The notes beneath the pieces were generated by a model that saw only the letters and a program-made list of their open reading frames with translations, searched no databases and was not told the origin of the DNA. A DNA stretch of 64,000 bases from an uncultured Actinomycetota bacterium. Lineage in GTDB: Bacteria > Actinomycetota > Acidimicrobiia > Spongiisociales > UBA5794. Positions 1 to 64,000 of the stretch are shown here, one piece after another. The position numbers and the translations under genes are program-made. The DNA lies in NCBI GenBank assembly GCA_963785245.1, contig CAWAUO010000022.1:2334-66333 (forward strand), read 5' to 3'. Positions within the stretch are counted from its first letter, which is position 1. Every line of letters begins with the position of its first letter.

Positions 1-660
1 GCCATCGGCGAGATCGCTCGTTTCTATCGGCTCTGGCACCATGTCGATGCGGCGTACGCAGGCACCGCCATGATCTGCCCCGAGTTCCGCCGCCACCAGG
101 ACGGCCTCGAACTGGTCGACTCCTACACGTTCAACCCCCACAAGTGGATGTTCACGAACTTCGACTGCTCGCTGTTCTACGTCGCCGACCGGAAACCGCT
201 CCTCGAGGCGTTGAGCATCCTGCCGCCCTATCTGCTGAACAAGGCGACGGAGTCCGGGCAGGTCATCGACTACCGCGACTGGCATGTCCCGTTGGGGCGT
301 CGCTTCCGGTCGCTGAAGCTCTGGTTCGTGATGCGCTCCTATGGCGCCGAGGGCCTGCGACACCATATCCGCGAACACGTGGCGTTGGCATCCAGGCTCG
401 CCGAGCGGATCGAGGATCACCCGAGCCTGGAGATGGTTGCGCCGACCCCGTTCGGGCTCGTTTCGTTCCGGCACGTCGACGGTGATGCCGCAACCGATGC
501 GCTCGCTGAGGAGATCAACAGCGCGGGATGGGCATATCTCACCCCCTCGAAGCTCGATGGTAGGAGCTTCATCCGAGCCTCGATCGGCCAGACGACCACG
601 ACCGCGGACCACGTAGATCGCCTGTGGGAGTTGATCGACATGTCCGCCGGAGGCGGCTGA
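1..660 (+). CDS. Aromatic-L-amino-acid decarboxylase family (group II PLP-dependent decarboxylase), 5'-truncated by window edge
   Basis: Frame 1 open from base 1 (HVDAAYAG), PLP-lysine motif SYTFNPHKWM, DYRDWHVPLGRRFRSLKLWFV. Confidence 0.9.
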   Translation, partial: AIGEIARFYRLWHHVDAAYAGTAMICPEFRRHQDGLELVDSYTFNPHKWMFTNFDCSLFYVADRKPLLEALSILPPYLLNKATESGQVIDYRDWHVPLGRRFRSLKLWFVMRSYGAEGLRHHIREHVALASRLAERIEDHPSLEMVAPTPFGLVSFRHVDGDAATDALAEEINSAGWAYLTPSKLDGRSFIRASIGQTTTTADHVDRLWELIDMSAGGG

Positions 661-668
661 TCGTCCGG

Positions 669-696
669 GCTACTCCGCTACTCAGCCACTCCGCCA
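669..696 (+). repeat. Short tandem octamer repeat GCTACTCN
   Basis: gctactcc gctactca gccactcc gcca; same unit at 11323-11352 and 17910-17933. Confidence 0.6.
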
Positions 697-714
697 GGTA
701 ATACACTTCGATTT

Positions 715-2133
715 ATGGAACCGCTGATCACACCTCGGGAATCTGGACGGCTTGATCTTGTCGCGGAGGATCCGGCGGAGATGCTCATGGAGCGGGCTGG
801 CCTCGGCGTTGCGCTCGTCGCCGTCGAGATGGGGATCGGCTACGGGAACCGAGTCACGGTGCTCGCCGGCCGTGGCAACAACGGCGGCGATGGGTATGTC
901 GCGGCCAAATACCTTGCCCGCCGTGGCGTCGATGTGATCATCCACCCGTTCGGATATCCCCGGGGTGATGCCTCGCCCGCAAGGATGGCGGCGCTCGCTG
1001 CGGTGCGGGCAGGAGCCAGGATCGCGAGGCTCGGCGAGCCGGAACGTCCCGACCTGATCGTCGATGCCGTGTTCGGCGTCGGGTTCCGTGGAACCCTCCC
1101 TGCCGACGTCGTGCCGTGGACACTGCTCGATACGCCGCTCCTCGCCGTCGATGTGCCCTCGGGCCTCGACGCGGCATCCGGGACCGTCGAAGGCGTGGCG
1201 TTCTACGCCGACGTCACCGTCACGTTCCAGGCAGCCAAGACCGGTCACGTGCTCGGCGAAGGGCCCGAGAGGACCGGGGAACTGATCGTCTTCGACATCG
1301 GTCTCGGCGAGCCACGACCCGAGATGATGCTGTGCGAGGACATCGACGCTCCGATCCCGGTCAGGATGCGCCACGCCCACAAGTGGTCCGTTGGCTCGGT
1401 CGCGGTGGTTGGAGGGTCTCCCGGCATCACCGGCGCCGCGATGCTGACGGCTCAGTCCGCCCTTGCTGCAGGCGCCGGTGCTGCTGCCGTGGTGTGCCCC
1501 GGTGCGCTGCAAGCCACCTACGCCGCAATGGACCCGGGCGTTATGAACGTCGGTGTGGGAGCCGGAACCCGGTTCGAGCCGAACGACGCCGCTGCCGTGG
1601 TCGAGGCCGCCGGGCGCTACGACGTGCTTGCGGTTGGACCGGGCCTGGGCGCGGTCGACGAGGGGTTCGTCGTCGGTCTCCTCGACCGATGGGATGGACC
1701 GATTGTTCTCGATGCTGACGGGCTGAACGCGATCTCGGATGCCGCCGCTCTCGAGCGCCAGGCCGACACAGTGGTCACGCCGCACACCGGAGAGTTCGCT
1801 CGCCTCACGGGCGAATCACCCGATCACGAAGCGGCAGCCGCGTTGGCGAACCGAACCGGGGCAACGGTGCTGCTCAAGGGAAATCCGACCTTCGTCACCG
1901 ACGGCGAGGAGACCTGGGTCGTCACGTCCGGGGGACCGGAACTGGCAACAATCGGAACCGGAGACGTGCTCACCGGAATGGTTGCCGCCTACGTTGCCGG
2001 CGGCCTCCCTCCCACGGTGGCTGCCCGCTCCGCTGCCTTCCATCACGGCGAGGCTGCTGCAGTCCTCAGCGAGCAGCGAACCGTGACAGCAACGGCCCTC
2101 GTCAGCGCAGTCGCAGTGCATAGGCAGAGCTGA
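715..2133 (+). CDS. nnr: Bifunctional NAD(P)H-hydrate epimerase/dehydratase (YjeF)
   Basis: GRGNNGGDG epimerase motif, DVPSG, GPGLG, DADGL, TPHTGE, GTGDVL. Confidence 0.93.
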   Translation: MEPLITPRESGRLDLVAEDPAEMLMERAGLGVALVAVEMGIGYGNRVTVLAGRGNNGGDGYVAAKYLARRGVDVIIHPFGYPRGDASPARMAALAAVRAGARIARLGEPERPDLIVDAVFGVGFRGTLPADVVPWTLLDTPLLAVDVPSGLDAASGTVEGVAFYADVTVTFQAAKTGHVLGEGPERTGELIVFDIGLGEPRPEMMLCEDIDAPIPVRMRHAHKWSVGSVAVVGGSPGITGAAMLTAQSALAAGAGAAAVVCPGALQATYAAMDPGVMNVGVGAGTRFEPNDAAAVVEAAGRYDVLAVGPGLGAVDEGFVVGLLDRWDGPIVLDADGLNAISDAAALERQADTVVTPHTGEFARLTGESPDHEAAAALANRTGATVLLKGNPTFVTDGEETWVVTSGGPELATIGTGDVLTGMVAAYVAGGLPPTVAARSAAFHHGEAAAVLSEQRTVTATALVSAVAVHRQS

Positions 2134-2172
2134 CCAGGTCGTCTTTCTGGCGACTGGCGAATTACAACAGAG

Positions 2173-3756
2173 CTACTCGCCCTTCCCGTTCTCGGCTCCA
2201 TTCGCCCGAATCAACCCGATCACGATGCCGTCGCAGACGGCGCGCCACGAGGCGTCGATGATGTTCTGGTGGACACCGATGGTGCCCCACACGCCTGCGA
2301 TGTCGCTGTGCTGGCACAACACCCGAACCCGAGCCGCCGTCCCGTCCGACGAATCGAGGTCCCGCACGCGGTAGTCGGTCAGGTGGATCCTCGCGACCTG
2401 GGGGTAGCGGTCGGCGAGGGCCACGCGCAGCGCCAGGTCGAGAGCACCCACCGGACCGTCGCCCTCGCGGGTCGTCACGATTCGTTCTCCGTCGACGTGA
2501 ACCTTCACTGTTGCCTCGGCTACGACTTCGCCGTCACGATGCTCAACGAAGACCCGGTACGACTCGAGTTCGAAGAACGGCTGCGTCCAACCCTGGGCGT
2601 CACGAACGAGGAGTTCGAACGATCCGTCGGCTGCCTCGAAGTGGTAGCCCTCGTGTTCGAGTTCCTTGATACGGTCGACGACAACCTGCGCCTCGCTCGA
2701 CGAGAGAGCCAAACCGGTGTCTTGTGCCTTGGCGAGGATCGTCGAACGTCCGGCGAGTTCGGAGACAACGGTCCGTGTCGAGTTCCCGACCAACGCGGCC
2801 GGCATGTGCTCGTAGGCGTCGGGCCTGCGGGCGAGTGCTGAGGTGTGGAGGCCGGCCTTGTGGGTGAACGCAGAGACGCCGACGTACGGCAGGTGGTCGT
2901 CGAGGGTCAGGTTGATGATCTCGGCGATGTGATGGGACACCCGGGTGAGGTGCGGCAGGCGATCCTCAGGGATCGAGCTGTAGCCCATCTTGAGCGAGAC
3001 ATTCGGGATCACCGAGCAGAGGTCGGCGTTGCCGGTCCGCTCACCGTATCCGTTCACGCAGCCCTGGATTTGTGTGATGCCGGCGTTCGCCGCCGCGAGG
3101 CTGTTTGCCACCGCGGTGCTCGAGTCGTTGTGGAAGTGGCACCCGAGTGCAGCGCCGGGGATCGCGGCTGCGACTTCCCGGACGACGCGGTCCACATCGT
3201 GCGGCAGCGTCCCGCCGTTCGTGTCGCACAACACGAGTCGCTCGGCCCCGCTGTCGTGGGCGGCTCTCAGGGTGGCGAGAGCGAACTCGGGGTTCGTGCG
3301 GTAGCCGTCGAAGAAGTGCTCGGCATCGAAGAAGACCCGTCGGTCGACCGAACGGAGATGCTCGACCGAATCGCCGACCATCGCGATTGCTTCGGACAGT
3401 TCCGTGCGCAAGGCGTACTCGACGTGATAGTCCCATGACTTGCCGACGAGACACACCACCTCGGTCTCGGCGGCCACGAGTGCTGCGAGTTGGGCATCCT
3501 TGGCAGCCACCGCTCCGGCATGCCGAGTTGAGCCGAACGCCACGAGTGTCGATGTGTCGAAGTCGAGTTCCGTGCGTGCCCGGCGGAAGAATTCGTCATC
3601 CTTCGGGTTCGACCCGGGCCAGCCTCCCTCGACGTAGGCCACGCCCAGTTCGTCGAGCAGGCGGCTGATCGCCAGCTTGTCGCCGGCGGTCAGCGAGATG
3701 CCCTCCTGCTGGGTGCCGTCTCGCAGCGTGGTGTCGTAGATCTCGAGGGATTTCAT
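2173..3756 (-). CDS. cimA: Citramalate synthase
   Basis: DTTLRDGTQQEG, GGWPGSNPKD, HFHND, GYGERTGNADL, C-terminal regulatory domain GDGPVGALD. Confidence 0.88.
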   Translation of the reverse strand: MKSLEIYDTTLRDGTQQEGISLTAGDKLAISRLLDELGVAYVEGGWPGSNPKDDEFFRRARTELDFDTSTLVAFGSTRHAGAVAAKDAQLAALVAAETEVVCLVGKSWDYHVEYALRTELSEAIAMVGDSVEHLRSVDRRVFFDAEHFFDGYRTNPEFALATLRAAHDSGAERLVLCDTNGGTLPHDVDRVVREVAAAIPGAALGCHFHNDSSTAVANSLAAANAGITQIQGCVNGYGERTGNADLCSVIPNVSLKMGYSSIPEDRLPHLTRVSHHIAEIINLTLDDHLPYVGVSAFTHKAGLHTSALARRPDAYEHMPAALVGNSTRTVVSELAGRSTILAKAQDTGLALSSSEAQVVVDRIKELEHEGYHFEAADGSFELLVRDAQGWTQPFFELESYRVFVEHRDGEVVAEATVKVHVDGERIVTTREGDGPVGALDLALRVALADRYPQVARIHLTDYRVRDLDSSDGTAARVRVLCQHSDIAGVWGTIGVHQNIIDASWRAVCDGIVIGLIRANGAENGKGE

Positions 3757-3771
3757 GGTGTCGCTCCGGAT

Positions 3772-3800
3772 AGAGAAAACCCCCCGCTGGGCGGAGGGTT
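3772..3800 (-). terminator. Attenuator terminator hairpin of cimA leader
   Basis: Minus strand AACCCTCCGC-CCA-GCGGGGGGTT followed by TTCTCT, 16 nt upstream of cimA ATG. Confidence 0.75.
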
Positions 3801-3826
3801 ACGGGCGCACACGGAATCGTGTGCGC

Positions 3827-3862
3827 CTAGGTGATGATGATGGTGGTGGCTGGCCGGGTCAT
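3827..3862 (-). CDS. cimA leader peptide MTRPATTIIIT
   Basis: 11-codon ORF read by hand: ACC ACC ATC ATC ATC ACC TAG; followed by a perfect 10-bp hairpin (3804-3827) and a terminator. Confidence 0.8.
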   Translation of the reverse strand: MTRPATTIIIT

Positions 3863-3871
3863 GAGGTTGCG

Positions 3872-3900
3872 AGTATGGCCGGTTGTGTCCGCTCCGTCAA
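3872..3900 (-). promoter_or_regulatory. Sigma-A type promoter of cimA leader
   Basis: TTGACG (3900-3895), 17 bp, CATACT (3877-3872). Confidence 0.6.
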
Positions 3901-3998
3901 TGCCCGATCGCAGGAATGCCGGTGCCCAAGGGAGCGCTTCTTCCCGTTCGAAGGTGCACGTTGGCCGGAGTTGGATCCCGGTGACGAGCTGTCGCGTC

Positions 3999-4027
3999 TT
4001 GCCGCAACGACGGGCCGCCGGTATCGT
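3999..4027 (+). promoter_or_regulatory. Sigma-A type promoter of trpS leader (leaderless start)
   Basis: TTGCCG (3999-4004), 17 bp, TATCGT (4022-4027), 6 bp, ATG at 4034. Confidence 0.6.
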
Positions 4028-4033
4028 TCAGGC

Positions 4034-4072
4034 ATGAAGTCAACACACTCCTGGTGGCGTAGGAAGGGATAG
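4034..4072 (+). CDS. trpS leader peptide MKSTHSWWRRKG
   Basis: 12-codon ORF with tandem TGG TGG; TCCTGG/TGGCG can pair with GCGCCAGGA (4081-4089). Confidence 0.8.
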   Translation: MKSTHSWWRRKG

Positions 4073-4097
4073 GGTTCCGCGCGCCAGGAAGGTACCG

Positions 4098-4131
4098 ACG
4101 CCGGAGCCCCCGGGGCCCGGCGTTTCTTTGT
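4098..4131 (+). terminator. Attenuator terminator hairpin of trpS leader
   Basis: ACGCCGG-AGCCCC-C-GGGGC-CCGGCGT followed by TTCTTTGT, directly before AGGAGG RBS of trpS. Confidence 0.78.
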
Positions 4132-4142
4132 GAGGAGGAGCG

Positions 4143-5144
4143 GTGACAGAACAGGTGAAGAAGACGGTGTTCTCGGGGGTCCAGCCCTCGGGTGCCATGC
4201 ACCTCGGCGGCTATCTCGGTGCTTTCCGCAACTGGGTCGCGCTCCAGGATGACGATGCCTATGACGTGATCTACTGCGTCGTGGATCTCCACGCGATGAC
4301 GGTGCCGTACGACCCGGCCGAGTTCCATCGCCTCCGCCTCGAGACGGCCAAGGTGCTCCTCGCCATCGGAATCGACCCGGACCGGTCGTTGCTCTATATG
4401 CAGAGCCAGGTACCGCAACATGCCGAGCTGGCATGGATTCTCAGCACATTGACGCCGACCGGCGTGCTCAACCGTATGACGCAGTACAAGGACAAGCTGG
4501 ACAAGGGTATCCCGTCGAACCTCGGCCTCTACTCGTACCCGGTGCTGATGGCCGCTGATATCCTGCTGTACGGGGCCGACCTCGTCCCGGTGGGCGAGGA
4601 CCAGAAGCAGCATCTCGAGATGGCACGCGATCTCGCTGAACGGTTCAACAATCGGTTCGAGGTGGTGTTCCCGATCCCCGAACCGCTGATCCCTGAGACC
4701 TCAGCCCGTGTGATGTCGCTGGTTGAGCCGACCGCCAAGATGTCGAGTAGCGATGCGAATCCGAAGAACCGGATCAACCTGGACGACTCGCCAGACGTCA
4801 TTCGCAAGAAGGTCAAGTCCGCAGTTACCGATTCGGATCCAACGGTGCGCTACGACATCGCTGAGAAGCCCGGGATCTCGAACCTGCTCGAGATCATGTC
4901 GGCAACCACCGGTCGGTCGGTCGACGACCTCGCCGCGGAGTACGCAACCGGCGGGTACGGGCGGTTCAAGGAGGCGGTCGCCGAGGCGATCGTTGCAGAA
5001 CTCGCTTCAATTCGCGCCTCGCTTCAGAACCTCGATGATGCCGAGGTGGCCCGTCTGCTCCAGAAGGGCGCCCTCGACGCCCGCACGAGAGCCGAACGCC
5101 ATCAGCAGGATGTGCGCGACGCCGTAGGCCTCGGCCGCTTCTAG
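4143..5144 (+). CDS. trpS: Tryptophan--tRNA ligase
   Basis: FSGVQPSGAMHLGGYLG (HIGH-like), YPVLMAADIL, VPVGEDQKQH, KMSSS. Confidence 0.96.
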   Translation: MTEQVKKTVFSGVQPSGAMHLGGYLGAFRNWVALQDDDAYDVIYCVVDLHAMTVPYDPAEFHRLRLETAKVLLAIGIDPDRSLLYMQSQVPQHAELAWILSTLTPTGVLNRMTQYKDKLDKGIPSNLGLYSYPVLMAADILLYGADLVPVGEDQKQHLEMARDLAERFNNRFEVVFPIPEPLIPETSARVMSLVEPTAKMSSSDANPKNRINLDDSPDVIRKKVKSAVTDSDPTVRYDIAEKPGISNLLEIMSATTGRSVDDLAAEYATGGYGRFKEAVAEAIVAELASIRASLQNLDDAEVARLLQKGALDARTRAERHQQDVRDAVGLGRF

Positions 5145-5168
5145 CCCGCCCAATCCCGGGGTTGGCTG

Positions 5169-5196
5169 CTGGCGACTGGTGACCGGCGACTGGCTA
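5169..5196 (+). repeat. Short tandem heptamer repeat CTGGYGA
   Basis: ctggcga ctggtga ccggcga ctggcta; also 2147-2160, 43177-43204 and inverted at 17788-17808. Confidence 0.65.
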
Positions 5197-5242
5197 CTCT
5201 CACGAGCGCTGGCACCACCACCTATCTGAAGGGCGCTTCCTC

Positions 5243-6400
5243 GTGGAGATTGAGATTGGCATCGCGAAATCCGGTCGCCGGGCCTACGGGTTCGACGACA
5301 TCGCCATCGTCCCGTCGCGGCGGACCCGGGATCCCGAGGATGTCGACCTGAGCTGGGAGATGGATGCCTTCACCTTCGGGTTGCCGCTGCTTGCTGCAGG
5401 GATGGACTCCGCGGTCAGCCCGGCGACGGCGATCGAGATCTCACGACTCGGCGGCCTTGCCGTCCTCAACCTCGAGGGTCTCTGGACGAAGTATGAGGAT
5501 CCGCAGGCGATCTACGATGAGATCTCGTCGCTGCCCGATGACCAGGCGACCCTGCGGATGCAGGAGATGTACGCCGCCCCGGTCGATGCCGATCTGATTA
5601 CGCAGCGGGTGCGGGAGATGAAGGATGCGGGGATCATCACCGCAGCGAGCCTGACTCCGCAGCACGTGAGCCGATACATCGACGCCGCCAAGAAGGGTGG
5701 CCTGGACATCCTGGTCGTGCAGGGGACCGTCGTCTCCGCCGAACACGTGTCGTCGAAGACCGAACCCCTTGACCTCTTCGCGTTCATCCGCGAGGTCGAA
5801 ATGCCGGTGATTGTCGGCGGCGTTGCTTCCTACGCCGGAGCGCTCCACCTGATGCGGACCGGCGCAGTGGGCGTTCTGGTCGGGGTTGGGCCGGGTGCGG
5901 CGTGCACGACGCGGGCCGTTCTCGGACTCGGCGTACCTCAGGCGACCGCCATCGCGGATGCTGCCGGGGCCAGGACGCGATATCTGGAGGAGACGGGGCG
6001 ATACGTGCACGTGATCGCAGACGGTGGGATGCGAACGGGCGGCGACATCGCGAAGGCAATTGCGGTCGGCGCCGATGCCGTGATGCTCGGTTCGCCATTC
6101 GCTGCGACGGTCGAGGCGCCGGGGAACGGTGTCCACTGGGGGATGGCGACGTTCCATCCGACGCTCCCTCGCGGGTCCCGGGTCCGAGTCGGCACCCTTG
6201 GCACGCTCGAGGAGTTGCTCCTCGGTCCGGCTCACGAGAACGACGGGAAACGGAACCTCTTCGGGGCACTCCGCACATCGATGGCCACCACGGGGTACGC
6301 CGACGTCAAGGAGTTCCAGAAGGCCGAGGTCATGGTCGCTCCGGCCCTGCAGACCGAAGGTAAGCAACTGCAGCGGGCGCAGGGCGTGGGGATGGGCTGA
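5243..6400 (+). CDS. GuaB3-family IMP dehydrogenase-related protein
   Basis: [25 protein letters not shown]-terminus, [22 protein letters not shown]; no CBS domains. Confidence 0.9.
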
Positions 6401-6401
6401 C

Positions 6402-7967
6402 GTGGCGAGCGGAGCCACAGGCCACGCCTCGGACGGCGACTTCGATCGCGTGCTGGTCGTCGATTTCGGCGCCCAATACGCTCAGCTGATTGCTCGCCGC
6501 GTTCGTGAGGCTCACGTCTTCTCGGAGATCGTTCCCCGGGACATCACAGCCGCCGAGGTGGCGGCGCACGCTCCGGTCGGCATCATCCTGTCGGGCGGCC
6601 CGGCATCGGTCTACGAACCGGGTGCCTACGGCATCGATCGGGAGATCTTCGAACTCGGCATTCCGGTGCTCGGCATTTGCTACGGGCACCAGATTCTGGC
6701 GGACGGGTTGGGCGGAATCGTCGACCGCAACGATGTCGCCGAGTACGGGCCGGCCGATCTGACGGTCACCGGCGAGTCGACGCTCTTCGCCGGTCTTGCC
6801 GCAGAGCAGCCCGTGTGGATGAGTCACAGCGACGCCGTGAGCGAAGCGCCCCCGGGATTCGTTGTAACGGCTTCGACGGCCGAATCTCCGGTGGCCGCGA
6901 TGGAGAATCCGGAGCGCCGCCTCTACGGCGTGCAATTCCACCCTGAGGTCGGACATACGCCTCGCGGGCAGGAGATGCTGAAGCACTTCCTGTACACGGC
7001 GTGTCGCGCGCGGCCAACCTGGACCCACGTTGGAATCATCGAGCAGTCCGTCGCTGCGATCCGCGAGGAGGTTGGCGACGGCACAGTAATCTGTGGCCTC
7101 TCCGGCGGTGTCGACTCATCGGTCGCCGCTGCACTCGTCCACAAGGCGATCGGCGATCAACTCGTCTGCGTGTTCGTCGACCACGGTCTGCTCCGCAAGG
7201 GAGAAGCCGGGCAGGTCGAGGAGACGTTCCGTCGAACGTTCAACATGAATCTCATCCACCTGAGGGTCGAGGATCGATTCCTCGAGGCACTCGCAGGAGT
7301 CACCGATCCCGAACAGAAGCGGAAGATCATCGGCGAGACGTTCATTCGGGTGTTTGAGGACGTGGCGACGGATGTCGTCGATTCCGCCTATCTGGTGCAG
7401 GGCACGCTGTATCCCGATGTGATCGAGTCGGGGACGAAGGATGCCGCAAAGATCAAGAGTCATCACAATGTCGGCGGCCTGCCGGACGACATGGCGCTGT
7501 CGTTGATCGAACCGCTCCGTGATCTGTTCAAGGACGAGGTGCGCGCGGTCGGTGAGGAACTCGGCTTGCCCGAGGACATTGTCTGGCGGCAGCCGTTCCC
7601 TGGTCCGGGTCTTGCGGTCCGGATCATCGGTGATGTCACGAGGGAGCGACTCGACATCCTGCGTGCTGCCGACGCGATCGTGCTCGAGGAGATCCACAAG
7701 GCAGGGCTCTATCGGGAACTCTGGCAGACGTTCGGGGTGTTGCCGGCGATCCGGTCAGTCGGAGTCCAGGGAGACGGTCGCACGTACGCCTATCCGCTGA
7801 TTCTTCGGGCTGTCACCTCGGACGATGCCATGACCGCGGATTGGGCACGTCTGCCGTACGACGTGCTTGCGTCGATCTCGTCGCGTGTGATCAACGAGGT
7901 CCCGGGGATCAACCGCGTGGCCTACGACATCTCGTCGAAACCCCCCTCGACGATCGAGTGGGAGTAG
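6402..7967 (+). CDS. guaA: GMP synthase (glutamine-hydrolysing)
   Basis: [46 protein letters not shown]; start moved to GTG at 6402. Confidence 0.97.
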
Positions 7968-8013
7968 CCGGCACCGGCACATCACCGATTTCGGGCGCGA
8001 TTGACCCTCCACA

Positions 8014-8146
8014 ACGCCGCGAACCCAGGGTTCTCCACCTCGTATATGACGCCGACAGCCCGCGGATTGGACCGGTGCGATGACCCATCCGATTCTGTGG
8101 GCTCACGGCGCCAAATAGAAGGCGGAGAACCCTGGGTTCAAGGCGT
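8014..8146. repeat. 133-bp long inverted-repeat element (MITE/REP-like), copy 1
   Basis: GAACCCAGGGTTCTCC...GGAGAACCCTGGGTTC termini; homologous to 46738-46870 and 62828-62960. Confidence 0.9.
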
Positions 8147-8216
8147 AGTCCTCAAGGCGCCCCCGCCGGTGGTCGATACCTGCTGCACAGCATTGCGCGC
8201 AGTCTGAGGTACATCC

Positions 8217-11183
8217 GTGGCCTGGAGCAACGATCCAGAGATGCAGAAGATGTTCATCGACGAGGTGACGGAGCGATCCGCACGCCTTGTCGAGGGAGCA
8301 CAGGCGCTCCGGGCGGGAACCGTAACGCCCCAGGAAGCCGGCGACCTCCTCCGGGAGGGTCACACCATCAAGGGCACCGGGCGTGTCATGGGCTACGACG
8401 ATGTCGGGTCCGCTGGATTGATGCTCGAGATGATCTGGAGATGGATCCAGCAGGGTGAAATCACACCGGCGCCGCTCTTTGGCCGGGTGCTCGAAGCACT
8501 CAGCTCGGCAATCCCCTCGGCGCTCGACGATCCGGCTGGACTCTCAGACGCGATGGCCACCGTCCACGAGTTCTTCGAAGGCCAGGACTTGCCGGATGAA
8601 CTCCCTCCGGCTCCGCAGGTTGATGGAAGTGCGCCTGCCGTGCCGCAGCACGCGGATGTGCCTGGCGAGATGTTTGCCGAAGCACCAGCCGTTGAAGAAC
8701 TCTCCTCGTCACCGGCGATCGCAGACTATGCAGCGGAGCCTGTAGGCGAGGATGTCGAGCTCGCGGTGACCGAAGCGGATACCCCGTCCGGTGGGGGAGT
8801 GACGGAGCCGGTTATGTCGGCCCACGATGCGTTTGCTCAGCTTGCGGATGCTGTGTCTGATGAGGTGGCGGCAAAGCCGGTTGTGTCGGCCCACGATGCG
8901 TTTGCTCAGCTTGCGCATGCAGGGGGCGAAGCCGGCGAACCCGAACCGTTCGTTGATGAGGCAACGGAGCCACCGGTGCTTGCCGTTGCCGAGGAGGATT
9001 CGGCGTCGGACATGACCGCTGCCGAAGATCCGACCGGCGAAGAGACCGTAGATCCAGCCCGTTCGGCCCAGGACGCCTTCGCTGCACTCCGCCGATCGAT
9101 GATGCAAGAAGATGCCGTTGTCACGATCGCCGCTGAACCGGGGGACCACACCGCTGCCGAACCCGAGGATGATGCCGAGGTAGCAACAGCCACTGTCGTG
9201 GACGCCGAGGCGGACGCTGAGACCGATATCGATGAGGGTCTTCCGTTCTCAATCCCTGACAGCGTCGAAGCCACCACAGACGAACCCGAGGACGCGGCCG
9301 ACGACGAACCGCCGGTCGAGGCCGGCGAACACGGGAGCCAGCAAGCGGACGGGGACTCGGGAGAGCCGCCGATTGGCGCGCTGATTGAGTTTCCGATCTC
9401 CGACGGCGAGGGCGTTGACGCGACGGACACAGACGACGCACCGCACCCAGAAGCGGGCGATGCTGCCGCCTCCGGCGACGGTCCGGATGTCGTGGCTCTG
9501 CCATCGAACAAGCGACCGGCCCCACGGAGCACGATGGACTCCGCTGATCTCGGCGGTCTCGTCAAGGCCGTCCAGACTTGGGCTGCCGAGGAGGCGATCG
9601 CCGTCAACACCGGCCGCCTCTACGAACTCGTCAACCACATTGTTTCGCTCCGCATGGACGTGGAGGCCGTGAAAGATCAACTCGCCGAGTTTGCTGAGGT
9701 CGCAGCCGCCGATCCGTTCTTCTCAGACCGCGTATCAAACATCTCTCAAGGGGTCGAGCCCGTCTCGTCGGCATCTGAACTGATCGAGTCCAAGGCGCTC
9801 GCCCTCGCGGCTGCGCCCCTCAAGGACGTGACGAATACGCTTCCCCAACTCGGCCGATATCTCAGCCGGAAAACCGGCAAGGAATTGCGCGTCGAAATCT
9901 TGGGCGACGACATCCTCGTTGACCGGCAGGTGCTCGATCGCATGGGAGACGCGATGCGGCAACTCATTGTCAACTCCGCGGTGCACGGCATCGAAGATGT
10001 CGACACAAGGCTCGGCGCAGGCAAGCCAGGCACGGGCACGATTCGCATCGAGGCGAAGCAATCCGATGTCAACCTCGAAGTAGCCGTCACGGATGACGGC
10101 CGCGGCATCGATTGGCGCGCCATCCGGGAGAAAGGTCTCTCCCAGGGGCTTCTCGACGCGTCGGTAGAATTGGCACCAGACGCGCTGAGATCACTGCTCT
10201 ATCGGAACGGCTTCACCACTCGCGAAGCTGCCGACGAATTGGCTGGAGACGGCGACGGTCTCGCGGTCGTTCGCGAAGCGATGGAGTCGCTGAATGGATC
10301 GCTCCGTGTTGAGAGCACACCCAAGGAGGAGACCCGAATCACGCTGGTCGTCCCAGTCCACCAGGCGATGCAGAAGGCACTGCTGGTGAAGACCGGAGGG
10401 ATCATCTGGGGAATCCCCGAGACCGGAGTGGTCGACGTCGTCGAGATGAACCTCGCAACGATCGCGGTTGCCGATCACACGACCGTCCTCGAGCGAGTCG
10501 ACGGAGATGTGCCGTTCGCCTCATTCGCCGACCTCATGGGATTGTCGACCGACGCAGTGCCTACGTCGATTGTTGTTGCCACGAGTGCGGCCGGACCGGT
10601 TGCGCTGGGTGTCGAAGAAGTCATTGGCGTCCGACGCGTGGCTGCCAAGGAACTCGGTGCGGTCCTTGCTGATGCACAGGCTGAAGAGGTGACCGGCGCT
10701 GCACTTCTCGGGGGCGAACAGGTCGTGCTCCTCGTCGACCCGACCCGCCTCGCTGAGCGGCAGCGCGCGGTCGCAATCGAAGAGCCCGCTTTGCCTGCTG
10801 CCAGGGTTCTCATCGTTGACGATTCCGTCGGCGTTCAGCAGGTCGTGTCCTCGGCCCTCGCCACGAGCGGTTTCAACACCGTGGTCGCTGCGAGCGTCGC
10901 CGACGCCCTCGGATCGCTGCACTCAGGCTCGATCGATGCGGTCGTGGTCGACTTCTCGATGCCACGAGCCGACGGTGTGGCGCTTGCTCACATGGTCCGC
11001 CAGCGGCACGGTGCTCTTCCCATCGTCATGCTGTCTGGAGTCGCCGAGGGAGACGACGTCGAGCGTGCCCGCGAGGCCGGCGTCGACGCCTTCTTCAGCA
11101 AAGCCGACTTCCGCGAAGGTGGGCTCGCTGAGAAGCTCCGCGAGTTGATCATCCTCCGCCGCGAGAAGGAACAGACGGCGTAG
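8217..11183 (+). CDS. CheA-like hybrid chemosensory kinase (Hpt - acidic linker - HATPase - CheW - REC)
   Basis: Hpt LLREGHTIKG, LIVNSAVHGIE, VTDDGRGID, CheW-like VEEVIGVRRVAAK, C-terminal receiver VLIVDDS...VVVDFSMP. Confidence 0.85.
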   Translation: MAWSNDPEMQKMFIDEVTERSARLVEGAQALRAGTVTPQEAGDLLREGHTIKGTGRVMGYDDVGSAGLMLEMIWRWIQQGEITPAPLFGRVLEALSSAIPSALDDPAGLSDAMATVHEFFEGQDLPDELPPAPQVDGSAPAVPQHADVPGEMFAEAPAVEELSSSPAIADYAAEPVGEDVELAVTEADTPSGGGVTEPVMSAHDAFAQLADAVSDEVAAKPVVSAHDAFAQLAHAGGEAGEPEPFVDEATEPPVLAVAEEDSASDMTAAEDPTGEETVDPARSAQDAFAALRRSMMQEDAVVTIAAEPGDHTAAEPEDDAEVATATVVDAEADAETDIDEGLPFSIPDSVEATTDEPEDAADDEPPVEAGEHGSQQADGDSGEPPIGALIEFPISDGEGVDATDTDDAPHPEAGDAAASGDGPDVVALPSNKRPAPRSTMDSADLGGLVKAVQTWAAEEAIAVNTGRLYELVNHIVSLRMDVEAVKDQLAEFAEVAAADPFFSDRVSNISQGVEPVSSASELIESKALALAAAPLKDVTNTLPQLGRYLSRKTGKELRVEILGDDILVDRQVLDRMGDAMRQLIVNSAVHGIEDVDTRLGAGKPGTGTIRIEAKQSDVNLEVAVTDDGRGIDWRAIREKGLSQGLLDASVELAPDALRSLLYRNGFTTREAADELAGDGDGLAVVREAMESLNGSLRVESTPKEETRITLVVPVHQAMQKALLVKTGGIIWGIPETGVVDVVEMNLATIAVADHTTVLERVDGDVPFASFADLMGLSTDAVPTSIVVATSAAGPVALGVEEVIGVRRVAAKELGAVLADAQAEEVTGAALLGGEQVVLLVDPTRLAERQRAVAIEEPALPAARVLIVDDSVGVQQVVSSALATSGFNTVVAASVADALGSLHSGSIDAVVVDFSMPRADGVALAHMVRQRHGALPIVMLSGVAEGDDVERAREAGVDAFFSKADFREGGLAEKLRELIILRREKEQTA

Positions 11184-11398
11184 GGCTTCCGCCGGTCGCC
11201 GGCGCGAGCAATCAATCTCTTGGCAGTTGCGCGACCCGTGGCGAACGCAGCCCCCTCCGCCGCGCTCCGGCCGAGCGGTCGGTGGTCGCGCCTCCCCACT
11301 GCGTGGGAGAGGCGAAGAAGATGCACTCCGCTACTCGGCTACTCCGCTACTTACCTCTGTGTAGTTCGCGCACACGGCACCGGTACACTCCGGGCCCG

Positions 11399-13579
11399 AT
11401 GCCCGAATCCACCCTTCTCGAGAGTCTCAATCCGTCGCAGCGGCACGCCGTGGCGGCCACCGATGGGCCGGTGCTGGTCGTGGCCGGTGCCGGATCGGGG
11501 AAGACCCGAGTCCTGACCTACCGCATCGCGCACCTCATCCGTGACCTCGGCGTGTCTCCGTACTCGATCCTCGCCATCACGTTTACGAACAAGGCAGCGA
11601 GCGAGATGAAGGATCGGGTCTTTGACCTGGTCGGACGGGTTGCGGACGGGATGTGGGTCTCGACGTTCCACAGTGCCTGCGTACGGATCCTCCGCAGAGA
11701 GGCGCCGCGTCTCGGCTACCGGTCATCGTTCTCCATCTACGACGACGCCGACTCGGTGCGACTCGTCACGATGTGCATTCGGGATCTCGACATGGATCCG
11801 AAGAACTTCCCTCCGAAGGTGATCCGCGCCGCGATCTCGAACGCCAAGAACGAACTCATCGACTACGAGACCTTCGGCTCCAGCGGTGAAGGTTTCTATC
11901 ACGAGAAAGTGTCGGACGTCTATCGCCTCTACCAGCAGCGCCTCGTCGAGGCGTCGGCCGTCGACTTCGATGACATCCTGATGCTCACTGTGGACATCTT
12001 CCGGGCGTTCCCCGAGGTGCTCGCTCAGTATCAGCAGCGCTTCCAGTACCTCCTCGTCGATGAGTACCAGGACACGAACCACGCCCAGTACATGCTCGTG
12101 AAACTCCTCGCCGGCGCCCATCGCAACATCTTCGTCGTTGGTGATGCCGACCAGTCGGTGTACACGTTCCGCGGCGCCGATATGCGCAACATCCTCGATT
12201 TTGAGAAGGACTACCGCGACGCAACCGTCGTGCTCCTCGAACAGAACTATCGCTCGACCCAGACGATTCTCGATGCTGCGAATGCGGTGATCAGCAACAA
12301 CGACTCGAGGAAGCCGAAGCGCCTCTGGACCGACGAAGGAGAGGGCGAACCGATCGCCACCTTCGAGGCCAAGGATGAGCAGGATGAGGCGGCCTTCATT
12401 GCAGATCGGATCCGGAGTCTCGAGTCCGATGGTATGGCGCTCTCCGATGTGGCGGTCTTCTATCGCACGAACGCTCAGAGCCGTGTGATCGAGGAGGTCT
12501 TCGTCCGATACGGCGTCCCCTATCAGGTCGTCGGCGGCCTGAAGTACTACGACCGCCGAGAGGTCAAGGACGCCATCGCCTACCTCCGGGGGGTCGTCAA
12601 CCCGGACGACCAGGTTGCCTTGAAGCGCATCATCAACGTGCCGAAGCGCGCCATCGGGGATACCAGCGTCGCCCACGTCGACCGGTTCGCGGAATCGCAC
12701 GGCATCGGCTTCTTCGAGGCACTCCGGCGCGTCGAAGAGAATCCTCGGCTCACCGCACGTGCCCAGCGCTCGATTGAGGAGTTCGTCTCACTGATGGACC
12801 ATCTCACCGAACAGGCCGCGGATGGGCCGGCTGCAGCCATCGATGCCGTCCTGGACCAGACCGGCTACCTCGATATGATCCGCTCCGATCGGTCGATTGA
12901 GGCCATGGGACGCGAGGAGAATCTCAGGGAACTCGCATCGGCTGTCGCCGAGTTCGAAGAGATCGGTCCCGCGTCCATGGGCCCCGGGGAGTGGGCTGAA
13001 CTCAGCCCCATGGACAAGCTGGGCCTATTCCTCGAGTCGATCAGCCTCGTTGCCGACATCGACGCCTATGAGGATCGGGACATGGTCACGCTGATGACGC
13101 TCCACAACGCCAAGGGCCTCGAATTTCCCGTCGTCTTCATCACGGGCATGGAGGACGGCGTGTTCCCCCACATGCGGTCCCTGGGGAACAAGACCGAACT
13201 CGAGGAGGAGCGACGCCTCTGCTACGTCGGCATTACCCGGGCAGAGCAGCGACTTCACCTGACCAGAGCGTGGAGTCGCAGTCTGTGGGGCCAGTCGCAG
13301 TACAACGGGCCGAGCCGGTTCCTCGGCGAGATTCCCGGTCAGCTCATCACCAGTGTCAAGCGGTCGCGCTTCTCAGATCAGCGTCCGGCCGCCGAAACGC
13401 GAGCCTCTCTCAGCGATGGCGAGATCACAGCCGGCGACCGTGTGCGGCACGCCCATTGGGGACAAGGCGTGGTGGTGGAGATCGTCGGGAGAGGCGATGC
13501 CGCAGAAGCCACCGTCGCTTTCGAAGGGATGGGGGAGAAGCGACTCCTGCTGGCATGGGCCCCCCTCGAGAAGGCGTGA
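11399..13579 (+). CDS. pcrA: ATP-dependent DNA helicase PcrA/UvrD
   Basis: AGAGSGKT, LVDEYQDTN, VGDADQSVYTFRGA, LEQNYRS, TLHNAKGLEF, EEERRLCYVGITRA; C-terminal Tudor-like domain; start moved to ATG 11399. Confidence 0.95.
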   Translation: MPESTLLESLNPSQRHAVAATDGPVLVVAGAGSGKTRVLTYRIAHLIRDLGVSPYSILAITFTNKAASEMKDRVFDLVGRVADGMWVSTFHSACVRILRREAPRLGYRSSFSIYDDADSVRLVTMCIRDLDMDPKNFPPKVIRAAISNAKNELIDYETFGSSGEGFYHEKVSDVYRLYQQRLVEASAVDFDDILMLTVDIFRAFPEVLAQYQQRFQYLLVDEYQDTNHAQYMLVKLLAGAHRNIFVVGDADQSVYTFRGADMRNILDFEKDYRDATVVLLEQNYRSTQTILDAANAVISNNDSRKPKRLWTDEGEGEPIATFEAKDEQDEAAFIADRIRSLESDGMALSDVAVFYRTNAQSRVIEEVFVRYGVPYQVVGGLKYYDRREVKDAIAYLRGVVNPDDQVALKRIINVPKRAIGDTSVAHVDRFAESHGIGFFEALRRVEENPRLTARAQRSIEEFVSLMDHLTEQAADGPAAAIDAVLDQTGYLDMIRSDRSIEAMGREENLRELASAVAEFEEIGPASMGPGEWAELSPMDKLGLFLESISLVADIDAYEDRDMVTLMTLHNAKGLEFPVVFITGMEDGVFPHMRSLGNKTELEEERRLCYVGITRAEQRLHLTRAWSRSLWGQSQYNGPSRFLGEIPGQLITSVKRSRFSDQRPAAETRASLSDGEITAGDRVRHAHWGQGVVVEIVGRGDAAEATVAFEGMGEKRLLLAWAPLEKA

Positions 13580-13700
13580 CAGCGGGTCGCCGGGACGGGG
13601 GAAGCAAGCGAACGACCAAGGCGCCAGCGCATCGCGCGCCGCCAGAGTCTTCTCGTTTGGATTGGGGCTGTTCTTCGGTGAGGCGCCTACCATCAGAATC

Positions 13701-15128
13701 GTGACCACTGATCTGCCGATTCTCATCCAGGGCGGCATGGGAGTCGGCGTCTCCGACTGGCGCCTGGCGCGCACCGTGTCGAAGGCCGGGCAGATGGGCG
13801 TTGTTTCCGGAACCGGCCTCGATGCTCTTTACCTGCGCCGTCTGCAGGACGGCGATCCCGGCGGCCACATGCGTCGCGCCATGGCGGCCTTCCCGATGGA
13901 AGGCGTCATCGACCGGATCCTCGATACCTACTTCATCGAGGGAGGCAAGGCGCCGGGCGACCGATACAAGGCGAAACCGATGCCCCGCGTTGACCCATCC
14001 GAGAAGGCGCTCGATCTCATGGTGGTCGGCAATTTCGTCGAGGTCTATCTCGCAAAGGAGGGCCACGACGGCGTCGTCGGAATCAACTACCTCGAGAAGA
14101 TCCAGACGCCCCACCTCGCTTCGATGTACGGCGCCATGCTCGCCGACGTCGACTACGTGTTGATGGGTGCAGGAATCCCGATGGCGATTCCAGGGATTCT
14201 CGATCGACTCCATGAGGGGCTGCCCGTCGAGTACCGGCTGGACGTGAAGGGAGCCGAACGCGGCGAAGCGTTCACTACGGAGTTTGACCCGGCGACCTTC
14301 GGTGACGGGAGCCTGCCGCCGGCCCCGCGCCCGGCATTCCTCGCGATCGTGTCGTCGCACGTGCTTGGCACGGCGCTGGTGAGGAAGGCGAGCGGCCGGG
14401 TCGACGGATTCGTCATCGAAGGCCCAACCGCCGGCGGCCACAACGCCCCGCCGCGCGGAAAGATGGAACTCAACGACATCGGCGAGCCGGTCTACGGGCG
14501 CCGGGATGTGCCGGACCTCGACGTGTTCCGCGAGCTCGGTCTCCCGTTCTGGCTTGCCGGCGGGTATGCAGAGCCTGAGCAGATCGCTGCGGCGCTTGAC
14601 CTCGGCGCTGCCGGCGTCCAGGTCGGCACGGCGTTCGCCTACTGCGAGGAGTCCGGCTTCAAGGCCGACACGAAGCGCGAGATTCTCGAACTCAGCAAGG
14701 CCGGCCGGGCCAAGATCTACACCGACCCGGTTGCATCGCCGACCGGCTTCCCATTCAAGGTCGTGGAGCTCGAGGACAGCATGTCCAACCCGGTGGTCTA
14801 CGAGAAGCGCTCACGCATCTGCGATCTGGGGTATCTTCGAACGGCCTACCGCCGTGACGACGGCACCGTCGGATGGCGGTGCCCGTCCGAACCGGTCGAC
14901 GACTATGTCCGCAAAGGCGGAGCCGTGGAAGACACCGTTGGGCGGAAGTGTCTGTGCAACGCTCTGATCGCCAACATCGGCTTCCCACAGACGCAGCGGA
15001 ATGGCGATGTCGAGCAGGAACTCATCACGTCGGGGGACGACGTTGCCGACGTCGCCCGCTTCCTCCCCGAAGGCCGCGACACCTACTCGGCGCTCGACGT
15101 CATCGCCTACCTGCTTCCGTCGGCGTAG
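13701..15128 (+). CDS. Nitronate monooxygenase/FabK-like flavoprotein with Cys-rich C-terminus
   Basis: [37 protein letters not shown]; four Cys near C-terminus. Confidence 0.8.
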
Positions 15129-15198
15129 GCCGGCGCAGTCCAGGGGAGAACCGGCGTCTCGGAACCTCCGTGAGCGATGGCGGCTACCCTTTCCCGCG

Positions 15199-15591
15199 AT
15201 GCCGCCACGGATCCTGATTGCCAAACCGGGCCTCGATGGCCACGACCGCGGAGCGAAGGTCGTTGCACGTGCCCTGCGTGATGCAGGCTGTGAGGTCATC
15301 TACACCGGTCTCCACCAGACACCGGCACAGATTGCTCAGGCGGCCGTCGACGAGGATGTCGACGGAGTCGGGCTCTCCACGCTCTCGGGGGCCCATATGA
15401 CCCTGTTCCCGCGCGTCGTCGAGGCGCTCAGGGAACACGATGCTGGCGACATCGTGGTCTTCGGCGGCGGGATCATTCCCGACGAAGATCTGCCCGCGCT
15501 TCAGGAAGCTGGTGTCGCCGCCGTCTTCACGCCGGGGACCTCGCTTGACGACATCGAAGCGTGGGTTGCCGGCAACCTCTCAGATCGCTGA
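15199..15591 (+). CDS. Stand-alone cobalamin-binding subunit of acyl-CoA mutase (methylmalonyl/isobutyryl-CoA mutase small subunit)
   Basis: [13 protein letters not shown] DxHxxG motif, [16 protein letters not shown]. Confidence 0.9.
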
Positions 15592-15621
15592 ACCAGTAAC
15601 GACAAACGGAGGACGATCCTC

Positions 15622-16845
15622 TTGAAGATCCATGAGTATCAGGCGAAAGCCCTGATGGCCGACCGCGGCATCGCGGTCCCGCTCGGCCGCGTCGCCACCA
15701 CGGTTGGCGAAGCCGTTGCCGCGGTGGGCCCGCTGATCGAAGCAAGCGGTAATCCTGTCGTCGTCGTGAAATCCCAGATTCACGCCGGCGGCCGTGGAAA
15801 GGGCCGCTTCAAGGAACACCCCGACCTCGGAGGTGTCACCGTCGTCACCGAAGGAATCGACGGCGGCATCGGCGCCGCTGAAGAACGCGTTCGCGAGCTC
15901 GCAAGCCAGATGCTCGGTTCGACGCTCGTCACGATCCAGACCGGGCCCGAAGGCAAGCAGGTCAACCGCTTGTACATCGAGCAGGGCATCGATATCGCGA
16001 CCGAGTTGTATCTGTCGGTGCTCCTCGATCGGGCCACCTCCCGCAATATCGTCATGGCCTCAACCGAGGGCGGGACCGAGATCGAGGTTGTAGCCGAGGA
16101 GACGCCAGACAGGATCCTCAGAGAAGAGATCGACCCGGCGTTCGGTCTGCTGCCGTTCCAGGCCCGGCGGATTGCGCACGCGCTCGGTTTCGAAGGAGAC
16201 GCCTTCAAGAATGGCGTGCGATTCCTCGGTGCTCTCACGAAGGCAGCGGTCGAACTCGACACGGATCTCGTCGAGATCAACCCGTTGGTCGTCACCACCG
16301 ATGGAGCGGTGATGGCGCTCGACGGGAAGATGGCGTTCGAGGCGAACGCTCTGTTCCGCCACCCCGACGTTGCAGAACTCCGGGACGTGAGCGAGGAAGA
16401 TGCCGCAGAACTCGCTGCCAAAGAGTTCGATCTGTCGTTCATCAAGCTCGACGGCGACATCGGTTGCATGGTGAACGGCGCCGGTCTTGCCATGGCCACG
16501 ATGGACATCATCAAGACCGTCGGCGGAGAGCCGGCCAACTTCCTCGACGTCGGGGGAGGCGCAGAGAAGGAGCAGATCGCCGCTGCGTTCAAGATCATCA
16601 CGCAGGATCCCAACGTGAAGGGGATCTTCGTGAACATTTTCGGCGGCATCATGCGCTGCGACATCATTGCCGAAGGAATCATCGCTGCTGTTGAAGAAGT
16701 CGGCCTCACCGTTCCGCTCGTCGTGCGGCTTGAAGGGACCAATGTCGAACTCGGCAAGCGAATGCTCGACGAGTCGGGCCTCGACCTCGTGAGTGCCACG
16801 GACATGAAAGACGGAGCTCAGAAGATCCTGGAGTTGACGAGATGA
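15622..16845 (+). CDS. sucC: Succinyl-CoA synthetase beta subunit
   Basis: [50 protein letters not shown]. Confidence 0.97.
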
Positions 16846-17783
16846 GTGTGCTGATCGGGAACGACACGAGAGTCCTTGTTCAAGGCATGGGCAAGACCGG
16901 CAGATTCCACACCGACAAGGCAATCGCGTACGGAACCAACATGGTTGGTGCCGTGCATCCAAGCCGCGCAGGAGAGACCGAGGTCTTCGAGGGCGACGTC
17001 GATCAATCCGGGGTGCCGGGTCGAGGCGCTACCTACTCCGTGCAGGTGCCGATCTTCCGGAGCGTGGCCGATGCCGTCGCAGCGACCGATGCGAATGCCT
17101 CGGTCGTGTATGTGCCGCCGCCGTTTGCCGCGGACGCGATCATGGAGGCGGTGGACGCTGGTGTCCCGCTCATCGTGTGTGTCACGGAGGGGATTCCCGT
17201 TGCCGACATGGTGAAGGCCAAGCGCTACCTCGAGGGCAAGGATGTCCGTCTCGTTGGACCGAACTGCCCCGGGGTCATCACGCCGCAGGAGTGCAAGATC
17301 GGCATCATGCCCGGCTACATCCACACACCCGGCCGTATCGGCGTTGTCAGTCGCTCGGGAACGCTCACCTACGAGGCCGTATACCAGTTGACGCTGAACG
17401 GCCTCGGGCAGACCACGGCCATTGGGATCGGTGGCGATCCCGTCAACGGGACCAACTTCGTCGACTGTCTCAGATTGTTCAATGATGACCCCGCGACCGA
17501 CGGTGTTCTGATGATCGGTGAGATCGGAGGGACGGCCGAAGAGGACGCTGCCGAGTGGATCACGGCGAACATGTCCAAGCCGGTCGCCGGCTTCATTGCC
17601 GGCACCACCGCGCCGCCGGGGAAGCGGATGGGCCATGCCGGAGCGATCATCTCCGGCGGAAAGGGCACAGCTGACGCCAAGATCGCAGCCCTCGAAGCCG
17701 CAGGCGTCGTGATGGCCCCAACCCCAACCGACATGGGCACCGCGATGCAAGAAGCCATGGAGAAGGCAAGCCCTGGGTGGTGA
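16842..17783 (+). CDS. sucD: Succinyl-CoA synthetase alpha subunit
   Basis: [32 protein letters not shown]. Confidence 0.97.
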
Positions 17784-17940
17784 AAGGTCGCCGGTCCCCA
17801 GTCGCCAGACGAGAGCTGAGACCGACGAGCTGCGAGCAAGATGAGGGCCGAGCCACGATCCAGCGCGATACACGTCGGCTCGCGGCTCATGGCCGGCTGG
17901 TGGCTCGTAGCTGCTCCGCTACTCGGCTACTTTGGTCCGT

Positions 17941-18630
17941 ATGAAGACGATCGGGATATTGGGCGGGATGAGTTGGGAATCATCCGTCGAGTATGAGCGG
18001 ATCATCAACACCGAGGTGCGGAGACGGCTCGGCGGGGCGCATTCGGCCGATCTGCTGATCCGGTCCTACGACTTCGCAGCTATCGAAGAACTGCAGGAGG
18101 CGAGTGATTGGGCGGGCGCAGGGCACCTACTCGCACGAGACGCTGCCCGGCTGGAAGCTGCCGGAGCCGACCTCATCGTGCTCGCCACCAACACGATGCA
18201 CAAGGTCGCTTCCGAGATCGAGGTCGCGATCGCCGTTCCGTTGCTCCACATCGCCGACGCCACCGCGGGGGCCATCCGAGACGAGGGGGTGACGTCCGTG
18301 GCGCTGCTCGGCACGAGATACACGATGGAGCAGGATTTCTATCGCGGCCGGCTCACGGCCCACGGCCTTGATGTGATCGTTCCGGACGGGGCAGACCGTA
18401 CATTCGTCCACGACGTGATATTCGACGAACTCGTGCAGGGGCGGATCGTCGATGCCTCGCGAGACCGATTCTTGGAGATCATCGGAGGACTCCACGAGCG
18501 GGGAGCCGAGGGTGTGATCGCCGGATGCACCGAGATCGAACTCCTCGTCACGCCGGACGCCGTCGATGGCCCATACTTCCCAACGACACAGATCCATGCA
18601 GTTGCAGCGGTTGATGCCGCGCTGGCCTGA
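17941..18630 (+). CDS. Aspartate/glutamate racemase family protein (YgeA/RacX-like)
   Basis: IGILGGMSWESS, LATNTMH, AGCTEI. Confidence 0.9.
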   Translation: MKTIGILGGMSWESSVEYERIINTEVRRRLGGAHSADLLIRSYDFAAIEELQEASDWAGAGHLLARDAARLEAAGADLIVLATNTMHKVASEIEVAIAVPLLHIADATAGAIRDEGVTSVALLGTRYTMEQDFYRGRLTAHGLDVIVPDGADRTFVHDVIFDELVQGRIVDASRDRFLEIIGGLHERGAEGVIAGCTEIELLVTPDAVDGPYFPTTQIHAVAAVDAALA

Positions 18631-18691
18631 GGACAAGGTCGACCACGCTGCTCGTTCCGGCGCGGGCGGTGGCACCTAAGATGCCGCGTCG

Positions 18692-20209
18692 ATGAACCGT
18701 CTCCCTCTCACCCGCGCTCTGATCTCGGTCTCCGACAAGGCCGGCATCGTCGACTTCGCCCGACGAATGCATGGAGCAGGCGTCGAACTCGTGTCCTCAG
18801 GCGGAACGGCACTAGCCCTTGCGGATGCTGGGATCCCGGTGACCTCCGTAGCCGATGTCACCGCCGCACCCGAGATGCTCGGCGGCCGGGTCAAGACGCT
18901 CCACCCGGCCATTCACGGTGGGATCCTCGCCGACCTTGGAGATGAATCTCATCGCGCCGATCTCGCTGATCGCGGCATTGCCGCCTTCGGCCTCGTCGTC
19001 GCCAACCTCTACCCGTTCGAGTCGACCGTTGCCTCAGGTGCGCCGCCGGCCGAGGTGATCGAGAACATCGACATCGGCGGCCCGACGCTGATCCGGGCTG
19101 CAGCGAAGAACCACGCCTGGGTTGCCACGGTTGTATCCCCGGCACGGTACGACGAGGTCGCTGATGCGATTGAACAGGGTGGCACAACCGTGGAGATGCG
19201 AGAGGGCCTGGCCCGAGAGGCCTTCTTCCGAACGGCCCAGTACGACGCGGCGATTGTCAATTGGCTCGAACGAGACGGGGCAGATCGGCTTGCACTCGCT
19301 CTGTCGAAGGTGTCCGATGCCCGGTACGGCGAGAACCCGCACCAGGCAGCGGCCCTGTACGCGCAGGGGGATTCCGGCGGATGGTGGGCTGCGGCCGATC
19401 GGATCCAGGGCAAGGAGATGTCGTTCAACAACTATGCCGACGCCGACTCGGCGTGGCGCCTCGCGAACGACCTGCCCAACGGTTCGGTTGCGATCCTCAA
19501 GCACATGAATGCCTGCGGTGCCGCCACGGGCGCCTCGCTGCACGAGGCATTTCGGAAGGCGTGGGCCTGCGACCCCCTGTCGGCGTTCGGTGGCGTCGTC
19601 GGGCTCAACGGTCCCCTCGACGAGGACACGGCAGTCGAGATCGCGCAGTACTTCGTCGAGGTGGTGATCGCCCCGTCAATCACCGAGGAAGCGAGAACCG
19701 TCCTCGCTCGCAAGAGGAATCTCCGCGTGCTGACCGCGCCCCCTCCATCACCCCACGACCTCCACATGCGCAGCATCGATGACGGATTCCTCATCCAGAA
19801 GCGCGACACGATCGAAGCGAGCGCTGACGATTGGGATGCCAAGACCCGAGGTCCGACTGAGAGCGAACTGCGTGACCTGCAGATCGCCTGGGTGGTGGCC
19901 GCCCACACCAAGTCGAACGCGATCGTTGTCGTCAAGGGTGGGGCCGCCGTGGGCGTCGGCGCCGGCGATCAGAGCAGGGTCGGCGCCGCCGAGCGGGCAC
20001 TCGTGAAGGCCGGTGACCGGTCCATCGGGTCCGTCGCAGCAAGCGACGGCTTCTTCCCGTTCAGGGACGGCCTCGACCTCCTGGCAGACGCCGGTGTCAC
20101 CGCGGTGGTCGAACCGGGCGGGTCGATCCGCGACGACGAGGTCATCGAGGCCGCACGCCAGCACGACCTTGCCATGATGTTCACGCACAGGAGGCACTTC
20201 CGACATTGA
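18692..20209 (+). CDS. purH: Bifunctional AICAR transformylase/IMP cyclohydrolase
   Basis: ALISVSDK, GRVKTLHP, IDIGGPTLIRAAAKN, YGENPHQ, SDGFFPF, PGGSIRD. Confidence 0.97.
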   Translation: MNRLPLTRALISVSDKAGIVDFARRMHGAGVELVSSGGTALALADAGIPVTSVADVTAAPEMLGGRVKTLHPAIHGGILADLGDESHRADLADRGIAAFGLVVANLYPFESTVASGAPPAEVIENIDIGGPTLIRAAAKNHAWVATVVSPARYDEVADAIEQGGTTVEMREGLAREAFFRTAQYDAAIVNWLERDGADRLALALSKVSDARYGENPHQAAALYAQGDSGGWWAAADRIQGKEMSFNNYADADSAWRLANDLPNGSVAILKHMNACGAATGASLHEAFRKAWACDPLSAFGGVVGLNGPLDEDTAVEIAQYFVEVVIAPSITEEARTVLARKRNLRVLTAPPPSPHDLHMRSIDDGFLIQKRDTIEASADDWDAKTRGPTESELRDLQIAWVVAAHTKSNAIVVVKGGAAVGVGAGDQSRVGAAERALVKAGDRSIGSVAASDGFFPFRDGLDLLADAGVTAVVEPGGSIRDDEVIEAARQHDLAMMFTHRRHFRH

Positions 20210-21060
20210 GCGCTCTCATCCTCTCCGGCAGCACCGTTGCTGCGGTAGTCCGTTCTGAAGTGGCCGAACGTGTGGCGGCGCTCAATGAACGTGGCCAGAG
20301 CGTCGGCCTCGCCACCGTGTTGGTCGGGGACGACCCCGGATCGCAGATCTACGTCAGGAGCAAGCACCGAGCTGCAGAGGCGGCCGGAATCGTGTCGATC
20401 GACCGGCGCCTCCCGGAGACTGCCTCCCAAGCCGAGGTTCTCGCCACGATTGCCGAACTCAACGGCGACGAGCGGGTGACCGGGATGATCGTGCAACTCC
20501 CCCTGCCCGACGGTCTCGACGGGGGAGCGGCGGTCGAGGCGGTCGATCCCGGCAAGGACGCTGACGGCCTTCATCCGTTCAACCTCGGCCGACTGGTGCT
20601 GTCGCGGCCCGCCCCGCTGCCGGCGACACCGTCCGGCATCATGCGGATGCTCGAGTACTACGGGATCGAGACTGCAGGGAAGGCCGCCGTCATCGTCGGG
20701 CGATCGTTTCTGGTTGGGCGGCCGCTGGCGCTGCTGCTCGGAACGAAGGGCGTCGATGCCACGGTGATCCAGGCGCACTCGCGGACGCCCGACCTGGCCG
20801 GCGTGTGCCGCGAGGCCGATATCCTGGTGACGGCCGCGGGCCGTCCGAACATGTTCGACGCCGAGTACGTGAAGCCGGGGGCAACGGTCGTGGACGTCGG
20901 GATCAACCGGACCGAGGAAGGTCTCGTCGGGGATGTCGACTTCGACGCTGTTGTTGACGTGGCGGGGGCGATCACGCCGGTACCGGGAGGCGTTGGTCCG
21001 ATGACGATCGCCAGCCTCATGGTGAACACCGTGGCGCTGGCCGAAGCGAAGAACGATTGA
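20206..21060 (+). CDS. folD: Methylenetetrahydrofolate dehydrogenase/cyclohydrolase
   Basis: [36 protein letters not shown]. Confidence 0.95.
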
Positions 21061-21097
21061 GACCAGGCGGGCTACCCGTCGACGAAAGGTGCAACAC

Positions 21098-22300
<1,203 letters not shown>

Positions 22301-22416
22301 CGGTCTCTTGGCCGCTGAGGGGACGCCCGGGTATCCGCAGATCCACTCGGCGTCCTCGGTGAGTGGTGCCCGGAGCGAACTACCCTTGTGTGGAATCGCT
22401 CACAGGGAGGACCACG

Positions 22417-23352
22417 ATGGGCAAGGTCACTGTTGTAGGGGCTGGTAAGTACGGATCGACGACGGTGCAACGCCTGGCCGAGGCGGATGTCGTCGACGAA
22501 GTCGTGATGATCGATATCGTCGAGGGGTTGCCGCAGGGTCTCGCCCTCGACATGAACCAGTCGCGTCCGGTGCTCGGCTACCGAACCATCGTCACGGGCA
22601 CGAACGACTATGCCGACACCGCGGACAGCGATGTCGTGGTGATCACGGCCGGCCTCCCGCGCAAGCCCGGGATGAGTCGCATGGACCTCCTCGGTGTCAA
22701 TGCAGGAATCATCAAGACCGTGACCGAGCAGGTGGTTGCGAACTCGCCCGAATGCGTGATCGTTGTGGTTACGAACCCGCTCGATCAGATGACCACGCTG
22801 GCTGCAGAGGTTTCCGGGTTCCCGAAGAGCCGAGTGATCGGTCAGGCCGGCATGCTCGACTCGGCGCGGCTCGCCCACTTCATCTCTGAACGCACCGGCG
22901 CGGACATCCTCAGCGTCAAGGCCGTGACGCTCGGCAGCCACGGAGAGACCATGGTTCCGGTGCCGTCATTGTGTGAGGTCGACGGGAAGCCGCTTGGTGA
23001 AGCACTTGACGATGCCTCTATTGAGGAACTCGTGGAGCGCACCCGCAACGGTGGAGCGGAGGTCGTCGCCTTGCTGAAGACCGGATCGGCCTACTACGCC
23101 CCGTCGGCCGCCGCTGCGGCAATGGTGGAGGCGATCATCGCCGACAGCGGCGCCGAGATGCCGGTCTGCGCGTGGGTGACCGGCCAGTACGGGATCAACG
23201 ACGTCTACCTCGGAGTTCTCGCCAAGCTCGGCGCCGGTGGGGTCACCGAGGTGTGTGAAGCGCCGCTCACCGCCACCGAGATCGAGGGCCTTCGCGAAGC
23301 GGCGGTGGCCGTCAAGGCAAAGGTCGCCGAGATGGACGAGATCGACTACTGA
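22417..23352 (+). CDS. mdh: Malate dehydrogenase (LDH-like type)
   Basis: GAGKYG, TAGLPRKPGMSRMDL, VTNPLD, LDSAR, GSHG, LKTGSAYYAP. Confidence 0.93.
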   Translation: MGKVTVVGAGKYGSTTVQRLAEADVVDEVVMIDIVEGLPQGLALDMNQSRPVLGYRTIVTGTNDYADTADSDVVVITAGLPRKPGMSRMDLLGVNAGIIKTVTEQVVANSPECVIVVVTNPLDQMTTLAAEVSGFPKSRVIGQAGMLDSARLAHFISERTGADILSVKAVTLGSHGETMVPVPSLCEVDGKPLGEALDDASIEELVERTRNGGAEVVALLKTGSAYYAPSAAAAAMVEAIIADSGAEMPVCAWVTGQYGINDVYLGVLAKLGAGGVTEVCEAPLTATEIEGLREAAVAVKAKVAEMDEIDY

Positions 23353-23427
23353 GGCTTTCGTGGTCTGTAGATGTGAGAATGGTCCGGGGTCACCTCCGGA
23401 CCATTCTTCGCGAGTCCTCGAGTTCGG

Positions 23428-24348
23428 TCAGGACTGTGCAGCGGCCGCCGCCTTCTCCCGTTCGTACTGTTCGTGCGACTCTTTGATCTCCTGCGCGCTC
23501 TTTTCTGCCGCAGCCCGCTGTTCGCGTGCACGTGTCCGGGCGATGATGATGTCTCGTCGCGTTGCCCACAATGCCACCGCTCCGACGAACAGGATGATGA
23601 TTCCGGCCAGGGCGATGAACCACCCGTAGCCGACTTGCACATCCTTGTACTGGCCCGCGGCGCCGATCGCCTCGACTTGTGCTTCCCGCAGCGTCGTGCG
23701 CAATGAACCACCTGAGAGGCCGATTGCTGCACCGCCGAGAATGGTGACATAGATGAGGAACCGGTTCGCCGCGAGGCCGTGAGGTACTGTCGCAAGGGCG
23801 AACAGGCCGAGGAGTCCCAGACCTGCGAATGCAGCGAGACCCGGGTTGAGTTCGACGGTCGTCGAACCGACGGCGGAAGTGATGAGGACGAAGATCAAGA
23901 CCAACGTGCCGATCCCGATCACGACCCTGATGATGAAGCGGTCGAGCGCTTGAACCCTTGGCAGAACAAGGCTTTTGAACGTTCGGTACAGCATGATCGA
24001 CAGGAGCAGGCTGAGGACGGCGACGACGAGCGTCGAGAAGGTGATTGACATGACGTCCGGGCCGAAGACGAGGGCAAGGACCGTTCCGGCGATCGTGCCG
24101 AGGGCGACCACCGCGGCCGAGTAGCCGGTCTCGACCGATCGTTTCGGCGTGACGGCGATGCCGAGCAGCAGCAGCGCCAGGCCGATAGCGAAGTAGGTCC
24201 AGCCCTGGTCCATCTCGTACCCGCGGAGTGACCACGGTTCGACGAGGAACCCGTAGGCGGGGTTCGTTCGCGCCATCTCCCACACGATCGCAATCATGAC
24301 GATCGCGGGTCCGAGCGTGATCGCGATCTTGCTCCAGTTCTGTTTCAA
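23428..24348 (-). CDS. Hypothetical multi-pass membrane protein with charged C-terminal helix
   Basis: 306-aa ORF with several hydrophobic stretches, RBS-like GAGGAGG upstream; family not recognised. Confidence 0.7.
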   Translation of the reverse strand: MKQNWSKIAITLGPAIVMIAIVWEMARTNPAYGFLVEPWSLRGYEMDQGWTYFAIGLALLLLGIAVTPKRSVETGYSAAVVALGTIAGTVLALVFGPDVMSITFSTLVVAVLSLLLSIMLYRTFKSLVLPRVQALDRFIIRVVIGIGTLVLIFVLITSAVGSTTVELNPGLAAFAGLGLLGLFALATVPHGLAANRFLIYVTILGGAAIGLSGGSLRTTLREAQVEAIGAAGQYKDVQVGYGWFIALAGIIILFVGAVALWATRRDIIIARTRAREQRAAAEKSAQEIKESHEQYEREKAAAAAQS

Positions 24349-24496
24349 CGGTGCCTCCTCGTCCGTGACACCCTAATCGCTCGGACGGCCAGCGGAGTCC
24401 TTGCCCTGCAACAGTTCTTGCCCACGCGCAAGCGCACCGGTAGGGTTACATCGCTGTGATTTACCTCAGCATCTTCGACCATCTAGGGAGGTCTCT

Positions 24497-24775
24497 ATGA
24501 ACAAGGGTGAGCTCATCGACGCTGTCGCTCGCAATACCGGCGAGTCGAAGGCAACTGCCGCCAAGGTCATCGACGAAGCACTCGACGTGATCGTGTCCGG
24601 CGTTGTGACCCAGGGCAAGGTCCAGATCACTGGATTCGGAACGTTCGAGGCTCGTGACCGCAAGGCACGTACGGCTCGGAACCCGCAGACGGGTGCGGAA
24701 GTCAAGGTCGCGGCAACCCGCGTACCTGCGTTCAAGGCGGGCAAGGCGTTCAAGGATCAGGTCAAGCCCGGCTGA
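24497..24775 (+). CDS. hup: DNA-binding protein HU
   Basis: MNKGELIDAVA, GFGTFE, RTARNPQTG, PAFKAGKAFK; RBS GGGAGG. Confidence 0.96.
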   Translation: MNKGELIDAVARNTGESKATAAKVIDEALDVIVSGVVTQGKVQITGFGTFEARDRKARTARNPQTGAEVKVAATRVPAFKAGKAFKDQVKPG

Positions 24776-24802
24776 TCCCGACAACGACGAGAAGCCAACA
24801 AG

Positions 24803-24834
24803 GAGGAAGGGGCGCCACACGGCGCCCCTTCCTC
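24803..24834 (+). terminator. Hairpin downstream of hup
   Basis: Perfect 14-bp stem GAGGAAGGGGCGCC-ACAC-GGCGCCCCTTCCTC; no long U-tract. Confidence 0.6.
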
Positions 24835-24854
24835 GCGTCCGAAGCTACGAGTTC

Positions 24855-24995
24855 GATTCCTTCCCCCGATTCCTTCCCCTCGGGGGAAGGTGGCAACGCC
24901 CCCAGGCGCTGACGGAAGGGGTCTCTCGAGATCGTGGAGAGGTGGAGACCCCCTCCGCAACCTGCCCGCAGGGCAGGCGACACCTCCTCCTGAGG
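24855..24995. repeat. Composite palindromic element (CCTTCCCC..GGGGGAAGG type)
   Basis: Hairpin at 24872-24890, inverted pair GGAAGGGGTCTC / GAGACCCCCTCC at 24914-24956; related fragments at 11290-11313 and 34968-34987. Confidence 0.55.
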
Positions 24996-25007
24996 TGCTC
25001 TGCTCGG

Positions 25008-25141
25008 GACCGTCGTTGACGCGAGACACCCGCCCACCAAGAACCCGGTCTTGACACTGCGGTGGGAGAGACGAAGACCGCGCCGTCCCCATCACTTGTG
25101 TTGCCCTGATCCGCACAGCAGCACGCGTCAACAACGCGCTG
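25008..25141 (-). ncRNA. Candidate structured RNA, possibly 6S-like
   Basis: 12-bp closing stem (25124-25135 with 25012-25023; U-G wobble only on minus strand), internal hairpin, no convincing ORF; family assignment is inference only. Confidence 0.3.
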
Positions 25142-25193
25142 GAATACAACACTGAAGGGGAGGGATGCTCTTGTGGAGGGGCGAAGATGACGC

Positions 25194-25225
25194 GAAGGAG
25201 GGGCGCCGTGTGACGCCCCTCCTTC
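25194..25225 (-). terminator. Hairpin downstream of SCP2 gene
   Basis: 12-bp stem GAAGGAGGGGCG / CGCCCCTCCTTC. Confidence 0.6.
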
Positions 25226-25243
25226 TCCGCGAATCGGGTCGGT

Positions 25244-25627
25244 CTAGTAGTCCAGATCGAGGGTGCTCGAGACGCGTGCGAACTCGTTGATCAGGCCCTG
25301 GTACATCATGACCTTCGCCATGTTGCCGCCGACCTTGATCTTCCCGGTCATGAACGCCATCTGAACGTTCAGCTCACCTTTCGCAATCGCGGCAGCGGTG
25401 TCGTAGTCGCTCGACACCGAAGCGTCGGCGTCCTCAAGCGTTCCGAGGGCCATGACGGCGACCCCGTCGCCCACGGTGAGGTAGTAGTCGATCTCACCGT
25501 CGGGAGCGTCGGTGACGTTGAACTGCAAGCCGAGGTCGACGTTGGTCATGGCCGCGGTGAAGCCGGCGTCGTCGTTCAGTCCTGCTGTTCCCATCGCCAT
25601 GTGCTCTTCGCTGAGAAACTGTGCCAC
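25244..25627 (-). CDS. SCP2 sterol/lipid-binding domain protein
   Basis: MAQFLSEE, LNVQMAFMTGKIKVGGNMAKVM. Confidence 0.85.
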   Translation of the reverse strand: MAQFLSEEHMAMGTAGLNDDAGFTAAMTNVDLGLQFNVTDAPDGEIDYYLTVGDGVAVMALGTLEDADASVSSDYDTAAAIAKGELNVQMAFMTGKIKVGGNMAKVMMYQGLINEFARVSSTLDLDY

Positions 25628-25695
25628 GTGTGGTCCTTTCGTCGTGGGCTACCGATGATAGCGCCAGATTTTGAGCGTTCGATCAAAAGTCGTCG

Positions 25696-26459
25696 CTATG
25701 CCTGCTGCCCTTGCTTCCTCAGGTTCTTCCACTGCGCCGCAACGTAGTCACGGTTCATCCAGGCGATCACATCGATCGAGATGTTCTTCGGACAGGCCGC
25801 CTCGCACTCGCCGTAGTTCCTGCAGGATCCGAAATACGCCTCCATCGTCTCGACCATGGCCGTGGTGCGGAGGTACCGTTCGGGCTGACCCTGCGGGAGC
25901 AGGTTCATGTGGGCGATTTTGGCGGCCGTGAACAGGTTCGCAGCGCTGTTGGGGCAGGCCGCAACACACGCCGCGCATCCGATACAGGCCGCCGCGTCCA
26001 TCGCAGACTCGGCTGCCGGCTTCGCCACCGGGATCGCATTCGCATCCTGAGCGGCACCGATGTTCGCGCTGATGTAGCCACCCGCCTGGATGATCGTGTC
26101 GAACGGGGTCCGGTCGACGACCAGGTCCTTGAGGACGGGGAACGCTACGGCGCGCCACGGCTCAACCGTGATCGTGTCACCGTCGTTGAACTTGCGCATG
26201 TGGAGCTGGCACGTCGCAGTGCCACTCTGGGGACCGTGCGGATGGCCGTCAATCATCACACCGCACGTTCCGCAGATGCCCTCACGACAGTCGCTATCGA
26301 ACGCGATCGGCTCGATGCCTTGCTCGTTCAGCCGCTCATTCAATTCATCGAGCATTTCGAAGAACGACGCGTCGGGGCTGACATCCTTCGCCTCGTAGGT
26401 CTTGAACGATCCTTCGGCCCCGGGTCGGGATTGCCGCCACACGCGGAGAGTGAGGTTCA

Positions 26460-26463
<4 letters not shown>
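25696..26463 (-). CDS. sdhB: Succinate dehydrogenase/fumarate reductase Fe-S subunit
   Basis: [37 protein letters not shown]. Confidence 0.94.
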
Positions 26464-28397
<1,934 letters not shown>

Positions 28398-28410
28398 CTT
28401 CGTGTCCCCC

Positions 28411-29151
28411 TCAACCCGAAACCGTGAGTATGCCGAGCTGGACCGCAATCGGAATCGACGAATTACCGATCAGGACGGCCAGTGCGAGGGCCACCGCCAG
28501 CCACCGCCGCCACGTGTCGTAGCGCGGGTTCGCGAGACCGAGGCTCTGGAACAGGCTCCACGCCCCGTGGTAGATGTGCAACGCGAGGAAGCACATGGTG
28601 ATGATGTAGAACAGGGCGACCGGCCAGCGCTCGAAGCTGTAGACAACGTTGTTGTAGACGTCGCCGGCCACGTAGTCGGGGTTTGCGCTGCCGATGGTCA
28701 GATCGGCGAGGTGATAGAGGACGAACATGGCGATGAGTACGCCGCCCCAGAGCATCGTTCGGCTTGCGTAGTTCGCGGCTGCGTACTCCCGCCTCTTCTC
28801 GTACCGGATCGTTCCGCGGGCCTTGCGATTCCTCAGAGCGAGGACCGTCGCCGACCAGATGTGGATGACCGTCATCGCCGTGAGGCCGATGCGGAACAGC
28901 CAGAGCACGCCTTCCTTCGGGAAGATGGGGTAGAGGAGGGTGCGGAGGGATTCCGCGTAGTGGTCGAGGTCTTCCGGTCCGATGAAGATCTTGAGGTTCC
29001 CGATCATGTGAACGACGATGTAACCGAGAAGACCGATGCCGGTCAGGGCCATCATCCATTTCATCCCGACGTCGGAGGTGAAGAATGGCCCGAGCCACGC
29101 CTGCCATCCCGATCGCCGATTGACTTCGAGTCGACGGGTCTTCGTCGTCAC
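28411..29151 (-). CDS. sdhC: Succinate dehydrogenase cytochrome b subunit (single-anchor SdhCAB type)
   Basis: [30 protein letters not shown]; RBS GGAGGG before GTG 29151. Confidence 0.9.
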
Positions 29152-29257
29152 CGTGGGTCCCTCCGTTGTTTCGCCGGAAGTGATTATCGCGGGGTTCGCG
29201 GCCCGTGTCGAAACGGACGCGATCCTTGTACGACAAGGCACGCGTGCAAATCTGAGG

Positions 29258-29286
29258 TTGACAAGCGCGCGCGGGGTTGGGAGAAT
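29258..29286 (+). promoter_or_regulatory. Sigma-A type promoter of whiB gene
   Basis: TTGACA (29258-29263), 17 bp, GAGAAT (29281-29286). Confidence 0.6.
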
Positions 29287-29321
29287 CTCAAGGTTGTAAT
29301 TACAAAAACCACGGGAGCTCC

Positions 29322-29609
29322 ATGTTCGGCGAATTTCTCGAGGCCCTCCAGGCGGATGGTTTCGACATGTCTTGGCAGGATTTCGCGAACTGTCGCGGGG
29401 CTGATCCTGACCTGTTCTTCCCCGAACGCGGCGCGTCCACACGCACGGCGAAGGGGATCTGCCGCGAATGCACGGTGCGCGACGAGTGCCTTGAGTTCGC
29501 GATCGTCTCGAGCGAGAAGTTCGGGATCTGGGGACAGATGTCCGAGCGCGAACGGCGCAAGATTCGCAAGGAGCGCCAGATCGCGATCGGTCGTCGCCGC
29601 GCGGTGTAG
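29322..29609 (+). CDS. WhiB family Fe-S transcriptional regulator (WhiB2-like)
   Basis: ANCRGADPDLFFPERGAST, CRECTVRDEC, FGIWGQMSERERR. Confidence 0.93.
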   Translation: MFGEFLEALQADGFDMSWQDFANCRGADPDLFFPERGASTRTAKGICRECTVRDECLEFAIVSSEKFGIWGQMSERERRKIRKERQIAIGRRRAV

Positions 29610-29687
29610 CCGGTTTGCACGGCGCAACCCACCTCCCCGGATCGTCTCCGGTAGAATCGGGCCGTGTCGTCCACCTAAGGAGCCGGG

Positions 29688-30633
29688 TTGAGTCCTACCG
29701 CTACCGCCATCGTCGCCGTCGTCGTCGGATTGGTTCTGATCGGAATCGTCTGGGCCATCGCCTCGCTGGTGCGCAGCACCACATCGGAGTCGTTCCTGTC
29801 GTCCGAGCCGGCCCCTGATGCGCAAGACCGCATGCGTCCGAAGGTGGTGGGTTTTCACGTCCACGACGACACGGCGAAGGTCTACTACGGCGTTCCGTTG
29901 CCGGACGACGAGATCAGTGATCACCTGCGCGACGTGTTGTGCCATGACGCTTCGCTCGTCCTGCACGAGAAGCGATCTCACGGCCTTCCGATCGACCAGG
30001 TCACCCGGGCCGAGGTGTACGGGCAGCGGGACGGCCAACCGGTTGAGGTTGCCGTATTGGAACTCGAGTCACCCGGTGTGATCCCCGAGATCGTGGCCCC
30101 AGATCTCGTACCCCATGCGTCGGTCTCGGCGTTCGACCCGCTCGCGTCGCTTGGAGAACAGGACCTCGAGATCCAGCCGGGGGTTGCGGCACGGGCACCC
30201 GACGAGGATCTCCCGGCGTTCACCGACGAGATCCTCTACGCGAAGTCGGTGGAAGCGCGCCTGCCGCGCCGCGGGCATCGATCCGAGCGACGTGACGCTC
30301 TCGATCCTCGCGCGGGCGTTGCTGCAGCTCGGCGGGTATCAGCTGACCGATCGCCCGGGTGGTTCCGGCGACTCCTATCTCGCCCAGAAGGCGGGATCCG
30401 TGGCGCTGGTTGTGGTGCACGAGTACCAGGCCGGCGAGCACCCAGAACTCCCGGAGAGTGCGGTCAACGCATTCGTGATCGAAGTCGCACAGAGCAACCC
30501 GCAGCGAGCGCTGTTGATCACGGATATGTTCAGCCCGTACGTCATCTACGAGAAGGAACGCAGTGACCCCCGGTGCCGGTTCATCACGCGCGAGCGGTTG
30601 CAGCCGTTCGTGGACAGCTTCGCTCTGCAATAG
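29688..30633 (+). CDS. Membrane-anchored hypothetical protein with putative degenerate restriction-endonuclease-fold C-terminus; one frameshift near 30262
   Basis: ORFs 29688-30566 and 30115-30633 join as ...VEARL/RAAGIDPSDVTLS...; N-terminal TM; RBS AAGGAG. Confidence 0.6.
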
Positions 30634-30720
30634 GCCGTGTGATGGACTGCCGACCGATTTCGAACGACCCGTCGCAGGAGGACAACAAGCCTCCTACACT
30701 GAACACCTGAAAGGAGTCCC

Positions 30721-30915
30721 GTGCTTTTTGCGTTTATCAAGAACCTCGGTGGGCCTGAGCTGCTCATCATCCTTCTCGTAGTGGTGTTGCTGTTCGGTGC
30801 TGCGAAGCTCCCGAGCCTTGCCCGGTCAATCGGTGCCTCGGCGAAAGAGTTTAAGAAGGGCGTCGAAGAAGGCGTCTCCGACGAGGACACCCCGGCCGAC
30901 GCCGACGCGACCTGA
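30721..30915 (+). CDS. tatA: Twin-arginine translocase TatA/TatE subunit
   Basis: NLGGPELLIILLVVVLLFGAAKLPSLARSIGASAKEFKKG. Confidence 0.93.
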   Translation: MLFAFIKNLGGPELLIILLVVVLLFGAAKLPSLARSIGASAKEFKKGVEEGVSDEDTPADADAT

Positions 30916-30932
30916 AGTCCGGCGGCGATTGC

Positions 30933-30960
30933 GGGAACTCGATCGGTGGCGACGACGTTT
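30933..30960 (+). promoter_or_regulatory. SigE/SigH/SigR-type ECF promoter
   Basis: GGAAC (30934-30938), 17 nt, CGTT (30956-30959), 22 nt before the sigma ATG. Confidence 0.7.
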
Positions 30961-30981
30961 CTTCCCCAGTTGTGGGGAAGC

Positions 30982-31491
30982 ATGACTGACGATTTCACAC
31001 CGACCTGGGAAGACGTTGCGCAACGCTATGGGCGCAAGATCTACAACTTCGCCTATCGCCTCACCGGCAACCCGGACGACGCGGCAGATCTTGTGCAAGA
31101 GGTTCTGCTCCGTGTGCGCAAGGGTCTCGACTCGTACCAGCCCGGCTCGTTCGAAGGCTGGCTCTGGCGCATTACCCGCAATGCCTTCCTTGACGGCATC
31201 CGCCGCAAACAGCGGCGGCCCGAGTCGGCGCTCCCGGAAGGCGACCACCACAGCCTCGGTTCAAGCCCATCGCCCGACGAAGTCCTCGCATCGGTCCGCC
31301 TCTCGGACGATGTGCAGTCGTCGCTCCTCAAGCTGCCGTATGACTATCGCGAGGCCGTTGTGCTGTGTGATGTCGTGGGCCTCACCTACGACGAGATTGC
31401 GGAGGCCACCGACGTCCCGGTCGGCACTGTGCGGAGCCGCATCCACCGCGGCCGCAAGCAACTGCGGGAACTGCTGACATGGCCCGTCTAG
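30982..31491 (+). CDS. ECF RNA polymerase sigma factor (SigE-like)
   Basis: AYRLTGNPDDAADLVQEVLLRV, FEGWLWRITRNAFLD, TYDEIAE, GTVRSRIHRGR. Confidence 0.92.
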   Translation: MTDDFTPTWEDVAQRYGRKIYNFAYRLTGNPDDAADLVQEVLLRVRKGLDSYQPGSFEGWLWRITRNAFLDGIRRKQRRPESALPEGDHHSLGSSPSPDEVLASVRLSDDVQSSLLKLPYDYREAVVLCDVVGLTYDEIAEATDVPVGTVRSRIHRGRKQLRELLTWPV

Positions 31492-32093
31492 TGCCCGCCT
31501 CCGACGCGCGCGGTGAGTTGTTCTCCGCCTACCTCGATGGACAACTGACGCCCGAAGAACTCAAGGTCGTCAGCCAACTCCTCGACGGAGATATTGGGGC
31601 GATCCAGGAATTCCGGTCGCTGCAGCGCACCCGTGCCGCGCTCCGACTCCTCCCCGAGTTCGAGATCCCAGCGAATCTGCTGCCGGACGGCCATCTCGGA
31701 GATCGTCTCTCGGCCTATCTCGACGGGGAACTCGTCACGATGGAGCATCGTCGCGTGACACGGCATGTGGTCGACTGCTCCGACTGCCGAATCGCACTCC
31801 AGGAACTCGACCGCGCACGGATCGCCGTTCGCTCCCTGCCCGGTGTTGACACGACGATGACCGGCGAGACTCCGGCGATTGCTGCGGTTCCGCCGCGGAG
31901 CCATCGGAAGAGATTTGTTGCCGGCGGCATCGGCGCCGCGGCAGCAGCCGCGCTCCTCGTCGGTTTGGTCGTTGGGGGTGGAGACGAACCGGCGTTCTCG
32001 CTGGACGACCTCAGCACACGGCATGTCGCTCGCGCCTCCGCTGAGCCGGGCTTCGCGGTCCTCCCGGCCGGCATGGAGATTGCACTCCCGTGA
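31479..32093 (+). CDS. Anti-sigma factor (RseA/ZAS-like) with two zf-HC2-like units and a TM helix
   Basis: SAYLDGQL unit without ligands, then SAYLDGEL...HVVDCSDC; C-terminal hydrophobic helix. Confidence 0.85.
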   Translation: MARLVPASDARGELFSAYLDGQLTPEELKVVSQLLDGDIGAIQEFRSLQRTRAALRLLPEFEIPANLLPDGHLGDRLSAYLDGELVTMEHRRVTRHVVDCSDCRIALQELDRARIAVRSLPGVDTTMTGETPAIAAVPPRSHRKRFVAGGIGAAAAAALLVGLVVGGGDEPAFSLDDLSTRHVARASAEPGFAVLPAGMEIALP

Positions 32094-33025
32094 TCATCAG
32101 GCGTCTCCTTGTGGTCGGTGGGCTCGTAGCAGTGTCTGCGGTCGCGACCGTTGGCCCTGCGCTGGCTGAGGACCTGTCGGACTATCTCGACGATGCAGCC
32201 AACGCCATCTACTCGGGTCAGCGACTCATTGGAACGAAGTGGGATGGGATCGAGAGCGTCGGCATCGTCGAGATCCAGCATCACGGTGGCATGACGACGG
32301 TTGGGACGGAGTCGGGCATGGCGATGGTGGGCGACGGCCGCATGCACCTCGGGGGACCGGACGAGGCCGCGATCTCATTCGTCCTCGAGACCCGCCAGGA
32401 GTTCGGTGGTCGATACTCGGTGTCGCATGGTGAGGCCACGTACCACCTCAACCGGCCGGCCCACATCCTCGAGGTTGTCGAAGACGGGGCCGTTCGGATT
32501 CGCATGGTGATTGACAATTCCACGTCGGCACCCGTGGCGACCAAGGTCTTTGATGCAGACGGCGAACTCTTCCGCTACTCCTCGATGGTGGACTTCACCG
32601 TGGCCGTCGATCCGGCCATGGCCCAAACCGACGGCCGCGAATACCGGATGATGATGCCGCTCGGCGAAGCGAACCTCCCAGCCGTCGTCGCCGGATACCG
32701 TCTCACCGATGTCTACGCCGGCCCACAGAACGGGCAGCAGGCCTTCTACACCGATGGGTTGTTCACGTTCTCGGTCTTCACGACCCGCGGACGAGCGAAC
32801 TGGAGTGCCATCGCCGAAGGCGAGTATCCGTACACCACAGCGGGCCGCAACTACCTGCGGGTCATCACGCCGACAAGTGTGTGGGTGCTGTGGAACGCCC
32901 CGGCCACCGCGGTGGCACTGGTCGGGGATCTGCCCCCGGATCACCTCGATGAGGTGCTTGCTGAACTCCCGTTCCCCGGCACCGACAATTGGCTCAGACG
33001 GATGTGGCGGAACCTGTTCGGGTAG
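32090..33025 (+). CDS. Secreted MucB/RseB-like sigma-E regulatory protein
   Basis: Signal peptide ending GPALA, motif FYTDGLFTFSVF, LVGDLPP; coupled to anti-sigma gene. Confidence 0.65.
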   Translation: MIIRRLLVVGGLVAVSAVATVGPALAEDLSDYLDDAANAIYSGQRLIGTKWDGIESVGIVEIQHHGGMTTVGTESGMAMVGDGRMHLGGPDEAAISFVLETRQEFGGRYSVSHGEATYHLNRPAHILEVVEDGAVRIRMVIDNSTSAPVATKVFDADGELFRYSSMVDFTVAVDPAMAQTDGREYRMMMPLGEANLPAVVAGYRLTDVYAGPQNGQQAFYTDGLFTFSVFTTRGRANWSAIAEGEYPYTTAGRNYLRVITPTSVWVLWNAPATAVALVGDLPPDHLDEVLAELPFPGTDNWLRRMWRNLFG

Positions 33026-33053
33026 ACCGCCGGATCGGACGTCGTCGGCGCTC

Positions 33054-33722
33054 CTATGCCCGGTCGTCTTTCGTCTCGTCGTAGTAGTCGAGACGGTCGA
33101 CCGGCAGTACCAGGGAGGTCAAGAAGTTCATGACGTGGGCCGTGATGCGCTTCAGGAACCGGAAGTACAGCGCCCGCGCGACGGCGTCCGATGCCGCGCC
33201 GGTCGATCGGGACGCTGCCTTGACGTGTTGGTCGTACTCGTCGAGGAAACCGTCGGCCTTGGCGATCAATTCACGAGCGCGCACTTCGTCGCGCTCGCGG
33301 AATGTCTCGGCAGCATCTCCGAGCAGCGCAGACACCCGGTCGCGGTATCCCGCGAGGAGTTCATAATCCGGAGCGCCCTCGAAGTCGGCTCCGTACTTGA
33401 CGAGGTCATAGAAGTTCTTGGAGTAGTCGCCGATTCGTTCGGCATCCTTGACGGTGCTCATGTAGGCGAGCACGAGTGGGAGATCCACGGTGTCGGTGAC
33501 CGACGCGTGCAGCATCAGATCGCGCCGGACATCCTGCTGGGCACTATTGATGCCGCGATCGGTGGTCTTGAGCTCCTTCTTGGTCTCCTTCGACTTGCCG
33601 CCGCCGAAGAGTGCGTCCATGGCGGTGTCGTAGACGTCGCGCCCGTCCAGCACCATTTGTACGAGGGTCGCCTCGACGACATCGATCGTTGATTCGCCCC
33701 CCTTGAAGAACTGAAACACCAT
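33054..33722 (-). CDS. PhoU-domain protein (transporter-associated)
   Basis: DRGINSAQQDVRR, VKDAERIGDYSKN, FLKRITAH; follows Na/Pi transporter. Confidence 0.8.
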   Translation of the reverse strand: MVFQFFKGGESTIDVVEATLVQMVLDGRDVYDTAMDALFGGGKSKETKKELKTTDRGINSAQQDVRRDLMLHASVTDTVDLPLVLAYMSTVKDAERIGDYSKNFYDLVKYGADFEGAPDYELLAGYRDRVSALLGDAAETFRERDEVRARELIAKADGFLDEYDQHVKAASRSTGAASDAVARALYFRFLKRITAHVMNFLTSLVLPVDRLDYYDETKDDRA

Positions 33723-33731
33723 GTGGACCTC

Positions 33732-34892
33732 CTAGAAGACAACAATAATCAGAAGCGGCAGGGCGATGAAGATTCCAGCAACGTACGCCATCGCGACCCA
33801 TGTGCGATCGGCGGCGATTCGCGCCATCCAGCCTGCCAACTGGATGGGGATGACGCGGATTTTCGGAATTGGGTAGAGAATGAGGATCCCGAGGAGGTTG
33901 AACAACAGGTGGACGAGAGCGATCGTGAGTCCGTCCACCGTCCCGGCCGCGAACGCCGCAAGGAGCGCGGTGACGGTCGTCCCGATGTTCGCTCCGAGGG
34001 TGATCGGGTAGGCGTTCTGCACGAGTATCAGACCCGATGCAACGAGCGGGATCAGGATCGAGGTCGTGATGCTTGACGATTGCACCGCCATCGTGATGAG
34101 GACGCCAACCGACATCCCGATCAGTCCGCTCTTCGCCAGCGCCGCGTTGAGCGATCGCTCGATTCGTGCGGCAATCAGCACCTTCATGTTCTTCGTGATG
34201 TAGGTGAGGGTGAAGAAGATCATCGCGAGGCCGACGATCAGCAGGAGGAATCCGAGTACCCGGGTGTTGTCGGTGATCAGTTCGAGAAACGACTCGATGT
34301 GGGAGGCACCCCACTTGACGGCTCCCTTGATCGGGCTGTCGAATTTGCCACCGCCGACCTCACCGGCGAATGCCTCGGCCATAGCCGCAGCCGGCTTCGA
34401 CAGGATTCCGAACGCGAGTTCCAGGGGCAGGATGATCGCAACAGCCATCACATTGAAGAAGTCGTGCATGGTCGCGGCGGTGAAGGCGAGACGGAACTCT
34501 TCGGATCGCCGTGCGTGGCCGAGCGAGACGAGCGTGTTGGTGACCGTCGTGCCGATGTTTGCGCCCATGATCATGGGCACCGCGGTCTCCATCGGGAGGC
34601 TGCCGGCTGCCACGAGGGCGACGATCGTCGATGTCGTCACGGACGACGACTGAACGAGGACGGTGGCGAGGATGCCCACGGCCAGCGCGGCGATCGGGTT
34701 CGTGATGCCTTCGAACAGGCTCTCGTTGGCTCCGCCGCTGACCCCCTTGATGCCGCCTTCGAGGAGTCGGACGCCGACGAGGAAGAGATACAGGAGGCCG
34801 ATGACGAGGGCGGCGCGAGCCCAGCCCGGCATCGTCCGGCGCGAGCGTTGGGCTGGCTCGAGTGCGTCGTCGGGTTCGGTCTCAGCGGTCAC
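33732..34892 (-). CDS. Na+/phosphate symporter (NptA/SLC34 family)
   Basis: Two QSSS repeats (LVQSSSVTTS, AVQSSSITTS), IMGANIGTTVT twice. Confidence 0.92.
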   Translation of the reverse strand: MTAETEPDDALEPAQRSRRTMPGWARAALVIGLLYLFLVGVRLLEGGIKGVSGGANESLFEGITNPIAALAVGILATVLVQSSSVTTSTIVALVAAGSLPMETAVPMIMGANIGTTVTNTLVSLGHARRSEEFRLAFTAATMHDFFNVMAVAIILPLELAFGILSKPAAAMAEAFAGEVGGGKFDSPIKGAVKWGASHIESFLELITDNTRVLGFLLLIVGLAMIFFTLTYITKNMKVLIAARIERSLNAALAKSGLIGMSVGVLITMAVQSSSITTSILIPLVASGLILVQNAYPITLGANIGTTVTALLAAFAAGTVDGLTIALVHLLFNLLGILILYPIPKIRVIPIQLAGWMARIAADRTWVAMAYVAGIFIALPLLIIVVF

Positions 34893-34998
34893 GTTCGTCC
34901 GGTGTCTGAGTCGGGAGACGGCGCCGATCTGACCGCCGCCTGTTGTCAGGAATGCAGCTGCTCAGCGCTCTCCCCGGGGGAAAGGTGCGGGCGCGATG

Positions 34999-35716
34999 CT
35001 ACTCGCTCGGCGGTTCACTGTCTTCGTCGGGGAACGTTCCGGTCATTACGTACGTGACGTTCTGCGAGATATTCACACCATGGTCGGCGATCCGCTCGAG
35101 GAACCGACCGACATGGGAGAGCTCAACGGCCGAGTCCAATCCGAGTTCGGCGCTGTGGGCGTGGATCGTTCTGAAGAATCGTTCGGTGATCTCATCGACA
35201 ATATCGTCCGATGCCTCCGCATTGACGCCGATCTCGGGGTCGAGGTTGGCGATCGCGACGACGGCTGCAGTGAAGATCTTCGCCGACTCGCTCACGAGGC
35301 GCTCGAGAAGGCTCCGCATTTCCGGGCAGCTGCGGGAAGCCGTCGTGGGCCGCGACCCGGTTTGCGATGTTGACCGCAAGATCACCCGACCGCTCCATCT
35401 CGTAGAGGATGCGGGTCGCGGCGACCAGGAATCGGAGATCGGACGCGACCGGTTGCTGGAGTGCGAGGATCTCGAACGTCCGTTGCTCGAGCGTTCGGTA
35501 GAGCGCGTTGACTGGTTGATCGCCGGCGCGTACGGCTTCGACGAGATCCAGCCGGTTATCGACGGCGACCTCACCGGCGCGGCGGGTGTTCTCCACGACG
35601 AGTGAGCCCATTTGGACGAGGCCTCGACGGATCTCGTCGAGCTCATCGTCGAAGTGGTGGCGGATCTCGACCTCGCCCTCTTGCTCGTGGGCGTGTTCGG
35701 GATGAAGGGTGGTCAT
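34999..35716 (-). CDS. phoU: Phosphate signalling protein PhoU, one frameshift near 35325
   Basis: DQPVNALY, LQQPVASDLR, MERSGDLAVNIA, FLERIADHGVNI across two frames. Confidence 0.85.
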
Positions 35717-35725
35717 GGCGTTCTC

Positions 35726-36619
35726 CTAGCCGAAGCGGCCCGTGATGTAGTCCTCGGTCTCTTGCTCGCTGGGGTTGGTGAAGATGGGGTTGGTGTGATC
35801 GAACTCGACCAGACGGCCGGTGCGCTGTCCGCTCTCGCCAACCTCGATGCTGAAGAAGGCGGTGCGGTCGCTGACCCGGGCAGCCTGTTGCATGTTGTGG
35901 GTCACGATGACGATCGAGTAGTCCTTCTTGAGCTCATACATCAGTTCCTCAATGCGGAGCGTGGCGATGGGGTCGAGCGCCGATGCCGGTTCGTCCATCA
36001 GCAGGACATCGGGGCTTGTAGCGATCGCTCGTGGCGATGCAGAGGCGCTGTTGTTGGCCTCCGGAGAGGGCGTAGGCGGACTCGTTGAGCTTGTCCTTGA
36101 CCTCTTCCCACAGCGCGCGCGCGGTGCAGCGTCTCTTCGACGAGGTCGTCCATGTTGTCCTTGTATCCGGCGATCCTCGGCCCGAATGCGATGTTGTCGT
36201 AGATGGACTTCGGGAACGGATTCGGTTTCTGGAAGACCATGCCGACGTGGCGGCGAACCTCAACAGGATCGACCTTCTTCGAGTAGAGGTCGACCCCGTG
36301 ATACTCGACCGTGCCGTCGACCCGGGCGCTCTCGACCAGGTCGTTCATCCGGTTGAAACAGCGCAGCACCGTCGATCTTCCCGCACCCCGAGGGGCCGAT
36401 GAGGGCGGTGATCTCGTTCTGACGTATCGGCAGGGTCACGTCCTTCACGGCGTGGAAGTCGCCGTAGAAGACGTTGAGGTTCTCCACGTCGATAATGATC
36501 GGATGGGTGTCGTCTGCCTCGTCGCCCGTGGGAGCGATCATTGCGTCGAGATCGAGGTCCGCGGCGCCCGGCACCAGGTCGGTACTCGTTGTGACCACGT
36601 CGTCCATTCTGCTCACCAT
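35726..36619 (-). CDS. pstB: Phosphate ABC transporter ATP-binding protein, three frameshifts
   Basis: [65 protein letters not shown]. Confidence 0.88.
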
Positions 36620-37574
36620 CGCTTTTCGAATCGGTTTCGGAAGTAGATCGCCACGCCATTGAGGGCAAAGAGGATCGGCGAGGAGCACCGTGATGGCTGC
36701 CGGCGCCAGCGTCGCTGCGAACGCCGGGTCGGTCTGGCGTGACCACGAGAACACAATGACCGGCAGTGCGGTGTACGGCCCCGTGAGGTTGTCGAGGACG
36801 TCGCGTCGGACGAGGCTGAGAAGAAGCCGGTCGCTACGCCGATCGACGAGCAGTGGGGCGGTCTCGCCGAACGCTCTGGCCAGCGTGAGCACGGTGCCGG
36901 TGAGGATGCCCGGGAATGCAGAGGGGAGTACGTGGCTTCTGATGACCTCCCACTTGGTGGCGCCGACCCCGTAGCCCGCCTCGCGGATGGTGCTCGGCAC
37001 CGCCCGGATGCGCCTCGGCCGAGGTGATGATGACGATCGGGAGCACCAGGGCGGCCATCGTGATGCCCGCGGCGATGACGTTCTTCCCTCGGTGGATCCA
37101 CCCAGGCCGATACCGTTGATGAGCGCAACGAACATCGTCAGACCGAGCAGGCCGAAGACGATCGATGGCACGCCGGCGAGGTTGCGCACGGCGGTGTCGA
37201 TCCATTGGGTGAGGCGATTGTCTGGTGCGTACTCCTCGAGGTAGACGGCGGCTCCAACGCCGATCGGGAATGGCGAGGAGGATCACGAGGAATGCGATGA
37301 TGAGCGAGCCGATGATTCCGGTCCAAACGCCCGCCGTCTCGGGGTTCAGCGACAGCCCGGAGGTGATGAAGTCGAAGCCCCGGTCGCGCATGGTGGGCCA
37401 GGCGCCGATCAGGATGTCGGCGAGCAAGACCACGAGGATGAGCAGCGAAGACAGCAGCATCACGAGCAGCATGACCTTGAAGATCACGGCACCCGGTTCG
37501 GTGCGCTTGCCTTCGAGCGTGGCACGTACGGCTTCCCGCGTGGCGCGCTGGGTGGCGCTGGTCCGTTCGGCCAT
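36613..37574 (-). CDS. pstA: Phosphate ABC transporter permease PstA, about five frameshifts
   Basis: [51 protein letters not shown] across frames. Confidence 0.85.
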
Positions 37575-38512
37575 CAGTAGGTCTCCCGAAATCGGCGCAC
37601 GAGGCGGTTGCTCGCCGAGTTGAGAGCAAGCGTCATGGCGAACAACAGCAGTCCGACGAAGAACAGGCTCTGGAAGGCGAGACCTTCACCGGCGACCTGG
37701 TCGGTACCGATGGCGAGCGACGCGATCGCCGCAGTCATGGTCTGACCCGGATCGAGAGGGTTGACGGTGAACAGCGCCCCGCCGACGGCACCGGCAGCCA
37801 TGAACACAACCATCGTCTCGCCGATAGCCCTTGAGAACGCCAGGATCAAGCGAGGCCATGATGCCCGAGATCGCAGCCGGCAGCACGACGCGGATCGTGG
37901 TCGTGACTCGATTGGCGCCAAGTCCGAACGACGCTTCCCTGAGCGAACTCGGGCACGGCCCTCATGGCGTCCTCAGAGACCGAAGCGACCAGAGGGCGTG
38001 ATGAGAACGCCGACTGCCAGGCCCGCAGAGAGCATGCTGAAGGCGCCCGCCGTCGGAAAGATGCGCTGCACGACCTCGGGGCCAATGAAGGACAGTGCCC
38101 AGAAGCCGAGTACGACCGATGGGATTCCGGCGAGCATCTCAACGACCGGCTTGAGGGTCCGGCGGGCCCTGGGACTGGCGTACTCGGCGAGGTAGACGGC
38201 GGCTCCGAGGCCGAGGGGAGCGGCCACGAGGATGCCGATGACTGCAATGATGAACGTGCCGACGACGATCGTTCGAAGGTCATACAGCCCGCGTCGCGGG
38301 AACCATCCCAGCGACCAGAGCGAGCCGAGTTCACCCTCGTCGATGAGGCCTTTCACGAACGTCCAGGCCTCGCCCACCAGCGAGAGGACGATCGCGATGC
38401 TGATGATGATCGAGATGAACCCAGCTGCGAAGAACAGCGTTCGGACGGTCCGCTCTTTGGCGCGCCGGCGAGGGTCTCCGCTGAGGTCGATCTTCGGTGA
38501 TGTGGTGGTCAT
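37574..38512 (-). CDS. pstC: Phosphate ABC transporter permease PstC, about three frameshifts
   Basis: [39 protein letters not shown]. Confidence 0.87.
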
Positions 38513-38533
38513 GGGCTCCGGGGCGGGATGGTA

Positions 38534-38566
38534 GAGGGGCGGGTACGTTGCGTGTCCCCGCCCCTC
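38534..38566 (-). terminator. Stem-loop between pstS and pstC
   Basis: GAGGGGCGGG / CCCGCCCCTC 10-bp stem with additional inner pairing. Confidence 0.55.
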
Positions 38567-38598
38567 AGAGTGGCGGTGGTGCTGTTCGCGTCCGTCGA

Positions 38599-39637
38599 TC
38601 AGCCGGAGAAGGTCCGTCCGATCACCTTGTTGCTCCAGGCGTCCTGTGTCGGCCCGTAGTCCGGTGAGCGGGACGTAGCCGGCTGCGGAGACTTGCTCGA
38701 GGCCGGCGTCCGAGACGTAGTAGTCAACGAACGAGGCCAGCACGGGATTGCTCGTCACCTTCTGGGCGTTCACATAGATGTACAGCGGGCGTGACAGCGG
38801 GTACTCGCCGCTGGCGATGGTCTCGGATGTCGGAGTGACACAGCCGCTCTCGCCGTCGCTGACCTCGAGCGCCTTCACGCGGTCGGTGTTCTCGGCGAAG
38901 AACGCGTAGCCGACCCAGCCGAGCGAGTACTGGGGAGCCGGCGATGCCCTCGATGATGACATTGTCGTTCGGTGACGCAACGTAGTCCGGTCGGGATGCG
39001 GCGTCCTGGCCGCGCTCCTCGGCGAGGTCCTCGATCGCGAACTCGACAAAGGTGTCGTAGGTGCCCGACTCCTCGCCCGGGCCGGTGATGACGAGATCCT
39101 CGTCGATGTAGTTGGTTGCCGAGACACCGCCGATCTCCTGGGCGAGACCCGCGGCGGCGGACCATGTCGTGAACCCGGTCGACTCGGGACCGGTGAGAGC
39201 GTAGAGGTCGTTGAATGTGACGCAGGAGACCTTGTCGTTGTCGGGCGACGTCAAGACCGAGAGACCATCGATCGCGACGTACAGCTCGATGAAGTCGATC
39301 CCTGCCTCGGCGCATGCCTCCATCTCGGACTCCTTGATGGCCCGGGAGGCATCGGAGATGTCGGTCTCGCCCGCGCAGAACTTCTTGAATCCGTCGCCTG
39401 TGCCCGGTCCCTTCGACGGTGAGCCCTACTCCGGGGTTGGCGCCGGCGAATTCCTCCGCAACCCGTGCGGAGATCGGTTCGACCGTCGATGATCCGGAGA
39501 TCAGGATGGTGCCGCTCGAGCTATCGCCACCACCGGCTGCCGTGGTTGTGGCTCTCGTCATCGGTGCTGGACCCGCAGGCCGAGGCGACGAGGGCGAAGG
39601 CGACGATGGCTGTGGTCAGCCACAGGGTGCGCTTCAT
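38599..39637 (-). CDS. pstS: Phosphate ABC transporter substrate-binding lipoprotein PstS, about three frameshifts
   Basis: Lipobox [42 protein letters not shown]. Confidence 0.87.
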
Positions 39638-39715
39638 GGATCTGGCCCTTTCTGATCGGTTGAGGTGTCGGATCTGGGATCCAACGACCCGGAAAGGTAG
39701 GTGGCGGGGGTGACG

Positions 39716-39748
39716 GGGATTGGGACGGGACGTGAACGGAACGTGAAC
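39716..39748 (-). promoter_or_regulatory. PHO-box-like 11-nt direct repeats
   Basis: Minus strand GTTCACGTTCC GTTCACGTCCC GTCCCAATCCC between divergent pstS and sensor kinase. Confidence 0.72.
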
Positions 39749-39809
39749 TCTCCGGCGATCAGTGGTCGGAGGTCTCGGAGGGCTCCGCCGGCGTCCCTAT
39801 GATCGGGGC

Positions 39810-41009
39810 GTGTTGGTTGCCGTACTGATCCTCCTCCTCGCTATCGCCGTCGCTGGCCTGGTGGTGCTCGCCGTCAGGTATCGCCAACTCGATCGCGACG
39901 TTGACCGCATTCTCAGCCGCCTCGAGGTGGCGTCGACGTCGAAGGTCGCGTCGCGGGCGCTGTATCGGGGAGTTCGGGGACTCGAACGCCGATTGGAGGA
40001 TGCCGAGCAGGCAACGAATCGTCTTCGGGTCGCCACAGAGCGTGCCGACGTCGGTGTGGTGATCAGCGATGCAGCGGGCGAGATCGTCTACGCGAACCCG
40101 GCTGCGCAACGCGTGATCTCGGGTCAACTCGGGGACGCGGTTGCGGCCACTCGAATCACCGCCTTGCTCGAACGGGTCCAGACGAGCGAAGAAGAGGAGG
40201 ACCTCGAACTCGATCTCTACACCCCGGTTCGTAGAATCGTGCGGCTCCGCGCGGTGCCGTTCTCAGAGGGCGATCGCGTGGGTGGGGCCGTGGGCTACAT
40301 CATGGACTTGTCGAGCCTCCGCCGGGTCGAGGCCATGCGCCGCGACTTCCTGACGAACGCAGGCCACGAGATGAAGACGCCGCTCGGGGCGATGTCGGTG
40401 CTGGTGGAGACGATTGCCGACACCGATGATGCCGAAACACGCCGCAGGCTCAGCGAGCGCCTGCGCGTCGAGGCCAACCGGATGGCACGATTGGTGGACG
40501 ACATCCTGACGTTGGCCGATATCGAGTCGCTTGAGACGCCGTTCTCCATCGTTTGCATCGGTGATGTAGTTCACGACGCGGTTGCGCGGGCCGCGGTTGC
40601 TGCCGCAGATGCCGGTGTCGAGATATCGGTCATCGATATCGAAGCCGACGTGCTCGTCGATGGGAACGAAGAGCAACTCGTCTCGGCAGTCGCGAACCTC
40701 CTCGACAACGCAGTGAAGTACTCGGAGGGCGAAGGCTCGCAGGTCGAGATCCAGATGACGGCCTACGACGATCGCGTCGCGATCGCGGTTCGCGACCATG
40801 GAATCGGGATATCGGAGCCGCACCTTGGGCGCGTGTTCGAGCGTTTCTACCGTGTCGATCGTGGCCGCGATCGTGGGTCGGGCGGCACCGGGCTCGGACT
40901 CTCGATCGTGAACAACGTCGTGGGCACGCACGGTGGGTCGGTGGCCGCCGCGTCCGTGCCGGCTGAGGGGAGCGTCTTCACCATCACGCTGCCCACGAGA
41001 AAGGAGTGA
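39810..41009 (+). CDS. Phosphate sensor histidine kinase (PhoR/SenX3-like, PAS domain)
   Basis: N-terminal TM, YANPAA PAS, NAGHEMKTPL, NLLDNAVKYS, DHGIGI, FYRVDRGR, GGTGLGL; start uncertain. Confidence 0.88.
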   Translation: MLVAVLILLLAIAVAGLVVLAVRYRQLDRDVDRILSRLEVASTSKVASRALYRGVRGLERRLEDAEQATNRLRVATERADVGVVISDAAGEIVYANPAAQRVISGQLGDAVAATRITALLERVQTSEEEEDLELDLYTPVRRIVRLRAVPFSEGDRVGGAVGYIMDLSSLRRVEAMRRDFLTNAGHEMKTPLGAMSVLVETIADTDDAETRRRLSERLRVEANRMARLVDDILTLADIESLETPFSIVCIGDVVHDAVARAAVAAADAGVEISVIDIEADVLVDGNEEQLVSAVANLLDNAVKYSEGEGSQVEIQMTAYDDRVAIAVRDHGIGISEPHLGRVFERFYRVDRGRDRGSGGTGLGLSIVNNVVGTHGGSVAAASVPAEGSVFTITLPTRKE

Positions 41010-41013
41010 ACGG

Positions 41014-41694
41014 ATGCGCGTGCTGATCGTCGAGGATGAACCCGCCTATGTGGACGCGCTGACGGTCGCTCTCGAACGAGAAGGGTATGAGGTCGCCGCG
41101 GCGATGGACGGGCGCGATGCCGTTGCGTCGTTCCTGGGCGAGACTCCCGACATCGTGCTGCTCGATTTGATGCTCCCCGGCCTCTCGGGCCTCGATGTTC
41201 TGCGCAGGATTCGGACAGAGTCGAACGTGCCCGTGATCGTGCTTTCGGCGAAGGACGCAGAATCGGACATTGTGACCGCGCTCGAATTGGGTGCCGACGA
41301 CTACTTGACGAAGCCCTACTCGGTGCGGGAGTTGCTGGCGAGGCTGCGTGCCGCTCTCCGGCGGACGTCGTCCGCGGCCGACAGCGGAGGCGGAGCGGAT
41401 CGCACGGTGACGATCGGGTCGGCGGTGCTCGATCCCGACCGGTACCAACTCCGGATCGGCGAGGCCACGTTCGATCTCCCTCGCAAGGAATTCGAGGTTC
41501 TCGAGGCGTTGGTGGTCGAACGTGGGCGAATCGTTCCCCGTGACCGCCTGCTCGACGAGATATGGGGGATTACCTGGACCGACTCGAAGACGCTCGACCA
41601 ACACATCCGGCGACTGCGCCGGAAGCTCGAGCAGGTCGACGGAGCGCCGCGAATCGAGACCGTGCGGGGCGTCGGATACCGGCTCGACGAATAG
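41014..41694 (+). CDS. OmpR-family response regulator (RegX3/PhoP-like)
   Basis: RVLIVEDE, DIVLLDLMLP, GADDYLTKPYS, TLDQHIRRLRRKLE, VRGVGYR. Confidence 0.92.
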   Translation: MRVLIVEDEPAYVDALTVALEREGYEVAAAMDGRDAVASFLGETPDIVLLDLMLPGLSGLDVLRRIRTESNVPVIVLSAKDAESDIVTALELGADDYLTKPYSVRELLARLRAALRRTSSAADSGGGADRTVTIGSAVLDPDRYQLRIGEATFDLPRKEFEVLEALVVERGRIVPRDRLLDEIWGITWTDSKTLDQHIRRLRRKLEQVDGAPRIETVRGVGYRLDE

Positions 41695-41710
41695 CGGATC
41701 GGATCCGGAT

Positions 41711-42655
41711 CTAGGACCCGGCTGATTCGACCGGTGCCTCCGCCCGCCTGAACCACCAGGCTGCGAGGCCGACGCAGAGGGCGCCGATGCCAACGATCGC
41801 ACTCAGGAGCAGGTAGCCGTTGAGAAGGGCATCCCAGACGGCGGCCGCCCCTTCCCGGTAGACGTCGTTCTCGACCCTCCCGCCGGCATAGCTCGCGAAT
41901 ATGCGGATGGCGGCCAGGCTCACCAGTACGGCGATCGCCATGCCGAACCCGAAGTACTGAATCGGGCGGAGACGGTCCTTGTCGATGAGAACCGCGAGGC
42001 CGAGGACCAGCAACGCCACGATGGGGAGCACCCAGACGCCGGTCTGGAACACGTTCACGATCTCTCGGGGCCCGGCGAGCATGTCGGCTTGGATGAAGAC
42101 GATCTCGCCCACGTCGGTCTCGATATCGGCAAACAGGTCGATGCCGCGCGCTTCGAGCTCAGCCTGGACGAGTCCGGCGGTCCCTCCAAGGTCAATCCCG
42201 ATGCCGCCCTCGGTCGGTTGTGACGGGTCGCCGTCAAGGATGCCGATGACCCGCGAGTGCAACACCTCGAGTCCCTTGGTCCATACCGAAGCGAACGCAT
42301 CCGATGCGACGAGTCGCTGGGTCGCGTCGAAGACCCGCTCTTCGACGAGACCCATGACGTTCGGGGCGAGGAACGCGAGACGGTCGGGGAGCACCTCGGC
42401 GACTTTGGACTCGGCGCTGCTGTTGGCCCCGAGTACCTCGACCGTCTTCGTTGCGATCGCCGTTGAGACGGCCGGATCCTGTGGGAGGGGTGCGAGAGAC
42501 TCGACGAAGTGCTCCGTGTTGAAGATCCGGTCGTGGAGCCAGAACGCGTCAACAGCCATCGCCGCAAGCAGCACCGCGAGCACCGTCACGGTCACGGCCG
42601 CAATCGTTCGGGCGCGGCTCGTTTTCGGCTGGGATTCGTCGACCGCCTCTGCCAC
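41711..42655 (-). CDS. Hypothetical integral membrane protein
   Basis: N-terminal TM, extracytoplasmic helical region, three C-terminal TMs; RBS AGGAGG before GTG 42655. Confidence 0.7.
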   Translation of the reverse strand: MAEAVDESQPKTSRARTIAAVTVTVLAVLLAAMAVDAFWLHDRIFNTEHFVESLAPLPQDPAVSTAIATKTVEVLGANSSAESKVAEVLPDRLAFLAPNVMGLVEERVFDATQRLVASDAFASVWTKGLEVLHSRVIGILDGDPSQPTEGGIGIDLGGTAGLVQAELEARGIDLFADIETDVGEIVFIQADMLAGPREIVNVFQTGVWVLPIVALLVLGLAVLIDKDRLRPIQYFGFGMAIAVLVSLAAIRIFASYAGGRVENDVYREGAAAVWDALLNGYLLLSAIVGIGALCVGLAAWWFRRAEAPVESAGS

Positions 42656-42665
42656 GCTGATCCTC

Positions 42666-43130
42666 CTACTCGTCGATCTCGCCGAGAGCGGCGACGTACT
42701 CCTCGAATTCGCGTGGCGTCCCAAGCGATCCGCTGTCGATGATCGTACGCACAACGCCGTCGGCGTCGAGAACGAAGCTCATGCGGTTGGCGGTACCGAC
42801 ATCCCAATTGAACGCACCGAAGGTTGTCGCCACAAGGCCGTGCGGCCAGTAGTCCGAAAGGACCGGGAACGTGAATTCGTTCTCGTCCGACCACTTCTTC
42901 GCGACCTGCACGGCGTGACAGGTGATCACAACGACGTTCGCATCGAGATCGTTGAGGGCCGCGAGCTGGTCGCGGATCGCACAGACCTCTGAGTCGCAGA
43001 TGCCCGTAAACGGGAACGGGATGAAGACGATGAGGCTCTTCTTGCCCTTGAGATCATCGAGCGTGACCGGGTTCCTGTCCTGGTCCAGGAGCGAGAACGA
43101 CTTCGGAGTCGAACCGACCTGCACAGCCAT
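42666..43130 (-). CDS. Peroxiredoxin (AhpE/BCP-like redoxin)
   Basis: FIPFPFTGICDSEVC, VLSDYWPHG. Confidence 0.88.
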   Translation of the reverse strand: MAVQVGSTPKSFSLLDQDRNPVTLDDLKGKKSLIVFIPFPFTGICDSEVCAIRDQLAALNDLDANVVVITCHAVQVAKKWSDENEFTFPVLSDYWPHGLVATTFGAFNWDVGTANRMSFVLDADGVVRTIIDSGSLGTPREFEEYVAALGEIDE

Positions 43131-43211
43131 AGGGAGTCTCCTTGGTGGTGTGATCGGGAATCTAGCGGGAGAGAGGCTGGCGTCTGGCGACTGGTGACTG
43201 GCGACCGACCC

Positions 43212-44357
43212 TCACAACTCAAACTGATCCATCATCACGCGGGCGGCCCAGCCGACGGGGTCGGTGAACTCGGTGAGGGTTGGGAGGTTGTCTGGTTGCT
43301 CCCAGACGCGGTCGAGCGCCGTCTCGCCCCAGCGCTGTTCGACCTCGCGGCAGAAGGCGGCAGCGTCGGCTGCCCGGTGACGTTGGAGTTCGAGTCCGGC
43401 GATTTGTTGGAGGTACTGCTCGGCCTGATCCGGTTCGGACCGGCGGCGGGTGTTGGCACTCTCGATGAGGTCGAGGTCGGGGAGGAGGTCTGATCCGGCC
43501 TTCCGGACCAGATAGTCGCCGTAGCCTTCGATGAACGCTGTACACGACTGGATCGCGGCCAGTCGCACCGGATCGGCCGAGCCCTTGAGGAGCGCCGGAG
43601 TGGATGCACCGTCCTCACCGAGGAGTTCACGGATGCGGTCCGGGTCGTCGAGCGCCCCCATCTGGCCCATGAGGTCGGAGACGTCGAACTCAACCGTCTC
43701 GTAGAAGGCGTTGACCAGCGACACGAAGTGTCCCTTGAGCCACTCAATCTCCATCAGGCGCTGAAAGACCATCTCGTGAATCGTGGCCCAGAGGCGTGCC
43801 TGGCGGGTGTCGACCTCGGCTTCGAACGCAAACGCTTCGACGTTCGGAACCACGAGGTACGGCTCTTCGTGATCGACGGCAGGGATACCGGTGTCGAACT
43901 GGCCGAGCACCCGATGCGACATGAAGCCCACCATGGTCCCCGCCTGCATGCCGAGCAGCGCCGGCCCGAGTGGCTGGAGCATGGCTCCCATCTGGCCGAG
44001 AGACTCGGCGCCCGGGAGCCCGGCGAATCCGCCGGACAGCTTGTCCGAGAGTGGTTCGACGAGGATGCGAAAGGTCTGGATGTTTTCGAGTGCCCACGTG
44101 GTCCGGTCGGTCGGGTTGAGATCGCCGGGTGACGGAGCAGGGAGGTCGGCCGTTGCCTGGATCCGCAGTTCGGCCACGTGTCCGAGTTCGCGGTACTCCT
44201 CGGCGATGTCAGGTTCGATCGGCTGACGCTCGCCTGCGAGGTTCTTGGTCAGCTCCTTCGCGAGGTTCCAGTTGACGGGACCCGACGACTGGAACATGCG
44301 GAATAGCTGAGCGAACAGGTCGTCGCCGTCGTCGCTGAAGGGGAGATCACTCGTCAC
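43212..44357 (-). CDS. Zincin-like (DUF2342) putative zinc-dependent hydrolase
   Basis: GPVNWNLA, VLGQFD, LVVPNV, IHEMVF, FIEGYGDY, PDNLPTLTE. Confidence 0.8.
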   Translation of the reverse strand: MTSDLPFSDDGDDLFAQLFRMFQSSGPVNWNLAKELTKNLAGERQPIEPDIAEEYRELGHVAELRIQATADLPAPSPGDLNPTDRTTWALENIQTFRILVEPLSDKLSGGFAGLPGAESLGQMGAMLQPLGPALLGMQAGTMVGFMSHRVLGQFDTGIPAVDHEEPYLVVPNVEAFAFEAEVDTRQARLWATIHEMVFQRLMEIEWLKGHFVSLVNAFYETVEFDVSDLMGQMGALDDPDRIRELLGEDGASTPALLKGSADPVRLAAIQSCTAFIEGYGDYLVRKAGSDLLPDLDLIESANTRRRSEPDQAEQYLQQIAGLELQRHRAADAAAFCREVEQRWGETALDRVWEQPDNLPTLTEFTDPVGWAARVMMDQFEL

Positions 44358-45672
44358 CGGCGTCCTCTTCGGGTTCTTCGGCGTTCGACAGAGGAGGCGG
44401 GTCGTCCGGGCGTTCGATCAACAGCACGGTGGCGGTGATCGGCGACTCGTCGCGGGTCACCGTGACGAGGACCTCGTCACCGACGTGGTAGAGCCGCAGT
44501 GCGACAACCAGGTCCTCCATGGTGCGAACCTCGGCGCCGTCGACGTCGACAATTGCATCGCCAGGCAAGAACCCTGCGTCGCCGGCGGGCGAAGCGCTCT
44601 CGATGAGTTCCGCGATCTCGGCTCCGCTCGGCGTGAGCGCACCATCATCGGCGGTGACGATGTAGTCCGTGCCGTAGATCCCGATGAATGGATGCTTCGC
44701 CGTTCCGGTCTCGATGATCTCTTGTGTGATGCGTTCGACGAGTTCAACCGGGATGGCGTATCCAATGCCTTCTGCGCCGGCCTGGCTGACGCCGATCGCC
44801 GCGGTGATTCCGATCAGCTTCCCGTCGTCGTCGACGAGCGCACCGCCGCTCGATCCGGATGTGATCGGTGCATCGGTCTGCAGCATGCCGTAGAGGGCCG
44901 ACTGATCGCCGAATTCGACGGTCCGTGACAGCGCCGAAACGACGCCGACCGTGAGGGAGACCCCTCCATCCTGACCGAGGGGGTTGCCGACGGCGACCGC
45001 CATCTGGCCGATCGCGAGATTCTCCGTGGAGCCGAATTCGATCGGCTGGAGACCGTCGATGTCGACCTTCAACACCGCGAGATCGGTGTAGGCATCGGAT
45101 CCAACGATCTCGGCATCGTACGTGCGGCCGTCTTCAAGGACGACGCGACTGAACGATGCGTCTTCGATCACGTGGTGATTCGTTGCGATGTAGCCGTCCT
45201 CGAGGATCACACCGGATCCGGAACCGTTGAGGGTGAGGGTGTCTCCTTCGAGGTCTCCGACTTCGACGGTCACAACGGAAGGCACCACCTTGATGGCGAC
45301 GGCCTCTGGGACACCGGGGGCGGTGGGGGCGGTCACGATCTCGGTCGTGACCTCGCGGACGATGGTCGTGTCGGCGGCCGGTGGCTCGGGCGCAGCCGTC
45401 TCAGCCGGCTCGTCATCGAATACACCGAGGATGGCCAGGAGAGCGACGACAGCGAAGGCACCGAGAACGGCGGCGAGAAAGGCGACAACCCCGGTCGAGA
45501 GATGGCCGCGCCGCTTCGGTTCCGGCGCCGGCGGCGGTGGCGGAGTTGGCCGCGTCGTGGGGCCGGTCTCCGAACTCCAGGGCCTCACATACGCCACGTA
45601 CGGAGGATAGAGCTCATCAGAAGGATCGGGCTCAGGCACCGATGGTGTGCTTCCATGGGTAGTGTCGTCCAC
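44347..45672 (-). CDS. htrA: HtrA/DegP-family membrane serine protease with PDZ domain
   Basis: GSGVI, TNHHV, TDLAVL, AVGNPLG, QTDAPITSGSSGGAL, PDZ GFLPGDAI. Confidence 0.9.
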   Translation of the reverse strand: MDDTTHGSTPSVPEPDPSDELYPPYVAYVRPWSSETGPTTRPTPPPPPAPEPKRRGHLSTGVVAFLAAVLGAFAVVALLAILGVFDDEPAETAAPEPPAADTTIVREVTTEIVTAPTAPGVPEAVAIKVVPSVVTVEVGDLEGDTLTLNGSGSGVILEDGYIATNHHVIEDASFSRVVLEDGRTYDAEIVGSDAYTDLAVLKVDIDGLQPIEFGSTENLAIGQMAVAVGNPLGQDGGVSLTVGVVSALSRTVEFGDQSALYGMLQTDAPITSGSSGGALVDDDGKLIGITAAIGVSQAGAEGIGYAIPVELVERITQEIIETGTAKHPFIGIYGTDYIVTADDGALTPSGAEIAELIESASPAGDAGFLPGDAIVDVDGAEVRTMEDLVVALRLYHVGDEVLVTVTRDESPITATVLLIERPDDPPPLSNAEEPEEDAGDE

Positions 45673-45684
45673 GAAAGCGATTGT

Positions 45685-46140
45685 ATGCCCTCAGACCACC
45701 TATCCGAGCAGTCAGATCTCATTGCGGTGTCCGCCGATCCGGTGGATCCGGCCGACGTCGTTGCGGCTGTGTCGGCGCCGGACGCCGGCGCCGTCGTGCT
45801 GTTCGTCGGCACGGTGCGTGACCACTCGCCAGGCAGAACCGGTGTGACCCATCTGGAGTATGAGTCGTACGACGAGCAGGTCATCGACAAGATCGCCGAG
45901 GTCGTCGCCGAGGTTCGCGAGCGCTGGCCGGTGAGCAGGGTCGCCGCGATTCACCGGGTAGGCGATTTGGGGGTCGGGGAGATCTCGGTGGTTGTCGCGG
46001 TGTCGTCGCCCCATCGCAGCGACGCGTTCCCTGCGGGCCGCTATCTGATCGACGAGATCAAGGCGCGGGCACCGATCTGGAAGAAGGAGCACTGGCCCGG
46101 GGGGGCCGAGTGGGTGAGGGAGGATCTTCATCACTCCTGA
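45685..46140 (+). CDS. moaE: Molybdopterin synthase catalytic subunit
   Basis: GAVVLFVGTVRD, HLEYESY, IHRVG, SSPHRSDAF, IKARAPIWKKE. Confidence 0.93.
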   Translation: MPSDHLSEQSDLIAVSADPVDPADVVAAVSAPDAGAVVLFVGTVRDHSPGRTGVTHLEYESYDEQVIDKIAEVVAEVRERWPVSRVAAIHRVGDLGVGEISVVVAVSSPHRSDAFPAGRYLIDEIKARAPIWKKEHWPGGAEWVREDLHHS

Positions 46141-46738
46141 CTCGGTACGGTCTGCCGATCGAGAGGCGCTGGTTCGGCTGCTCGACGACCCGGTCGAGTT
46201 CCTCGAACACGAGGACGCCGACGTGCGTCGGCTCGCGATCTCCGTGTGCGTCGCCTCGGGACCGACCGACGAGTCGATCGCGGCACTTCGCCAACGCCTC
46301 GCCATCGACGAAGACGGCGCGGCGCGCTGCCATGGCCGCGGAGGCGCTCGGGGCGCGGGCGATGCGGCGATCCCAGACCTGGACCGGGCCCGAGCCGATG
46401 ACGATCCGCGTGTGATCGAGTCGGTTGCCACGGCGTACGGCGAGCTCCGGGCGGGATCGGCGGTCCCATGGCTCATCGAGGTGGCGACGGGGGATGGCGA
46501 CCGATCCGGTCGCGAGGCGGCCGTCGCAGCGCTCGGCGCGATCGGCGATGAAGCGGCGCTCCCTGCATTGCTTGGATTGATTGCGAAAGCTCCGCCCCAG
46601 GTCCGCCGCCGGGCGGTTGTGGCGCTGACCGTCTTCGATGATCCGGCCGTCGAACCCGCGATCCGGGACGCGGCGAGGGATCGCAACCCGTCGGTCCGCG
46701 AGGCGGCCGAGATGGTCGTCGGCCGCCAACCCGACTAA
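46141..46738 (+). CDS. HEAT-repeat protein, compensating frameshifts near 46320-46360; start unresolved
   Basis: DADVRRLAI, AMAAEALG, REAAVAALGAIGD, PQVRRRAVVAL, PSVREAA. Confidence 0.7.
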
Positions 46739-46870
46739 CGCTGCGAACCCAGGGTTCTCCACCTCGGATATGGCGCCGACAGCCCGCGGAATGAACGCGG
46801 GTGGCACGATCCGCCATTCCGTGGGCCCACGGCGCCAAATAGGAAGCTGAGAACCCTGGGTTCGCAGCGT
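46738..46870. repeat. 133-bp long inverted-repeat element, copy 2
   Basis: ACGCTGCGAACCCAGGGTTCTC...GAGAACCCTGGGTTCGCAGCGT; first base is the last A of the upstream TAA stop. Confidence 0.9.
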
Positions 46871-46940
46871 GGGATCCCGGCAGGCGCCAGTTCAAGCCTC
46901 TATTGTGGATTCGGGCCGGAGAACTGGAGGCGATGGGGCT

Positions 46941-48818
46941 GTGACGAGCACGCTCGAACAGGCGGGGCGACCCGACTTATCCGATGCCTATCCCACGGTT
47001 GCCCTCATGGTCCGCAAACGATCCCTCTCCTCGCCCGACGGTATCGCAATGCGCGACAAGCGATTCGGAATCTGGCAGGAACGAACGTGGACCGACCTCT
47101 GGGAAGAGATCGTCCTTGTGGCGCACGGACTGCTCGCCCTGGGCGTTCGAAAGGGCGATGTCGTCTCGATCCATTCCGAAGACCGGCCCGAGTGGGTGAT
47201 CTTCGACCTTGCGGCGATCGCGATCCGTGCGATGTCGACCGGCCTGTATCCGACCAACCCGACCACAGAGGTGCAGTACCTGGTCAACGACTCCGGCGCC
47301 CGCGTCCACCTTGCCGAAGACCAGGAACAGGTCGACAAGGTCGTCGAACCGGGGAGCGAGGCGTTTCCCCGCGTCGAGAAGATCGTCTACCTCGAACCGC
47401 GCGGTCTGCGGTCCTACGACGACGACCGGCTCCTCTTCTGGGACGACTTCCTCGATCTCGGCCGTGCGCATCGCGAGCAGCATCCCAATACGGTGGCGGA
47501 CGCGATGGCGGAGGCGGAGGCGGAGGACATCATGACGCTCGTCTACACCTCGGGCACCACCGGACCCCCGAAGGGTGCGATGCTGACCAACGCGAACGCC
47601 ACGTTCGCCATCGACAACCTCATCCTTGCCGAGGATCGTGCACCCGACGGCAGGATCCCGGGACCGAACGATCTGATCCTCACCTACCTCCCGCTCGGCC
47701 ATGTCGCGGAGCGCATCATGTCGACGTGGACCATGTGCGCGTCCGGGGCAGTCCTCAACTTCGCCGAGTCAATCGAGACGGTGCAGATCAATCTCCAGGA
47801 AGTCCAACCGACGCTGTTCTTCGCCGTGCCGCGCATCTGGGAGAAGATCCACGCAACGATCCTCATCAAGCTGAACGACGCGTCGTTCCTGAAGCGCCTC
47901 GTCAATGCGCTCGGACTGAAGATCTCTTCGTACGTCGGGCGTAGCCGGGCGGCCAACGGCGGCGACTACACCTTCGGATCTCGTCTGGCCTACTGGGTCG
48001 GCAACGTCATCATGTTCCGTGCCCTGAAAGAACGCGTCGGTCTCCGGCGATGTCGGTGGGCGGGAACGAGCGCCGCACCGATCGCCCCGGAAGTCATCCA
48101 GTTCTTCATGGGTTTCGGCGTCCCGCTGTATGAGCTCTACGGAATGACCGAGAACAGCGCCGTAGCCACCCTCAACTTCGGCGGGCGCGCCATCGTCGGA
48201 ACCGTCGGTGAGCCATACCCGGGAATCGGCCTCCGCCTCGACGACGAGACCGGCGAGATCCAGACCAACCATCCCGGCAACTTCCTCGGCTACTGGAAAA
48301 AGCCAGCCGAAACCGCGGAGACGTTCACCGACGATGGCTGGCTCATGACCGGGGATGTCGGGGTATGGGTCGAGGGGACCCATATCAAGATCATCGACCG
48401 GATCAAGCACATCATCATCACCTCCGGCGGGAAGAACATCTCGCCGTCCGAGATTGAGAACAGCCTGAAGACCTCCCCGTTCGTCAAAGAGGCGATGGTC
48501 ATCGGCGACGGTCGGAAGTACCTCACGGCGCTCATTGCGATCGAGTACGACGTCGTCGGCGGCTGGGCGCTCTCGCGGAGCATCCCGTACACGACCTACC
48601 GGGATCTCTCCGAGAAGCCTGAGGTGATCGAACTCATCCAGGCTGTCGTCAACGACACGAACGAGAAGTTCGCGACGGTTGAGCAGCTCAAGATGTTCCG
48701 TCTCATCCCCAAGGAACTGGACCACGAGGACGGCGAATTGACGGCCACACAGAAGATCAAGCGGAGAGCCATGGAGAGCATGTTCTCCGATCTCGTCAAT
48801 GGGATGTACGAGTCGTGA
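46941..48818 (+). CDS. Long-chain acyl-CoA synthetase (FadD15-like AMP-binding)
   Basis: YTSGTTGPPKG, YLPLGHVAER, VPRIWEK, YGMTE, GWLMTGDVG, IDRIKHIIITSGGKNISP. Confidence 0.92.
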   Translation: MTSTLEQAGRPDLSDAYPTVALMVRKRSLSSPDGIAMRDKRFGIWQERTWTDLWEEIVLVAHGLLALGVRKGDVVSIHSEDRPEWVIFDLAAIAIRAMSTGLYPTNPTTEVQYLVNDSGARVHLAEDQEQVDKVVEPGSEAFPRVEKIVYLEPRGLRSYDDDRLLFWDDFLDLGRAHREQHPNTVADAMAEAEAEDIMTLVYTSGTTGPPKGAMLTNANATFAIDNLILAEDRAPDGRIPGPNDLILTYLPLGHVAERIMSTWTMCASGAVLNFAESIETVQINLQEVQPTLFFAVPRIWEKIHATILIKLNDASFLKRLVNALGLKISSYVGRSRAANGGDYTFGSRLAYWVGNVIMFRALKERVGLRRCRWAGTSAAPIAPEVIQFFMGFGVPLYELYGMTENSAVATLNFGGRAIVGTVGEPYPGIGLRLDDETGEIQTNHPGNFLGYWKKPAETAETFTDDGWLMTGDVGVWVEGTHIKIIDRIKHIIITSGGKNISPSEIENSLKTSPFVKEAMVIGDGRKYLTALIAIEYDVVGGWALSRSIPYTTYRDLSEKPEVIELIQAVVNDTNEKFATVEQLKMFRLIPKELDHEDGELTATQKIKRRAMESMFSDLVNGMYES

Positions 48819-49804
48819 TCTTCGGCATCCTCACCTTCGCCCAGGCAGGTGGCCAGGATGCGGTCGAGAAGTTCGCGAACGCGACCAGCAGTGGCATCGC
48901 CCTCGGTGCCATCTACGCACTGCTCGCGCTCGGTCTGGTGCTGATCTACAAGGCGACGCAGGTCCTCAACTTCGCTCACGGCGCCATCGCCGCCCTCGGT
49001 GCGTTCTTCGCGGCCTATCTCGCAACCGTGATCAACTTCCCGGGTCGATACGTCACCTTCGCACCGACGACGGTCCAGTGGATTCTCTCGGCCCTCGTCG
49101 CCGTCGTGATCACCGCCGCCGTTGGCCTCCTACTCGAGCGTCTGGCCATCCGCCCGATGATCGGTGAACCGTTGTTCTCGGTGGTGATGATCACGATCGC
49201 TCTCGACATCGTGATCCGCACGATCACCAACGACCTCATCGGAGCGAATCCGAGACCCCTCGGCGATCCGTGGGGGGCAGACGTCATTGACCTTGGTCCG
49301 GCGGTGATCGCCAAGTCCGAAGTCGCGACCGTGATCGTCACGATCATCTGCCTCGTCGGCATCGCCCTGTTCTTCCGTTCCCGCTACGGAATCGCGATGC
49401 GCGCCACCGCCTTCGACCAGGAAGCGGCGATGGCCCAGGGCATCAGCGCAGGGAGGATCTTCGCGATGGCATGGGCGATCGGCGCCGGGCTTGCCGCGAT
49501 CGCCGGGATCTTCTCGTCGCTGTTCCCGCGGTCGTCCGTTGGCGTCGGCACCACGACTGCGTTCTTCGCATTCCGCGCTCTGCCCGCGATCGTCATCGGC
49601 GGTCTCGACTCGATCACCGGTGCGGTCCTCGGTGGCTTCATCGTCGGCCTGGCCGAGTCGTACGCGGGGACGTACCTCGCGGGCCCGAGTTGGTCGTTCC
49701 TCGGTCTCGGATTCTCCGGTGTGATGCCATACATCGTCATGCTCATTGTGCTGCTCGTCCGTCCCTACGGACTGTTCGGCACCGAGGAGATCCGGCGCGT
49801 ATGA
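48815..49804 (+). CDS. Branched-chain amino acid-type ABC permease (LivH-like)
   Basis: GAIYALLALGLVLIY, LNFAHG, GIAMRATA, IGGLDSITGA. Confidence 0.9.
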   Translation: MIFGILTFAQAGGQDAVEKFANATSSGIALGAIYALLALGLVLIYKATQVLNFAHGAIAALGAFFAAYLATVINFPGRYVTFAPTTVQWILSALVAVVITAAVGLLLERLAIRPMIGEPLFSVVMITIALDIVIRTITNDLIGANPRPLGDPWGADVIDLGPAVIAKSEVATVIVTIICLVGIALFFRSRYGIAMRATAFDQEAAMAQGISAGRIFAMAWAIGAGLAAIAGIFSSLFPRSSVGVGTTTAFFAFRALPAIVIGGLDSITGAVLGGFIVGLAESYAGTYLAGPSWSFLGLGFSGVMPYIVMLIVLLVRPYGLFGTEEIRRV

Positions 49805-51039
49805 GGGATCGACCCCGCCTCTTCGTGACCTACTCGTCGGAGATGTCGCTGCTGCCCACCTGGACGCAGAAGACCGCAGCGCTGATCTTCCTCGCAGTGC
49901 TCGCCCTGGTCCCGTTCGGCGTCATCCCGGGTCTCGGATTCCTCTCCGACAACGACTGGATGAAGATCCTCAGCCGGGTCGCCATCTTTGCGATCGGCGC
50001 ACTCGGCCTTCACATCCTGTCGGGCCTCGCCGGGCAGGTGTCGCTCGGGCATGCCTTCTTTGTTGCTGTCGGCGCCTACACCGCGGCGGTCCTGGGCGGG
50101 GAGACCGGAACGTCGCATTGGGGACTCGGCCTCCCGATCTGGATATGGCTGCCGGCCGCAGGTGCTGTTGCGGCTGCGATCGGCGCTCTCATCGCGCCGA
50201 CGGCGGTTCGCGTCCGGGGCATCTACCTCGCCATCGTCACCCTCGGTCTCGTGTTCATCGGCGAGTGGATCTTCCGAAGCCTCCCATCGATGACGGGCGG
50301 AGCTCAGGCCGGCCGCAAGTTCCCTGGCTTCGAGATCCGACTCTGGAAAGAAGAGGTGCCGCTGCTCGACCCGACCGCGGACGGTTCCTGGTTTGGCGTC
50401 GAGATGACCGGCGAAGCGAAGACGTACCTGCTCCTGCTTGTGCTCGTCGTACTTGCGGTAGTCGTCGCAAAGAATCTCCAGCGCACTCGCGTGGGCCGAG
50501 CGTTCATGTCGATCCGCGACCGTGATATCGCTGCCGAGGTCATGGGCGTTGCCGATGCTCGCTACAAACTGATGGCGTTCGCCCTCTCGTCCGCGTTCGC
50601 AGGTGTGTCCGGGGCGGTCCTCGGTGCTTTCGTCGGACGACTCGTGCCGGAGGGTTTCTCGCTGATCCTGTCCGTAGAGTTCGTGGCCATCCTGCTCATC
50701 GGCGGCATCGGAACGGTCACCGGGACCCTGCTCGGAGCCGCGTTCGTTGTCATCCTTCCACGTCTCGTCCAGGACTTCACCGGCCTCCTGGCCTCGACCG
50801 CCGAGACGGGAAGTGGCATTCCGGCTTCGATCGCCGGCGTCTTTGTGTCGACGAGCAACGGCGACTTCGGCATCGTCTCTACGCTCCCAGGAACGTCGCC
50901 CGGCTTGAACATCGCGCAGTTCAATCTTCTGCTCTACGGACTGCTCCTGATTGGGTTTCTAATCTTCGAACCGCTCGGTCTGTACGGGATCTGGATTCGG
51001 ATCCGCAACTACTGGAAGTCGTGGCCATTTACCTACTAG
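49801..51039 (+). CDS. Branched-chain amino acid-type ABC permease (LivM-like)
   Basis: GLAGQVSLGHAFF, RVRGIYLAIVTL, GRAFMSIRD, LLIGGIGT. Confidence 0.9.
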   Translation: MRDRPRLFVTYSSEMSLLPTWTQKTAALIFLAVLALVPFGVIPGLGFLSDNDWMKILSRVAIFAIGALGLHILSGLAGQVSLGHAFFVAVGAYTAAVLGGETGTSHWGLGLPIWIWLPAAGAVAAAIGALIAPTAVRVRGIYLAIVTLGLVFIGEWIFRSLPSMTGGAQAGRKFPGFEIRLWKEEVPLLDPTADGSWFGVEMTGEAKTYLLLLVLVVLAVVVAKNLQRTRVGRAFMSIRDRDIAAEVMGVADARYKLMAFALSSAFAGVSGAVLGAFVGRLVPEGFSLILSVEFVAILLIGGIGTVTGTLLGAAFVVILPRLVQDFTGLLASTAETGSGIPASIAGVFVSTSNGDFGIVSTLPGTSPGLNIAQFNLLLYGLLLIGFLIFEPLGLYGIWIRIRNYWKSWPFTY

Positions 51040-51090
51040 CAATCGCCCGATCGCCCCTGGCCAGGGCATGAGATCGGGCCTGAGGAGGAA

Positions 51091-52494
51091 ATGATGAGAA
51101 AGGCAAGAATCTTCGTTCTGTTGCTCGTGTTGGCACTCGTTGCGGCGGCGTGCGGGAGCAGCGGCGACGACGAGACCACCACCACGGCCGCGGCAAGCGG
51201 CGGTGAGGAGACGACGACAACGGCAGCACCGAGCGGTGGCGACGACGAGACGACCACCACAACGGCGCCGCCGGAAGAGCCGATGGAGATGATGACCGAC
51301 TTCGGGGTTGACCTCGAGGCCGGGACGATCACGGTCGGTCAGACCGCCGACCTGACCGGTGCGTTCGCTCCTCTGGTTGCCCCGATCATGGCGGGCCAGC
51401 AGATGTACTGGGCCTGGGTCAACGCCAACGGCGGCATCGGCGGCCTCCAGGTGATGATGGAGACCCGCGACACGGCGTACGAAGTCGAGCAGCACATCGC
51501 GGCCTATGACGAACTCCGTGATCAGGTGGTTGCGATCAGCCACACCACCGGGTCGTCACAGACGCTCGCGATCTCCGATGCCTTGGTCGAAGACAGCATG
51601 ATCGCCGTCCCAGCGACGTGGTACTCGGGTTGGACCGACACCGCGATCGCCCCGACGGTGCTGCACACGGGCGCACCGTACTGCCTCGAAGCGATGAGCC
51701 TCCTCGACTGGATGCTCGATGAGGAGAAGACGGAGGGCAACGAGGCTCCGACGCTCGCATTGGCCTCGATCCCCGGCGACTTCGGACTCGATCCGATGGC
51801 CGGTGCCCTCTTGTGGGCTGAAGCCAATGGGATCGAAGTTGTCCACGACGGCTCAGGCACCATCATCCCGGGCCAGGACCAGAAGCCGGTCGCCGACGCG
51901 ATCGTGGCGTCTGGTGCCGATCTCGTCTACATCACAACGACGCCGAGTACGTTCTCCGAAGTCTTCGGTGCCGCGCTCCAACAGGGCTTCGTGGACGCGA
52001 AATGGTCCGGAGCCGGTCCGACCTACAACCCGGCGTTCTTGGTGTCTCCGATCGCCGACGCGATTCAGGCGATGTGGTACGGCGGCTTCTACATGCAGCC
52101 GTGGGGTGGCGACTCGCCTGGTATGGCGTTGACGATGCAACTCGTCGAGGCGTCCGGTGCCGACATGCCGCCCAACGACTACGTGGGGCTTGGTGTCGTC
52201 GAGGCGATGCTCGTCCACGCGGCACTTCAGAAGGCCTACGACAATGGTGACCTGACGCGTGCCGGTGTGCTGGCGGCGATTCAGTCGCTCGACAACGTGA
52301 CGTTCCAGGGCATGGCGCCCGCCGAGAACTACACGGGGAGCACGTCGGACCAAGTCCAACGTGCCATCACGCTGTGGCGTCCGTCGGTGGCCAATCTCGA
52401 AGCCGGTGGTTCGGGTTCGGAGATCGTCCAGACGGACTTCATCGGCCCGACCGCTGAGTCCTTCGACTTCACCGAGGCCTGCTACCAGTTCTAG
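51091..52494 (+). CDS. ABC substrate-binding lipoprotein (LivJ/K-like fold)
   Basis: Lipobox VAAAC, Thr-rich linker, ITVGQTADLTG, NANGGIGG, DTAY. Confidence 0.88.
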   Translation: MMRKARIFVLLLVLALVAAACGSSGDDETTTTAAASGGEETTTTAAPSGGDDETTTTTAPPEEPMEMMTDFGVDLEAGTITVGQTADLTGAFAPLVAPIMAGQQMYWAWVNANGGIGGLQVMMETRDTAYEVEQHIAAYDELRDQVVAISHTTGSSQTLAISDALVEDSMIAVPATWYSGWTDTAIAPTVLHTGAPYCLEAMSLLDWMLDEEKTEGNEAPTLALASIPGDFGLDPMAGALLWAEANGIEVVHDGSGTIIPGQDQKPVADAIVASGADLVYITTTPSTFSEVFGAALQQGFVDAKWSGAGPTYNPAFLVSPIADAIQAMWYGGFYMQPWGGDSPGMALTMQLVEASGADMPPNDYVGLGVVEAMLVHAALQKAYDNGDLTRAGVLAAIQSLDNVTFQGMAPAENYTGSTSDQVQRAITLWRPSVANLEAGGSGSEIVQTDFIGPTAESFDFTEACYQF

Positions 52495-52501
52495 ACAACC
52501 A

Positions 52502-52535
52502 GTGGGTGGCCGGGCCTGAGGGCCCGGCCACCCAC
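52502..52535 (+). terminator. Stem-loop after substrate-binding gene
   Basis: Perfect 15-bp stem GTGGGTGGCCGGGCC-TGAG-GGCCCGGCCACCCAC. Confidence 0.65.
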
Positions 52536-52554
52536 CCGACAACAAGAGGAACCG

Positions 52555-53346
52555 ATGCTCGAAGTCGCAAACCTGGAAGTCGTCTACAACGACGTCGTCC
52601 TTGTGCTGCGTGGCTTGTCGCTCACGGTGAGCGACGGGCAGATCGTCGCGCTCCTCGGAGCCAACGGAGCAGGCAAGACGACGGCGCTCCGTGCCATCAC
52701 CGGAATCCTCGACGTGCATTCGGGGGACATCACGAAGGGCTCGATCACGTTCAAGGGGGAGCGGATCGACGGCAAGGACCCGTCGGCGATCGTCCGGATG
52801 GGGATCGCTCAGGTGCTCGAAGGGCGTCGGATCTTTGCCGAGATGAGCGTTGACGACAATCTCCGAACCGGTGCGTTCACGAATACGGACCGCGCGTCTG
52901 TTGGCGCTGCGCATGAACGAGTCATGGACCTCTTCCCGGTTCTCCAGGGCCGGCAGAAGGACACGGCCGGCTATCTGTCGGGCGGCGAGCAGCAAATGCT
53001 GGCGATCGGCCGAGCGCTGATGGCCGACCCCGATCTGCTCATCCTCGACGAACCGACGCTCGGGTTGGCGCCGATGCTGGTGCAGCAGATCCGCGACATC
53101 ATCGTGGACATCAATCGCCAGGGAACATCGGTTCTCCTCATCGAGCAGAACGCCAACATGGCGCTGTCGATTGCCGACTACGGCTACATCATGGAGACCG
53201 GAAAGGTCGTGATGGACGGCGACCCGAAGAAGCTTCTCGCCGATGCCGACGTGCAGGAATTCTATCTCGGTCTGCACGCTGAGGGAGCTCGCAAGTCGTT
53301 CCGCGACATCAAGCATTACAAGCGCCGGAAGCGGTGGCTGTCATGA
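52555..53346 (+). CDS. ABC ATP-binding protein (LivF-like)
   Basis: GANGAGKTT, LSGGEQQMLAIGRALM, LDEPTLGL. Confidence 0.92.
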   Translation: MLEVANLEVVYNDVVLVLRGLSLTVSDGQIVALLGANGAGKTTALRAITGILDVHSGDITKGSITFKGERIDGKDPSAIVRMGIAQVLEGRRIFAEMSVDDNLRTGAFTNTDRASVGAAHERVMDLFPVLQGRQKDTAGYLSGGEQQMLAIGRALMADPDLLILDEPTLGLAPMLVQQIRDIIVDINRQGTSVLLIEQNANMALSIADYGYIMETGKVVMDGDPKKLLADADVQEFYLGLHAEGARKSFRDIKHYKRRKRWLS

Positions 53347-54170
53347 CCTCGCGAAGAACCGCACTCCGATCTGACCGTGGCGCCGACGACGGCGCATACG
53401 AGCACTTGCTCGAGTTCGAGGATGTCAGCCTGTCGTTCAAGGGAATCAAGGCGCTCGACGGTGTGAGCTTTACGGTCGCCGACGGAGAGTTGTTTGCGGT
53501 GATCGGACCGAACGGCGCGGGGAAGACCTCGACGTTCAACTGTATCAATGGGGTCTACAAGCCGCAGGAGGGCTCGATCCGCTGGAAGGGCAAGGACATC
53601 CTTGGTCGGAGGCCCGACCGAATCGCGGCGCTCGGCATCGCCCGCACGTTCCAGAACATTGAGTTGTTCGCCCACATGACGGTGCTCGACAACATCATGC
53701 TCGGCCGGCATGTGCGAACGAAGACATCGTGGTGGGACGGAGCGATCTGGGTGGGGCCGGCCAAGAAGGAGGAACTCGAGAACCGGGCCGTCGCCGAGGA
53801 GATCATCGACTTCCTCGAGATCGCTCGGTGGCGGAAGTACCCCGTGGCGATGCTGCCCTACGGCGTTCAGAAGCGGGTGGAGTTGGGCCGAGCGCTGGCG
53901 ACGGAACCAGAATTGCTGCTGCTCGATGAACCGGTCGCCGGCATGAACCTCGAAGAGACCGAGGACATGGCCCGATTCATCCTCGACATCCGGGAGGAGC
54001 TGTCGATCGCGATGATCCTGGTCGAGCACGACATGGGTCTGGTCATGGACATCGCAGACCGCGTGATGGTCATCGACTTCGGCGAGCGGATCGCCACAGG
54101 GGTCCCGTCGGCGGTTCAGAACGACCCGAACGTCATCAAGGCGTACCTGGGTGAAGAGATGGATTCCTAG
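53343..54170 (+). CDS. ABC ATP-binding protein (LivG-like)
   Basis: GPNGAGKTS, ARTFQN, LPYGVQKRVELGRALA, LDEPVAG, VEHDM, VIKAYLG. Confidence 0.92.
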   Translation: MTSRRTALRSDRGADDGAYEHLLEFEDVSLSFKGIKALDGVSFTVADGELFAVIGPNGAGKTSTFNCINGVYKPQEGSIRWKGKDILGRRPDRIAALGIARTFQNIELFAHMTVLDNIMLGRHVRTKTSWWDGAIWVGPAKKEELENRAVAEEIIDFLEIARWRKYPVAMLPYGVQKRVELGRALATEPELLLLDEPVAGMNLEETEDMARFILDIREELSIAMILVEHDMGLVMDIADRVMVIDFGERIATGVPSAVQNDPNVIKAYLGEEMDS

Positions 54171-54210
54171 GGTCGCCAGTTGCCACCGGTAGCTGGTCGC
54201 TCGCGGCTTC

Positions 54211-54810
54211 CTACAACTCGTATCTCCGCGACCGGTCTACTACGTACCAGGCGGCGGGGAGGGCGACGCCGGCGAGGGCCGCCTTGATGAGGTCGCCGGC
54301 CACGAATGGATAGAGCCCTGCGTTGAGTGCGGCCGACAGGGTCGGAATCGAATCAACGGTTGCCCAAAGCCAGGTGACCCCGAGGGTGTAGACGGCGGCG
54401 CTTCCAGCGAGGAACGCCGGAACGGCTGTGCGAATCGACCGGTCCTTGCGCTGTTCGGCGAAGCGACCAACAAGCCAGGCGGCGACGATGAAGCCCATGA
54501 GGTAGCCGAGCGAGGCGCCGGTCGCGTAGGTCCAACCGCCCTGCCCACCGGCGTAGAACGGGAGGCCGATGGCACCGAGAGCAACGTAGATCATCATGCT
54601 CCCTGCCCCGATCCTCGAGCCCAGCGCAGCACCCGCGAGCAGCACGGCGAACGTCTGGCCGGTGACCGCGATCGGTGTCCCCGGGAGCGGGATCCTCACC
54701 TGCGCCGCGAGGGCGGTGACCAGGGCGAATCCGATCATGAGGCCGACGGTGATTGCGGCCCGGCGCGGCAGCGCGACACCGGTGATGACGTTGGGGTGGA
54801 CTGCTTGCAC
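54211..54810 (-). CDS. bioY: Biotin transporter BioY
   Basis: PLPGTPIAVTGQT, GLPFYAGG, GYLMGF, PFVAGDLIK; RBS GAAAGG before GTG 54810. Confidence 0.9.
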   Translation of the reverse strand: MQAVHPNVITGVALPRRAAITVGLMIGFALVTALAAQVRIPLPGTPIAVTGQTFAVLLAGAALGSRIGAGSMMIYVALGAIGLPFYAGGQGGWTYATGASLGYLMGFIVAAWLVGRFAEQRKDRSIRTAVPAFLAGSAAVYTLGVTWLWATVDSIPTLSAALNAGLYPFVAGDLIKAALAGVALPAAWYVVDRSRRYEL

Positions 54811-54883
54811 GATGTGCCTTTCGATCGGTTTGCGGAGAGTGAGCGGCTCAAGCAAGCCACTCAACCCGCCGATGTGGACAGTC

Positions 54884-55444
54884 ATGGGACTCGCTCGGAC
54901 GCTGATTCGTTTCATCGCTGTGATTGGCCTCGTCGCGCTCATCTCAACGACGACGGCAGCGCATGCCGCAGTGCCAACCTCTGCTGCTGTTCCCGCTCCA
55001 AGCCGGCAGCCTACGTGGTCCCCAGCTCAGGAATCGGGAGCGGATGTCTCCAGGCTCCAGATCCCGGCAATTGGAGTTGACGAAACCGTCCGATCAGGGA
55101 TTGCGCTCTCCGTAATCGACCGCGGCGTTGCTCACTGGGCAGGGACCTCGGAACCAGGCGGTCCTGGAAATGTCGTCCTTGCAGGCCACCGCTCGACTCA
55201 TTCGCGCCCGTTCTGGGCGTTGGACCGACTCGAGGTCGGTGACTTGATCTACCTTGACGACAGGGCCGGATTCGCAGTCATGTACAAGGTCTCGGAGACG
55301 TTCATCGTCACCCCCGATGACATCTGGATCTCGTACGATCTGGGCAGACCAATGGTGACGTTGTTCGCATGCCATCCGAAAGGCTCGGCGAGCCAGCGAA
55401 TCGTGGTTCAAGCCGACCTGGTCGCAGGTCGTCGCATCGCGTAA
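54884..55444 (+). CDS. Sortase (class D/E-like)
   Basis: N-terminal signal/TM, NVVLAGHR, VTLFACHP, QRIVV (His/Cys/Arg triad). Confidence 0.85.
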   Translation: MGLARTLIRFIAVIGLVALISTTTAAHAAVPTSAAVPAPSRQPTWSPAQESGADVSRLQIPAIGVDETVRSGIALSVIDRGVAHWAGTSEPGGPGNVVLAGHRSTHSRPFWALDRLEVGDLIYLDDRAGFAVMYKVSETFIVTPDDIWISYDLGRPMVTLFACHPKGSASQRIVVQADLVAGRRIA

Positions 55445-55484
55445 CCGTGGTACGTAATCGCCACCGTCGGTAACCTCGGCGCGG

Positions 55485-56576
55485 ATGGATCCAACGACCA
55501 CCGTCGACACTGACTTCTCGGACCCGCCAGAGTCTGCCGTTGCGTCGCGCAAGCCGATGCCGAAGTGGCCCTTCGTTCTCGCGGGGTTGCTCATGGTGAT
55601 CGGCATCGCGGTTGCCATCGCGTGGCCGATCAAGGTTCCGTACTACACGTTGTCTCCCGGGCCGCTCTATGACACGTCAGACTTCGTATTCGTCGTCGGC
55701 GACGAGGCGCAGTACGAGGTCGATGGCGAGCTGTTCTTCCTCACCGTTGCATTGCGCCAAGCCAACATCTTTGAGTACGCAGCCGGACTCTTGAACCCGA
55801 AGGTGGAGGTTGCGCCGCGCCAGAACATCCGGCCGTCGGGTGTCTCTCCCGAGGACCTGCGGCGCGAGAACCTTGCACGGATGGAGCAGTCGAAGACCGA
55901 CGCGACCTTCGTGGCGCTCACGAAGCTCGGCTACGAGCCGACGTACACCGGAACCGGAGCGCTGGTCATCGAGACGGTTCCCGACTCAGCGGCCGATGGC
56001 GTGGTGGTGGCGGAAGACGTCATCGTTGCGATCGACGGCACCGAGGTTGCATTCCGGTCCGATGTCATCGACGGTCTCTCCGCCAAAGAGATCGGCGACC
56101 CCGTCACGCTCACGATCCAGCGGCTGATCGAAGGATCTGACGAGGTCGAGGTCGTTGAGGTCGACATCTTCCTCGGTGCCCACACCGACGACCCCGACCG
56201 GCCGATGGTCGGTGTGCTGCTCGACAACAGCCCACCGATCGTTGAGTTCCCCATCGAAGTTGACACCGATACCCAGAATATTGGGGGACCGTCAGCCGGC
56301 TTGATGTTCACGCTCGAGATCATGAATCAGTTGACCGAGCAGGACCTCACTGATGGTCGGCGAATCGCCGGAACCGGAACGATCGCGCGCGACGGCACGG
56401 TTGGAGGCATCGGGGGTGTGCAACAGAAGGTCTACGGCGCAATCGATGCTGGGGCGGCGGTTGTCCTCGTACCCGCTTCAAACTACGACGACGCTCTGGT
56501 GGCTGCCGGGGACAACATCGTGGTTGTCCGGGTCGAGACCATCGACGACGCCCTCGAGTACCTCGAGTTCAGCTGA
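55485..56576 (+). CDS. YlbL-family PDZ + Lon-like (S16) membrane protease
   Basis: PYYTLSPG, PDZ core, IGGPSAGLMF, IAGTGTI, GGIGGVQQKV. Confidence 0.92.
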   Translation: MDPTTTVDTDFSDPPESAVASRKPMPKWPFVLAGLLMVIGIAVAIAWPIKVPYYTLSPGPLYDTSDFVFVVGDEAQYEVDGELFFLTVALRQANIFEYAAGLLNPKVEVAPRQNIRPSGVSPEDLRRENLARMEQSKTDATFVALTKLGYEPTYTGTGALVIETVPDSAADGVVVAEDVIVAIDGTEVAFRSDVIDGLSAKEIGDPVTLTIQRLIEGSDEVEVVEVDIFLGAHTDDPDRPMVGVLLDNSPPIVEFPIEVDTDTQNIGGPSAGLMFTLEIMNQLTEQDLTDGRRIAGTGTIARDGTVGGIGGVQQKVYGAIDAGAAVVLVPASNYDDALVAAGDNIVVVRVETIDDALEYLEFS

Positions 56577-56627
56577 CTCCGGAGTCGAATACCCGGGACG
56601 GACGGGTCACGTCGTTACCCTGGCCAC

Positions 56628-58763
56628 ATGGACGAGCCCACCGATTCTGACGCGCCCGCTACCGCATTCCGCGTTGCCCGCAAGGGCTATGACCGGCAGC
56701 AGGTGGACGCCCACATCAGCGCTGCTGCCCGGAGCGCAGCGGCCCTGGAACAACGGATCGCGGAGCTGGAAGCCGGGCTGAGCGAGCTTGGCCTCGACCG
56801 TCCGACCGATCTGGCAACCGAACTCGATCTTGTCGGTGAGGAGGTCAAGCGGATCCTCGCCGAAGCTCGGGTCGCTGCCGAGCAGATGCGGTCACGCGCG
56901 GCGGACGACGCCGCGCGCTGGCGAGCAGAAGCGGATGCCGAATCGCGTGCGGTTCGCGACTCCACCCGCCAAACGGCCTTCGATGTGCGCCGAACCGTGT
57001 GGGAGACCGGCACGGAGATCCTCGCCAACGTTGCTTCCGAGGGCGAGGCCCTTGCTGTCGCCGCGACCGAACGATCCCTGTTCGTCCAAGCAGAGGCAGA
57101 GCGAGAGGCATCGCACCTCACCGCCGATGCTCGGCGAGAGCGCGAGGAGGCTGTCCGCATCGGGCGGGAAGAGGCAGAGCGGCTCGTTGCAGCCGCACGC
57201 CAGGAAGCCGAATCCATGGTCTCGGCAGCCCGTCGCCAGGCCGATGCCGCGCAGGAGCGTGCTCGCGCGCTCGAGGTGAGGCGTTCTGAGTTGATGGCAG
57301 AACTCGAAGCGGCCCGTGCCACGATCGCCGGCGTTGAGCCCGATCCCGATCCTGAGCCGGTTCCGGAGTCCGAAGCCATATCGGTCGTGAGCGAAGGTGT
57401 CGATGGGATCGATCTCGGGTCGCTGCCCGAGAGTCACTGGCCGGAAGATGAGGGTTCCGTCAAGATCGTCTCACCCGACCGGATCCTCACTACCGAGCCG
57501 GTTGATGCCGACGCCATGGTGGCCGAGGTGGAAGCGCTTCGCGGGTCGTCAGTCGTTGATGAGCCGCCGGTCCTCGATTCCGAGTCGGTGCCTGAGCCGG
57601 TGCCGGAGCCCGAACCGGAATCGGAGCAGGAACCGATTCCCGAAGTGGTCTCGGTGCCTGAACCCGCTCCGATTCTGGAGCCGGTTCCGGAGCCCGAGCC
57701 TGAACCTGTGCCTGAATCTGTGCCGGAGCCCGAACCGGAATCGGAGCAGGAACCGATTCCCGAAGTGGTCTCGGTGCCTGAACCCGCTCCGATTCTGGAG
57801 CCGGTTCCGGAGCCCGAGCCTGAACCTGTGGCGGAACCTGGTGCCGAGCCTGAGCCTGTGCCCGAACCGACTCCGGCGCCGGATCCGCTCGCCGGGCTGT
57901 TCGCCCAACTCCGGGCCCCCGCGACCGCATCAGAGCCGGCGTCCGATGCACCCATTCCTCCCCGTCAAGGGGCGGCGGCGGTGTCGGACGACATCGCCGA
58001 GGGTGGAGGGGATCTCTCCACAGAACCTGACGAGTCGCCAGAGCCGGAGTCTGTTCCTCCCGAGCCAACCCCGGGACCGGGCCCCGCGCCGTCGGAGGAC
58101 ACCGGATCCTCGCCGGGCGGTGATCTCGACGCGTTCGCCCTCCGCGAGCGTCTCTTGCTCCCCGTCCAGAACCGGGCGCTTCGCACGGTGAAGAGGCATC
58201 TCGTCGAGGCCCAGAACCGGGCTCTCGAAGACCTGCGCCTGACCGACGGCTGGGAACCCGACGCATCCATCGTGAGCGACGAGGTCGTCGAGGCGCTCAG
58301 AGTCCTCGCGCAGGAGAGTGTGGTCGCCGGATTCACCGCTGCGGCCGAGATGACCGGGACGGCACAGACCCCGCAACCCGACAACGTCGAAATTGGAGAT
58401 TCCTCAGTTGAATTCACTGCAGCGCTCGTCGACGCCGTGCAAGGATCGGTCGCCCGTTCCCGAGAGACGGCAGCGGGACACCGAGAGACCGGGGCTTCCC
58501 TTTCGAGAGTGTTCCGCTCGTGGCGGACCGACGACGCCGAGCGCCGGGTGCGGTTCGCGTCTCGCACCGCCTACCACGCGGGCGTTACAGCAGCACTGGC
58601 CCATCTTGGCTCCGCTGAGGTGGCGGTCATCGCGTCCGGCCACCCGTGCGCGGACTGCCCGGCGACCAAAGGTCCATGGTCGATCTCGGCCGGACCGCCA
58701 AGCGGCACAATGATGCCGCCGGCACGCGTCGAGTGCGCATGCACCATCGTCCCGTCCCCGTGA
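56628..58763 (+). CDS. DivIVA-domain coiled-coil protein with Pro/Glu linker and C-terminal MuF-like Cys domain
   Basis: [14 protein letters not shown], long Ala/Glu/Arg coiled coil, PE repeats, CADC...[13 protein letters not shown]. Confidence 0.75.
57600..57830 (+). repeat. In-frame tandem duplication, 111-nt exact copies with 120-nt period
   Basis: 57600-57710 is identical to 57720-57830. Confidence 0.95.
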
Positions 58764-58789
58764 TGCGACGACTCTCGTAGACTCACCAC

Positions 58790-61720
58790 GTGATCAATCG
58801 CGAACCAATCCCGTACGTCAAGAAAGGCCGCTCCCGCCGGATCCTCTGGATCATCCTCGGCGTCGGCTTCATTGGGCTCATCACCATGCGGTCGCTGGCC
58901 ACGATGTGGACCGACTACCTGTGGTATTCGAGCGTCGACCAGGTCGGTGTGTGGACCACGTTGGTCTTCACTCGGCTGTGGCTCGTGCTCGCCGCGTCGC
59001 TCGTAGCGTTCGCGATTATCTGGGTCAATCTCTACATCGTTGATCGGATCTCTCCCCGCCAGGGCGTAACCCCGGGGAGTCCGGACGAAGAGTTGCTGAT
59101 GCGCTATCAGACATGGGTTGAGCCCCGTTCCGGTCGCCTGCGCCTCGGCGCTTCCGTGTTTTTCGGAATCCTGCTCGGTGTCGGTGCTGCCGCCTGGTGG
59201 GAGAACTGGCTGCTCTACTTCCGCGGCGGTTCCTTCGGCGTCACCGATCCAATCTTCAACCACGACGTCAGCCTGTATGTGTTCGATGTTCCGTTCATGC
59301 GAGATGTGTTCTCATGGACGTTCCAACTGGTTCTCGTCCTGACCCTGATCGTGGTCGCCGTCCACTACCTCAATGGCGGCATCAACATCCAGGGGCCCGG
59401 AAAGCGCACGAGCTCCGGCGTCAAGGCACACGTCTCCATCCTGCTCGCCATCCTGGCTCTCCTGAAGGTCGTCGGCTACCAACTCGACAAGTGGGACCTC
59501 CTCTACAGCAGTCGCGGTCAGGTGTTCGGCGCCTCGTACACCGACGTGAATGCGCAGGTCCCTGCGCTCAATCTGCTGATCATCATCTCGCTTGTTGCCG
59601 CCGTCATCTTGTTGGTGAATCTGTGGTTCCGCGGATGGACCCTCCCGCTTGTTGCCGTCGGGCTCTGGCTGGTGACCTCGATCATCGTCGGCGGTGTCTA
59701 CCCGGCTCTCATCCAGCGACTGACCGTCCAGCCCGATGAGGTGAACAAAGAGTCGGAGTACGTCGCGTACAACATCGAATTCACGCGGGAGGCCTACGGG
59801 CTCGCCGACGTCGAAGTCGAACCGTTCGCCGCAGAGCCGGTGCTCACGCCCCAGGATCTCGAGGCGAACGCCACCACGATCAGCAACATCCGGCTGTGGG
59901 ATCCGGGTGTCCTCAATGTCACCTACCGGCAGTTGCAGAACATCGTCACGTACTACGACATCGGCGATGTGGACGTCGACCGGTACGAGATCGATGGCGA
60001 ACTCACCCAGGTGATGGTGTCGGCCCGCGAGCTCGAGGAGCAGGGTATCCCGGGTGAGGGCTGGGTGACGGAGCGCCTGGTGTACACCCACGGATTCGGT
60101 TCGGTGCTGAGCCCGGCGAACGACGTGACCGTTCAGGGGCAACCGGACTTCCTCGTCAAGGACATTCCGCCGGTCAACCTCTCGGATGACGAAAGCCTCA
60201 ACATCGAGCAGCCGCGGATCTACTTCTCCGACCACGCGGAGACCGACTACGTGATTGCGGGGACGAGCCAGCAGGAGGTCGACTTCCCGATCGGCTCCAG
60301 CGGCGCCGATGTCGCGACGAACTCGTACGACGGTGCCGGCGGAGTGAACCTCGGCGGCTTCTTCCAGCGGGCCGCGTGGGCGCTGCGATTCGGCAACCTC
60401 GACACGCTGATCTCGGATCGGCTCTCGGACGACTCGAAGGTGCTGCTCGAGCGCAACCTCCGGTCACGCATCGCCCGCCTCGCACCGTTCCTCTACGGCG
60501 ATGCCGACCCGTACATCGTGATCGCCAACGGGCGCCTCAAGTGGATCATGGATCTCTATACGATCACCGACCGGTACCCCTATTCGGCGCCTGCCAACAC
60601 GGCGCGGCTCAACCAGGGTGAAGGACTACCGAACCGGTTCAACTACATCCGCAACTCCGTGAAGGCAGTCGTCGACGCCTATGACGGGACGATCGACCTC
60701 TTCGTGATCGACCCCGATGACCCGATCATCCAAGCGAACGAGGCGATCTTCCCCGGCGTCTTCCGGCCCGGCTCGGAGCTCCCGCCTGAGGTCATCGAGC
60801 ACTTCCGGTATCCGGAAGACCTCTTCCGGATTCAGACCGATCAATACCAGCTCTATCACATGACGAACCCGGATCAGTTCTTCACGGTGTCGGATCCGTG
60901 GCAGATCGCCCGAGATCCGTCGACTTCGCCGCGGCCGGCGCTGCGCGGACGGTTCGTGGATTCGAGCGGCCAGGAATTCAGCCCGATGCTTCCGTACTAC
61001 CTGCTGATGAAGCTACCCGGTGAGGACCGGTCGTCGTTCCTGCTCATGCAGCCGTTCACGCCGCGTGGCCGCCCCAACATGGTGTCGTTCATGGTTGCGA
61101 AGAGCGGTCCGCTCGAGGAGTACGGACGCATTATCGAGTACGGCTTGCCGTCGGACAGCCAGATCGACGGCCCCGGTCAGGTCGGCAACTTCATCAACCA
61201 GGATCCGGCGATCTCCGCCGAGTTCACGCTTCTCGGCCAGGGTGGGTCCCGGGTGATCCAGGGGAACATGCTGGTCATTCCGATCGAGCAGTCGCTGTTG
61301 TACGTTCAACCGATCTACATCTCTGCGAACGATGAAGCGTCGAGCACCGGTATCCCGGAGTTCAAGCGAGTTGTCGTGTCGTTCAACGGTCAAATCGAGA
61401 TGCGCGATTCGCTGTCGGAGGCGCTCACGGCCGTCTTCGGCGTGCAGGATGGATCCGGCGATGGCACCGGTGACGGGGACACGACCGAGCCGCCGACGGG
61501 TACGCTCGAGGAGCAGATCGTCGAATTGCTGGCCCGCGCAGACCAAGCGTTCATGGAGGCCGACGAGGCCATGCGCACCGGCGACCTCGTGACCTGGGCT
61601 CAGAAGATCGAAGAGGCTCAGGCAGCGGTCGAGGAAGCGACTCGGCTCCTGATGGCTGCGAACGAAGTCGCTCCGGACGCTGCGTCCGGTGACGCCGGCG
61701 ACACAACGACCGACGCGTAG
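58790..61720 (+). CDS. UPF0182 family membrane protein
   Basis: WTDYLWY, FGVTDPIFNHDVSLYVF, GASYTDV, NIRLWDP, DVDRY, YTHGFG, NYIRNSVKAVVDAYDG. Confidence 0.95.
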   Translation: MINREPIPYVKKGRSRRILWIILGVGFIGLITMRSLATMWTDYLWYSSVDQVGVWTTLVFTRLWLVLAASLVAFAIIWVNLYIVDRISPRQGVTPGSPDEELLMRYQTWVEPRSGRLRLGASVFFGILLGVGAAAWWENWLLYFRGGSFGVTDPIFNHDVSLYVFDVPFMRDVFSWTFQLVLVLTLIVVAVHYLNGGINIQGPGKRTSSGVKAHVSILLAILALLKVVGYQLDKWDLLYSSRGQVFGASYTDVNAQVPALNLLIIISLVAAVILLVNLWFRGWTLPLVAVGLWLVTSIIVGGVYPALIQRLTVQPDEVNKESEYVAYNIEFTREAYGLADVEVEPFAAEPVLTPQDLEANATTISNIRLWDPGVLNVTYRQLQNIVTYYDIGDVDVDRYEIDGELTQVMVSARELEEQGIPGEGWVTERLVYTHGFGSVLSPANDVTVQGQPDFLVKDIPPVNLSDDESLNIEQPRIYFSDHAETDYVIAGTSQQEVDFPIGSSGADVATNSYDGAGGVNLGGFFQRAAWALRFGNLDTLISDRLSDDSKVLLERNLRSRIARLAPFLYGDADPYIVIANGRLKWIMDLYTITDRYPYSAPANTARLNQGEGLPNRFNYIRNSVKAVVDAYDGTIDLFVIDPDDPIIQANEAIFPGVFRPGSELPPEVIEHFRYPEDLFRIQTDQYQLYHMTNPDQFFTVSDPWQIARDPSTSPRPALRGRFVDSSGQEFSPMLPYYLLMKLPGEDRSSFLLMQPFTPRGRPNMVSFMVAKSGPLEEYGRIIEYGLPSDSQIDGPGQVGNFINQDPAISAEFTLLGQGGSRVIQGNMLVIPIEQSLLYVQPIYISANDEASSTGIPEFKRVVVSFNGQIEMRDSLSEALTAVFGVQDGSGDGTGDGDTTEPPTGTLEEQIVELLARADQAFMEADEAMRTGDLVTWAQKIEEAQAAVEEATRLLMAANEVAPDAASGDAGDTTTDA

Positions 61721-61833
61721 CGCGGCGTTCGGGCCGACTCTGGGCGACTCCTGACCGTCGTCGCCGACGGCTCAGCGTCGTCGGGCACGAGCTGAACGGC
61801 CTGGGTTCGGGTCGAATCAGATAGCATCAGATC

Positions 61834-62863
61834 GTGAGCGAACCACTGCGACTGGCCGTTGTTGGCGTGGGGCGGATGGGGTCGATTCACGCTCGATCCC
61901 TTGCTGCGTGCGACTCGATCGATGTCGACGCCGTCGCTGATGCCGTGCCGGCAGTCGCCGATGCCATCGCCGAGGAAATCGGCGCTCGCGCCTCCTCCTC
62001 CCCGGCAGCCCTGCTGGAACGGGATGACATCGAGGCGTGGCTGATCGCAACTCCCACGGCGACGCATCCGGCCGTAGTCGCGACGGCGCTCGAGGCTGGC
62101 CTCCACGTTCTCTGCGAGAAGCCGCTCGCTCTTGATCTTGACGAGAGCGAAACGATCGGGGCGCTGGCCGCATCCGCCGGGCGTGTCCTCCAACTCGGAT
62201 TCTGGCGTCGCTTCTCACCCCCCTGGGCGGTGGCGAAGGACCTTCTCGACGCCGGCGCAGTCGGTCGTCCCCTGATGCTCCGCCTCGCCCAGTGGGATGC
62301 AGATCCCCCACCGCCTGCGTTCTGTGATCCGCTGGTCAGCGGGGGACTGGCGATCGATTGCGGGGTCCACGAATTCGATCTCGTCGAGTGGCTGACCGGG
62401 CTTCCGGTCGAGACCGTCGATGCGTGGAACCTGCCGCTTGTCGACGAAGCCGTTGGAGACGCGGGCGACATCGACAACCTTGTTGCCGTGCTCGGACTCT
62501 CGGGAGGTGCCGTTGCGACCGTGGATCTGACCCGCAACTGCCGCTACGCGGATGATGTGCGCACGGAGATCCTCGGGGAGCAAGGGGCGATCTTCGTCGA
62601 TCTCCTCCCGGCGGGGCGGACCAGGCTCGCTACGTCGTCCGGTGTTGAGGTCGTGTCCGGGTCGGAGACCGACGGACGCGTTCGTTGACGGGATCGTCGG
62701 CCAGGCCGAAGCGTTTGCGGTGGCCGTGCGCGGGGGCGTGGTCGATGTTCCCGGCGCCGCGGCGAGCACGCAGGCGGTCCGACTCGGTCGCGCAGTCCAG
62801 GAGGCGGCAGCCACCAGAGCCCCCATCACGCTGCGAACCCAGGGTTCTCCGCATCGCAAATGA
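61834..62863 (+). CDS. Gfo/Idh/MocA family oxidoreductase (inositol dehydrogenase-like), one frameshift near 62677
   Basis: GVGRMG, ATPTATH, LCEKPLA, GFWRRF, DCGVHEFD; C-terminus continues in frame of 62552-62863. Confidence 0.85.
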
Positions 62864-62960
62864 CGCCGAGAGCCCGCGGTTCGGCGGGATCGATGCGCCG
62901 GTCCCATTCTGTGGGCTGTCGGCGCCAAATAGAAGGTGGAGAACCCTGGGTTCGCAGCGT
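62828..62960. repeat. 133-bp long inverted-repeat element, copy 3
   Basis: ACGCTGCGAACCCAGGGTTCTCC...GGAGAACCCTGGGTTCGCAGCGT; overlaps the 3' ends of both convergent genes. Confidence 0.9.
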
Positions 62961-63964
62961 TAGAGGCCGCGGGAGGGTGGGGCGGTGGTGGAGCGTTCGA
63001 CCAGCGTCGGCGGGAGGACCAGATGCTTCGGCTTTGTGCGGCCCCCGTCGATCCGCTCGATGAGGAGTTCGACGGCAGTCGCCCCGAGTTCGTGGCGAGG
63101 CTGATCGACCGTCGTAAGCGAGATGTGCTGCAGTCCCGCGAGCCAGGCGTTGTCGTATCCGATCAGCGAGACATCATCCGGGACCGATGCGACCGGCCTC
63201 GAAGAGGGCCTGCAGGGTCCCGATCGCGGCGAGGTCGTTCGCCGCGAAGATGGCGGTCGGATTGGCTCCGATCTCGATCAGCCGCTCGACTCCAAGCATG
63301 CCACCTTCCTCCGCGTAGTTGCCTGCGACGGTGACCGGCTCGAGGCCGTGTGCCTTCATGGCCTTGACGAAGCCGGCTTTGCGGCGCCGGGCCCCTGCGC
63401 CGCGACCGCCGTCGATGTGTGCAATCCGCGTGTGGCCAAGTGCGACCAGGTGATCGACGGCGAGGCGCGCCCCTCTGCGATCGTCGCCGCTCACGCTGTC
63501 GACGACCTTCGACTTGAGGTCGCGAGTGATGAGGACGGTCGGGATCTCTTCGCCAGCCGCGTCGATCGTCTTGAGGTCGAGCAGCGTGCCCGCCAGGATC
63601 AGCCCGTCGGTCTGCAACCTGAGCAGGGTCTCGAGGGCGACGCCTTCCCGCTCGGGGATCCGGCGCCCGCTGTTGAGGAGCGCCCGATACCCGTTCTCCA
63701 ATGCCCGGTCCTCGATCCCGTCGACGACGTCGGCGAAGAACGGATTGTGAAGGTTGGAGAGCATGACGCCGAGGACGTAGGACCGCTGCTGCACGAGGCT
63801 GCGCGCCATCGTGTTCGGCCGGTATCCGAGTTCGCGTGCCGCCTTCGAGGACATCGGCTCGCTTGTCATCGCTGACGTGTGGACGATCCCTGCATCACGA
63901 GCGACACGAGCGACTTCGACACGCCTGCCCGTTCGGCGACATCGAGAATGGTGGGACGGCTCAT
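62960..63964 (-). CDS. LacI family transcriptional regulator, frameshifted
   Basis: MSRPTILDVAERAGVSKSLVSLVM, LGYRPN, NPFF, LGHTRIAHI, AANDLAA, DDVSLIGYDN, LTTVDQP across frames. Confidence 0.87.
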
Positions 63965-64000
63965 GGGGTGACCTCTGGCGGGGGCCGGCAGGGTATCGGT

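Follow-up and report, generated by a model that had tools for sequence, protein, structure and literature searches.

REP/REPIN repeats are a textbook case of small repeats that live with one domesticated enzyme and, to our knowledge, this partner enzyme so far has always been a Y1 transposase. Correia, ERIC/IRU, RUP and Nezha are classical bacterial MITEs, and CCWGG is the sequence context of Vsr action. REP elements are reported to occur with RAYT (Y1, IS200/IS605-like) transposases (Nunvar 2010; Ton-Hoang 2012). The layout of REPINs was described by Bertels and Rainey (2011; PMC3116915). In a published survey, DUF559 genes were 14-fold enriched among genes overlapped by long inverted repeats (PMC9881135), and AbiEi binds inverted repeats in its own promoter (PMC7319586, PMC3985639). 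The repeats described here appear to form a REPIN-like family in Actinomycetota that is devoid of a RAYT, and a conserved Vsr/homing-endonuclease-like gene occupies the same L...R frame. Three pairs of nuclease paralogue and repeat were found within one genus.

The window is the whole stretch of 64,000 nucleotides under study and corresponds to C22:2334-66333 of an assembly (G000) of 2.66 Mb in 22 contigs, with 64% G+C and 93.6% completeness. The original prediction placed three elements at positions 8014-8146, 46738-46870 and 62828-62960 of the window, each of 133 nt and in one shared orientation. Coordinates, length and orientation proved exact, and the copies align without gaps with 17 further 133-nt copies from the genome. 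Three is the correct number for the window, but is too few for the family: BLAST and an nhmmer arm profile applied to the whole genome revealed ~63 units of 57 nt at 36 loci. Forty of the 63 units are arranged in 20 inverted doublets of exactly 133 nt that align without a single gap, and the other units are 'halves' that stand alone, tandem repeats of 60 nt (e.g., C11:178729-178845) and composites. The sequence GAACCCWGGGTTC occurs 58 times in the genome and is practically confined to units of the family. The copies are far beyond chance. A search of the accessible literature found no paper with the palindrome GAACCCWGGGTTC, with a DUF559-REP link or with REPIN/RAYT in Actinobacteria. The 133-nt elements are an undescribed family of hairpin-shaped DNA repeats in a genus of uncultured Acidimicrobiia.

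Each 57-nt unit consists, in order, of an outer (A/G)CGCYGC motif, the perfect 13-nt palindrome GAACCCWGGGTTC and ~37 nt that close with GCCCRCRGAAYG. In a doublet, an L-type arm, a 19-nt centre (positions 58-76) and an R-type arm are joined tail to tail, with GAACCCWGGGTTC in each arm. The L-type arm (..CCACCTCGTATATGACGCCGACAGCCCGCGG..) invariably is partnered by an R-type arm (..CCGCATCCTATTTGGCGCCGTGGGCCCACAG..), with 10 diagnostic positions separating the two types; single and tandem units are mostly L-type. Conservation of the arms is ~90%, and the centre is near random and fast-evolving. The terminal inverted repeats of ~20 bp that were predicted correspond to the pairing of positions 1-23 with 111-133, the inner stem that was claimed is real, and there is no ORF within the copies, as also had been stated. 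A fixed asymmetric AAATAG bulge is absent, contrary to the prediction. Such a bulge is not needed because the two 57-nt arms stay in register when paired, with mismatches at fixed positions and G-T wobbles at two conserved ones. The suggestion of selection for length was well founded, as doublets occur in sharply separated length classes (133, 122 and 144 nt): in this genome and its relatives, distinct doublets measured 133 nt (49), 122-123 nt (12), 134 nt (3) or 144 nt (1). Spacings between palindrome centres are 106/107, 95/96 and 117 bp, which are steps of approximately one helical turn; the pattern carries little weight, as all members of the 122 class belong to one subfamily and may go back to a single event.

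Copy 1 in the window (8014-8146, plus strand) comprises an L arm at 8014-8070, a centre at 8071-8089 and an R arm at 8090-8146. The 13-nt palindrome of its L arm, GAACCCAGGGTTC (8021-8033), is partnered by GAACCCTGGGTTC at 8127-8139 with a centre spacing of 106 bp. The copy is located 46 nt past the stop codon of guaA (7965-7967) and ahead of a CheA-like gene that starts at 8217, and no stop codon is touched. A doublet also is present at this site in the relatives G006 and G016, in reversed orientation. Copy 2 (46738-46870, plus strand; palindromes at 46745-46757 and 46851-46863) has as its first base the final base of the TAA stop codon (46736-46738) of an ORF at 46223-46738. The last base of copy 3 (62828-62960, plus strand; palindromes at 62835-62847 and 62941-62953) belongs to a TAA stop codon (62960-62962, minus strand) of a minus-strand frame, and orthologous doublets with related centres are found in G006 and G016. 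Within 62961-63998, the minus-strand frame that abuts this TAA is open for only 105 codons and a second minus-strand frame extends from 63174 to the end of the window. The two frames may be one gene split by a frameshift or an assembly error, possibly a regulator-like one, judging from a short stretch of its sequence.

All units are positioned outside ORFs or at the very ends of ORFs. A TAA, TAG or TGA codon is found at an offset of -2 to +1 in 76 of 161 non-redundant unit ends, compared to a maximum of six at each of the other offsets. Of 53 unit ends in this genome, 19 coincide with the stop codon of a long, high-GC3 ORF, as against 0.17% of random positions. The flank consensus is C-T-R-R followed by CGCYGCGAACCC, with C-T-R-R on the gene side alone. 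A TA duplication of the IS630 type was considered and rejected, as CTA/CTG is present on the gene-facing side only. The stop-codon lock matters for gene calling, as some ORFs end in, or are lengthened by, the element. At C14:1354-1486, the upstream ORF runs 15 codons into the element and then encounters TGA, whereas the ORF stops after six different codons in G006, which has no element there; thus, the repeat rewrote the C-terminus of the protein. Single or tandem L-type units, including those at C11:178729-178845, C6:401620-401675 and C13:169479-169533, often are situated between co-directional genes, flush with the upstream stop codon and 50-130 nt ahead of the next start codon (ask, typA and a HerA-like ATPase gene).

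A long and stable predicted hairpin (alifold -55 kcal/mol) would be expected if the elements were structured non-coding RNAs or riboregulators that are co-transcribed with the upstream gene, and the G-U wobbles at pairs 49/85 and 51/83 are retained in 35-40 of 48 copies with one strand folding better. However, when the full hairpin was assessed in 48 distinct 133-nt copies from several genomes, 76.3% of cells were paired compared to 76.4% in column shuffles. The same copies yielded a covariation score of 0.081 versus 0.080 in shuffles, so that no covariation was detected, and contained no compensatory changes that keep the hairpin. An Rfam search with the element produced no match at the gathering threshold. 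Moreover, orientation is mixed, as the arm entered from the adjacent gene is L in nine stop-locked doublets and R in five, and has been flipped in evolution, with orthologous doublets inverted between species. Copies also have shrunk to a 27-nt palindrome or are missing while the neighboring genes are intact. The structured RNA under selection for its fold that was envisaged in the original prediction is not borne out by these data, and an RNA family of this type is very improbable. The variable apex, which was said still to pair, does so weakly: mirror pairing of the central positions is as frequent as column composition predicts, and folding of the centre surpasses that of its shuffled versions only slightly (mean z = -0.34; z > 0 in 44% of copies). 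A centre hairpin under selection was rejected on both counts. An intrinsic terminator was sought in 20 copies, none of which has a T-run or U-tract behind the hairpin; the R arm ends in ...GCAGCGT and is followed by unique flanking sequence. The 133-nt elements probably are REPIN-like non-coding DNA repeats that act as DNA and not as RNA.

The family was detected in 19 of 20 genomes of the same genus, in none of four other genera of the family and, within the order, in one of 16 genomes. When one genome from each of 185,579 species was scanned for exact 18-mers, matches were confined almost entirely to a small number of MAGs from uncultured Actinomycetota/Acidimicrobiia, and among them were 60-nt units in tandem arrays, at most four units long. 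In G000, the copies are scattered singly over 12 contigs and, in comparison with integron attC sites, no cassette arrays are formed. The orthologous site of copy 2 was readable across both flanks in 16 relatives. It is occupied by a 133-nt doublet in G016, by doublets of 121-123 nt in G001 and G003, by sister variants with ATACCC or GTACCC palindromes in G002, G012, G005, G007, G018 and G015, and by three tandem units in G017. A bare palindrome of 23-27 nt is present in G006 and G009, and the site is essentially empty in G020 and G011. Genome-wide, G016 (flanks ~85% identical) has retained the doublet at 17 of 19 loci, and G006, a closer relative with flanks that are 90-95% identical, at five of 17. 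At five to six loci, G006 possesses a minimal palindrome that equals the doublet minus exactly 106 nt, and three to four loci are clean or near-clean empty sites. Minimal palindromes are 24-27 nt in length after loss of the segment between the two palindromes. The comparisons reveal precise gain or loss, as well as inversion, of this segment. Two loci of G000 each correspond, on contigs C11 and C13 of G006, to two non-identical orthologous regions that are ~90-96% identical mutually, which suggests that this MAG mixes two strains, consistent with its listed contamination of 5%.

Arms and centres follow different courses. Palindrome variants are species-specific and the arms are alike within a genome while the centres drift, and therefore the arms undergo concerted evolution. 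Orthologous centres evolve fast and are recognisably related. Some copies within a genome have a centre in common although they are not orthologous, with 20 of 21 positions matched in the best G016 pair, and this sharing reflects copying or conversion of whole doublets.

Empty sites and the absence of target duplication, both raised in the original prediction, were borne out by the relative G006. The cleanest empty site, C17:139400, reads 'caccggct|ctagtgg' in G006 versus 'caccggct[G ACGC...GCGT]ctagtgg' here. The insertion is directly 3' of CTAG on the minus strand, is unaccompanied by target duplication and truncates an overlapping convergent gene via a new TGA codon. Empty sites in a relative are compatible with classical MITEs whose parent insertion sequence shared their terminal inverted repeats and whose DDE or other transposase is encoded elsewhere or has been lost. 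The 23-bp terminal inverted repeats, uniform length and dispersal of the copies fit this origin, and centres shared by some copies would be expected of copies of a master element. However, the clean empty site without a target-site duplication contradicts it, single units and 60-nt tandem arrays are un-MITE-like, and simple copying would not yield arms that are much better conserved than the centre. Furthermore, no transposase-like ORF is present between any pair of units here: unit pairs that are a few kb apart mostly enclose housekeeping genes (asd, ask, typA, ABC transporter), and half-copies as the ends of an insertion sequence were rejected as the enclosed ORFs are housekeeping genes with a nuclease gene as the sole exception. 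A MITE origin is remote. The label MITE/REP-like given in the original prediction is apt for its second part, as the copies are dispersed, extragenic inverted doublets, but not for classical MITEs, as target duplication and a transposase between the ends are both missing. The prediction also raised a RAYT: a search for RAYT/Y1 (PF01797) found none in the 93.6%-complete genome, and the same search matched six control genomes.

The exceptional gene is bracketed by an L-type unit (C13:171911-171966, plus strand) and an R-like unit (C13:172934-172990, minus strand). This arrangement, C13:171911-172990, has the form of an L...R doublet with a centre of 967 bp, is located between two convergent genes and has the stop codons of these genes flush with its ends. 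The units enclose a minus-strand ORF of 309-319 amino acids (C13:171955-172881 for the 309-aa protein), the last four codons and stop codon of which are inside the L unit, and a palindrome-bearing unit is positioned 22-52 nt upstream of the start codon. The protein showed sub-threshold Pfam matches to REase_MTES_1575, DUF559 and AbiEi_4; homologues carry PF18741 and PF13338 in precomputed annotation and are named 'DUF559 domain-containing', 'AbiEi antitoxin domain-containing' or 'very-short-patch-repair endonuclease'. The catalytic D...ExD...H motif and the RDRxRD motif are invariant in 21 homologues. In an AlphaFold model (mean pLDDT 88.7), the N-terminal 200 residues matched the fold of an AbiEi antitoxin (6y8q, E = 4.7e-5), and the C-terminal 100 residues matched I-Bth0305I (3r3p, TM 0.80), Vsr (1vsr, 1cw0) and the DUF559 protein NGO0050 (3hrl, TM 0.81). 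A PDB sequence search with the protein or a profile gave no match, and the matches derive from the fold search alone. The gene is predicted to encode an AbiEi-like winged-helix DNA-binding part joined to a Vsr/I-Bth0305I-like PD-(D/E)xK nuclease.

Orthologues with 68-87% identity (clade A) are present in 17 of 20 genomes of the genus, and all are bracketed by L-type and R-like units. The bracketing units carry the palindrome variant of the respective genome, which is common to its dispersed units. G006, G009 and G015 have no clade A gene, and a minimal palindrome alone is found at the syntenic site between the same two stop codons; therefore, the gene-bearing cassette collapses as doublets do. 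G006 also is the genome in which most doublets have been lost. Paralogues with 52% identity in six genomes (clade B) are bracketed by inverted copies of 50-58 nt of a sister repeat (GTGCYCTGCGAACCCWGGGCTCG...). The sister repeat is dispersed in 3-24 copies in all six gene-bearing genomes versus four of 15 genomes without the gene, an association with a Fisher p of ~0.004 when phylogeny is ignored. More distant paralogues with ~30% identity (clade C) are bracketed by hairpin repeats of 46-60 nt that are unrelated in sequence and also dispersed. Repeats without the matching paralogue occur as orphans in the form of 11 clade B-like copies in G014 and three clade C loci in G000. The latter genome has this third hairpin repeat (CCCGTTCTTGCGTAACTATCGGAAGC...GCTTCC...ACGCAAGAAC) at C11:306457-306505, C13:108299-108345 and C11:54813-54865 in the absence of the gene; in G006 and G004, the repeat is present at ~10-20 loci and brackets the nuclease paralogue of 30% identity. 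Clade A and clade B genes each are syntenic, and the bracket of clade A, and likewise that of clade B, thus represents one ancestral event.

Among 27 distant homologues across the phylum, three to five have flanking inverted repeats of 17-51 nt, compared to 13 nt or less in mis-paired control windows, and with these numbers a bracket that is universal in the wider protein family was rejected. Between glyA and the atp operon, within C19:37240-37760, G000 has a short DUF559 gene of the canonical form (C19:37341-37649, 125 bits), on either side of which another repeat, triplex-like in character (TTCTTCCCCTGAGGGGGAAGGAATCGAAGGGGAGAAGG), is present in inverted copies. A second copy of DUF559, at C17:23103-23422, is frameshifted. 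Flanking of the glyA/atp DUF559 gene by the 57-nt unit family was rejected, as its triplex-like repeat is unrelated. Many metagenomic contigs that encode the nuclease are only 1.0-1.3 kb in length, approximately the gene with its flanking units, and it seems that assembly is interrupted by the repeat on either side of the gene. The repeats therefore affect the assembly of MAGs, in which nuclease-encoding contigs often are only ~1.0-1.3 kb.

Bracketing is not restricted to the nuclease gene, as other housekeeping genes in this genome are flanked by inverted single units, e.g., asd-ask and the stretch C13:117786-119826. This observation favors host-maintained gene-end elements without a dedicated enzyme, such as mRNA 3'-end stabilisers, transcription barriers or nucleoid-protein sites, that spread and shrink by recombination and slippage and for which the nuclease gene is a passenger. 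The exact lock of unit ends on stop codons, the retention of elements at the same intergenic sites across the genus, the synteny of the nuclease gene and the lack of flanking repeats in most distant homologues all accord with this explanation, and the helical-turn steps in spacing fit a binding site on duplex DNA. Against it are the missing covariation and U-tract, the mixed 9/5 orientation relative to the adjacent gene that flips between species, and the species-specific palindrome variants that gene-flanking and dispersed units have in common. In addition, three paralogue clades, each with its own dispersed bracketing repeat, are not expected of a passenger. Host-maintained elements are unlikely, although less so than an RNA or a MITE family.

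Granted that the elements are REPIN-like DNA repeats, the nuclease is a candidate for their working partner, with a chance a little short of even. The family would depend on a protein that acts in trans and recognises the 13-nt palindrome, and the best candidate is the gene that is built like a giant doublet, with an L-type unit, a 0.97-kb gene and an R-like unit (C13:171911-172990). In its favor are the brackets around all clade A genes, the separate repeats of clades B and C, the minimal palindromes at syntenic sites that have no gene and the DUF559 enrichment in the published survey. A putative dimeric winged-helix nuclease may read the palindrome, the core of which contains CCWGG, and nick or cut at or near the palindromes, after which recombinational repair from other copies would follow. 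Repair of this type would homogenise the arms and leave the centre and flanks, which lack homology, unaffected. The interior would be removed or flipped if both palindromes were cut or if slippage took place from one to the other, and repair might occasionally seed new copies. Insertion would take place immediately 3' of a C-T-R-R word and without duplication, in the manner of IS200/IS605-type elements, with purifying selection in a compact genome leaving mainly those copies that are right after stop codons. By extension, it is proposed tentatively, with the odds leaning somewhat against it, that AbiEi-fused Vsr-like (PF18741/DUF559-type) nucleases are a second, independent class of 'repeat-keeping' enzyme in the role of a RAYT. 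Each paralogue would read the palindrome of its own repeat and would maintain, homogenise, flip and occasionally spread the doublets by cut-and-repair, the gene itself would be a giant doublet, and in genomes that have lost the gene, such as G006, G009 and G015, doublets would collapse to minimal palindromes. A general process of collapse may have removed both the gene and the doublets in G006, with gene loss as an effect and not a cause, and replication slippage can precisely delete the segment between palindromes without a dedicated enzyme. The persistence of repeats at ordinary loci across the genus also speaks against the nuclease as partner, as do the orphan repeats, the brackets around other genes, the single ancestral event behind each syntenic bracket and the small number of distant homologues with flanking repeats.

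If the link to the nuclease is functional, it would provide a job for a large orphan group of proteins (DUF559, 'AbiEi antitoxin domain' and 'very-short-patch-repair endonuclease'). Concerted evolution of the arms beside free centres would be explained, and the gain, inversion and precise loss that occur in nature would provide a system that is testable in vitro.

Comparison with AbiEi operators reveals two points of likeness, an N-terminal AbiEi fold and a palindrome-bearing unit upstream of the nuclease start, but there is no AbiEii toxin partner here and the repeats are dispersed genome-wide. With I-Bth0305I, Vsr and DUF559 nucleases (3r3p, 1vsr, 1cw0, 3hrl) the protein has in common the C-terminal fold (TM 0.80-0.81 to 3r3p and 3hrl) and the D...ExD...H motif, and the CCWGG within the palindrome core is a likeness to Vsr. 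In contrast to these enzymes, an AbiEi-like DNA-binding part is present at the N-terminus, the gene resides in neither an intron nor an intein, and the nuclease is predicted from fold and motif. BoxC/PIT triplex repeats, which G000 also has around the DUF559 gene at C19:37341-37649, provide another case of a Vsr-like nuclease gene between inverted copies of a dispersed repeat. However, that repeat (CTTCCCCTGAGGGGGAAGG...) is unrelated to the 57-nt unit family, and the present protein has the long form with an AbiEi fusion (PF18741), unlike the short DUF559 genes of BoxC/PIT. Inspection for a triplex motif found that the stem GAACCC/GGGTTC is not homopurine/homopyrimidine and that the following TCTCCACCTCG is not its mirror. 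Classical MITEs resemble the elements in being 100-150 bp, non-coding and intergenic with terminal inverted repeats and, on occasion, overlapping gene ends. They differ in that here no target duplication, TA or otherwise, and no transposase-bearing parent insertion sequence were found, units exist on their own and in tandem as well, and the centre is hypervariable.

The closest parallel is with REP/REPIN-RAYT systems. Both have inverted doublets of a conserved, hairpin-forming unit with a poorly conserved spacer of fixed length; most units are in doublets (40 of 63 here) and others are singles or in tandem clusters, the location is extragenic and insertion is without target duplication. Both also have one vertically inherited, single-copy gene that is bracketed by units, and several paralogous genes each with its own repeat family. 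In contrast, the unit here is 57 nt compared to 20-35 nt for REP, there is no GTAG-type tag, units are exactly flush with stop codons, and copy number is in the tens, which is low for a REP family and argues against a REP-type assignment, compared to hundreds for REP. In place of a Y1/RAYT protein, the bracketed gene encodes the predicted AbiEi-like winged-helix and Vsr-like PD-(D/E)xK nuclease. Thus, although a RAYT and compensatory changes, two defining features, are absent, the repeat system works like REP/REPIN-RAYT.

What the first reader, a model, noticed from the sequence alone, without database searches (positions are those of the whole stretch)
56628..58763. DivIVA-like polar scaffold fused to a phage MuF-like Cys domain
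Seen: N-terminal [14 protein letters not shown], about 200 aa of coiled coil, a Pro/Glu spacer, then [15 protein letters not shown]...HPCADC...[13 protein letters not shown]. Established: DivIVA domains target negatively curved membranes, and MuF/SPP1 gp7 head proteins end in RA..IARTE..AY..G, CxxC and PPxHPNCRC. No other phage gene is present and the gene lies in the conserved ylbL-UPF0182 locus. Inference: a domesticated phage domain on a pole or septum scaffold, possibly a Zn-binding DNA or partner anchor. I know no description of this fusion.
Basis: partly seen in the sequence, partly recalled or inferred. Interest (0 to 1): 0.68.

Follow-up and report, generated by a model that had tools for sequence, protein, structure and literature searches.

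The report
DivIVA scaffold carrying phage MuF-like domain
A core chromosomal gene of Acidimicrobiia joins a DivIVA-type membrane scaffold, through a long acidic flexible tether, to a zinc-binding domain with the fold of the phage head protein MuF/SPP1 gp7. It nearly always lies directly in front of the membrane-protein quality-control gene UPF0182, so a phage-type part seems to have been taken over for an unstudied cellular job.

Summary
A family profile of the N-terminus matches the solved DivIVA N-domain (2WUJ, E 1.7e-8), GpsB and Wag31. Residues 59-234 are one long helix. Residues 236-498 are acidic, Pro/Glu-rich and disordered, with two short conserved helices. The last 213 residues fold with high confidence (pLDDT 95). 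In the viral structure library every named match among the top 50 is a MuF-like minor capsid, head-morphogenesis, portal or MuF-fusion protein (best E 1.5e-5, TM up to 0.72). Sequence signals agree but are weak: Phage_Mu_F is the only hit in the genome, exactly here, at 12.5 bits, and profile-profile P is 0.0024.

No phage genes are nearby. The gene is single-copy in 30 of 31 sampled genomes of the class and rare elsewhere in the phylum. UPF0182 follows on the same strand in 104 of 105 loci where this could be checked.

My reading is a DivIVA-anchored adaptor whose MuF-like Cys4 domain docks a protein partner, most plausibly the UPF0182 complex. That function is inferred, not shown. No paper describes the fusion, but earlier notes of this scan report the same family in at least 22 other genomes.

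The parts
56628..58763 (+). Whole gene: 711-aa DivIVA / coiled-coil / acidic tether / MuF-like protein (P0001)
   Evidence: ORF list and translation. The N-terminus [10 protein letters not shown] is conserved in homologues, which supports this start codon.
56616..56621 (+). TACCCT, a -10-like TANNNT hexamer 6 nt before the ATG. It suggests the gene has its own promoter and a leaderless mRNA.
   Evidence: Sequence read. A TANNNT hexamer ends 5-9 nt before the start codon in 52 of 55 homologous loci, against 1.4% background. That it is a promoter is inferred.
56655..56801 (+). DivIVA/GpsB-type N-terminal domain, residues about 10-58: a short hairpin at 16-21 and a helix at 23-53
   Evidence: Family profile A2 against PDB: 2WUJ DivIVA E 1.7e-8, GpsB 2e-5, Wag31 3e-5. 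Pfam DivIVA 21.5-26.8 bits, below the cut-off of 28. Secondary structure from AlphaFold.
56802..57329 (+). Single long helix, residues 59-234, presumed coiled-coil stalk
   Evidence: AlphaFold helix H59-234, with block-mean pLDDT about 80-96 over nearly all of it. Conserved across the family at 0.42-0.77 column identity. Weak FliH and V-ATPase subunit E-like hits.
57432..57545 (+). Conserved island in the tether, residues 269-306 ([12 protein letters not shown]...[16 protein letters not shown]), with a helix at 294-306
   Evidence: Conservation map: column identity 0.81 at residues 291-300. Helix with pLDDT about 80 between disordered stretches.
57546..57872 (+). Pro/Glu-rich acidic spacer, residues 307-415, disordered and variable in length
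   Evidence: 33% Pro, 30 Glu, no Lys or Arg, pI 4.05. Nearly all residues have pLDDT below 50. Low column occupancy across the family.
57588..57850 (+). 120-bp tandem repeat of 2.2 copies inside the spacer, each unit encoding 40 aa
   Evidence: Tandem Repeats Finder: 94% matches, score 475. Database variants P0002 and P0003 (671 aa) are otherwise near-identical and lack one unit.
57873..57917 (+). Conserved short linear motif [15 protein letters not shown], residues 416-430, with a helix at 420-429
   Evidence: L424 and F425 are invariant, L428 and R429 nearly so, in 51 full-length homologues. pLDDT about 75 amid disorder. The pattern [LIVM]F[AS]x[LIVM]R occurs upstream of the domain in 109 of 165 members.
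58122..58760 (+). MuF-like domain, residues 499-711: four long helices followed by a small beta Cys4 knuckle
   Evidence: AlphaFold pLDDT 95, pTM 0.91. Foldseek against BFVD: every named match in the top 50 is a MuF-like, minor capsid, head-morphogenesis, portal or MuF-fusion protein, best E 1.5e-5. PF04233 matches residues 637-707 at 12.5 bits, the only hit in the genome. hhalign against canonical MuF: P 0.0024.
58647..58742 (+). Presumed zinc site: C674, C677, C703 and C705 (codons 58647-58649, 58656-58658, 58734-58736, 58740-58742)
   Evidence: C674, C703 and C705 are invariant in 51 homologues. In 197 family C-termini, CxxC occurs in 172, CxxH in 15 and CxC in 167. Metal binding is inferred, not shown.
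58778..58783 (+). TAGACT, a -10-like hexamer 6 nt before the GTG start of UPF0182, inside the 26-nt gap after the gene's stop codon
   Evidence: Sequence read. The core GTAGA[AC]T (ATAGACT in two loci) is conserved in all 28 sequences aligned, the window and 27 loci, while its flanks vary. A TANNNT hexamer ends 5-9 nt before the start in 77 of 80 loci, against 1.4% background.
58790..61720 (+). UPF0182 membrane protein gene, the near-invariant downstream neighbour and the candidate functional partner
   Evidence: Pfam PF03699 E 3.5e-267. Same strand and directly downstream in 104 of 105 loci where this could be checked, and also in L121 and L122.
55485..56576 (+). YlbL-like PDZ + Lon_C membrane protease gene, the frequent upstream neighbour
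   Evidence: Pfam Lon_C E 1.3e-8 and PDZ_2 E 3.8e-8. Found upstream in most loci whose flank reaches far enough.

Best explanation
SHOWN. The gene encodes a cytoplasmic multi-part protein with no signal peptide or membrane segment seen and an overall pI of 4.3. It has a DivIVA/GpsB-type N-terminal domain, a helix of about 176 residues, and an acidic disordered tether of about 260 residues carrying two conserved short helices. Its C-terminal 213 residues are a homologue, at the level of fold and weak sequence, of the phage MuF/SPP1 gp7 head-morphogenesis domain, with four conserved Cys. It is a vertically inherited, single-copy core gene of Acidimicrobiia, not prophage DNA, and it sits directly upstream of UPF0182 in nearly every genome that has it.

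INFERRED. The DivIVA domain and stalk oligomerise and hold the protein at the inner face of the membrane, either at curved regions (poles or septum) or, as GpsB does, on the cytoplasmic tails of membrane proteins. The long acidic tether lets the MuF-like domain search a radius of tens of nanometres. SPP1 gp7 docks on the portal oligomer (PMC5576092). By analogy, the MuF-like domain, stabilised by a Cys4 zinc site, would dock on an oligomeric protein partner. The most likely partner is the UPF0182 complex, which a 2025-26 preprint links to FtsH/YccA membrane-protein quality control (10.1101/2025.11.14.688347). The protein would then position or regulate that machinery.

My odds: architecture and homology about 0.9; a protein adaptor rather than a DNA anchor about 0.6; UPF0182 complex as the partner about 0.3.
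For: N-domain: family profile hits DivIVA 2WUJ at E 1.7e-8, plus GpsB and Wag31.

Stalk, disorder and the two helical motifs: full-length AlphaFold model and conservation map.

MuF homology:
- AlphaFold pLDDT 95.
- Every named match in the BFVD top 50 is a MuF-like, minor capsid, head-morphogenesis, portal or MuF-fusion protein; best E 1.5e-5, TMq up to 0.72.
- PF04233's only hit in the genome lies at residues 637-707.
- 11 of 36 members hit PF04233, best E 0.003.
- The homologue in L004 scores 23.6 bits, E 1.9e-4.
- One database homologue carries precomputed PF05103 + PF04233.
- tblastn to phage head and SPP1 gp7-family proteins gives E 2e-4.
- hhalign gives P 0.0024 over 111 columns in a sensible register.

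Core-gene status: exactly one copy in 30 of 31 same-class genomes, and a match in 17 of about 370 genomes from the rest of the phylum. No phage-like gene among the neighbours examined.

Link to UPF0182: same strand, directly downstream in 104 of 105 loci, usually with a gap under 100 nt.

UPF0182 and FtsH/YccA: preprint read.

Protein partner favoured over DNA: the MuF-like domain has pI 5.4 and net charge -6, and the whole protein has pI 4.3.

Zinc site: the Cys ligands are conserved, and the second ligand is His in 15 of 197 members, at the position where hhalign places the conserved His of canonical MuF.
Against: No experiment or interaction prediction supports any partner, and gene adjacency alone does not show binding. 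Both genes appear to have their own -10-like element and a leaderless start, so co-transcription is not shown.

Most Actinomycetota have UPF0182 without this gene, so UPF0182 does not need it.

The window protein has Arg at the loop-tip position that aligns with Phe17 of Bacillus DivIVA (alignment). From my own knowledge, that Phe inserts into the membrane, so direct lipid binding of the Bacillus kind is doubtful here.

Sequence similarity to MuF is weak: the window protein is far below Pfam's cut-off, and hhalign gives a probability of only 12%.

Seven invariant Arg/Lys residues in the domain could form a local nucleic-acid-binding patch despite the net negative charge.
Confidence: 0.45

Rival explanations
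1. Adaptor for a different partner. The architecture is as described, but the MuF-like domain and the two conserved tether motifs bind something other than UPF0182. Candidates are cell-wall synthases, division proteins or FtsH itself. On this view the adjacency to UPF0182 is only inherited gene order.
For: Both genes seem to have their own promoter-like element. UPF0182 exists without this gene in most of the phylum. The genome has six DivIVA-domain ORFs, which fits a general theme of DivIVA modules carrying varied cargo. YlbL, a frequent upstream neighbour, is linked to recovery from the cell-division checkpoint in Bacillus (my own knowledge, not checked here).
Against: Gene order immediately upstream of UPF0182 is kept in 104 of 105 loci down to about 25-30% identity, and across classes. 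That is more than inertia usually preserves.
Confidence: 0.25
2. Chromosome or DNA anchor. SPP1 gp7 is reported to bind DNA. On this view the MuF-like domain also binds DNA, and the DivIVA part tethers the nucleoid or a DNA end to the pole or septum, working like the RacA-DivIVA pair in Bacillus.
For: gp7 is cited as a DNA-binding protein targeted to the procapsid by the portal (title of reference 32 in PMC5576092). Seven Arg/Lys residues are invariant in the domain. DivIVA proteins are known to anchor chromosome-segregation factors (my own knowledge).
Against: The domain is acidic (pI 5.4, net -6) and sits on a strongly acidic tether (pI about 4) that would repel DNA. No par, smc or fts genes lie next to it. 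No DNA-binding family was hit.
Confidence: 0.15
3. Convergent fold. The C-terminal domain is a helical bundle with a zinc knuckle that only resembles MuF and has no common ancestry with it.
For: The window protein alone hits no Pfam, PHROG or PDB entry. hhalign probability is only 12%. Helical bundles often give spurious structural matches. No solved MuF structure was found for comparison.
Against: The structural hits are specific: every named match in the top 50 is MuF-like or a related phage head or portal protein. Independent sequence signals point the same way: PF04233 is the commonest Pfam hit among members and the only hit in the genome, a homologue reaches E 1.9e-4, and tblastn gives E 2e-4. 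The motifs also line up: the block around AERRxR falls on the ARxIARTE block, GRxCxx[C/H] on DDRTRxxH, and PPxxxCxC on INCRC.
Confidence: 0.05
4. Prophage remnant or assembly chimera. A phage MuF gene fragment became fused by chance or by misassembly to a DivIVA gene.
For: MuF domains are otherwise reported almost only from phages and prophages (PMC5576092, PMC5512222).
Against: The same fusion is found in hundreds of independent assemblies. It is single-copy in 30 of 31 genomes of the class. The C-terminal domain is the best conserved part of the protein. No phage genes are nearby, and GC content shows no break.
Confidence: 0.01

Closest known systems
DivIVA / Wag31 / GpsB family (Pfam PF05103; solved N-domains 2WUJ, 6LFA, 4UG3)
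   Same: The N-terminal domain is homologous and has the F...RGYD..EVD..L motif. It is followed by a long coiled-coil-type helix. The protein is one of six DivIVA-domain ORFs in this genome.
   Different: It scores below Pfam's cut-off. The loop-tip residue that aligns with Phe17 of Bacillus DivIVA is Arg here, and L, V or M in other subfamilies. It carries an acidic tether of about 260 residues and a globular C-terminal domain of 213 residues, which DivIVA, Wag31 and GpsB lack.
Phage MuF superfamily (Mu gpF/gp30, SPP1 gp7; Pfam PF04233 Phage_Mu_F; Jamet et al. 2017, PMC5576092)
   Same: The fold of the whole 213-residue domain matches. There is weak but consistent sequence similarity. The C-terminal ...PPxxxCxC motif is shared.
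   Different: The gene is not in a phage, is not next to a portal gene, and is a core cellular gene. In phages the MuF domain is N-terminal or stands alone, with toxin or enzyme cargo at its C-terminus. Here it is the C-terminal cargo of a cellular scaffold. The ligand set is Cys4 (GRxCxxC...CxC) instead of DDRTRxxH...CRC.
GpsB as a cytosolic adaptor, and the RacA-DivIVA anchor of Bacillus (functional analogues, from my own knowledge)
   Same: A DivIVA-type module is used to place another activity at a defined membrane site.
   Different: In those systems the cargo is a separate protein recruited non-covalently. Here the presumed docking module is fused to the scaffold, and its partner is unknown.

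Membership tests
DivIVA (PF05103 / TIGR03544 DivIVA domain) | Homology of the N-terminal domain to the solved DivIVA lipid-binding domain | tested here: met
   A profile of 30 family N-termini hits 2WUJ at E 1.7e-8, 7O39 DivIVA at 2.9e-5, GpsB at 2e-5 and Wag31 at 3e-5.
DivIVA (PF05103 / TIGR03544 DivIVA domain) | Score above Pfam's gathering cut-off (28 bits) | tested here: not met
   21.5 bits for the whole protein, 24.0 bits for the N-terminal 238 aa and 26.8 bits in the genome scan. TIGR03544 gives 12.2 bits against a cut-off of 22. Many homologues do carry a precomputed PF05103 hit.
DivIVA (PF05103 / TIGR03544 DivIVA domain) | Exposed hydrophobic and basic residue pair at the loop tip (Phe17/Arg18 in Bacillus subtilis DivIVA) used for membrane binding | tested here: not met
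   In the alignment Phe17 corresponds to Arg18 of the window protein and Arg18 to Lys19 (FRVARKGYD). Other subfamilies have L, V or M at that position. The role of Phe17 is from my own knowledge.
DivIVA (PF05103 / TIGR03544 DivIVA domain) | Coiled-coil region after the N-domain | tested here: met
   AlphaFold helix at residues 59-234, with block-mean pLDDT about 80-96 over nearly all of it. The oligomeric state was not tested.
DivIVA (PF05103 / TIGR03544 DivIVA domain) | Localisation to poles or septum (negatively curved membrane) | not testable with these tools
   Needs microscopy of a fluorescent fusion.
Phage MuF (PF04233 Phage_Mu_F; MuF superfamily of Jamet et al. 2017) | Sequence match to PF04233 above its cut-off (29.6 bits) | tested here: not met
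   The window protein scores 12.5 bits, E 0.4, though this is the only hit in the genome and lies at residues 637-707. The best family member gives E 0.003. The L004 homologue scores 23.6 bits. One database homologue has a weak precomputed PF04233 hit.
Phage MuF (PF04233 Phage_Mu_F; MuF superfamily of Jamet et al. 2017) | Shared fold with MuF proteins | tested here: met
   Foldseek against BFVD: 14 matches at E <= 1e-3, and every named match in the top 50 is a MuF-like, minor capsid, head-morphogenesis, portal or MuF-fusion protein; TMq up to 0.72. No solved structure is available for comparison.
Phage MuF (PF04233 Phage_Mu_F; MuF superfamily of Jamet et al. 2017) | Profile-profile homology to canonical MuF | tested here: inconclusive
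   hhalign of A1 against 8 canonical MuF proteins: E and P 0.0024, 111 columns, probability 12%. The MuF alignment was shallow and from one subfamily.
Phage MuF (PF04233 Phage_Mu_F; MuF superfamily of Jamet et al. 2017) | Gene lies in a phage head module, immediately downstream of the portal gene | tested here: not met
   The upstream gene is the YlbL-like protease and the downstream gene is UPF0182. The same context holds in more than 100 genomes. The criterion is taken from PMC5576092.
Phage MuF (PF04233 Phage_Mu_F; MuF superfamily of Jamet et al. 2017) | Binds the portal oligomer and is packaged in the capsid | not testable with these tools
   A biochemical property of SPP1 gp7 (PMC5576092). 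There is no portal gene beside the gene, and the rest of the genome was not searched for one.

The most novel reading that the evidence does not exclude
The MuF fold is a general adaptor for docking onto ring- or dome-shaped oligomers, and it was captured once by an ancestor of the Acidimicrobiia. Fused to a DivIVA scaffold, it became a dedicated cytoplasmic subunit that positions or gates the UPF0182 / FtsH / YccA membrane-protein quality-control machine at poles or the septum. This would be the first cellular job known for a phage head-morphogenesis domain, and it would give a handle on the function of UPF0182.
Probability: 0.2. Interest if true: 0.75.

Novelty: new variant of a known kind. 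Interest (0 to 1): 0.55.

Why it matters
MuF is one of the commonest phage head domains, yet the literature read here says its function is unknown (PMC5576092). A conserved cellular copy on a DivIVA scaffold would be a clear case of a virion part taken over by the host. It would also give a phage-free setting in which to learn what the fold binds.

The near-invariant position in front of UPF0182 offers a concrete, testable partner. UPF0182 is conserved throughout the Actinobacteria and has only just been linked to FtsH-mediated membrane-protein quality control. Testing that partnership could illuminate both proteins.

Two limits apply. The organisms are mostly uncultured Acidimicrobiia, and every functional statement is inferred. 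Within this scan the same family has already been reported from at least 22 other genomes. This window therefore adds an example and some details rather than a first sighting.

Tried and rejected
- Single-sequence searches of the C-terminal 213 aa against Pfam, PHROGs and PDB sequences found nothing useful. A family profile against PDB sequences gave only chance-level hits.
- Foldseek against PDB gave no match better than E 0.24, so no solved relative was found to compare with.
- PF28068 is listed for many homologues but is absent from the local Pfam copy. Truncated homologues allow an indirect placement. P0032, which starts near residue 87, has it. P0050, which starts near residue 165, and P0045 lack it. 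I therefore infer that it covers part of the coiled-coil region, not the MuF-like domain.
- A homologue search with the out-of-class protein from L004 gave only 8 hits and no organism names. The lineages outside Acidimicrobiia therefore remain unnamed.
- I considered an operon ylbL - gene - UPF0182. No terminator-like site lies between the genes and the gaps are 51 and 26 nt. However, conserved -10-like hexamers directly before both start codons point to separate leaderless transcripts, so I do not claim an operon.
- I considered a GpsB-style interaction between the DivIVA domain and the Arg-rich N-terminal tail of UPF0182. From memory, similar tails occur in UPF0182 of species that lack this gene, so I dropped the idea without testing it.
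- Literature searches for DivIVA with MuF or Phage_Mu_F found no description of the fusion.
The geometry of the Cys4 site and the surface charge could not be measured.
Full report
OBSERVATION. The window holds one uninterrupted ORF at 56628..58763 on the + strand, encoding 711 aa. The gene lies between a PDZ + Lon_C (YlbL-like) gene at 55485-56576 and a UPF0182 gene at 58790-61720, the latter at Pfam E 3.5e-267. The neighbours further out are BioY, a sortase, ABC-transporter ORFs and a LacI-type regulator. I saw no phage gene among them and no break in GC content.

N-TERMINUS. Pfam DivIVA matches residues 12-120 just below its cut-off of 28 bits. It scores 21.5 bits on the whole protein, 24.0 on the N-terminal part and 26.8 in the genome scan. 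A profile of 30 non-redundant family N-termini (A2) is decisive. It hits the solved N-domain of Bacillus subtilis DivIVA (2WUJ) at E 1.7e-8, GpsB structures at about 2e-5 and Wag31 (6LFA) at 3e-5. In that alignment Phe17 of Bacillus DivIVA falls on Arg18 of the window protein. From my own knowledge, Phe17 is the membrane-inserting residue. Other subfamilies have Leu, Val or Met at that position. The genome encodes five further DivIVA-domain ORFs that score above the cut-off, so this gene is one paralogue among several.

MIDDLE. A full-length AlphaFold model was built from 51 homologues. It shows a short hairpin and a helix (residues 16-53), one continuous helix (59-234, block-mean pLDDT about 80-96 over nearly all of it) and then disorder from 236 to 497. 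Two short helices interrupt the disorder, at 294-306 and 420-429, and they coincide with the only conserved islands of the tether. These are [12 protein letters not shown]...[16 protein letters not shown] and [12 protein letters not shown], with L424 and F425 invariant. The tether is extremely acidic. Residues 307-415 are 33% Pro with 30 Glu and no Lys or Arg. It contains a 120-bp tandem repeat of 2.2 copies, and near-identical database variants of 671 aa lack one 40-aa unit.

C-TERMINUS. On its own, the last 213 aa hits nothing in Pfam, PHROGs or PDB sequences. It is nevertheless the best conserved part of the protein. It defines a large family: 72 close relatives and 442 clusters at 50% identity in the exhaustive search.

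With an alignment of 36 members (A1), AlphaFold gives a very confident model of four long helices and a small beta element (pLDDT 95, pTM 0.91). Foldseek against the viral structure library returns 14 matches at E <= 1e-3. Every named match in the top 50 is a MuF-like minor capsid protein, a phage head-morphogenesis domain, or a portal, protease, ADP-ribosyltransferase or zeta-toxin protein of the MuF-fusion type. The best E is 1.5e-5 and the query-normalised TM score reaches 0.72. No solved structure matches.

The sequence evidence is weak but consistent.
- PF04233 Phage_Mu_F has a single match in the whole 2.66-Mb genome, exactly at residues 637-707 (12.5 bits).
- It is the commonest Pfam family among the 36 members, hitting 11 of them with best E 0.003.
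- A homologue in another family of the phylum (L004) reaches 23.6 bits, E 1.9e-4.
- One database homologue carries precomputed PF05103 + PF04233.
- The last 75 residues of a member hit streptococcal phage head proteins and SPP1 gp7-family proteins by tblastn, best E 2e-4.
- hhalign against eight canonical MuF proteins gives P 0.0024 over 111 columns.

In the hhalign register the block around AERRxR falls on ARxIARTE, GRxCxx[C/H] on DDRTRxxH, and PPxxxCxC on INCRC. CxxC is therefore a trait of this family, not of the canonical MuF proteins aligned here. In 197 family C-termini, CxxC occurs in 172, CxxH in 15 and CxC in 167, as expected for a structural zinc site. I conclude that the domain is a divergent MuF homologue. 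It fails the family's formal sequence cut-off and its genomic-context criterion, so I call it MuF-like rather than a member of the phage family.

DISTRIBUTION AND CONTEXT. In 401 genomes sampled across the phylum, 30 of 31 genomes of the window's class have exactly one copy, and 17 of about 370 others have a match. The 80 best loci in the species-level genome collection are almost all labelled Acidimicrobiia or Actinomycetota MAGs, apart from a few bins with other labels. UPF0182 lies on the same strand directly downstream in 104 of 105 loci where this could be checked, usually with a gap under 100 nt. The YlbL-like gene is a frequent upstream neighbour. Two loci fetched by exact protein look-up show the same arrangement. 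Of 165 long members, 143 carry a strict DivIVA motif, and most of the rest carry variant motifs or begin downstream of it. The fusion is therefore ancient, vertically inherited and under selection. The prophage-remnant and chimera explanations are excluded.

TRANSCRIPTION (side finding). No terminator-like site separates the three genes, and the gaps are 51 and 26 nt. However, a TANNNT hexamer ends 5-9 nt before the start codon of this gene in 52 of 55 loci. In the window this is TACCCT at 56616-56621, then 6 nt, then the ATG. The same holds before the UPF0182 start in 77 of 80 loci, where the window has TAGACT at 58778-58783, then 6 nt, then the GTG. The background for any ATG or GTG triplet in the same loci is 1.4%. 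This is the geometry of actinobacterial leaderless promoters, as far as I know them. It supports the annotated start codon and means that an operon should not be assumed.

MECHANISM. The architecture, the homologies, the distribution and the synteny are shown. The rest is inferred. I think the DivIVA domain and stalk form a membrane-associated oligomer. The acidic tether acts as a long flexible leash. The MuF-like Cys4 domain, possibly helped by the two conserved tether helices, docks on a protein partner.

In SPP1 the MuF protein gp7 binds the portal oligomer and is present in one or two copies per capsid (PMC5576092). MuF is also a hub domain that carries effectors into the phage head (PMC5512222). 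By analogy and by synteny, the most plausible partner is the UPF0182 complex. A recent preprint predicts that complex to be a tetrameric dome and links it by phenotype to FtsH and YccA in three actinobacteria (10.1101/2025.11.14.688347).

The DNA-anchor alternative is less likely, because the domain has pI 5.4 and net charge -6 on a tether of pI about 4. It is not excluded, because seven Arg/Lys residues are invariant.

My odds are about 0.9 for the architecture and homology, about 0.6 for a protein adaptor rather than a DNA anchor, and about 0.3 for UPF0182 as the partner.

NOVELTY. Full-text searches found no paper that combines DivIVA with MuF or Phage_Mu_F. Where databases name these proteins at all, they call them hypothetical or DivIVA domain-containing. 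Against the literature, this is a new variant of known kinds: a DivIVA scaffold with an unprecedented cargo, and a MuF domain in a cellular role.

Within this scan it is not new. I consulted the earlier notes only after my own tests. They report the same family, the same synteny and the same reading in at least 22 other genomes. They agree with my results but are not independent evidence.

This window adds the following details:
- the Arg at the DivIVA loop tip;
- the census of zinc ligands;
- the charge argument against DNA binding;
- the repeat-length polymorphism in the spacer;
- the inferred position of PF28068 in the coiled-coil region;
- the conserved leaderless-type promoters of this gene and of UPF0182.

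LIMITS. The lineages outside Acidimicrobiia that carry the gene could not be named.

Noticed in passing
window 56616-56621 and 58778-58783: Conserved -10-like TANNNT hexamers lie 6 nt before the ATG of the DivIVA-MuF gene and before the GTG of UPF0182. The same geometry holds in 52 of 55 and 77 of 80 homologous loci, against 1.4% background. This suggests that both genes are made as leaderless mRNAs from their own promoters.
   Followed up: yes
window 57588-57850: A 120-bp tandem repeat of 2.2 copies encodes a 40-aa Pro/Glu-rich unit. Near-identical database proteins of 671 aa (P0002, P0003) lack one unit, so the tether length varies between close strains or assemblies.
   Followed up: partly
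G000:C11:43810-44133 and four other places (loci L124-L128): The genome has five further DivIVA-domain ORFs above Pfam's cut-off. One lies in an open frame of 1480 aa. DivIVA modules fused to large, varied C-terminal parts may be a general theme in this lineage.
   Followed up: no
G003:C4:269758-270387 and 271172-271441: One genome from another class has two MuF-like domain genes side by side (open frames of 500 and 454 aa), apparently a tandem duplication of the family.
   Followed up: no
window 54211-54942 (-) and 54596-55444 (+): The longest sortase ORF overlaps the BioY gene on the opposite strand by about 350 nt. The Pfam sortase domain begins only at residue 154, so the true sortase start is probably much further downstream.
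   Followed up: no
L061, L064, L065, L093 (gaps of 969-2586 nt): In a few Acidimicrobiia an extra stretch, probably one or two genes, is inserted between the DivIVA-MuF gene and UPF0182. I did not look at what it encodes.
   Followed up: no
homologues P0004-P0073: Many homologues carry a Pfam family, PF28068, that is absent from the local Pfam copy. Judging from which truncated homologues keep it, it seems to cover part of the coiled-coil region (roughly residues 87-235) and not the MuF-like domain.
   Followed up: partly
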